Below are positions 1 to 28,537 of a stretch of 28,537 nucleotides of DNA, in pieces. Location of the stretch: contig CALRHN010000001.1 in assembly GCA_943359425.1 (NCBI GenBank), forward strand, positions 1 to 28,537, read 5' to 3'. Positions within the stretch are counted from its first letter, which is position 1. The number at the start of each line of letters is the position of its first letter. Source of the stretch: Candidatus Nomurabacteria bacterium (GTDB lineage: Bacteria; Patescibacteriota; Minisyncoccia; Phycocordibacterales; UBA9973). The position numbers and the translations under genes are program-made. The notes beneath the pieces were generated by a model. It was given only the letters and a program-made list of their open reading frames with translations, ran no database searches and had not been told where the DNA came from.

Positions 1-7537: not shown

Positions 7538-8916
7538 AAAATATTCCACTCAAACTCCATAACAGCCTGACGAAAACGATCGAGGACTTCGTTCCGATTA
7601 CTGAGGGAAAAGTCGGCCTCTATACGTGCGGACCGACGGTCTACAACGTCGCCCATATCGGCAATTTCCGCGCATATATATTTGCCGACATTTTGCGCCG
7701 CACGCTCGAGTATGCGAACTACGATGTCACGCACGTAATGAATCTCACCGATGTCGACGACAAGACTATTCGCGACAGCCAGAAGGCCGGCGAATCGCTC
7801 AAAGCTTTCACGGAAAAATATACGGATATCTTCCTCGCTGACCGTGATGCACTCAATATCGTTCCCGCACATCAATACACGAAGGCGACGGACTATATTC
7901 CTGAAATGGTCGCAATTATCGAGAAGCTGCTTGCGAACGGACACGCATATACTGTTGAGGACCTGCCTGCGCAGGCAGGCGGCAGCGTTTATTTCAAAGT
8001 CGCAAGCGATGAGAAATACGGCCAGCTTGTCCCCATCGATCGTGAATCACTCAAAACAAATGCGGGAGGGCGCATCAAGAGCGATGAATACGAGAAGGAC
8101 GGCGCGCAGGATTTCGCTCTCTGGAAGGCATGGGATGCCGCTGATGGCGATGTATTCTGGGACACTGCACTTGGCAAAGGACGTCCCGGATGGCATATCG
8201 AATGTTCAGCCATGAGCATGAAGACGCTCGGCAATCATTTCGACATCCATACGGGCGGCGTGGACAATAAATTCCCCCACCACGAGAACGAGATCGCGCA
8301 GAGCGAATGCGCTACCGGGGAGCATTTTGTGAATTACTGGCTGCACAATGAATGGCTTCTCGTCGACGGCAAGAAAATGGCCAAGTCTGCCGGCAATTTC
8401 CATACCCTCGATGATATCCGCGCGAAGGATATTCCTCTCCTTGCCTTCCGCTACTTGCTCTTGCAGACGCACTATCGCACGCCGCTCAATTTCACCTGGG
8501 AATCACTCGAAGCGAGCGAGACTGCTCTGAAACGTTTGTACGCAGTCTACGAAGCGTTAGGAGATGCCGTTGGTGCTGTGTCGGACTCATATAGAGAAAA
8601 ATTCGCAGGCGCCATGGCTGATGATCTCGGCGCACCGCAAGGCCTCGCCGTCATGTGGGAACTCGCAAAAGACACTTCCCTCTCTACAGCTGACAAGAAA
8701 GCAACGATGCTCGACCTCGACAGAGTTCTCGGCCTCGGCCTGGCGCAGATCGCCCATGAAGCTCTGCCGGAAGAAATAGAAAATTTGAAAATAGCTCGCG
8801 ACAACGCTCGCGCGGAAAAAGACTGGGCGCGATCCGACGTGTTGCGCCAAGAGATGGAGAATCTCGGCTATGTAGTGAAAGACACTGACGACGGCCAAGT
8901 CGTCACGAGAAAATAA
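7534..8916 (+). CDS. cysS: Cysteine--tRNA ligase (460 aa)
   Basis: YTCGPTVYNVAHIGNFR (HIGH), DFALWK, GRPGWHIECSAM, HTGGVDNKFPHHENEIAQ, KMAKSAGN (KMSKS). Confidence 0.97.
   Translation: MKNIPLKLHNSLTKTIEDFVPITEGKVGLYTCGPTVYNVAHIGNFRAYIFADILRRTLEYANYDVTHVMNLTDVDDKTIRDSQKAGESLKAFTEKYTDIFLADRDALNIVPAHQYTKATDYIPEMVAIIEKLLANGHAYTVEDLPAQAGGSVYFKVASDEKYGQLVPIDRESLKTNAGGRIKSDEYEKDGAQDFALWKAWDAADGDVFWDTALGKGRPGWHIECSAMSMKTLGNHFDIHTGGVDNKFPHHENEIAQSECATGEHFVNYWLHNEWLLVDGKKMAKSAGNFHTLDDIRAKDIPLLAFRYLLLQTHYRTPLNFTWESLEASETALKRLYAVYEALGDAVGAVSDSYREKFAGAMADDLGAPQGLAVMWELAKDTSLSTADKKATMLDLDRVLGLGLAQIAHEALPEEIENLKIARDNARAEKDWARSDVLRQEMENLGYVVKDTDDGQVVTRK
7962..7979. repeat. 18-bp perfect palindrome inserted in frame in cysS (encodes LPAQAG)
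   Basis: CCTGCCTGC|GCAGGCAGG within ...AYTVED-LPAQAG-GSVYF...; second copy at 19396-19413. Confidence 0.75.
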
Positions 8917-8936
8917 AATTTGAAAACAAATCTTCA

Positions 8937-8976
8937 ATATCTAAATAACACCACGATCGTGGTGTTATTTAGATAT
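8937..8976. repeat. 40-bp perfect palindrome (ACGATCGT family); probable bidirectional terminator between cysS and the histidine kinase
   Basis: ATATCTAAATAACACCACGA|TCGTGGTGTTATTTAGATAT, no loop or mismatch. Confidence 0.85.
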
Positions 8977-8993
8977 GTCTACTTGAAAGAATA

Positions 8994-10376
8994 TTATTTC
9001 GTCACTGCAAGTTCGAATATGAAAGACGAGCCTTTTCCTGCGCCCGCCGATTCGGCCCAGACGCGGCCTTTGTGCGCTTCGATGATCTGCTTGGCGAGAT
9101 AAAGCCCGAGACCGGAGCCGCCCGTGTTGACCTTGCCGCCTTCACCGCGGTTGAATTTCTTGAAGAGCGTCGGCAACGTCTCAGCAGATATGCCCATGCC
9201 GTTATCCGTGACGGAGAATACGACGTACTGCGGATCTTTTTTCACAGACACGGTGATAGTGCCGCCTTTCTCGGTGTATTTGATGCTGTTATCGATCAAG
9301 TTAAGCATGACTTGGCGGATTTTTTCCATGTCGCCGTTCACCATGATCGGATTCGCTTCGGGAGATGAGAATTCGAGTTTCAGGCCTTTGTGCTCGGCTG
9401 TGATAGACAGATCGCGGGCCAAATCGCTCGCCGCAGTTTTTATATCGAACGGCGCCATCTCGTATTTCATGCCGCCTTGCTCGATCTTCGTCACGTTGAG
9501 CAAATCTTCGACGACTTTCGTGAGATGATTCGTCGATTCGAAGACACGATCGATAGCGTCTTTCTGATTCTTGTTCACTTCGCCGAAAGAGCCTTCGAGA
9601 AGCATGGATGTGTAGCCTTTGATGGCCGTGAGCGGAGAGCGGAGCTGGTGGGATGCGAGGGAGAGAAATTCTGTCTTCAATTTGTCGAGTTCTTTCAGTT
9701 TCTCGTTCGCATCCTGCAATTCTTTATACAGGAAAGCCTTGTCGAGAGCAACGGCGATCACGTCGATGAAGCTGTTGATAGATTCCTGCTCGAATGTATT
9801 GAGCGTGTCATAGTTGCGGTTGAGGCCGAAGATGAGCGCGCCCAAGACTTCGCTCTCGGTCTGGAGTGGATACGAAAGGATCGTTTTCAAATGCGACTCC
9901 GTCGTGATCTTGGAAAGTTTCTCTGCAGGGATGAGACCGCCCCAGACGTCATTGATATCGTCGGAGAGGATGCGTTTCTTCTCGTAGATGACTTTCTTGA
10001 AGAATTCGTGATGCGAGACATCTGAAATGGTTACGTCTTTGAAAAGGAAGCCGAGCTGTGTGAGCATCTCCTGCATCCGCTCGGATTTCGCGAATGTCAG
10101 CGGCGTGAGCAGATCTTTTGTAGCATCGAATACTAAAATACCTGCGATCTCCATGTTCAGATCGGCGCGAATCGTTTCCGCTATTTTTTCAGAGAGTGCC
10201 GTCGGATCGAGCTTGAGGAGAGAAAGTTGATAGAGTTTGCGCAGGAGGGAGAGCGTCTTATTCGTGACCGCAAGCTCGGCATTCTGTTTGTAGAGGGTTT
10301 CATTGACACCTTGGAGGCTGTCATCCGGAAGAGAAGCTCCCGGCTCCTTTTGTTTTTTTGATCGAGAAAAAAACAT
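8994..10376 (-). CDS. Cytoplasmic GAF-domain sensor histidine kinase (460 aa)
   Basis: H box FLSLASHQLRSPLTAIKGY, N box QVMLNLIDNSIKYT, G1 VTDNGMGI, F box LFKKF, G2 GSGLGLYLAKQIIEAHKG. GAF-like N-terminal region; no transmembrane helix seen. Confidence 0.93.
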   Translation of the reverse strand: MFFSRSKKQKEPGASLPDDSLQGVNETLYKQNAELAVTNKTLSLLRKLYQLSLLKLDPTALSEKIAETIRADLNMEIAGILVFDATKDLLTPLTFAKSERMQEMLTQLGFLFKDVTISDVSHHEFFKKVIYEKKRILSDDINDVWGGLIPAEKLSKITTESHLKTILSYPLQTESEVLGALIFGLNRNYDTLNTFEQESINSFIDVIAVALDKAFLYKELQDANEKLKELDKLKTEFLSLASHQLRSPLTAIKGYTSMLLEGSFGEVNKNQKDAIDRVFESTNHLTKVVEDLLNVTKIEQGGMKYEMAPFDIKTAASDLARDLSITAEHKGLKLEFSSPEANPIMVNGDMEKIRQVMLNLIDNSIKYTEKGGTITVSVKKDPQYVVFSVTDNGMGISAETLPTLFKKFNRGEGGKVNTGGSGLGLYLAKQIIEAHKGRVWAESAGAGKGSSFIFELAVTK

Positions 10377-10381
10377 AGGAC

Positions 10382-10663
10382 TTATTTGAGGCTCGAAGGC
10401 ACTTGTTCGGGCGGTAACTCGGCTATGAGGTCCTGAACCGCTTCCTTACAGATCTCATTGGAAGCGCGACCGAAGAGATGCTCGTATTGAGCGACAAGAT
10501 TGTTTATGATTTGCTTGCTGTCTCCCGTTGTCGTGACTTCGCCTTTCGTGGAATCGACAACACTGAAGCCGGCAACTTTGCGTGCCTCATCCCAAGCCAC
10601 CGGCCCGATGATGAGTTCTTGCTCCTTGATTATTCTCACTGATATTTGATCAAAGATGGTCAT
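10382..10663 (-). CDS. Small conserved hypothetical protein (93 aa) in the sensor-kinase operon
   Basis: ORF packed between the membrane sensor and the kinase (20 and 5 nt gaps). RIIKEQELIIGPVAWDEA...LVAQYEHLFG resembles small proteins recalled from CPR signalling loci; not verified. Alternative start 10687. Confidence 0.7.
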   Translation of the reverse strand: MTIFDQISVRIIKEQELIIGPVAWDEARKVAGFSVVDSTKGEVTTTGDSKQIINNLVAQYEHLFGRASNEICKEAVQDLIAELPPEQVPSSLK

Positions 10664-10683
10664 GGCATGTATGGCGATAGCTA

Positions 10684-11520
10684 TCATACTTTTTGTTTCT
10701 TCGATAAGACTCGCGGGTCAAGCATCATGATGCCCAGAGAGAGGACGAAAACGGCCGTCGTAAACAAGAGATCAACCCAACCAGCAGGATAAAAAGTGTC
10801 GAGCGTCGTTGTATATGAAAATGAGAAATCAGCGATATACATGAGGGCGAAACCTGAAAGGATGAGATAGATGGCCTTCTTATAAACGCCGCCGAAGTAG
10901 TTGTATGAGAGTCCGTATATGACAGTTGCGATGGAGAGAATAACAACGTCTCCGACCGGATAGGCGAGATCGAAGAAGAATTTGAGCGCTCCATCAGAGA
11001 GTGAGAGATCAAGAGACCCTCCCCGGGCAACCGTGACGAGAAGATAGTATGAGAGACCTATGATGAGCGTGGGAATGAGCAATAAGAGTGCCTTGCCTTT
11101 CGAAGAACGAAGCGAGTACCGTGCTCCTGTCGCTCGAGAGAGCTGTATCATGCCCGCGACCCACAACGGCAAGCTCAATATGTATCCGACATCGGCAATG
11201 GAAGGATACGGGACGGGCACATTGAGGATAAAGTTATATACGCCGGAAAAAATATACGTACCGATCCCCCATGAGATGAGTCCGAGGGAGAAAAATACGG
11301 TAGCTCTGCCGAGGGCGCTTTTCAGAAAGCCCCAGCGCCGTGCAATAGAGAGACCGTACAATCCTCCGAACACGGGAATGAAGCCGAGGAAGAGCACTCC
11401 GTACAGGTTGTTCGAGAGAGAGTCCGTAATGTGCGCCAACCAAAGTATGGCGACGGTCAAAACGGCGAGAGCGTAGTCGATGATTAAAATATTCCGAGCA
11501 AGAGTTTTGTGTATATGCAT
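10684..11520 (-). CDS. Stand-alone polytopic membrane sensor-like protein (about 8 TM)
   Basis: Motifs VPYPSIADVGY, DLAYPVGD, MYIADF, GWVDLLF as in membrane input domains of GGDEF proteins and kinases, but no cytoplasmic output domain. Start uncertain (11520 or 11577); the track's extension to 12021 overlaps the next gene antisense. Confidence 0.75.
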   Translation of the reverse strand: MHIHKTLARNILIIDYALAVLTVAILWLAHITDSLSNNLYGVLFLGFIPVFGGLYGLSIARRWGFLKSALGRATVFFSLGLISWGIGTYIFSGVYNFILNVPVPYPSIADVGYILSLPLWVAGMIQLSRATGARYSLRSSKGKALLLLIPTLIIGLSYYLLVTVARGGSLDLSLSDGALKFFFDLAYPVGDVVILSIATVIYGLSYNYFGGVYKKAIYLILSGFALMYIADFSFSYTTTLDTFYPAGWVDLLFTTAVFVLSLGIMMLDPRVLSKKQKV

Positions 11521-11560
11521 GGAGATACCGAGGCGACCCCCTTGATGGGTCCACGGGTAT

Positions 11561-11590
11561 ATTGTAATATATTGCATATTTTTGTACAAT
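11561..11590. promoter_or_regulatory. Overlapping divergent sigma70 promoters (sensor operon / carbamoyltransferase)
   Basis: Plus strand TTGTAA(11562-67)-17-TACAAT(11585-90); minus strand TTGTAC(11589-84)-17-TACAAT(11566-61). Confidence 0.6.
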
Positions 11591-11598
11591 AGGCGCGT

Positions 11599-13326
11599 AT
11601 GAAAAAACCTGCCTATGTTCTCGGACTTAACTTTGTCTACCATGAAGTCTCGGCCTGCCTCCTCAAAGACGGCAAGCTTTTGGCGGCCGTTGAAGAAGAG
11701 CGTTTTTCCAGAATCAAACGAGGCAAGAAATGCCTGATCGATAACCCCGACGTCCTTCCCGTGCAATCGATCGAATACTGTCTCTCGATCGCGGGTATCT
11801 CTCTTCGGGAAGTCGACTACATCGGCCTGTCCTTCATGCCCGAGGATCGCCTGCGGCAGAACATCGGCGTTGACGAGTACCTCACCAAAGGCGACTGGGG
11901 AACGGCAACGGGAGAAAAGCTTTTCTATAAAAAACTCCAGAAAGTTCCGGGAATGATCAGTAAGCTCGCCGGACGAGATATGATGAAGAAGATCACCTGG
12001 GTCCCCCACCACATCTGCCATGCGAGTAGTGCATATTTTGTCTCCCCTTTCAAAGAATCTGCGGTGTTGACGATCGACGGCATCGGAGAATTTTCTTCGG
12101 CATGGATCGGCTACGGCAAGAACAATGCCATCACTAATCTCTACGAAATCTCTTATCCCAACTCTATCGGTTTCCTCTGGGAGAAAATGAGCAAATACAT
12201 CGGCTTTACCGAATACGATTCATCCAAGGTGATGGGCCTCGCCGCATACGGGAACTCGAAGAGATTTTATACAACCTTTCAGAAAATAGTGACGTTGACG
12301 CCGGAAGGGACTTTTACTGTTGACACTGACGTCATGCGCTTCCGAGTCGAAGATTACAGTCGTCTTGAAAAAATATTCGGTGTCAAAAGAATACACTCTC
12401 CGAAAGATATTCGAAAGGAGCAGAAAGATATCGCCGCCGCACTCCAGAAGATCACCGATGATGTCGTCATCCATGTCGCGAAATATCTCAAGAAGAAAAC
12501 CGGTTCGGATAATATCTGTCTCGCTGGAGGCGTAGCTCTCAATTGCGTGTGCAATAACGTTCTCATGAAGAGCGGCCTTTTCAAGAATATCTATGTACAG
12601 CCTGCTGCCAACGACGCGGGAACCGCTCTCGGAGTCGCCTACTATCTCTGGAACCAAGTACTCGGCCACAAGCGCTCCTTCGTCATGGATCACGTCTACT
12701 GGGGACCCGGATACTCTGACGCATCTATCAGATCTGCGCTCGACAAGAGCAAGGCTTCGTATCACAAGAGTGCCAATATTGCGAAAGAGCTCGCCGGAAA
12801 GATCGCCGAAGGAAATATCGCGGGTTGGTTCCAAGGACGCAGCGAATGGGGGCCGCGAGCGCTCGGCAACCGATCGTTGCTCGCCGATCCTCGCCGAAAG
12901 AACATGAAAAGGATCCTCAACGAACGCATCAAGAAGCGCGAGGGATTCCGGCCATTTGCGCCGAGCGTCTTGAAAGAAGACGCAGCAGGATGGTTCGTCA
13001 TACCGAAGAAGTCCCAGTCCATCTCGACCGAATTCATGGAGATCAATTTTGATATACAGAAATCAAAACAGAAAAGAATCCCTGCCGTGACGCACATCGA
13101 CGGAACGGGACGAGTGCAATTGGTGAATAAAAAAACCAATCCTCTCTATCACAAACTTATTTCCGAGTTTCGCCGCCTCACCGGAGTTCCAATCCTTTTG
13201 AACACTTCATTCAACGACAATGAACCGATCGTCTGCTCGCCCGAAGACGCGCTGAAAACGTTTCTGCGCACAAAAATGGACTATCTCGCCATAGGTCCCT
13301 ACCTCGTCAGCAAGAAAGCTAAATAA
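11599..13326 (+). CDS. NodU/CmcH-family carbamoyltransferase (575 aa)
   Basis: Kae1-like N domain (HEVSACL, EEERFSRIK, HHICHA, TIDGIGE, LAGGVALNC) and YrdC-like C domain (GRSEWGPRALGNRS, KKREGFRPFAPS, HIDGTGRVQ, LNTSFN). Confidence 0.93.
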   Translation: MKKPAYVLGLNFVYHEVSACLLKDGKLLAAVEEERFSRIKRGKKCLIDNPDVLPVQSIEYCLSIAGISLREVDYIGLSFMPEDRLRQNIGVDEYLTKGDWGTATGEKLFYKKLQKVPGMISKLAGRDMMKKITWVPHHICHASSAYFVSPFKESAVLTIDGIGEFSSAWIGYGKNNAITNLYEISYPNSIGFLWEKMSKYIGFTEYDSSKVMGLAAYGNSKRFYTTFQKIVTLTPEGTFTVDTDVMRFRVEDYSRLEKIFGVKRIHSPKDIRKEQKDIAAALQKITDDVVIHVAKYLKKKTGSDNICLAGGVALNCVCNNVLMKSGLFKNIYVQPAANDAGTALGVAYYLWNQVLGHKRSFVMDHVYWGPGYSDASIRSALDKSKASYHKSANIAKELAGKIAEGNIAGWFQGRSEWGPRALGNRSLLADPRRKNMKRILNERIKKREGFRPFAPSVLKEDAAGWFVIPKKSQSISTEFMEINFDIQKSKQKRIPAVTHIDGTGRVQLVNKKTNPLYHKLISEFRRLTGVPILLNTSFNDNEPIVCSPEDALKTFLRTKMDYLAIGPYLVSKKAK

Positions 13327-13831
13327 CAAATATGCAGAGTGCGACTGCGGATACCCATTCATCGCCGCCCGGATGCGCGATAGAGGCGGTTGTCGCGTGA
13401 AGAATTTCAATATCAAGTTCTGATGCGGAAACGCCTTTTTTCACCGAGAGCATTTCGAGCGCGAGCGTTCTCGCTTTTTCATCAACGGCATCTTTGCCGA
13501 GCGTCGTACTGTGAAATTCGGAAATATAACCGAATTGCTTGGAATCTTTCAGTTTTGCCATGCCGACCGATGCCGAAGCTATTTCCCCGGCCTGGTTCGT
13601 GTCCTGTCGTGCCATCACGCAGAAAGTGATCTGCCCCGGCGTGAGCATTGGAAAACCCTCTTCCGGAGTTATTATTTTACACTCTGCAGGAATGATGCTG
13701 GAAACACAGACGAGATTATGCGCGAGAGGACCTGCAGCTATGAGTGCGCGGTCAAAGGCTTGGAGATGGTCAACGTGCTGTCCGGTGCCTGATATGAAAA
13801 AAGCGTATTTGGGAAGAAAATTGTTTGACAT
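13319..13831 (-). CDS. pdaD: Pyruvoyl-dependent arginine decarboxylase family protein (170 aa)
   Basis: SGTG...LQAFDRALIAAG...NLVCVSSIIP (Ser-Ser self-cleavage site), FCVMAR, ASASVG...GYISE, C-terminal SAVALCIF. Overlaps the carbamoyltransferase 3' end by 8 bp (convergent). Confidence 0.85.
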   Translation of the reverse strand: MSNNFLPKYAFFISGTGQHVDHLQAFDRALIAAGPLAHNLVCVSSIIPAECKIITPEEGFPMLTPGQITFCVMARQDTNQAGEIASASVGMAKLKDSKQFGYISEFHSTTLGKDAVDEKARTLALEMLSVKKGVSASELDIEILHATTASIAHPGGDEWVSAVALCIFVI

Positions 13832-13846
13832 GGATTGCAGTATACC

Positions 13847-14419
13847 TTATTTGGAAGAAAATCTCGACCGCAGGGTTAGCAATAGGATCGAACCGGTATT
13901 GATGACCATATAGGCCGGGAAAATGATAATCGCAAATGTTCGGCTTCCGATCGCAAGCAGCAGATTTGCCGTATTGCCGAAAAAACTCATGCTCCACGAG
14001 AGTCTGCTCTCACTCTTGGGGTCTTTCATCGTCTTTACGAATGTGGGAATCAATCCGAGCGCATCGATGAATATACTCATCACCAGCGCCGAGACCGGTG
14101 AATCCGAAAGCGCCCAAAAAAGAAAACTGATGCCGGCGCCTATGAAGCAAACGATGTCGAGCGTCGTCCATCCTCCGACGCCATATTTTATGGAAAGTAT
14201 GGCAATACAGAGCGGTCCGATGAAATACGAGGCTGCGGACCACACGGTGTCCACTGCGCCAGAAGAATGATAGGAGAGAAAAAGCGTAAGGCCCACCAGT
14301 GTCCAGATGAACCATGTCGCGCGTTCAGGTTTCGTTTTTCTCTGTAGGACGGAGACGACATACGGCACAAATGCCAGTAATGTTACCGCACCGGCAAGTT
14401 CGCCTATGAGTGCATTCAT
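13847..14419 (-). CDS. Small polytopic membrane protein, PQ-loop/SemiSWEET-like (190 aa, 6-7 TM)
   Basis: Two internally similar halves (AFVPYVVSVLQRKTKPERATW and GLIPTFVKTMKDPKSESRLSW) with alternating TM helices. Fold assignment by resemblance only. Confidence 0.65.
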   Translation of the reverse strand: MNALIGELAGAVTLLAFVPYVVSVLQRKTKPERATWFIWTLVGLTLFLSYHSSGAVDTVWSAASYFIGPLCIAILSIKYGVGGWTTLDIVCFIGAGISFLFWALSDSPVSALVMSIFIDALGLIPTFVKTMKDPKSESRLSWSMSFFGNTANLLLAIGSRTFAIIIFPAYMVINTGSILLLTLRSRFSSK

Positions 14420-14486
14420 ACGGGAGAACTATAGCACGAGTTTAGAGGGAGATACAGGTGTCGGCAGAGGAAAAGTGGAAAAGAAA

Positions 14487-14512
14487 AGGACATCGATTTG
14501 TTTCGATGTCCT
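14487..14512 (-). terminator. Intrinsic terminator after the speA-ligase unit
   Basis: AGGACATCGA-tttgtt-TCGATGTCCT 10-bp stem, followed on the minus strand by a pyrimidine/U-rich tract. Confidence 0.7.
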
Positions 14513-14639
14513 ATCCTAAAAAATCTTCCGCACTTGTTCCAAAACAAAATGTCCCAGATGAAATCCGGTGAACAATACGAGAAAGCAAAATGTGGTGCTC
14601 ACGACCACGGCGATAAGGAGGAATGCTAGCACTTCCCCG

Positions 14640-15884
14640 TTAATTGTCAAAAATGACTGGCAACTGCACGCAATCGCTCGCTCCGTGGACAAGCATCTCT
14701 TTGCGGCCGGTAACTTTGATACCGGCAATACCCGTCGCCGAGACGTAGAGTGTTATCCGCAGATAGAATTCGGACATAACGCGAGAATCGCCTTCGAATA
14801 TCGGCAGAGAGGCCAGTTTCGGCTCCACGCGCTCTTGAACGATCCAGTGTGGAGCTTTGATATGGTGCTCGGCCGCCTCAGCGAGTATGGCAGAAAACCT
14901 TTCGGCATCGATGTCTGAAAACACGACTCCTTTCGCACCCGAAGAATAGACGGCCTTGGCGACCATTTCCGTGACTGTAGGAGATTTTGAGAATACGCAG
15001 GCCTCGTATTTTCCGACGAGCAAGGCAGTTGCCGGTATGAAACGATTCATACCTTCTTGTTTCGCCAGAAAAGGCAAGAATCCCTTGGAACCCAAGTAGG
15101 CTTTCGGCGGATACAACGCTCCCAACTCTCCCGAAGGATATCGGGCAAGAAGATATTCATGGACTCGGGGATACCGATCGAGGGATTCGGAAATTATGAG
15201 GATGGGACGCACTTTCTCTCCGTCGTGGAGAAGTTCCAGATCTTCTCCAACATCGTGCTCTCGCAAAAGGTGCACCGATATGCCTCGGAACGACATCGAA
15301 CGTGCAAGGATGGCATAGACAGTTTCGTAATACCGCTCTTTCTCCGATACGAGAATCGTCCAATCGTCTCCTACTCCCTCGTTTTGGACGGCACGAGCAA
15401 TGCTCTCCGCGATTGGATATGCGGGAACCCGTCCAGAGAGCGAGAGTGTTTCATCAAGGAGCGCAATCATCCCCAACGCTCGCGGATTATAGGTATCTAC
15501 CTCGACAATGGCATACGTCCCGTCAGTTTTCTCTACGAGATCGAGTTTCAAGAGCGAAGGAATCTTTTCCTCCGGATCTTTGCCGGGATTGAAGAGCCCG
15601 TGAGCAGCGCTCTTGCCCACATGCAAAAAACGAGCCTCTTCGTGAGAAAGGACTCGTTGATGCGCTAGCTCTGAAAAATGCTTTTCGAGATTGGCCACTG
15701 CTCCATACGCAGCCTTGGCAATCTCTTGGAGCTCTCTATGTGGGGGAGCGGTAAGGCGATATGCTCCAGGAGAAAGTATGTATGAGTGCCGAATCCGTTT
15801 TTCAGGCGTATCCCAGTAGTGTATATCGATGAGGAATCGTTTGAGTTCTGAAAAGCTTATTCCTGTGTCGATGATTTGTTCCAT
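14640..15884 (-). CDS. Circularly permuted ATP-grasp amide ligase, glutathionylspermidine-synthetase-like (414 aa)
   Basis: LKLDLVEK..G.Y.IVEVDTYNPRALG (R/K-x-D...E-x-N/D metal-binding motif), LGSKGFL, AKAVYSSGAKGV, WIVQERVE, C-terminal R-x-T...VHG. The order of motifs matches GSP-synthetase/CP-ATP-grasp enzymes. Confidence 0.72.
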   Translation of the reverse strand: MEQIIDTGISFSELKRFLIDIHYWDTPEKRIRHSYILSPGAYRLTAPPHRELQEIAKAAYGAVANLEKHFSELAHQRVLSHEEARFLHVGKSAAHGLFNPGKDPEEKIPSLLKLDLVEKTDGTYAIVEVDTYNPRALGMIALLDETLSLSGRVPAYPIAESIARAVQNEGVGDDWTILVSEKERYYETVYAILARSMSFRGISVHLLREHDVGEDLELLHDGEKVRPILIISESLDRYPRVHEYLLARYPSGELGALYPPKAYLGSKGFLPFLAKQEGMNRFIPATALLVGKYEACVFSKSPTVTEMVAKAVYSSGAKGVVFSDIDAERFSAILAEAAEHHIKAPHWIVQERVEPKLASLPIFEGDSRVMSEFYLRITLYVSATGIAGIKVTGRKEMLVHGASDCVQLPVIFDN

Positions 15885-15912
15885 AGGATAGCTCTAATTG
15901 TTGTAGTAAGAT

Positions 15913-17289
15913 TTATTTCCCGTCGCCGTTGCTCCAGCCGAAGAGGCGACCAACCATTTCTGATGTTTCTCTCTTGCGTGCGATTTTGACAACGCCGTCC
16001 TGTGCAATCAATTTCGCGGGAGACGAGAGGAGGCAGTGGTGCGATGCGAGGGCGTCTTGGTATGCGCCCGTGTCGAAGATCATGACGTACTGATCGGTGC
16101 TGTCTTTGAGCTTCGGCAAGAGAATGTAGCTGCCACCCGCAGTGTATTTGTCATCGGAATCGCATGACGAGCCTGCGAGCCAGACGCGTTTGAGTTCGCC
16201 GCCGGCCGCATTGTTAATCGGCGCGACATGCCATTTCTGATGGATTGCCCAGGTGTCGATGAGGTCATTCATAAAAGATCCGTCGATGACGTACCATGAT
16301 TTCGCATTGCCCTTGTGGATCGGCTTCTCTGCGATGACTTTGTAGATAGTGACCTGGGAAGGCGCGACGACGTATTGTCCCCATTCGACAGCAAGGTTGG
16401 GATGGCGAATACCTTCCTTGTCGGCGAGTTTCTTCAGGAGTTTGACGATCTTATTCGCCATTATTTTGGCCGTGTAGAATTTCTTCTTCTCGTAGGGAAC
16501 GCCCATGCCGCCGCCGATATCGAGGGTGTCGAGATTCGGATGCGTTTTTACCAGTTCTTTGTAGATATCGAAACCGCGCTTCACGCCGTCGAGCAAGCTC
16601 TTCTGGGTGCTGATCTGCGAACCCATGTGATAATGCAGGACTTTGAGATTGCGGATCTTGCCGAGAGAGAGGATGCGGCGCTCGGGAATGCCGAAACGGT
16701 CGATCTTCTTGTCCCAGCGCGAATCGGCTTTGATATCGAGGTCGACACGGATGCCGATGTCGCCTTTCATCTTGATCAGTTGTTCGAGTTCGCCTTCGTC
16801 TTCGGCGATCGGGATTATGTTGAGGCCTTTGGCCTTGAGTTCGACGACGAGTTTGAGATAGGCCTCCGTTTTCGGACCGTTACAGAGAACGCGGATCTTC
16901 GAGTGGAACTTCTCCCCTTCCCAGAGTTTCTTCACGATCCAGAGCTCGTTTTCGGATGTGACTTCGAGATGCGCGCCTTCGGAGAGGAGCGGCATCACGA
17001 CTTCCTTGTTCTGGTTCACCTTCATCGGATAGTGATAGAAGAATTTACCGCGATAGCCGTAGATCTTCATATATGCGTTGAAATACTCGATGAGATCGCT
17101 CAGGCGATGTTCGAGTATGAAGGGGAAAAGTATTTCGAGCGATGTGCCGTATTTGCGCACGAGCTGCGGGAGGTTGTAGATGTAGTTGCCTTCTTTGACC
17201 GTGAGTTCGCCGTCTTTCGTCACGTTGAAGAACTGCGTGTTAAATTCTTCACTGCCGAGCTTCCAGAATTTTTTCCAATTCTTTTTCAT
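15913..17289 (-). CDS. speA: PLP-dependent biosynthetic arginine decarboxylase (SpeA-like, short form, 458 aa)
   Basis: YPMKVNQ (PLP lysine, compare SpeA YPIKVNQ), LCNGPK, HYHMGSQI, LDIGGGMGV, EWGQY, SSCDSDD, TGAYQD. Fold-type III decarboxylase; arginine specificity inferred from SpeA-specific motifs. Confidence 0.85.
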   Translation of the reverse strand: MKKNWKKFWKLGSEEFNTQFFNVTKDGELTVKEGNYIYNLPQLVRKYGTSLEILFPFILEHRLSDLIEYFNAYMKIYGYRGKFFYHYPMKVNQNKEVVMPLLSEGAHLEVTSENELWIVKKLWEGEKFHSKIRVLCNGPKTEAYLKLVVELKAKGLNIIPIAEDEGELEQLIKMKGDIGIRVDLDIKADSRWDKKIDRFGIPERRILSLGKIRNLKVLHYHMGSQISTQKSLLDGVKRGFDIYKELVKTHPNLDTLDIGGGMGVPYEKKKFYTAKIMANKIVKLLKKLADKEGIRHPNLAVEWGQYVVAPSQVTIYKVIAEKPIHKGNAKSWYVIDGSFMNDLIDTWAIHQKWHVAPINNAAGGELKRVWLAGSSCDSDDKYTAGGSYILLPKLKDSTDQYVMIFDTGAYQDALASHHCLLSSPAKLIAQDGVVKIARKRETSEMVGRLFGWSNGDGK

Positions 17290-17322
17290 GCGGGTGATTG
17301 TAGTATAAAACCCCAGAAAAAG

Positions 17323-18399
17323 CTATAGGTCTTCGGCACGCAGCTGCTCGACGGCTTCGCGGGCGCGCTTGGAGAGCTTGTGCGGCATCTTGATAACGAG
17401 TTTGATCATGAGGTCGCCGCGTTTGTTCTTGCCCTGCGGAACGCCTTTTTCTCTGACGCGGAGTATTTCGTTCGGAGCAACGCTTTCGGGAATCTTCACG
17501 GAGAGCTTGCCGTCGAGCGTCTCGATCGTGCGCTCGCCACCCAACAATGCCTCGGAGAGTTTGATGTCGAGATTCATAGCGAGATTGTGGCCTTCGCGGC
17601 GAAATGTCGGATGTGGCATGACGTTGATCTTGATATAAAGGTCGCCGGACGTGCCGTGCGAGATCGCTTCACCCATGCCGGAGAGACGGACCATTTCGCC
17701 GTCATTCATGCCTGCAGGAATCTTGATGGAAACTTCTTCTTCGCGGCGAAGAACGCCTGCGCCGTGACAGGTCGCGCACGGCGTGCTCGGAACTTCGCCC
17801 GTGCCTCCGCACGTGTCGCAGAGTTTCGTTGAAGAGAATGTTCCAAGGAATGAACGCTTCGTTTCGTGAATCTGGCCTTTGCCGTTGCAAGTGGAACATT
17901 TTTTCATCGATGTGCCCGGTTTCGCACCGACACCGTCACACGTCAGGCATTTTGAAGTCTTCGCAATGAGCACGCGGCGTTCGACGCCGAAGACGGCTTC
18001 GGCAAACGAAACGGTTATCTCCGTCGAGATGTCACGGCCGCGGCGAGGCTGTGAGCGACCACCACCCATACCTCCGGCGAAGAAGTCGGAGAAAATATCG
18101 CCGAGATCGCCCATATCGAAACCTTGCTGCGCAAAGCCGGACGGATCGAATCCGCCGAAACCGCCTTGGTTGCCCTGAAAGCCTCCGCTCTGAAAGTTGG
18201 AACCGAATTGATCATACTGCGCGCGTTTCTGGTCGTCAGAGAGCGTTTGATACGCTTCGTTTACTTCTTTGAATTTCTTGTCATCTCCCTTGTTCTTGTC
18301 GGGATGGTATTTGTGAGCGAGTTTGTGGAAGGCCTTCTTGATCTCGTCTTTCGAAGCGCCTTTCGTAACGCCCAAAATTTCATAATAATCTTTTGACAT
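17323..18399 (-). CDS. dnaJ: Chaperone DnaJ (358 aa)
   Basis: J domain with HPD, G/F-rich region, four CxxCxGxG repeats, C-terminal domain. Confidence 0.97.
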
Positions 18400-18452
18400 A
18401 TGTGAAAGCGATTATAACATTAAAAATAGAGAATGTACAACCCCAAAATTAG

Positions 18453-18484
18453 AGAAGAGCGGATTGAATTCAATCCGCTCTTCT
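18453..18484. repeat. 32-bp perfect palindrome, probable terminator upstream of dnaJ
   Basis: AGAAGAGCGGATTGAA|TTCAATCCGCTCTTCT, no loop. Confidence 0.8.
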
Positions 18485-18498
18485 AAAAATAAACAAGA

Positions 18499-18936
18499 TT
18501 ACTTTCGGTTGTGTGCGCCAAGCTCTTTCCACTTTTCGATATATTGTTCGTGGATGACCTTATTGCATAGTTCCAAAGAACCGTTGTAGAGAACCTCAAT
18601 AGAGAGCTTACCTTCCTCTGTAAGCTTGTATTGCTGATCCGGATTCTTCAGGAAAAAACTCCAGTTAATATCCTGAAAAATCCGCTTTGCCTTGAATACT
18701 CCTTCTTGGAAATGAGTTTCAGAAGAGCAAGGATAAGGAAATACGCTATCCTTAAAGGCAAATCGCGTTAAAGCCGGATCGGGTTTAAGAAAAACAAGGC
18801 CTGATTCGGTGTGAATCTTTTCGATAGCCCCGTCGTAATCAGTACGGCCACTGCGTAAATGGAAAAACGGAAATGCAGACAGGAGTTCTCCTGATTGCAC
18901 CAGTTGATGAAGCGATAGAAAAGAATTCTGTATCAT
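18499..18936 (-). CDS. Hypothetical protein (145 aa)
   Basis: AT-richer ORF filling the gap and ending just before the palindrome; no recognisable motif. Confidence 0.6.
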   Translation of the reverse strand: MIQNSFLSLHQLVQSGELLSAFPFFHLRSGRTDYDGAIEKIHTESGLVFLKPDPALTRFAFKDSVFPYPCSSETHFQEGVFKAKRIFQDINWSFFLKNPDQQYKLTEEGKLSIEVLYNGSLELCNKVIHEQYIEKWKELGAHNRK

Positions 18937-18990
18937 GGGGAGGGATTTTTGGTTTACGATTTTATTTTCCCCTCCATCGTACTTTAGAAT

Positions 18991-19344
18991 TCAGAGCGTT
19001 GCAAGAGCGTCGGTGGCTTGATAATAGAGATCGCGGTTATTTGTGTCTTCGGCGAGCGTGCCGAGGCGGGCCCAGAGGCTGCGGGCGCGGGCAACTTCGC
19101 CTATGTCGGCGTATGCGCGTGTGACAAAGACGAGCTCCTCGATGGCAAGCGCTCCGATGCTTGCGGGCAAAGCGCCTTGCGAGAGCAGGCTCGATGTGCG
19201 GCGTTCTATCTCGGCGAAGTCAGACTCTGATTTCGGAGTTTTGCGAACGAGTTTCAAGAGCGTCGACGTCGCAACGCCTTCTTCGTTGATTTCAAAAAGT
19301 TCATCATCGAGATAGCTGTCTTCGTATTTTTTACGATAGACCAT
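18991..19344 (-). CDS. Hypothetical alpha-helical protein (117 aa)
   Basis: ORF 5 nt downstream of the MGMT-like gene; C-terminal half looks like a helical repeat. No family recognised. Confidence 0.65.
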   Translation of the reverse strand: MVYRKKYEDSYLDDELFEINEEGVATSTLLKLVRKTPKSESDFAEIERRTSSLLSQGALPASIGALAIEELVFVTRAYADIGEVARARSLWARLGTLAEDTNNRDLYYQATDALATL

Positions 19345-19349
19345 ATATT

Positions 19350-19619
19350 TTAGAGTGCGCCCTCTGCGCGGAGTTTGCGGAGTTTTAAAGTTCGGCCTGC
19401 CTGCGCAGTCAGGCCGCGATTATATTCGCCTATCGCTCCATCGGAACGGATGACGCGGTGACATGGGATTTTCGGATCGTAATTCTGCTTCAAGACAGAG
19501 CCGACAGCACGAGACGCATTCGGACTCCCCGCACGAGTGGCGACTTGTTTATAGGTGAGCATCTTCCCTCTCGGTATGGCGCCGACAACGCGGAAAACTT
19601 TTTCTTTGAACGTCTGCAT
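19350..19619 (-). CDS. MGMT/Ogt-family methylated-DNA--protein-cysteine methyltransferase domain protein (89 aa)
   Basis: IPRGKMLTYKQVA...G.P...RAVG...IPCHRVIRSDG..GEY with the active-site PCHR motif. Start at MQTFKEKV. Confidence 0.9.
   Translation of the reverse strand: MQTFKEKVFRVVGAIPRGKMLTYKQVATRAGSPNASRAVGSVLKQNYDPKIPCHRVIRSDGAIGEYNRGLTAQAGRTLKLRKLRAEGAL
19396..19413. repeat. Second copy of the 18-bp palindrome, in frame in the MGMT-like gene (encodes LTAQAG)
   Basis: CCTGCCTGCGCAGTCAGG, 17/18 identical to 7962-7979. Confidence 0.7.
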
Positions 19620-19718
19620 GAGGCCATTATACGGAATTTGGGTAAAAAATAAAATGCCTTCCGCACCCATCGCTCCGTGACAAAGCTAATGAGTGCGGGA
19701 AGCATTCGTGGCAGTCCT

Positions 19719-19868
19719 TCAGGCAATGGTAGGACCCTCGATGAGTCTGACCAAGAGAAGGACGATGGCTGCTATGAGGAGGACATGGATAAACCATCCG
19801 ATAGTATAGAAACCGACTACTCCGAGGAGCCAGAGCACGAGGAGTATTATGGCGATAGTGAAAAGCAT
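19719..19868 (-). CDS. lmo0937/DUF5670-like small membrane protein (49 aa)
   Basis: MLFTIAIILLVLWLLGVVGFYTIGWFIHVLLIAAIVLLLVRLIEG matches the L-W-L-L-G...G..IH-x-L-L pattern. Confidence 0.85.
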   Translation of the reverse strand: MLFTIAIILLVLWLLGVVGFYTIGWFIHVLLIAAIVLLLVRLIEGPTIA

Positions 19869-20296
19869 AGTAGTGTCATCCGAATGGATGTGGATATTTT
19901 GATAAACGACCTTACCTATACTATGACGAGGTATAAAAGTCTTTGTTACAGGGACATAAAAAGAACGGCCAGTTTTACCCAGCCGCCCTTGCCCCAATTC
20001 TCAAATGGTAATATCCGTCCACTTGAGACATCTTAGATATGTAATGGCTTGAAAAACTCTCAGAATATGGAAGTGCCCGAAGAGGCTTAAAAGTGCCATG
20101 GGCACTTACCATACTAAGAGGGGGCTTTTCCGAAACAGCCAAAATTTTTGAAAGAAAAATTCCTTCGCAACGGAAGCCTCAAACGTGGCATCGCTAAACC
20201 CGCAAGATTTAGTAATGGTATGAGGCCCCGCTACAAAAGACCTTATTCTATGAAACATTTTTAATGCTACTCCTATCTGGGGGTATGTCAACCCTA

Positions 20297-20338
20297 AAAA
20301 AAGCCCCACCAAGACCTAGGTCTTGGTGGGGCTTTTTT
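20297..20338. terminator. 42-bp perfect palindrome downstream of dnaK (probable terminator)
   Basis: AAAAAAGCCCCACCAAGACCT|AGGTCTTGGTGGGGCTTTTTT, 13 nt after the dnaK stop. Confidence 0.85.
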
Positions 20339-20351
20339 ATGAATATAATTT

Positions 20352-22256
20352 TTATTTGTGTTCTGTCTCTCCTGCAGGTGCTTCCCCTGTTTCCGCATCG
20401 CGGACAGGGCCTTCTTCTTTCGGAGCGTCTCCTGCCGGAGTCTCCGCGGCCGAAGCCTTGGACATGGCCTCGCCGATCTTTGAGAGTTCTTGCGAGAGCG
20501 CATCGGTCGCACTCTTGATCGCAGCTGTGTCGCTGCCTTCTTTCGCCTTTTTGGCTTCCGCTATCTTTGCTTCAACGCTAGCCCTTATTTCAGGAGTGAC
20601 TTTGTCGCCATAATCCTTCACGGATTTCTCTCCGGAGAAAATCATCGCATCGGCCATGTTCTTCGCATCGGCGAGATCTTTCTTCTTCGCATCTTCGTCG
20701 GCATGCGCTTCGGCATCGGCCTGCATGCGTTTGATATCTTCGTCTTTCAAACCGCCAGAGGCTTCGATGCGGATGCTCTGAGCCTTGCCCGTCGTTTTTT
20801 CTTTCGCCGTAACATTGAGGATTCCGTTCGCATCAACATCGAACGTCACTTCGATCTGCGGCATGCCACGCTGTGCCGGTGGGACGCCATCGAGAATGAA
20901 TCGGCCGAGAGATTTGTTGTCGGAGGCCATTGGGCGTTCACCTTGCGTAATGTGGATCTCAACACTTGTCTGATTGTCGGCAGCTGTAGAAAATACTTGT
21001 GATTTTGAAGACGGAATAGTCGTATTGCGGTCGATAAGTTTCGTCGATACGCCGCCCAACGTTTCAATACCGAGAGAAAGCGGAATGACATCGAGGAGGA
21101 GCACGTCGCGTACTTCGCCGCGAAGGACGCCGCCTTGGACTGCTGCACCGAGCGCGACGACTTCATCGGGATTGATGGAGAGATTTGGAGCCTTGCCGCC
21201 AAAGAGCTTTTTCACTTCTTCGACGATCTTCGGCATACGTGTCTGTCCGCCCACCATGATGATCTCATTGATCTCGCCCATCTTGAATGGCGAAGCGTCG
21301 AGTGCACGCTTCGTGATCTCGATCGAGCGCGTGACGAATTCGTCTGCAATACTTTCGAGCTGTGCGCGAGTCATCTTGATGAGCAAGTGTTGCGGGCCGG
21401 AAGCGGTCGAGGTGATGAACGGGATATTGATTTCGGTTTCTACAGCAGTTGAGAGTTCGATCTTGGCCTTTTCTGCGGCCTCATCGAGACGCTGGAGAGC
21501 GAGCACGTCGCCGCGCACGTCCACACCAGATTGCTTCTTGAACTCGTCGGCGATCCAGTTGATGATCTTGTGATCGATGTCGCGTCCGCCCATATGTGAG
21601 TCGCCGTCGGTAGATTTCACTTCGATGACATCATCACCAACTTCGAGAACAGAGACATCGAATGTGCCGCCTCCAAAGTCGTAGACGACGATCTTCTCAT
21701 TTTTCTTCGAATTGAATCCGTATGCGAGCGCAGCTGCAGTAGGTTCGTTGATGATACGTTTGACATCGAGACCGGCGATAGCACCGGCGTCCTTCGTCGC
21801 CTTGCGTTGTGCGTCGTTGAAATATGCAGGCACCGTGATGACGGCCTCTGTAATTTTTTCTCCGAGTTTGGCTTCAACGTCCGCCTTGATCTTGCCGAGA
21901 ATCATTGCCGAGACTTCTTCCGGACGAAGCCATTTGTCGCCGATCTTCACTTCCACGCCGCCATCTGCACCTTTCTGTATCTTGAAGGAAACGTTCTTCA
22001 TGTCCTTCTGCACTTCAGGATCGTCGAACTTGTGACCCATGAAGCGCTTGATGCCGTAGATAGTATTCTCTGGATTCGTCACACTCTGGCGTTTCGCAAG
22101 CAAGCCCACCAGACGGTCGCCATTCTTGGCAACGGCAACAATAGACGGCGTCGTGCGTGCGCCTTCAATATTCTCTATGATCTTCGGCTGTCCGCCTTCG
22201 ATGATGCCAACAGCACTATTTGTCGTACCCAAGTCTATTCCGATTATTTTTGACAT
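20352..22256 (-). CDS. dnaK: Chaperone DnaK (634 aa)
   Basis: [54 protein letters not shown]. Confidence 0.98.
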
Positions 22257-22308
22257 ATATTTTATTGATTAACTTATAAGTTGATTATACCTGTGGAAAA
22301 CATTTTAG

Positions 22309-22336
22309 CAAGTATTTCGTGGTCGCGGAATACTTG
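22309..22336. promoter_or_regulatory. Inverted repeat in the dnaK / PaaX-like divergent intergenic region (candidate operator)
   Basis: CAAGTATTTCG-tggtcg-CGGAATACTTG (10/11). Further short IRs at 22268-22285 and 22347-22364. Confidence 0.45.
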
Positions 22337-22384
22337 TCTATTTCTAATATACTTGATAGTATATGGGTGTGTCAAGACACTTTT

Positions 22385-22894
22385 ATGCCAAAACAAGATT
22401 TCTCCAAAAAAATATTGAAGATTTTGGGCCAAAAACCGGCTATTTCCGTCCCTGATATTGCCCTAACCATCGGAGCAAAAGACAAGTACGCCATCACGCG
22501 CTCAATAAAGGGCCTCAAGGAGGCCGGACTGGTGGAAAGCCACTCATCCGGTCAGAACGACTACGCCCGCCTTACGAAGGCAGGCAGAGTCAAAGCAAAC
22601 AGCCTTAAATTCCAAGATTCCCTCCTCGATCCTTCGTGGGACGGCAAATGGCGCATCATCCTCCTCGATCTTCCTGAATCTCGCAAGAGCGAACGTGAAA
22701 GCCTTCGCTATCTCCTGAAAAAAGCCGGTTTCGTCTGCCTCAAAAATAGCGCCTGGATTTCTCCCTACCCATTTGAGCATCTCTTCGGCAATATAAAAAA
22801 GGATCTCGGCCTCACGACCGAGATGATAATCCTCGTCACCGATACCATCGATGATGCATCTGAAAAGATCTTTCTTGAATCTTTCAAAAAATAA
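22385..22894 (+). CDS. PaaX-like transcriptional regulator (wHTH plus PaaX central/Cas2-like domain, 169 aa)
   Basis: N-terminal wHTH-like segment (AITRSIKGLKEAGLVE...ARLTKAG) then WDGKWRIILLDLPESRKSERESLRYLLKKAGFVCLKNSAWISP. Start at MPKQDF. Confidence 0.8.
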   Translation: MPKQDFSKKILKILGQKPAISVPDIALTIGAKDKYAITRSIKGLKEAGLVESHSSGQNDYARLTKAGRVKANSLKFQDSLLDPSWDGKWRIILLDLPESRKSERESLRYLLKKAGFVCLKNSAWISPYPFEHLFGNIKKDLGLTTEMIILVTDTIDDASEKIFLESFKK

Positions 22895-22936
22895 AAACTT
22901 AAATAAGAACACGATCGTGTTCTTATTTAAGTTTTT
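22893..22936. repeat. 44-bp perfect palindrome (ACGATCGT family); probable bidirectional terminator
   Basis: AAAAACTTAAATAAGAACACGA|TCGTGTTCTTATTTAAGTTTTT between convergent genes. Confidence 0.85.
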
Positions 22937-22973
22937 TGATTTTAATCATCTTTGGTAAATAAAAATATTACGG

Positions 22974-23669
22974 CTATTTACGCTCGCGATGATATTCCGG
23001 CAAGATTTTCGCTACGAGAATAATAGCGGTAACAATAGCAAAGCCGCAGGTTATGGACGGTAACGATCCCCCACCGATCGTTTTCGTCACGATATGCATG
23101 ACAAATGACGGCACACTAAACACTGAAAATGCTAGGAGCATCATCAGGTTGAGCCGGCGATGTGCTCTTTCTCCTTTCCGCAGAATATTGACGATGAGTA
23201 TCAAGAGAGAAAGACTCGTGAAGAGCGTGTACTCCAAAAAATAGACAAAGCTGATAGCAGTGCCGAGCTGAAAGGTCACGAATTTGCCCGTGCAGAGATA
23301 GTCGAATTCATGTCCGTTATAGAAAAATATGAGAAGCGAAACGAGAGCAGCGACGATATATGAAAAAACCGTGAGCCATTTGTATTTTTTGTCATTGACG
23401 ATGTGAATGAGATGCATGCCGAGCGCGGGCATGATGACGGTGCCGATAAAACCGAGCCGCATCCAGAAATCCATGCTTCCTCCGCCTTTGCAAACCATCC
23501 ATTCCGCAAGCTGGAAACTGGCGAGCGCGAAGAGCAATATGATAGACACTTTGCCGAAAAGCGTCTTGCGATATCGATAGAGTGAATAAAGAGCGAGAGC
23601 AATCTCAATAATGCATGTCGCGAGAGTGACGAGCGGAGTGAAGCAGTAGAGAGTAGTAGTGTTTTTCAT
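22974..23669 (-). CDS. Stand-alone 7TM membrane protein, HisKA_7TM-like sensor domain (231 aa)
   Basis: Seven hydrophobic segments, YCFTP...IE, FQLAEWMVC, W.RLGF.G..IMPALGMHL; no kinase or other output domain. Starts 4 nt after the grpE stop. Confidence 0.7.
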   Translation of the reverse strand: MKNTTTLYCFTPLVTLATCIIEIALALYSLYRYRKTLFGKVSIILLFALASFQLAEWMVCKGGGSMDFWMRLGFIGTVIMPALGMHLIHIVNDKKYKWLTVFSYIVAALVSLLIFFYNGHEFDYLCTGKFVTFQLGTAISFVYFLEYTLFTSLSLLILIVNILRKGERAHRRLNLMMLLAFSVFSVPSFVMHIVTKTIGGGSLPSITCGFAIVTAIILVAKILPEYHRERK

Positions 23670-23673
23670 CGTC

Positions 23674-24228
23674 TTACTGCGCACCAAAGACCTTTACCCG
23701 CACCGGGCGGAGGATGCGATCGTTGAATTTATATCCTTGCTGGATTATGGATGAGATTGCGTGGTCTTGCGAAGCATCTTCAGTCGGAACAGTTTCAATA
23801 GCTTCGTGGAGATTGGCATCGAGAGCATCGCCCTCCTTCGCAGGTATCGGCGTCACGCCGTTTTCGGCAAGGACTTTGAGAAGCTGTTGATGAATATATT
23901 CCACGCCCATGCGCCAGTTCTTCTCGACTTTCTCCCACGCGTCCTTGTTTGAGAATGCCAGATCATACGCATCGAGTACGGGCAATAATTCTTCGACGAA
24001 TTGTTCGGTAGCTATTTCTTTCACGCGCGCAAGACGCGAAGTTTCGTCTTTCTTGTAGTTTATGAAGTCTGCGCGTTCGCGCTGAAGAGCGGCGAGGTAT
24101 TCACCTTCTTTTGCTTTTGCCTCTTTGAGGTCTTCGCGGAGTTTTTTGATCTTGTCCTTCGAAAAGGCTTCGCCCTCCCCTTCTACGGTCTCTTCGAAGA
24201 CTACATCGTCATTTTCGTCTTGTGGCAT
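23674..24228 (-). CDS. grpE: Nucleotide exchange factor GrpE (184 aa)
   Basis: LQRERADFINYKK, ELLPVLDAYDLA, DANLHEAI, IQQGYKFNDRILRPVRVKV. Start at MPQDE; the track's upstream extension overlaps the divergent gene. Confidence 0.95.
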   Translation of the reverse strand: MPQDENDDVVFEETVEGEGEAFSKDKIKKLREDLKEAKAKEGEYLAALQRERADFINYKKDETSRLARVKEIATEQFVEELLPVLDAYDLAFSNKDAWEKVEKNWRMGVEYIHQQLLKVLAENGVTPIPAKEGDALDANLHEAIETVPTEDASQDHAISSIIQQGYKFNDRILRPVRVKVFGAQ

Positions 24229-24234
24229 ATGGGG

Positions 24235-24264
24235 ATTATAACACGAGAGCATTCGTGGTACAAT
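24235..24264. promoter_or_regulatory. Back-to-back extended -10 promoters of grpE and the carboxypeptidase gene
   Basis: Minus TGt-TATAAT (hexamer 24240-24235) and plus TGg-TACAAT (24259-24264), 18 nt apart; each is 6 nt from its ATG. Confidence 0.65.
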
Positions 24265-24270
24265 CACTGG

Positions 24271-25182
24271 ATGAGAAATTTCTTTACCCAAAAAGTCACC
24301 TGGTCGCTCTTTTTCTCTGTCATTACGATCATCGTCGGATTCGGCTGTTGGGGCTACGGCATCTATCACTACGCGCAGACACTAGCAAAGCTCGACGAGA
24401 CAACGCGAGAATTATCTGATCGGCAGATCGCCTCGCAAGAGAGGATGAAAGGATTGGAAGACAGACTGGCCAGCCTCGAAGGCGCCAACAGCAATCTCAT
24501 GGGCGCGCTGAAAACAGAACAAGAGAAGACCGGCTCTACGCTCGAACAGATCGGTCAGATCTCGAACACCGTCGGCGTGCTGTCGAAGCTCTCCAAGACT
24601 GATCCGGAATTGTTGAAAAAATATTCGAAGGCGTATTTCCTGAACGAACACTATGTTCCCCTTTCTCTCGCTACCATTGATTCGCAATATTTGAGCAATC
24701 CAAAAGCAACGCTCCAGATCCACGCCAGCGTCTGGCCATACCTGCAGAGATTGCTCGTTGCCGGACAGACGAACGGAATGCACATGCAAATCCTCTCGGC
24801 ATACCGCTCATTCGGCACACAGGCAGTCTTGAAGTCGGCATATCGGATCACCTACGGCGCGGGAACAGCAAATGCTTTCTCGGCAGAGCAGGGATATTCG
24901 GAGCACCAGCTGGGAACCACTATCGATTTCACAACACCAGCCATCGGCTCTGCATTGACCGGTTTCGACAAGACTTCCGAGTATCAGTGGCTTCTCGATA
25001 ATGCCTATCAATACGGATTCGTCATATCCTATCCGAAGGAAAATACGTTCTATACATTCGAACCGTGGCACTGGAGATTCGTCGGCGTAGCGCTGGCGAC
25101 GAGACTGCACCAGTCCAACCAATATTTCTACGCAATGGATCAGCGCGAGATCGACAACTACCTCGCAAATATCTTCGACTAA
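24271..25182 (+). CDS. Membrane-anchored M15B (VanY-like) D-alanyl-D-alanine carboxypeptidase (303 aa)
   Basis: N-terminal TM helix, coiled coil, then ILSAYRS, SEHQLGTTIDF (SxHxxGxxxD) and EPWHWRFVG (ExWH) zinc motifs. Confidence 0.9.
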   Translation: MRNFFTQKVTWSLFFSVITIIVGFGCWGYGIYHYAQTLAKLDETTRELSDRQIASQERMKGLEDRLASLEGANSNLMGALKTEQEKTGSTLEQIGQISNTVGVLSKLSKTDPELLKKYSKAYFLNEHYVPLSLATIDSQYLSNPKATLQIHASVWPYLQRLLVAGQTNGMHMQILSAYRSFGTQAVLKSAYRITYGAGTANAFSAEQGYSEHQLGTTIDFTTPAIGSALTGFDKTSEYQWLLDNAYQYGFVISYPKENTFYTFEPWHWRFVGVALATRLHQSNQYFYAMDQREIDNYLANIFD

Positions 25183-25205
25183 GGAAAGAAAAATATGTTT
25201 CTTGC

Positions 25206-25245
25206 TCGCGTAATTAACAAGACGGTCGTCTTGTTAATTACGCGA
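25206..25245. repeat. 40-bp palindrome (ACGATCGT family variant)
   Basis: TCGCGTAATTAACAAGACG-gt-CGTCTTGTTAATTACGCGA, 19-bp perfect arms. Confidence 0.85.
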
Positions 25246-25264
25246 TTGAAACCACTCCTGAGTC

Positions 25265-25296
25265 TTTTTGACAAAATGAGTCAAAAAGGTTATTAT
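25265..25296 (+). promoter_or_regulatory. Near-consensus sigma70 promoter with an inverted repeat over the -35
   Basis: TTGACA(25268-73)-17-TATTAT(25291-96); IR TTTTTGAC-N7-GTCAAAAA (25265-25287). Confidence 0.7.
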
Positions 25297-25322
25297 GCTT
25301 GCGAAACAAAAACAAAATAATC

Positions 25323-25859
25323 ATGACAAAAGAAAAAACAGTATTACGAGTTACGGGCAAGATGCTCGAGACTCTTGCGCACATGCTAGCGCTGTTCGGC
25401 CTCAAAGAAGGCGAACGATTTACAAAAAACGGAAAGCACTATGTCGTGTACGCCAATCCGGCAAATGCGATGTTTGCAAACTTATTCCTCGTCCACGCGA
25501 CATGGGAAGAAGATTTTCAGACGAAAGACAGTGTGAAGACCGTAGAATTCCACCAACTCATTCTGCTGAAAACAAACCCCGTAAAACTCGCCGACATCAA
25601 TACTGAACTGAATCAATACTATCGGGGAACGGCTTCGGTGTTCAATACGGAAAAAGAAACGAAGGAGCAGTTTCGGAAATACAAAGAAAGCATACTGCAA
25701 ATCGTATATCCGAAGGGTATCATGTTGCCGGTACCGGAATCGGTAGGAATAGTGGTTCGCTATATGGAAGACAGCCTCAATCACGGCACGTATGACATAT
25801 TCAGCAAGGGCAAAAGAATCGTTATCGAAGGAGAAAAGCTCAAAAAGATACAGAGCTGA
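25323..25859 (+). CDS. Hypothetical protein (178 aa)
   Basis: AT-richer ORF with its own promoter and terminator; no motif recognised. Alternative start 25299. Confidence 0.7.
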   Translation: MTKEKTVLRVTGKMLETLAHMLALFGLKEGERFTKNGKHYVVYANPANAMFANLFLVHATWEEDFQTKDSVKTVEFHQLILLKTNPVKLADINTELNQYYRGTASVFNTEKETKEQFRKYKESILQIVYPKGIMLPVPESVGIVVRYMEDSLNHGTYDIFSKGKRIVIEGEKLKKIQS

Positions 25860-25879
25860 GACAACAGAAAAAATGGAAG

Positions 25880-25915
25880 GGGTTAATTCGTCAAAGAGTT
25901 AACCCTTTTCTTTTT
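25880..25915 (+). terminator. Intrinsic terminator of the hypothetical gene
   Basis: GGGTTAATTC-gtcaaa-GAGTTAACCC followed by TTTTCTTTTT. Confidence 0.65.
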
Positions 25916-25928
25916 AGCATAATAAAAA

Positions 25929-25954
25929 CAAAAATCCCCTTTCGGGGATTTTTG
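25929..25954 (-). terminator. Intrinsic terminator of the rpsD-rpsI operon
   Basis: CAAAAATCCCC-tttc-GGGGATTTTTG (GAAA tetraloop on the minus strand). Confidence 0.85.
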
Positions 25955-25972
25955 TGGTGAGTTTTCTTTGGT

Positions 25973-26404
25973 TTAACGCTTGGACCATTGCGGAGCCTTA
26001 CGGGCTTTCTTGAGACCGAATTTGCGGCGCTCTTTCGCTCGGGGGTCGCGTTTGAGGAATCCGGCCTGTTTGAGGCGTCCCCGGATCTCGAGGTCGCTGT
26101 CTACGAGGGCGCGAGAGATGCCGTGACGGATAGCTTCGGCTTGGGAATGAACACCGCCACCGGAGACGACTACCGTGATCTCAAATGTCGGAGCGTACTT
26201 CGTCTTCTCGAACGGGTCGTTCACGATGGCGACGAGTTCAGTCGTCTTGAAATATTCGGAAACTTTCTTGCCGTTGACGACGAAAGTATTCTTCGGAGCA
26301 GGGGTAATACGGACGCGGGCAGTCGATGTCTTGCGGCGGCCGACAGCTTCGATGTATTTCTTCTTGTCTGCACTCTTTGCAGTTGTCTTTTTTTCTTTAT
26401 CCAT
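25973..26404 (-). CDS. rpsI: 30S ribosomal protein S9
   Basis: AVGRRKTSTARV, VSGGGVHSQAEAIRHGISRAL, RDPRAKERRKFGLKKARKAPQWSKR. Confidence 0.98.
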   Translation of the reverse strand: MDKEKKTTAKSADKKKYIEAVGRRKTSTARVRITPAPKNTFVVNGKKVSEYFKTTELVAIVNDPFEKTKYAPTFEITVVVSGGGVHSQAEAIRHGISRALVDSDLEIRGRLKQAGFLKRDPRAKERRKFGLKKARKAPQWSKR

Positions 26405-26405
26405 A

Positions 26406-26765
26406 TTATTCGGTAACGGTTAATTTCTTCATTCTGATAGGGCGCAGACGATTCGACGGAAGCATGCCATAGACTGCGAGCGTGAATATCTCGCCGTAGC
26501 CGCGGCGTTTTGCGAGAGCTTCGAGCGGCTCGCTCTTCAGTCCTCCCGGATATCCGCTGTACGTCTTGTATTCTTTCTCTTTCATCTTGCGCTCGTCGAT
26601 CTTTGCCTTGCTTGCGTTCACGATCGTGACAGAAACGTCGCTTGCGATGTTACGGCGATAGGACGGGCTCTTCTTGCCCATGAGAGCCATAGCGGCTTCA
26701 CTCGCGATGCGGCCGATTGCCTTGCCCTTGGCGTCTATAATGTATGTAGAAGGGAGTGTGTTCAT
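26406..26765 (-). CDS. rplM: 50S ribosomal protein L13, short form (119 aa)
   Basis: IIDAKGKAIGRIASEAA..LMGK, YSGYPGGLK, AVYGMLPSNRL. Confidence 0.93.
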   Translation of the reverse strand: MNTLPSTYIIDAKGKAIGRIASEAAMALMGKKSPSYRRNIASDVSVTIVNASKAKIDERKMKEKEYKTYSGYPGGLKSEPLEALAKRRGYGEIFTLAVYGMLPSNRLRPIRMKKLTVTE

Positions 26766-26769
26766 GGTT

Positions 26770-27123
26770 TTATACAAATTCGATTACAGCCATCTTGCTG
26801 CTGTCCGACTTGCGCGGAGCGATCTTGGTAATGCGGGTATAGCCTCCTTTGCGTTCAATGTATCGGGGTGCGATCTCGTCAAAAAGCATTTTTGTTGCGA
26901 TCTTCGAGTTATACATACGAGCGAGAACGAGGCGCTTGTTGGCGACAGTGTTTACTTTCGCGCGAGTAACCAATTTCTCGATCGCAGGGCGCAGTTCGCG
27001 AGCCTTTGCATCAGTCGTGGTCATTTTGCCATGCTTGATCAATGAGAGCATGAGGGATTTCATGAGGGCGTTGCGTTGGTTCTTCTCGCGGCCGAATTTT
27101 CTGTTGTGATTGCTGTGTCGCAT
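26770..27123 (-). CDS. rplQ: 50S ribosomal protein L17
   Basis: MRHSNHNRKFGR...TTDAKARELRPAIEKLVT...RKGGYTRITK...MAVIEFV. Confidence 0.97.
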   Translation of the reverse strand: MRHSNHNRKFGREKNQRNALMKSLMLSLIKHGKMTTTDAKARELRPAIEKLVTRAKVNTVANKRLVLARMYNSKIATKMLFDEIAPRYIERKGGYTRITKIAPRKSDSSKMAVIEFV

Positions 27124-27143
27124 GGTGGTGGATTAAAAAATTA

Positions 27144-28115
27144 TTACTTCAAAGTGATACCGTAGTTAGACAAGACACGCTTGATCTCTTGGATGCCTTT
27201 CTCGCCGATTCCTTCGATCTCGAGAAGATCTTCTTTCTTCTTGCGAGCGACTCCGCCGACAGTGCGGATATTCGCGCCCTGGAGGGCGTTCAAGGTTCGG
27301 GTCGAGAGCGAGAGGGTGTCGATGCGAGTCTTCAAGACGTCGCTCATGTCTTCTTTCTTGGCAGCATCATCTTCAGATTTCTCCCCTTCAGCGCTCTCGG
27401 ACGGAGCAGAAACTTCTTCGAGTTTGAAGTCGAAGATGGCCTGGAGCTGGAGGATCATGATCTCGATGGAACGGCGGAGGGCTTCGCGCGGAGCTATGGT
27501 GCCGTCAGTCTCGATAGCGATGCGGAGGCGGTTGTGGTTCGTCTTGTCGCCGACGCGCATGTTCTCGACTTCGTAGGAAACGCGGCGGATCGGAGTGAAG
27601 ATAGCATCGAGAGCGATGGTGCCGATATCGACTTTCGCTTTCTGGTGGACATCGCGAGGAACGAAACCGAGGCCTTTCTCGATCGTCATTTCGATGTCGA
27701 GGTTAGCGCTCTTGTCAGTCAGTTCGGCAAGGTGGAGTTCAGGGTTGAGGATCTCAACCTGACCGCCGGCCTTGATGTCGCCTGCAGTGACGGATTTTAC
27801 ACCTTTGACGGAGAGAGTGACGACTTGGGATTCTTCGGAGAGGAGTTTGAAGCGGAGTTTCTTGATATTCAAAAGAAGGACGACGACGTCTTCCTTCATG
27901 CCCGACAATGTCGAAAATTCGTGGCTGACGCCTGCGATTTTCACCGACGTAATAGCCGCGCCCGGAAGCGAGGAGAGAATGATGCGGCGGAGGCTGTTGC
28001 CCAATGTGTGTCCGTAGCCCGGATAGAGGTTATCTATCTCGTAGACGCCCTTCATCTCCTCTTCGGAGACGATGCGAGGCTTTGAAGGCAAAAGAATTGT
28101 GTGTGATGATGACAT
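27144..28115 (-). CDS. rpoA: RNA polymerase subunit alpha
   Basis: GYGHTLGNSLRRIILSSLPGAAIT, HEFSTLSGMKED, LDAIFTPIRRVSYEVE, alpha-CTD LSLSTRTLNAL. Confidence 0.98.
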   Translation of the reverse strand: MSSSHTILLPSKPRIVSEEEMKGVYEIDNLYPGYGHTLGNSLRRIILSSLPGAAITSVKIAGVSHEFSTLSGMKEDVVVLLLNIKKLRFKLLSEESQVVTLSVKGVKSVTAGDIKAGGQVEILNPELHLAELTDKSANLDIEMTIEKGLGFVPRDVHQKAKVDIGTIALDAIFTPIRRVSYEVENMRVGDKTNHNRLRIAIETDGTIAPREALRRSIEIMILQLQAIFDFKLEEVSAPSESAEGEKSEDDAAKKEDMSDVLKTRIDTLSLSTRTLNALQGANIRTVGGVARKKKEDLLEIEGIGEKGIQEIKRVLSNYGITLK

Positions 28116-28146
28116 AATAAAATATGATGCGCGTTAATTGCTAAAA

Positions 28147-28537
28147 CTAACGACTATAGAATTCGAGCACTGCGTTCCAGTTAAGGAATGCTTCCGTGTT
28201 CTTGGGCTTGTTCACGATCTTCGCCTCAATCTTGGCGATGTCGAGCGTGAGCCAGTCCGGCCATTTATACGTCTTCAATTTCTTGTCGAGGTCGGTGAAG
28301 AGAACGCTCTTCTTGCTGCCTTCCCGAGCAGCGACGACATCTCCGATCTTGAGGGCATATGATGGGATCGTGACTTTGGTGCCGTTAACCGTAAAGTGTC
28401 CGTGAGAGACCATCTGGCGGGCGAGCGCGCGAGTGTGTGCGAGGCCGAGACGAAAGACAGTGTTGTCGAGACGGGATTCGAGCTGTTCATAAAGCGTCAC
28501 GGCGACTGGGGCTCCGCGCTTTGCCGTGGCATGCTTC
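28147..28537 (-). CDS. rpsD: 30S ribosomal protein S4, C-terminal part (start outside the window)
   Basis: LESRLDNTVFRLG...ARQMVSHGHFTVNG..V.IPSY...EFYSR. The frame stays open upstream of the track start (KHATAKRGAPVA). Confidence 0.96.
   Translation of the reverse strand, partial: KHATAKRGAPVAVTLYEQLESRLDNTVFRLGLAHTRALARQMVSHGHFTVNGTKVTIPSYALKIGDVVAAREGSKKSVLFTDLDKKLKTYKWPDWLTLDIAKIEAKIVNKPKNTEAFLNWNAVLEFYSR

Follow-up and report, generated by a model that had tools for sequence, protein, structure and literature searches.

The two 18-bp palindromes in the window (the whole 28,537-nt stretch that was analysed) are probably, with a probability of roughly 0.6, copies of a miniature palindromic insertion element, that is, the nuclease-less, termini-only (9 bp + 9 bp) form of a hairpin-ended element family. 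Their translation product, LPAQAG, lies in surface loops. The 18-mer is the smallest member of a widespread family rather than an isolated oddity of this genome.

Table 1. Palindrome copies in the window and the genes that carry them
Feature	Position	Strand	Remarks
Exact 18-bp palindrome CCTGCCTGCGCAGGCAGG	7962-7979		Inside cysS; translated as LPAQAG, with Asp143 and Gly150 on either side
One-mismatch palindrome copy (G to T, position 14)	19396-19413		Inside the minus-strand MGMT-like gene; translated as LTAQAG
cysS, cysteinyl-tRNA synthetase (CysRS), 460 aa	7534-8916	+	Pfam PF01406 (E = 7e-106), also PF23493
MGMT-family DNA-binding-domain protein, 106 aa, PCHRV motif	19350-19670	-	Pfam PF01035 (E = 8e-25)

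The sequence-only reading had reported one palindrome shared by cysS and, with one mismatch, the MGMT-like gene, read in the same frame in both; both copies were found where it had placed them (Table 1), and the common frame was confirmed. The products run ...AYTVED-LPAQAG-GSVYF and ...YNRG-LTAQAG-RTLK, and in each gene the first base of the palindrome supplies the third base of a codon. The palindrome can be drawn as a 7-bp stem plus GCGC or, alternatively, as a perfect 9 + 9 structure, and as single-stranded DNA the cysS copy is predicted to form a hairpin of -8.6 kcal/mol. By chance, 0.01 matches with three or fewer mismatches would be expected in the window, and two matches were obtained in 0 of 100 shuffles.

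For comparison with orthologs, cysS was available from all relatives (25 of 25) and the MGMT-like gene from 13 of the 17 genomes searched, G000 counted among them. Sixteen CysRS orthologs read AYxxxD|GSxYF or similar at the junction, with at least 6 gap columns opposite LPAQAG and exactly 6 in the seven closest. At the LTAQAG site, 12 MGMT-like orthologs, one of them 77% identical and from the same family, showed gaps of 5-6 columns, with 6 in eleven of them. The six-residue extras that had been noted in the two proteins thus correspond to clean 18-nt indels, and removal of the 18 nt restores the host codon in both genes (GA|C in cysS, GG|C in the MGMT-like gene). Exactly 18 nt were gained and no target-site duplication was detectable, with a 1-2-nt ambiguity possible at the G...C flanks. 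Mapping onto surface loops, which had also been proposed, placed the CysRS copy at the tip of a predicted β-hairpin loop (residues 142-150, between strands 138-141 and 151-154) in an AF2 model, with a pLDDT of 61 for the inserted block vs 96 on either side.

A scan of the assembly (526 kb, a CPR/Patescibacteria-type MAG, 84% complete) for further copies bore out the suspicion of an excess over chance. Ten copies of the 18-mer were found, 6 exact and 4 with one mismatch, where about 1e-5 would be expected; copies with 2-3 mismatches were absent from the 526 kb. This is the most repeated 14-mer family of the genome. All ten copies lie inside housekeeping ORFs and are in the LPAQAG register on the gene-carrying strand (p about 2e-5). 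At one of them (C33) the opposite strand offers an overlapping frame of slightly greater length (294 vs 278 aa), but Pfam confirms the LPAQAG frame as a pseudouridine synthase. Besides CysRS and the MGMT-like protein, a clean 6-aa indel was seen for the first of two copies in DnaE. The second DnaE copy and the copy in GlyRS lie in length-variable loops, where a clean indel could not be called. The other repeated palindromes of this genome are unrelated to the 18-mer in sequence and are mostly intergenic or in short open frames.

Within the order the 18-mer is patchy, being present in 66 of 401 genomes at 0-18 copies per genome, and congeneric genomes contrast sharply (18 vs 0, 12 vs 0). A reversed-pattern control gave 0 in every genome. 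The 18-mer was also found in many other CPR classes and some other phyla; its sources span many studies, many assemblers, and two isolate genomes. When 162 unique exact copies were pooled and only unambiguous long ORFs were scored, the frames LPAQAG, PACAGR, and ACLRRQ were used in a ratio of 58 : 11 : 1 (p = 6e-18). In the flanks of 150 copies only a purine at -1 and a pyrimidine at +1 were conserved; the 18-mers of this genome lie at purine|pyrimidine junctions, in most cases within a codon for Asp, Gly, or Asn that belongs to a turn. Many copies are intergenic, within tRNA fragments, at the centres of other palindromes, or nested in each other. A tRNA-intron reading of the copies in tRNA-like sequence was tried and rejected: ARAGORN recognized a tRNA-Gln only after deletion of the 18 nt, at one locus only, and the remaining tRNA-like loci are 5' fragments adjoining an intact gene. 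The 25 matches in viral contigs were set aside, being mostly from high-GC contigs with duplicates and too near chance and misclassification. Together, the clean indels, the excess of copies, and the patchy spread among relatives support the earlier proposal of a very small mobile palindrome that adds peptide loops to proteins, an essential one included.

The 9-bp halves of the 18-mer are the outermost bases of a longer hairpin-ended element, whose ends pair to give a terminal stem. This full-length form has neither start nor stop codon of its own and lies in frame within host genes. Its product is a GIY-YIG (UPF0213-like) nuclease with a single domain, 93-97 codons long (Pfam PF01541, E = 5e-16), and the translated insert begins with LPAP and finishes with RQAG. 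Metagenomes yielded at least 120 contigs carrying it. Among the 123 matches listed, 51 were 282 bp, the most frequent length, and 96 had a length divisible by 3; 84 were open in the LPAP... frame, and 71 were embedded in open frames on both sides. In 71 distinct element nucleases the Y, YIG, R, H, and E residues were conserved at a median identity of 58%, and the ends were invariant; the nearest solved structures are those of the UPF0213 proteins 1ZG2 and 1YWL. In distant taxa the element occupies identical positions within orthologous genes (HsdM, HsdR, HsdS, and an aminoacyl-tRNA synthetase). A 291-bp copy lies in hsdR of a WOR-3 MAG; a solo 18-mer and a 39-bp form are present in that gene too. 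Among the 401 genomes of the order only one full-length copy was found, 282 bp long, in the ArgRS gene of G258, and no full-length nuclease-encoding element was found in the present assembly (84% complete).

Small forms of other sizes were also found. In-frame forms of 30, 33, 36, and 39 bp mostly read LPA...QAG, and a 20-bp form lies mostly outside genes, in short open frames or close to ORF ends. Some copies are nested at the exact centre of other copies.

In the mechanism proposed for the termini-only element, pairing of the termini in single-stranded DNA would bring the two junctions close to each other. The base of the stem might then be cut by a GIY-YIG nuclease acting in trans, by analogy with the Ssn enzymes, and the hairpin would be joined to a new target that is nicked or single-stranded, which could also be the tip of another hairpin. 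Selection would retain mainly copies that the host protein tolerates, with a length that is a multiple of 3 and in the LPAQAG frame. To our knowledge, GIY-YIG nucleases do not form a covalent DNA intermediate, which leaves the joining step with no candidate enzyme. Also counting against the proposal are the presence of 18-mers without a full-length element in this 84%-complete assembly and the finding of only one full-length element in 401 genomes of the order; in addition, copies with 2-3 mismatches, which simple neutral decay of older insertions should leave behind, are absent from this genome. A comparison of 68 sites with full-length copies and 127 sites of the 18-mer likewise turned up no site with the former in one genome and the latter in another. 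The suggested check for co-occurrence with GIY-YIG genes did not discriminate at Pfam level: small genes of this kind are nearly ubiquitous in genomes with or without the 18-mer, with the largest number (7) in G147. The free-standing GIY-YIG protein of the present genome is 41% identical to an element nuclease, and the termini do not flank its gene. A bolder version, which we put forward tentatively and at somewhat less than even odds, is that the 18-bp hairpin is a self-sufficient transposition substrate moved in trans by small GIY-YIG single-strand nucleases. In that version the autonomous parent would represent a selfish element of a new class, with a nuclease gene lacking start and stop codons, expressed only as a loop domain of the interrupted host protein, intein-like without splicing, and crossing phyla via restriction-modification and aminoacyl-tRNA synthetase genes.

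The shared ends could also mean that the 18-mers are only scars, left where the stretch between the paired termini of an in-frame full-length GIY-YIG element was deleted or excised, the 18-mer itself never moving. The 18-mer has termini identical to those of full-length elements and the same LPA...QAG frame; the 30-39-bp forms resemble a deletion series and share genomes and genes with full-length copies; and a strong bias to the one frame open in the full element would follow directly. We nevertheless consider it unlikely that scars are the whole account, since the order holds 1 full-length copy vs solo copies in 66 genomes, up to 18 in each, and since the 18-mer and 20-mer are discrete, abundant size classes rather than a continuum. 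The frames bear on the question as well. The other five frames of full-length elements contain stops, about 5 of them in the PACAGR frame, so the solo copies in essential genes that use this frame, which accounts for 11 of 70 clear coding copies, cannot be in-situ remnants. Copies that are intergenic, in tRNA fragments, at palindrome centres, or nested also speak against scars.

Movement of the 18-mer as a REP-like palindrome by a RAYT or IS200-IS605-type Y1 (HUH) transposase appears quite improbable. Hairpins are established substrates of the Y1 family (discussed in PMC11893778), and Y1_Tnp-like ORFs of 220-245 aa were found in this genome (1) and in the high-copy genomes G340 (7), G175 (7), and G372 (2). 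Such ORFs were equally frequent in zero-copy genomes (5 in G384, 10 in G309), however, and none was found in G147, which with 18 copies has the most (PF01797 hits, 10-genome sample); the co-occurrence with RAYT genes that had been suggested was therefore rejected as a simple explanation. Moreover, the GTAG or CGTC tag is absent, only the R|Y flank being conserved, and the copies in this genome are all intragenic. That the 18-mer is instead a useful motif selected by the host, such as a DNA-uptake sequence, a protein-binding or recombination site, or an RNA hairpin, is very improbable. Its perfect conservation between very distant lineages, the lack of decayed copies (2-3 mismatches) in this genome, and the reliance on DNA uptake that is commonly ascribed to CPR bacteria would fit such a role. 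It arrived by insertion and not by substitution, however, at low and erratic copy number (0-18 per genome, with none in most congeners), interrupts loops of unrelated essential proteins without positional logic, and has its ends in common with a nuclease-encoding element. A constant short palindrome seen chiefly in MAGs might also bring to mind an adaptor-like assembly or library artefact. We find this scarcely credible, since an artefact could yield neither the 58:11:1 frame bias, the coding-matched length classes, and the one-mismatch variants nor clean codon-level indels in conserved proteins, and could not explain why the 18-mer recurs in the data of many studies, with many assemblers, and in two isolate genomes.

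Taken as a termini-only insertion element, the 18-mer looks like an exceptionally small kind of mobile DNA that is apparently undescribed; no description of the 18-mer or of its LPAQAG peptide was found in the literature. It is a candidate target for a single-strand nuclease that recognizes structure or sequence, a kind of enzyme with biotechnological interest (compare PMC11893778). If it moves as a unit, the known minimum size of mobile DNA falls several-fold, and if the hairpin is self-sufficient for transposition, it would be the smallest mobile DNA known. Such movement would reveal how proteins encoded by ultra-small genomes, the replicative polymerase and aminoacyl-tRNA synthetases among them, can acquire additional loop residues. 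In practical terms, the invariant 18-mer is a marker of recent DNA traffic between uncultured CPR bacteria.

The analogy drawn by the sequence-only reading with the Rickettsia palindromic elements (RPEs) holds for in-frame palindromic insertion, in a CPR-type host and at a much shorter length. RPEs, which Ogata et al. reportedly described in 2000, are said to be about 100-150 bp long and confined to Rickettsia, and we know of no transposase identified for them. In both cases palindromic repeats lie in frame in unrelated, often essential, genes and are translated as extra surface peptides. The 18-mer is far shorter (18 bp vs about 100-150), is spread over many CPR classes as well as other phyla, and shares its ends with a full-length relative that encodes a nuclease.

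Ssn GIY-YIG nucleases cleave ssDNA adjacent to hairpin repeats, and Chenal et al. (2025, PMC11893778) remark on the IS-like repeat-gene-repeat layout of these systems. There, a single-domain GIY-YIG gene of about 94 aa is bracketed by hairpin repeats, with many solo repeats elsewhere (PMC11893778); equivalent bracketing holds for the full-length relatives found elsewhere, whereas this genome has no such copy. The NTS/SRM repeats are about 28-30 bp, oriented, and placed around genes rather than in frame inside them, and by eye the published NTS consensus is unlike the 18-mer beyond both being GC hairpins (PMC11893778). The element nuclease also differs in having no start or stop codon and being translated within a host protein. 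Its nearest solved relatives are UPF0213 proteins; a place in the Ssn clade (cd10448) is possible.

REP/REPIN-RAYT systems likewise consist of very short, dispersed, GC-rich hairpins thought to be mobilized in trans by a domesticated single-strand nuclease/transposase (PMC3733652, PMC3116915), but REPs are extragenic, carry a tetranucleotide tag (GTAG/CGTC), and co-occur with a REP-flanked RAYT, none of which holds for the 18-mer. As in MITEs, a non-autonomous derivative has retained nothing of a longer coding element but its terminal inverted repeats, here 9 + 9 bp; the differences are the lack of a target-site duplication, the size (18 bp vs the usual 50-500 bp), and a parent that encodes a GIY-YIG nuclease and not a DDE transposase. 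The parent is unusual by itself in that its nuclease is translated as an internal domain of a host protein, and its fixed sites in type I restriction-modification genes of many phyla suggest a homing-like selfish element that needs neither intron nor intein. With inteins and free-standing homing endonucleases it has in common a nuclease coding sequence in frame in conserved genes at recurrent sites. Pfam finds only GIY-YIG in the full-length insert; a Hint or splicing domain was not detected, and the mature protein therefore presumably retains the insert. A further difference from inteins is that inverted repeats bound the full-length element and that it gives rise to termini-only derivatives.

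The 18-bp perfect palindrome CCTGCCTGCGCAGGCAGG (hereafter the 18-mer) lies in cysS and, with one mismatch, in the MGMT-like gene, as the sequence-only reading had claimed; 0.01 matches are expected at up to three mismatches in a sequence of the window's size. In both genes the element begins at the third position of a codon, so the shared reading frame also holds, and because the 18-mer is a perfect palindrome it gives the same peptide and register on both strands. As single-stranded DNA, it is predicted to fold into a hairpin. Coordinates are collected in the table, in which G000 is the source assembly, other G numbers are compared genomes, C numbers are contigs, and L numbers are individual loci.

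Coordinates of 18-mer copies, host genes and associated features
Feature	Location	Strand	Description
18-mer copy 1	7962-7979		exact; in cysS, read D-LPAQAG-G
18-mer copy 2	19396-19413		one mismatch; in MGMT-family gene, read G-LTAQAG-R
cysS (CysRS)	7534-8916	+	Pfam PF01406
MGMT-family gene	19350-19670	-	106 aa; Pfam PF01035 (MGMT DNA-binding domain)
DnaE copy 2	G000 C2:22179-22196		one mismatch; read LPAQTG
21-bp hairpin relative	G000 C4:13445-13465		in another ORF
Y1_Tnp ORF	G000 C2:7700-7924 (L181)		IS200/RAYT-like
32-bp perfect palindrome	G000 C16 ~1650-1681 (L221 ~1428-1459)		GATACACTTTCTGCGATCGCAGAAAGTGTATC
Nested copies	G285:C3:49943-49980		9+9+20+9+9
tRNA-Gln fragment loci	L061:1724-2105; L071:3529-4013; L144:389-760; L014:1489-1717; L076:361-487; L072:6792-6914
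Loop-less palindromes	G000 C10:12497; C22:1888 and 2323; C23:5988; C50:629; C3:3937; C13:2241

Both proteins were aligned with orthologs. All 16 CysRS orthologs, drawn from the same family and order and 43-66% identical, carry AYxxxD|GSxYF or a similar sequence, and at least six alignment columns stay empty in them opposite LPAQAG (exactly six in the seven closest). For the MGMT-like protein, 12 orthologs, one of them 77% identical to the window's protein, showed a gap of 5-6 columns at the element site (six in 11 of the 12). The six-residue extras proposed from the sequence alone are thus clean gaps in both families. Deleting the 18 nt rebuilds a normal codon (cysS, GA|C; MGMT-like gene, GG|C), and no target duplication is visible at either site. 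Judged by these alignments, the 18-mers in the two genes are insertions. In an AlphaFold2 model of the window's CysRS (mean pLDDT 90.1), residues 142-150 make up an irregular loop that joins strands 138-141 and 151-154, with a pLDDT of 61 for this block versus 96 on either side; the modeled insertion site is the tip of a β-hairpin, as the proposed mapping onto surface loops would have it.

The source assembly (526 kb, 52 contigs, 50.6% G+C, 84% complete) was scanned, and the 18-mer proved to be its most repeated 14-mer family, with six exact copies and four that differ at one position; no copy has two or three mismatches. All ten lie inside ORFs in the LPAQAG register (p ~ 2e-5 for one of three frames). 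By ORF and Pfam assignment, the hosts are CysRS, the MGMT-like protein, DnaE (two copies), GlyRS, an HhH-GPD glycosylase, an IleRS-like class I synthetase, a Mur ligase, an RluA-type pseudouridine synthase, and MiaA. Against four orthologs, DnaE copy 1 is also a clean six-residue insertion. The other DnaE copy and the one in GlyRS fall in length-variable loops, where a clean insertion cannot be judged. DnaE copy 2 aligns with KPLQTG in its closest relative, the G005 ortholog (L421), whose DNA has CAGACAGG in common with it, the same mismatch included. This copy may be an older insertion common to both lineages, decayed in one but not the other.

Across the order, the 18-mer (at most one mismatch) was found in 66 of 401 sampled genomes and 48 of 224 genera; a reversed-sequence control gave zero matches in all 401. 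Its distribution is patchy at short range, with 18, 2, 0, and 0 copies per genome in one genus and 12 and 0 in another. Among the matches listed (one genome per species), most are from Patescibacteria of many classes (WWE3, Microgenomates lineages, Saccharibacteria, and Paceibacteria lineages), together with several multi-copy Bacteroidota MAGs, Gammaproteobacteria MAGs, and Terriglobia. The junction bases were conserved in part: across 150 unique exact copies, position -1 is a purine (77%) and position +1 a pyrimidine, with no conserved sequence beyond these positions outside the 18 bp. When 162 unique copies were restricted to unambiguous long ORFs with G+C below 0.56, the frames LPAQAG, PACAGR, and ACLRRQ stood at 58:11:1 (chi-square p = 6e-18). 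The residue preceding the leucine in clear coding copies is mostly D, G, or N. Many further copies lie in short frames, i.e. between genes.

Full-length relatives encode a GIY-YIG nuclease between the same ends. In hsdR (type I restriction) of a WOR-3 MAG, a 291-bp in-frame insert bounded by CCTGCCTGC and GCAGGCAGG reads LPAPRPG...(GIY-YIG)...AARQAG, and the same gene additionally carries a solo 18-mer and a 39-bp form, the latter reading LPAPQSEAARQAG. A single genome of the 401 (G258) has a full-length copy, 282 bp and in frame in ArgRS, which splits a GA|C codon like the cysS copy of the window. The two nucleases are 56% identical, each matching PF01541 at E ~ 5e-16, and UPF0213 proteins are the nearest solved structures to the element nuclease. 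A metagenome scan using the extended left end plus the right end as pattern hit at least 120 contigs (34-66% G+C for those carrying full-length copies). Of the 123 matches listed, 51 measure exactly 282 bp, the length of 96 is a multiple of three, 84 are open in the LPAP... frame, and 71 lie within frames that stay open for 30 codons or more to either side; the 84 open copies have A at -1 in 67 and C or T at +1 in 76. Seventy-one distinct nucleases from these listed matches have a median identity of 58% and conserve the Y, YIG, R, H, and E residues, and their DNA ends are invariant beyond what the search pattern required. On folding, both ends of the full-length element pair into a terminal stem. 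Also among the listed matches, full-length copies are found repeatedly at identical sites in HsdM, HsdR, HsdS, an SNF2-like protein, and an N6-methylase; by analogy, such recurrence in type I restriction-modification genes resembles homing. Elements of 282-297 bp occupy identical positions in such genes in the metagenome contigs L273, L274, L278, L299, L310, L325, L332, and others, and the HsdM site follows ...TPGRYVG...EDD.

Other forms accompany the 18-mer in 39 of the 66 genomes. A 20-bp sister palindrome with a CCGG centre, CCTGCCTGCCGGCAGGCAGG, accounts for most of the extra-form matches, which reach 10-14 per genome (G248, G285, G162, G094, G325, and G337; e.g. L391, L392, L401, and L383), and is located for the most part outside long ORFs, in short frames or at the ends of ORFs. 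Forms of 19 bp are also present, and those of 30, 33, 36, and 39 bp retain more of the asymmetric inner terminal repeat. Most forms whose length is a multiple of three lie in long ORFs, and LPA...QAG is their usual reading. At several loci one copy sits precisely in the middle of another, and the 18-mer also occupies the midpoint of longer, unrelated palindromes; this suggests a preference for hairpin tips as insertion targets.

On the best reading, the 18-mer represents the termini-only form within a hairpin-ended GIY-YIG family. The earlier proposal of a small mobile palindrome adding peptide loops to proteins is supported, and the relatives with the same ends extend it. Solo copies might have arisen in two ways. 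Possibly the small form inserts by itself: of the 70 solo copies that are clearly coding, 11 are in the PACAGR frame, though full-length elements have stops in the other five frames; solo copies are far commoner than full-length ones within the order; and some solo copies lie in spacers or tRNA fragments or are nested in one another. It is also possible that full-length copies collapsed in place, which the strong excess of the only frame in which the parent is open would favor, although selection on the peptide would equally produce that excess. We infer the mechanism of movement itself, in which the cutting enzyme would, by analogy, be the GIY-YIG nuclease. Ssn-family GIY-YIG nucleases cut single-stranded DNA beside hairpin repeats, which often bracket their genes (PMC11893778), although the repeat consensus printed there does not resemble the 18-mer element. 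Neither the 18-mer nor the LPAQAG peptide was found in the literature searched; descriptive queries gave only REP, RPE-like, and Ssn papers.

Family-level tests of the suggested co-occurrence of the 18-mer with RAYT/Y1 or GIY-YIG genes did not discriminate for either. Small GIY-YIG and HNH genes adjoin some copies. G000 has a free-standing GIY-YIG gene (85 aa, C16:1723-1977) whose product shares 41% identity with an element nuclease but which is without element termini; the 32-bp palindrome lies ~40 bp upstream. In several Parcubacteria-type genomes, the exact 18-mer lies between ...gatcg and tctaatgg of a duplicated tRNA-Gln 5' fragment; after the fragment come a free-standing GIY-YIG or HNH endonuclease ORF and the intact tRNA-Gln, in that order. 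At one such locus the 18-mer is in a full second copy, and ARAGORN finds the tRNA only once the 18 nt are deleted. Y1_Tnp ORFs (220-245 aa) were found in G000, G340, G175, G309, and G384; some of these 0.6-0.8-Mb genomes carry several copies, with as many as 10 matches, and the ORFs might go with genome-specific intergenic palindromes.

The IleRS-like protein (G000 C21, L413) has a histidine-phosphatase domain (PF00300, E = 2e-24, residues 516-681) nested between its catalytic-domain halves. The N-terminal region of its gene contains another GC-rich hairpin, 36 bp with ends CCCGCCCGA...TCGGGCGGG, read in frame as PARPDAAGRSGG; with its 21-bp relative, more than one in-frame palindrome family is therefore present in G000. 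Several families of long loop-less palindromes, e.g. CATCTACGCCATGGCGTAGATG and TTGCATTGTAAGCGGCCGCTTACAATGCAA, are mostly intergenic and unrelated in sequence to the 18-mer.

Follow-up and report, generated by a model that had tools for sequence, protein, structure and literature searches.

The window analysed here (the whole stretch of 28,537 nucleotides) comes from a member of Candidatus Nomurabacteria (Patescibacteria), a bacterium with a tiny genome whose assembly measures 526 kb and is 84% complete. The backbone around the locus is conserved (dnaK-dnaJ ... cysS ... dnaB-trpS), and the slot between dnaJ and cysS is variable. In this window the following features are found:

8994..10376, minus strand: soluble GAF-HisKA-HATPase histidine kinase (HATPase_c 2e-28, HisKA 9.3e-17, GAF_2 2.2e-4)
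10382..10687, minus strand: adaptor-like protein of 101 aa, always located between sensor and kinase
10684..11520, minus strand: multi-TM sensor-type protein of 278 aa, first gene of its unit (from homolog lengths and an in-frame ATG at 11520)
11521..11598, no strand assigned: intergenic region of 78 bp from which the sensor operon and the carbamoyltransferase gene diverge, with back-to-back promoter-like sites
11599..13326, plus strand: TobZ/GdmN/NodU-family carbamoyltransferase, here CarbT (Carbam_trans_N 2.5e-62, Carbam_trans_C 4e-69)
13319..13831, minus strand: PdaD, pyruvoyl-dependent arginine decarboxylase (PvlArgDC, 144.5 bits, 3.5e-42)
13847..14419, minus strand: 190-aa 7-TM membrane protein of SWEET/PQ-loop fold (model pLDDT 90.5, Foldseek)
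14487..14512, minus strand: terminator-like hairpin, a 10-pair stem followed by a T-run, within the 220-bp gap between the ligase and membrane-protein genes
14640..15884, minus strand: ATP-grasp ligase of 414 aa with a glutathione-synthetase/GspS/YgiC fold (AlphaFold model and Foldseek)
15913..17289, minus strand: short SpeA-like PLP decarboxylase of 458 aa (Orn_Arg_deC_N 7.6e-27, Orn_DAP_Arg_deC 6.3e-6)

A sequence-only reading had placed five adjacent genes here, and all five are present at the positions it gave and under the right names, the ligase at the level of fold and the PLP enzyme as a short SpeA-like form. The best solved relatives of CarbT are GdmN (2.9e-93) and TobZ (1.1e-84); NodU itself is ruled out as its identity by a score of 159.7 against the 1000 bits of the NodU model. 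PdaD scores 108.3 bits with TIGR00286 (cut-off 106.95), retains the cleavage Ser-Ser pair and the residues that correspond to L31, D35, N47 and E109 of M. jannaschii, and forms with the PdaD of genome L039 a long-branch pair that is sister to canonical PdaDs. The 458-aa decarboxylase is a fold-III enzyme with a SpeA-like N-terminal half, E. coli SpeA (3nzq) matching residues 48-320 at 7.5e-33, and at 198.8 bits it falls far below the SpeA equivalog cut-off of 624 bits; it is probably a biosynthetic arginine decarboxylase. The ligase has no sequence match in Pfam, NCBIfam or PDB. Its AlphaFold model (pLDDT 84.9) is matched by Foldseek to glutathione synthetases, YjfC/YgiC, Cp1B and GspS (E 1e-14 to 1e-8, ca. 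13% identity), with a probability of 1.0 and TM of 0.5-0.63 against circularly permuted ATP-grasp ligases, and thus its earlier description as a GSP-synthetase-like ATP-grasp enzyme holds for the fold but not for the sequence. Visual inspection shows a conserved Lys, then a Ser-Ser-Gly-x-Lys-Gly loop, as well as a Gln-Glu motif, features of the kind usual in ATP-grasp nucleotide sites.

The membrane protein, also without a Pfam match, is modelled with seven TM helices, and its best solved matches in Foldseek are SWEET, the KDEL receptor, cystinosin and SemiSWEET (TM 0.53-0.64), its C-terminal half matching a PQ-loop/MtN3 Atlas cluster (TM 0.68). The two halves are weakly related (internal repeat, hhalign E 4.8e-4), in agreement with the duplicated-half architecture noted before. 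PQ-loop proteins such as PQLC2/Ypq are carriers of cationic amino acids, and we consider the protein a candidate arginine/agmatine carrier. The carrier family is common (62 of 201 genomes) and mostly occurs without PdaD, therefore its substrate is generally not bound to arginine/agmatine. The sensor-type protein likewise lacks a Pfam match; its homologs in L039, G127 and G152 measure 273-293 aa, the listed ORF of 445 aa being too long, and homologs of the adaptor (50-60% identical) are found in L002, L004, L034, L035, L037, L039 and L231.

CarbT is convergent with pdaD, their stop codons overlapping, and hence not co-transcribed with it; on its other side it diverges from the sensor operon (promoter-like sites at 11562-11590 on the plus and 11588-11561 on the minus strand), a layout shared with G127 and L039. 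The ligase is parted from the membrane-protein gene by a strong hairpin resembling a terminator (14512-14487, minus strand), and only 28 bp separate the SpeA-like gene from the ligase, the two being probably co-transcribed. Hairpin and gene orientations fit the three transcription units proposed earlier, i.e., CarbT, SpeA-like with ligase, and membrane protein with PdaD.

The SpeA-like decarboxylase belongs to a large family (more than 1600 homologs), whose top 120 members, at 70-83% identity, are all from Patescibacteria. It is present in 22 of 401 genomes of the class and in all seven genomes of the window's family. Genomes of this family have agmatinase, or SpeA-like-SpeY-agmatinase, in the dnaJ-cysS slot. 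Across 80 SpeA-like loci, TGT lies upstream in 55 and DUF192 downstream in 65, with agmatinase adjoining in 15, a DS/SpeY-like gene in 18 and CN_hydrolase in three; neither ligase, PdaD, carrier nor CarbT was found beside it in any of the 80. The nearest homolog (83% identity) sits on the same backbone, DnaJ-...-SpeA-like-LPG_synthase_C-EamA-agmatinase-HK-CysRS, and the window's ligase occupies the exact position of the LPG_synthase_C-type transferase of this relative. The window encodes neither agmatinase nor agmatine deiminase nor spermidine synthase, as had been remarked, and a search of the whole assembly for agmatine-using genes recovered none of the three, nor DS/SpeY or CN_hydrolase, although at 84% completeness speB and speY may be missing by chance.

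The ligase family is small (246 representatives among 1.84 billion) and confined to Patescibacteria. Directly upstream of it, in 17 of 17 genome loci, stands a 150-aa HAD-IIIA-like HAD phosphatase that is absent from that position in the window. The pairing with a SpeA-like gene does not recur, either in the 80 SpeA-like loci or in the 17 genome loci and seven metagenome contigs carrying the ligase. One of these contigs (L002) does encode a PLP decarboxylase ca. 3 kb away, but this 375-aa protein is unrelated. PvlArgDC was found in none of six ligase genomes tested and any arginine decarboxylase in none of five, the sixth (G592) encoding an unclassified Orn/Arg/DAP-type PLP decarboxylase. Given that the ligase normally occurs with a HAD phosphatase and without arginine decarboxylase, its substrate is probably a different one. 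The copy in the window belongs to a clade of nine rows (SH-aLRT 100), six members of which are located in the dnaJ-trpS slot or adjoin the sensor unit. Counted against an unrelated role are the 28-bp gap to the SpeA-like gene, the LPG_synthase_C position, and structural relatives (GspS, YgiC/YjfC) that acylate polyamines (PMC12568646).

The sequence-only reading had joined all five genes in one pathway: both decarboxylases would supply agmatine, the ligase would acylate it, and carbamoylation and export would follow. Their adjacency, the assembly without agmatinase and agmatine deiminase, and the polyamine-acylating fold relatives of the ligase speak for it, but the five are never together elsewhere and fall into at least two units of different distribution, split in the window by the hairpin and by opposite strands. 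PdaD is encoded by 83 of the 401 genomes of the class and by none of the seven of the window's family; SpeA-like and PdaD meet in the window's genome alone, where ca. 4 such genomes would be expected if they were independent, and are otherwise mutually exclusive. Moreover, L039 (GCA_004322205) carries DnaJ-carrier-PdaD-<CarbT-sensor-adaptor-HK-TrpRS, the order of the window minus SpeA-like and ligase. Contradicted by synteny and separate distributions, the single pathway appears very improbable.

What synteny does uphold is the association of membrane protein, PdaD and CarbT, recovered in L039 and in G127 (PdaD-carrier-<CarbT-sensor-adaptor-HK, CarbT 69% identical). PdaD and the 7-TM protein are adjacent in five genomes and three different arrangements, CarbT accompanying them in three; G152 (PdaD-carrier-SET-sensor-adaptor-HK) and G585 (PdaD-<carrier-methyltransferase-sensor-adaptor) do without it. 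All five pairs adjoin a sensor/adaptor/histidine-kinase unit. The trio of PdaD, membrane protein and CarbT may thus make, perhaps carbamoylate, and export agmatine. That the dnaJ-cysS interval simply gathers accessory genes, its neighbors, PdaD and membrane protein included, being functionally unlinked, would suit the very different gene sets that fill it in related genomes (agmatinase alone; SpeA-like-SpeY-agmatinase; ligase-pyrB; EamA-PLP decarboxylase; SpeA-like-LPG_synthase_C-EamA-agmatinase) and the membrane-protein family's wide occurrence without PdaD. However, carrier and PdaD genes are at most 15 bp apart or overlap, the cassette PdaDs belong to two deep clades (100/100), so that their association is more than inherited synteny and its parts are swappable, and the genes in the slot cover a narrow range of themes (decarboxylases, small carriers, group-transfer enzymes, agmatinase). 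We thus hold such a coincidence to be improbable.

The explanation we favor, and to which we give about an even chance, is a composite locus in the variable dnaJ-cysS slot, made of one biosynthetic decarboxylase and one arginine-to-agmatine handling cassette. The first module is the short SpeA-like, probably biosynthetic arginine decarboxylase native to the family, which in relatives would supply agmatinase/SpeY (homospermidine), and the ligase behind it is commonly met in this slot among related lineages. The second is a conserved, swappable cassette of PdaD, the 7-TM SWEET/PQ-loop-fold carrier and the TobZ-type CarbT, adjoining the sensor/adaptor/histidine-kinase unit. Arginine, which the cell is unable to synthesise, would be imported and decarboxylated by PdaD. 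No Arginase-family gene occurs in six genomes with transporter-linked PdaD and no DS/SpeY in five of them, and therefore agmatine there would not be sent to putrescine; it may instead exit, or be swapped for arginine, through the PQ-loop-type carrier, a step comparable to AaxBC/AdiAC with another carrier family, while the adjacent kinase unit would sense or regulate this traffic. A simple exchange system has no need of CarbT, which counts against the exchange part of this reading, as does the frequent occurrence of the carrier family without PdaD. In nearly every cassette the same position holds a group-transfer enzyme (CarbT, SET, a class-I methyltransferase or LPG_synthase_C), which points to amine modification.

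Alternatively, the cassette might make, modify, export and sense: PdaD would produce agmatine, CarbT derivatise it, the PQ-loop-type protein export it and the sensor/adaptor/kinase detect it, with SET, methyltransferase or LPG_synthase_C-type enzymes as modifiers in other genomes, the ligase perhaps serving the SpeA-derived pool from its LPG_synthase_C position directly after SpeA-like, and a small-molecule signal or surface modifier as product. CarbT orthologs of at least 68% identity (68-69% in L039 and G127) occur only in the three PdaD plus carrier genomes, always between the pair and the sensor operon and even beside a PdaD of the other deep clade; a different group-transfer enzyme takes this position in G152, G585, G043, G447 and L235, and the cassette genomes have no agmatinase. 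Against this, CarbT is convergent with pdaD, and the characterised members of its family are known to carbamoylate hydroxyl groups, of which agmatine has none. A search of the three genomes with CarbT, of which one is 99% complete, for the carbamoyl-phosphate source that the earlier proposal called for recognised neither a carbamate kinase nor a member of the OTC/ATC family nor a true CPSase. Within the same order, paralogs of CarbT with ca. 40% identity belong to glycan-type clusters that also hold GT1/GT4, SGNH/AlgX-like, FkbM and SxtJ-like genes, methyltransferase-sensor units also exist with no decarboxylase nearby (L004), and the ligase family resides mostly in genomes without any arginine decarboxylase. 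We regard this alternative as rather unlikely.

Among known systems, the composite locus recalls the chlamydial AaxABC arginine:agmatine exchange, formed by the pyruvoyl arginine decarboxylase AaxB and the antiporter AaxC (PMC2720952), in that a reduced-genome bacterium encodes an arginine decarboxylase (of the PvlArgDC family in Aax) next to a small-molecule carrier, here a candidate; like E. coli with SpeA and AdiA, the genome has a further biosynthetic decarboxylase that is not homologous to the first. In contrast to AaxABC and AdiA/AdiC, the carrier is a 190-aa 7-TM protein of SWEET/PQ-loop fold and not an APC-family antiporter, no porin is present, and the cassette also includes CarbT and adjoins a three-part sensor kinase. 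The ADC-SpeB-SpeY homospermidine clusters (PMC10407285) have a counterpart in relatives, where the slot places SpeA-like or canonical PdaD beside agmatinase and a homolog of deoxyhypusine synthase, whereas agmatinase was not found in the window's genome or the six with transporter-linked PdaD, nor SpeY in the window's genome or five of those six. The ligase shares the circularly permuted ATP-grasp fold of glutathione synthetase, GspS, YgiC-YjfC and Cp1B, but its family is separate, normally HAD-paired and without a link to polyamine genes across genomes. CarbT is a full-length two-domain enzyme (Kae1-like and YrdC-like) resembling the TobZ/GdmN/NovN/NodU O-carbamoyltransferases (1e-84 to 1e-93), yet it is accompanied by no antibiotic or Nod-factor cluster and no recognised carbamoyl-phosphate source in the genome, its conserved neighbors being decarboxylase, carrier and sensor kinase instead of glycan or polyketide genes. 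Finally, the membrane protein has the 3+1+3 arrangement of seven helices, in two related triple-helix bundles, of SWEET/SemiSWEET, PQ-loop proteins (cystinosin, PQLC2) and KDEL receptors; it scores below every family threshold of this superfamily (SemiSWEET_2, 19.3 against 80 bits) and, unlike the SemiSWEET dimer, represents a bacterial full-length form.

All five open reading frames that the sequence-only reading had placed at 11599-17289 are present, and this observation stands because domain, residue and fold evidence supports the assignment of each (made by profile, alignment and fold). Its further proposal, that the five genes form one agmatine-conjugate pathway, found no support in a search for synteny elsewhere: the pairing of SpeA-like decarboxylase and ligase was seen in 0/80 and 0/17 loci, and one compared locus (L039, GCA_004322205) has the remaining trio without both. 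As a set, the five genes do not make up a single conserved pathway. The reading with the best support is instead that a biosynthetic SpeA-like decarboxylase stands beside a ligase resident in a variable dnaJ-cysS slot, together with a conserved PdaD-carrier(-CarbT) cassette tied to a sensor kinase, and the analysis thus discards an attractive but unsupported five-step scheme and leaves a narrower, testable picture. The assembly that holds the window comprises 525,929 bases in 52 contigs and is 84% complete, and the homologs of the window's genes are named as Patescibacteria/Paceibacterota. The genes concerned are:

8994-11520 (-), three-gene sensor, adaptor and kinase unit
11599-13326 (+), carbamoyltransferase (CarbT)
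13319-13831 (-), pyruvoyl arginine decarboxylase (PdaD)
13847-14419 (-), membrane carrier of 190 aa with seven transmembrane helices
14640-15884 (-), ATP-grasp ligase of 414 aa
15913-17289 (-), SpeA-like PLP decarboxylase of 458 aa

A 10-pair hairpin and a T-run lie between the ligase and carrier genes, and gaps of 28 bp (SpeA-like to ligase) and 15 bp (carrier to pdaD) separate the neighbors on either side. CarbT and pdaD converge, and on its other side CarbT is read away from the sensor operon, the 78 bp between them holding back-to-back promoter-like sites. The listed 445-aa sensor ORF at 10684-12021 (-) overlaps the CarbT start by ca. 420 bp; the real gene is probably 10684-11520, because its homologs are 273-293 aa long and there is an in-frame ATG at 11520. 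The minus strand has three copies of TATACTRCAAT (allowing one mismatch) where 0.45 are expected; the motif could be a promoter element of the -10 type for mRNAs with short leaders, and each copy lies just upstream of a start codon:

11561-11571 (-), before the sensor operon
13834-13844 (-), before pdaD
17297-17307 (-), before the SpeA-like gene

Rfam searches of the window at the gathering threshold returned no riboswitch or other RNA family, and a guanidine/ykkC-type element is therefore absent.

The SpeA-like protein is classified by its profile matches as a fold-III Orn/DAP/Arg decarboxylase (PF02784 and PF00278, both above cut-off) that falls outside the SpeA equivalog, scoring 198.8 bits against a cut-off of 624.1 for TIGR01273 and 209.8 against 369 for NF003763. 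It has 458 residues compared with ca. 630 in SpeA, and residues 15-325 alone align, to SpeA positions 22-363. We define here a short SpeA-like family that is very highly conserved and poorly known, with more than 1600 homologs, the best 120 of which are all 70-83% identical and come from across the phylum. At 80 metagenome loci (L103-L182), where identity is 69-75% over many Patescibacteria, a queuine tRNA-ribosyltransferase (TGT) gene lies upstream in 55/80 and DUF192 downstream in 65/80, while the vicinity holds agmatinase (15/80), a deoxyhypusine synthase (DS)/SpeY-like gene (18/80) or a CN_hydrolase (3/80); the association with agmatine-consuming genes is also seen at L235 and in genome G447. 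These agmatinase and SpeY-like neighbors match ADC-SpeB-SpeY, a published homospermidine route (PMC10407285), and therefore support arginine decarboxylase activity. The ligase, PdaD, carrier and CarbT were near the SpeA-like gene at none of the 80 metagenome loci. Each of the seven genomes sampled from the window's family carries the SpeA-like gene and none of them carries PdaD; among 401 genomes of the class PdaD occurs in 83, the SpeA-like gene in 22 and both only in the window's genome, against an expectation of about four for independent genes (a count from two genome lists). In the window's genome TGT sits on contig C15 and DUF192 was not found. Many SpeA-like orthologs at 53-61% identity (rows for G111, G447, G465, G510, G485, G302, G538, G335 and G341) have a single in-frame stop (TAA, TAG or TGA) within the match, which may come from read-through beyond the normal end of the protein or from a genuine interruption of the gene.

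The description of the ligase as resembling glutathionylspermidine synthetase held for its fold but not for its profile, as PF03738 and related profiles gave no match. Searches of Pfam and NCBIfam (E ≤ 0.01) and of PDB sequences with phmmer yielded no family match, the best PDB sequence match being irrelevant, and it was by fold search alone that the protein could be placed. Its structural model (pLDDT 84.9) is predicted to have a circularly permuted ATP-grasp fold and resembles glutathione synthetases, YjfC/YgiC, Cp1B and GspS (Foldseek E of 1.6e-14 for human glutathione synthetase, 6.4e-13 for YjfC and 7.9e-11 for GspS, all with probability 1.0). The family is small, with 246 representatives among 1.84 billion, and in 17/17 genome loci (L044-L060) a HAD-IIIA/YqeG-like phosphatase of ca. 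150 aa lies directly upstream, a pair found in L002, L003 and L004 too. HAD phosphatase and ligase make up a previously undescribed two-gene unit, restricted to Patescibacteria, and we define here this poorly known, HAD-coupled ligase family. No HAD homolog was found in the window's genome. None of the 17 genome loci has a decarboxylase or carbamoyltransferase within 8 kb of the ligase, and on metagenome contigs it adjoins the HAD gene or pyrB-pyrC. Taking co-occurrence with polyamine genes as a proxy for use of a polyamine or agmatine, we found no such association: PvlArgDC occurs in 0/6 and an Orn/Arg/DAP PLP decarboxylase in 1/6 of the ligase genomes tested, one of which (G073) has neither type of arginine decarboxylase. 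A general rule tying the ligase to the SpeA-like enzyme was rejected on these grounds (0/80 and 0/17 loci, with decarboxylases missing from ligase genomes).

In the ligase tree, the window's copy belongs to a supported nine-member clade whose members lie mostly in the dnaJ-trpS interval or beside the sensor unit. The idea that ligases lacking the HAD partner form a clade of their own was also rejected, with HAD-less P0008 grouping with HAD-linked members (SH-aLRT 99). Four HAD-less ligases (L005, L007, L008 and the window, 11599-15884) all have a carbamoyl-phosphate-using enzyme within 2 kb, namely aspartate carbamoyltransferase with dihydroorotase in L005, L007 and L008 and a TobZ-type enzyme in the window; this nearness may be coincidence or shared ancestry.

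The gene sets of relatives differ between dnaJ and cysS, and we therefore regard the interval as a variable, amine-themed slot. Same-family genomes read DnaJ-carrier-like-agmatinase-CysRS-...-DnaB-TrpRS, G447 reads DnaJ-SpeA-like-SpeY-agmatinase...EamA-LPG_synthase_C-HK-CysRS, and the contig with the nearest SpeA-like homolog (83%) reads DnaJ-...-SpeA-like-LPG_synthase_C-EamA-agmatinase-HK-<CysRS (< marks the opposite strand). The window carries two sets in this slot. The main rival to a simple exchange of arginine for agmatine, i.e., that agmatine is modified by the transferases of the cassette, draws on this comparison, as the ligase occupies the spot of the nearest relative's LPG_synthase_C-type transferase and a minority case for agmatine acylation therefore stays alive. 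Two TrpRS fragments, at window positions 1-375 (-) and at 6-383 of contig C38 (where AspRS follows), fit the relatives' DnaB-TrpRS-AspRS order and suggest that the window and C38 abut.

PdaD is predicted, from its profile and conserved residues, to be a pyruvoyl-dependent arginine decarboxylase, passing PF01862 (144.5 vs 22.7 bits) and TIGR00286 (108.3 vs 106.95) and staying under the 207-bit cut-off of NF009064 with 138.7. Alignment to 1n2m/2qqd shows that it keeps the Ser-Ser pair at which these enzymes cleave themselves and the equivalents of M. jannaschii L31, D35, N47 and E109. The adjoining carrier had no Pfam match and scored 19.3 against 80 bits for SemiSWEET_2, so that profiles do not place it among PQ-loop, MtN3 or SemiSWEET proteins, and an Atlas feature search among named clusters gave nothing usable. 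Its model (pLDDT 90.5) has seven helices in a 3+1+3 fold of two triple-helix bundles, with weakly related halves, and its best solved matches are SWEET, the KDEL receptor, cystinosin and SemiSWEET.

The same partners recur in other genomes. Locus L039 runs S4-RpoA-L17-L13-S9-GrpE-DnaK-DnaJ-carrier-PdaD-<CarbT-sensor-adaptor-GAF kinase-TrpRS-AspRS, i.e., the window's gene order minus the SpeA-like and ligase genes. G127 has PdaD-carrier-<CarbT (69% identical)-sensor-adaptor-kinase, G152 has PdaD-carrier-SET-sensor-adaptor-kinase, G043 has PdaD-EamA-LPG_synthase_C-sensor-adaptor-kinase, and G585, from another order, has PdaD, carrier, a class-I methyltransferase, sensor and adaptor. The PdaD tree splits deeply in two: the copies from the window and L039 pair on a long branch beside the canonical enzymes, and G127, G152, G585, G043 and G027 fall in the other clade, so a single clade of carrier-linked PdaDs was rejected. 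As the link between decarboxylase, carrier and, in part, transferase spans non-orthologous PdaDs and three arrangements, function is favored over inherited order. Canonical PdaD loci had neither carrier nor CarbT (0/30 examined), and 3/30 had a SpeY-like gene with or without agmatinase; at 11 divergent PdaD loci from other orders the carrier is present in G585 only, the rest having unrelated neighbors, e.g., PheT, DnaX and Fpg.

The sensor unit (a multi-TM protein of ca. 278 aa, one of ca. 95 aa and a GAF-HisKA-HATPase kinase) occurs across families, in the window at 8994-11520 (-) and in L002, L004, L034, L035, L037, L039 and L231, with no response regulator nearby. Its neighbor is almost always a group-transfer enzyme (CarbT, SET, methyltransferase, LPG_synthase_C), a decarboxylase or a small carrier. 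In L218 (G447), L235/L236 and L037 (G043), decarboxylases and the kinase are accompanied by a recurring pair, an EamA carrier with a transferase of LPG_synthase_C type (MprF C-terminal-like), which resembles a second kind of "carrier plus modifier" set for the same slot.

CarbT matches Carbam_trans_N (211.7 bits) and Carbam_trans_C (232 bits) over its full length and aligns end to end with GdmN, NovN and TobZ (E 1e-84 to 1e-93); paralogs at ca. 40% identity lie in glycan-type clusters. The search for a carbamoyl-phosphate source, a check proposed from the sequence, covered the three CarbT-bearing genomes, the window's among them (G000, G127, which is 99% complete, and G593), and gave no AA_kinase, no OTCace/OTCase-family protein and no true CPSase, with CPSase_L_D2 matching weakly on ORFs of 340-434 aa. 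Because no carbamoyl-phosphate source was detectable, in the unlikely broader scheme outlined below CarbT might form its carbamoyl-adenylate from the amine together with CO2 set free by PdaD, much as TsaC does for t6A; alternatively, the HAD-less ligases might supply the activated carbamoyl group.

The window lacks agmatinase, agmatine deiminase and spermidine synthase, as had been noted from the sequence, and profile searches extended this to the whole assembly (84% complete), which also gave no DS/SpeY or CN_hydrolase. Six genomes have a transporter-linked PdaD, and five of these are 99-100% complete; an Arginase-family gene was found in 0/6, and DS is absent from 5/6. We postulate that the cassette would take arginine in and let agmatine out. 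Modification of agmatine, the main rival, extends to a broader scheme that we consider unlikely: a sensor-linked "amine cassette" in Patescibacteria, in which agmatine from a decarboxylase (PdaD, the SpeA-like enzyme or a different PLP enzyme) would be modified by an interchangeable transferase (here the TobZ-type CarbT, perhaps also the ligase), exported through a small carrier and detected by a dedicated three-part sensor kinase. If true, this would be an undescribed small-molecule signaling or surface-modification system, and a modified and sensed amine would be new signaling chemistry. A literature search on arginine decarboxylase in Patescibacteria found nothing relevant. These ultra-small bacteria have almost no biosynthesis, and conserved accessory chemistry therefore probably matters for their host-dependent life.

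The recurrent cassette links arginine decarboxylation to a candidate carrier of SWEET/PQ-loop type, to an exchangeable transferase and to a sensor kinase with an unusual three-part make-up, and it is found in genomes apparently unable to turn agmatine into putrescine. Were the carrier to exchange arginine for agmatine, it would provide a bacterial function for full-length PQ-loop-like proteins and a new solution to pH or energy homeostasis in Patescibacteria. Such an exchange would belong with the Aax/Adi systems while using a new type of carrier: the likeness to Aax/Adi arginine:agmatine exchange lies in a decarboxylase gene adjoining a carrier gene, kept here in five genomes and three arrangements, whereas those systems use an APC-family antiporter (AdiC/AaxC type) and the cassette has a carrier of SWEET/PQ-loop fold.
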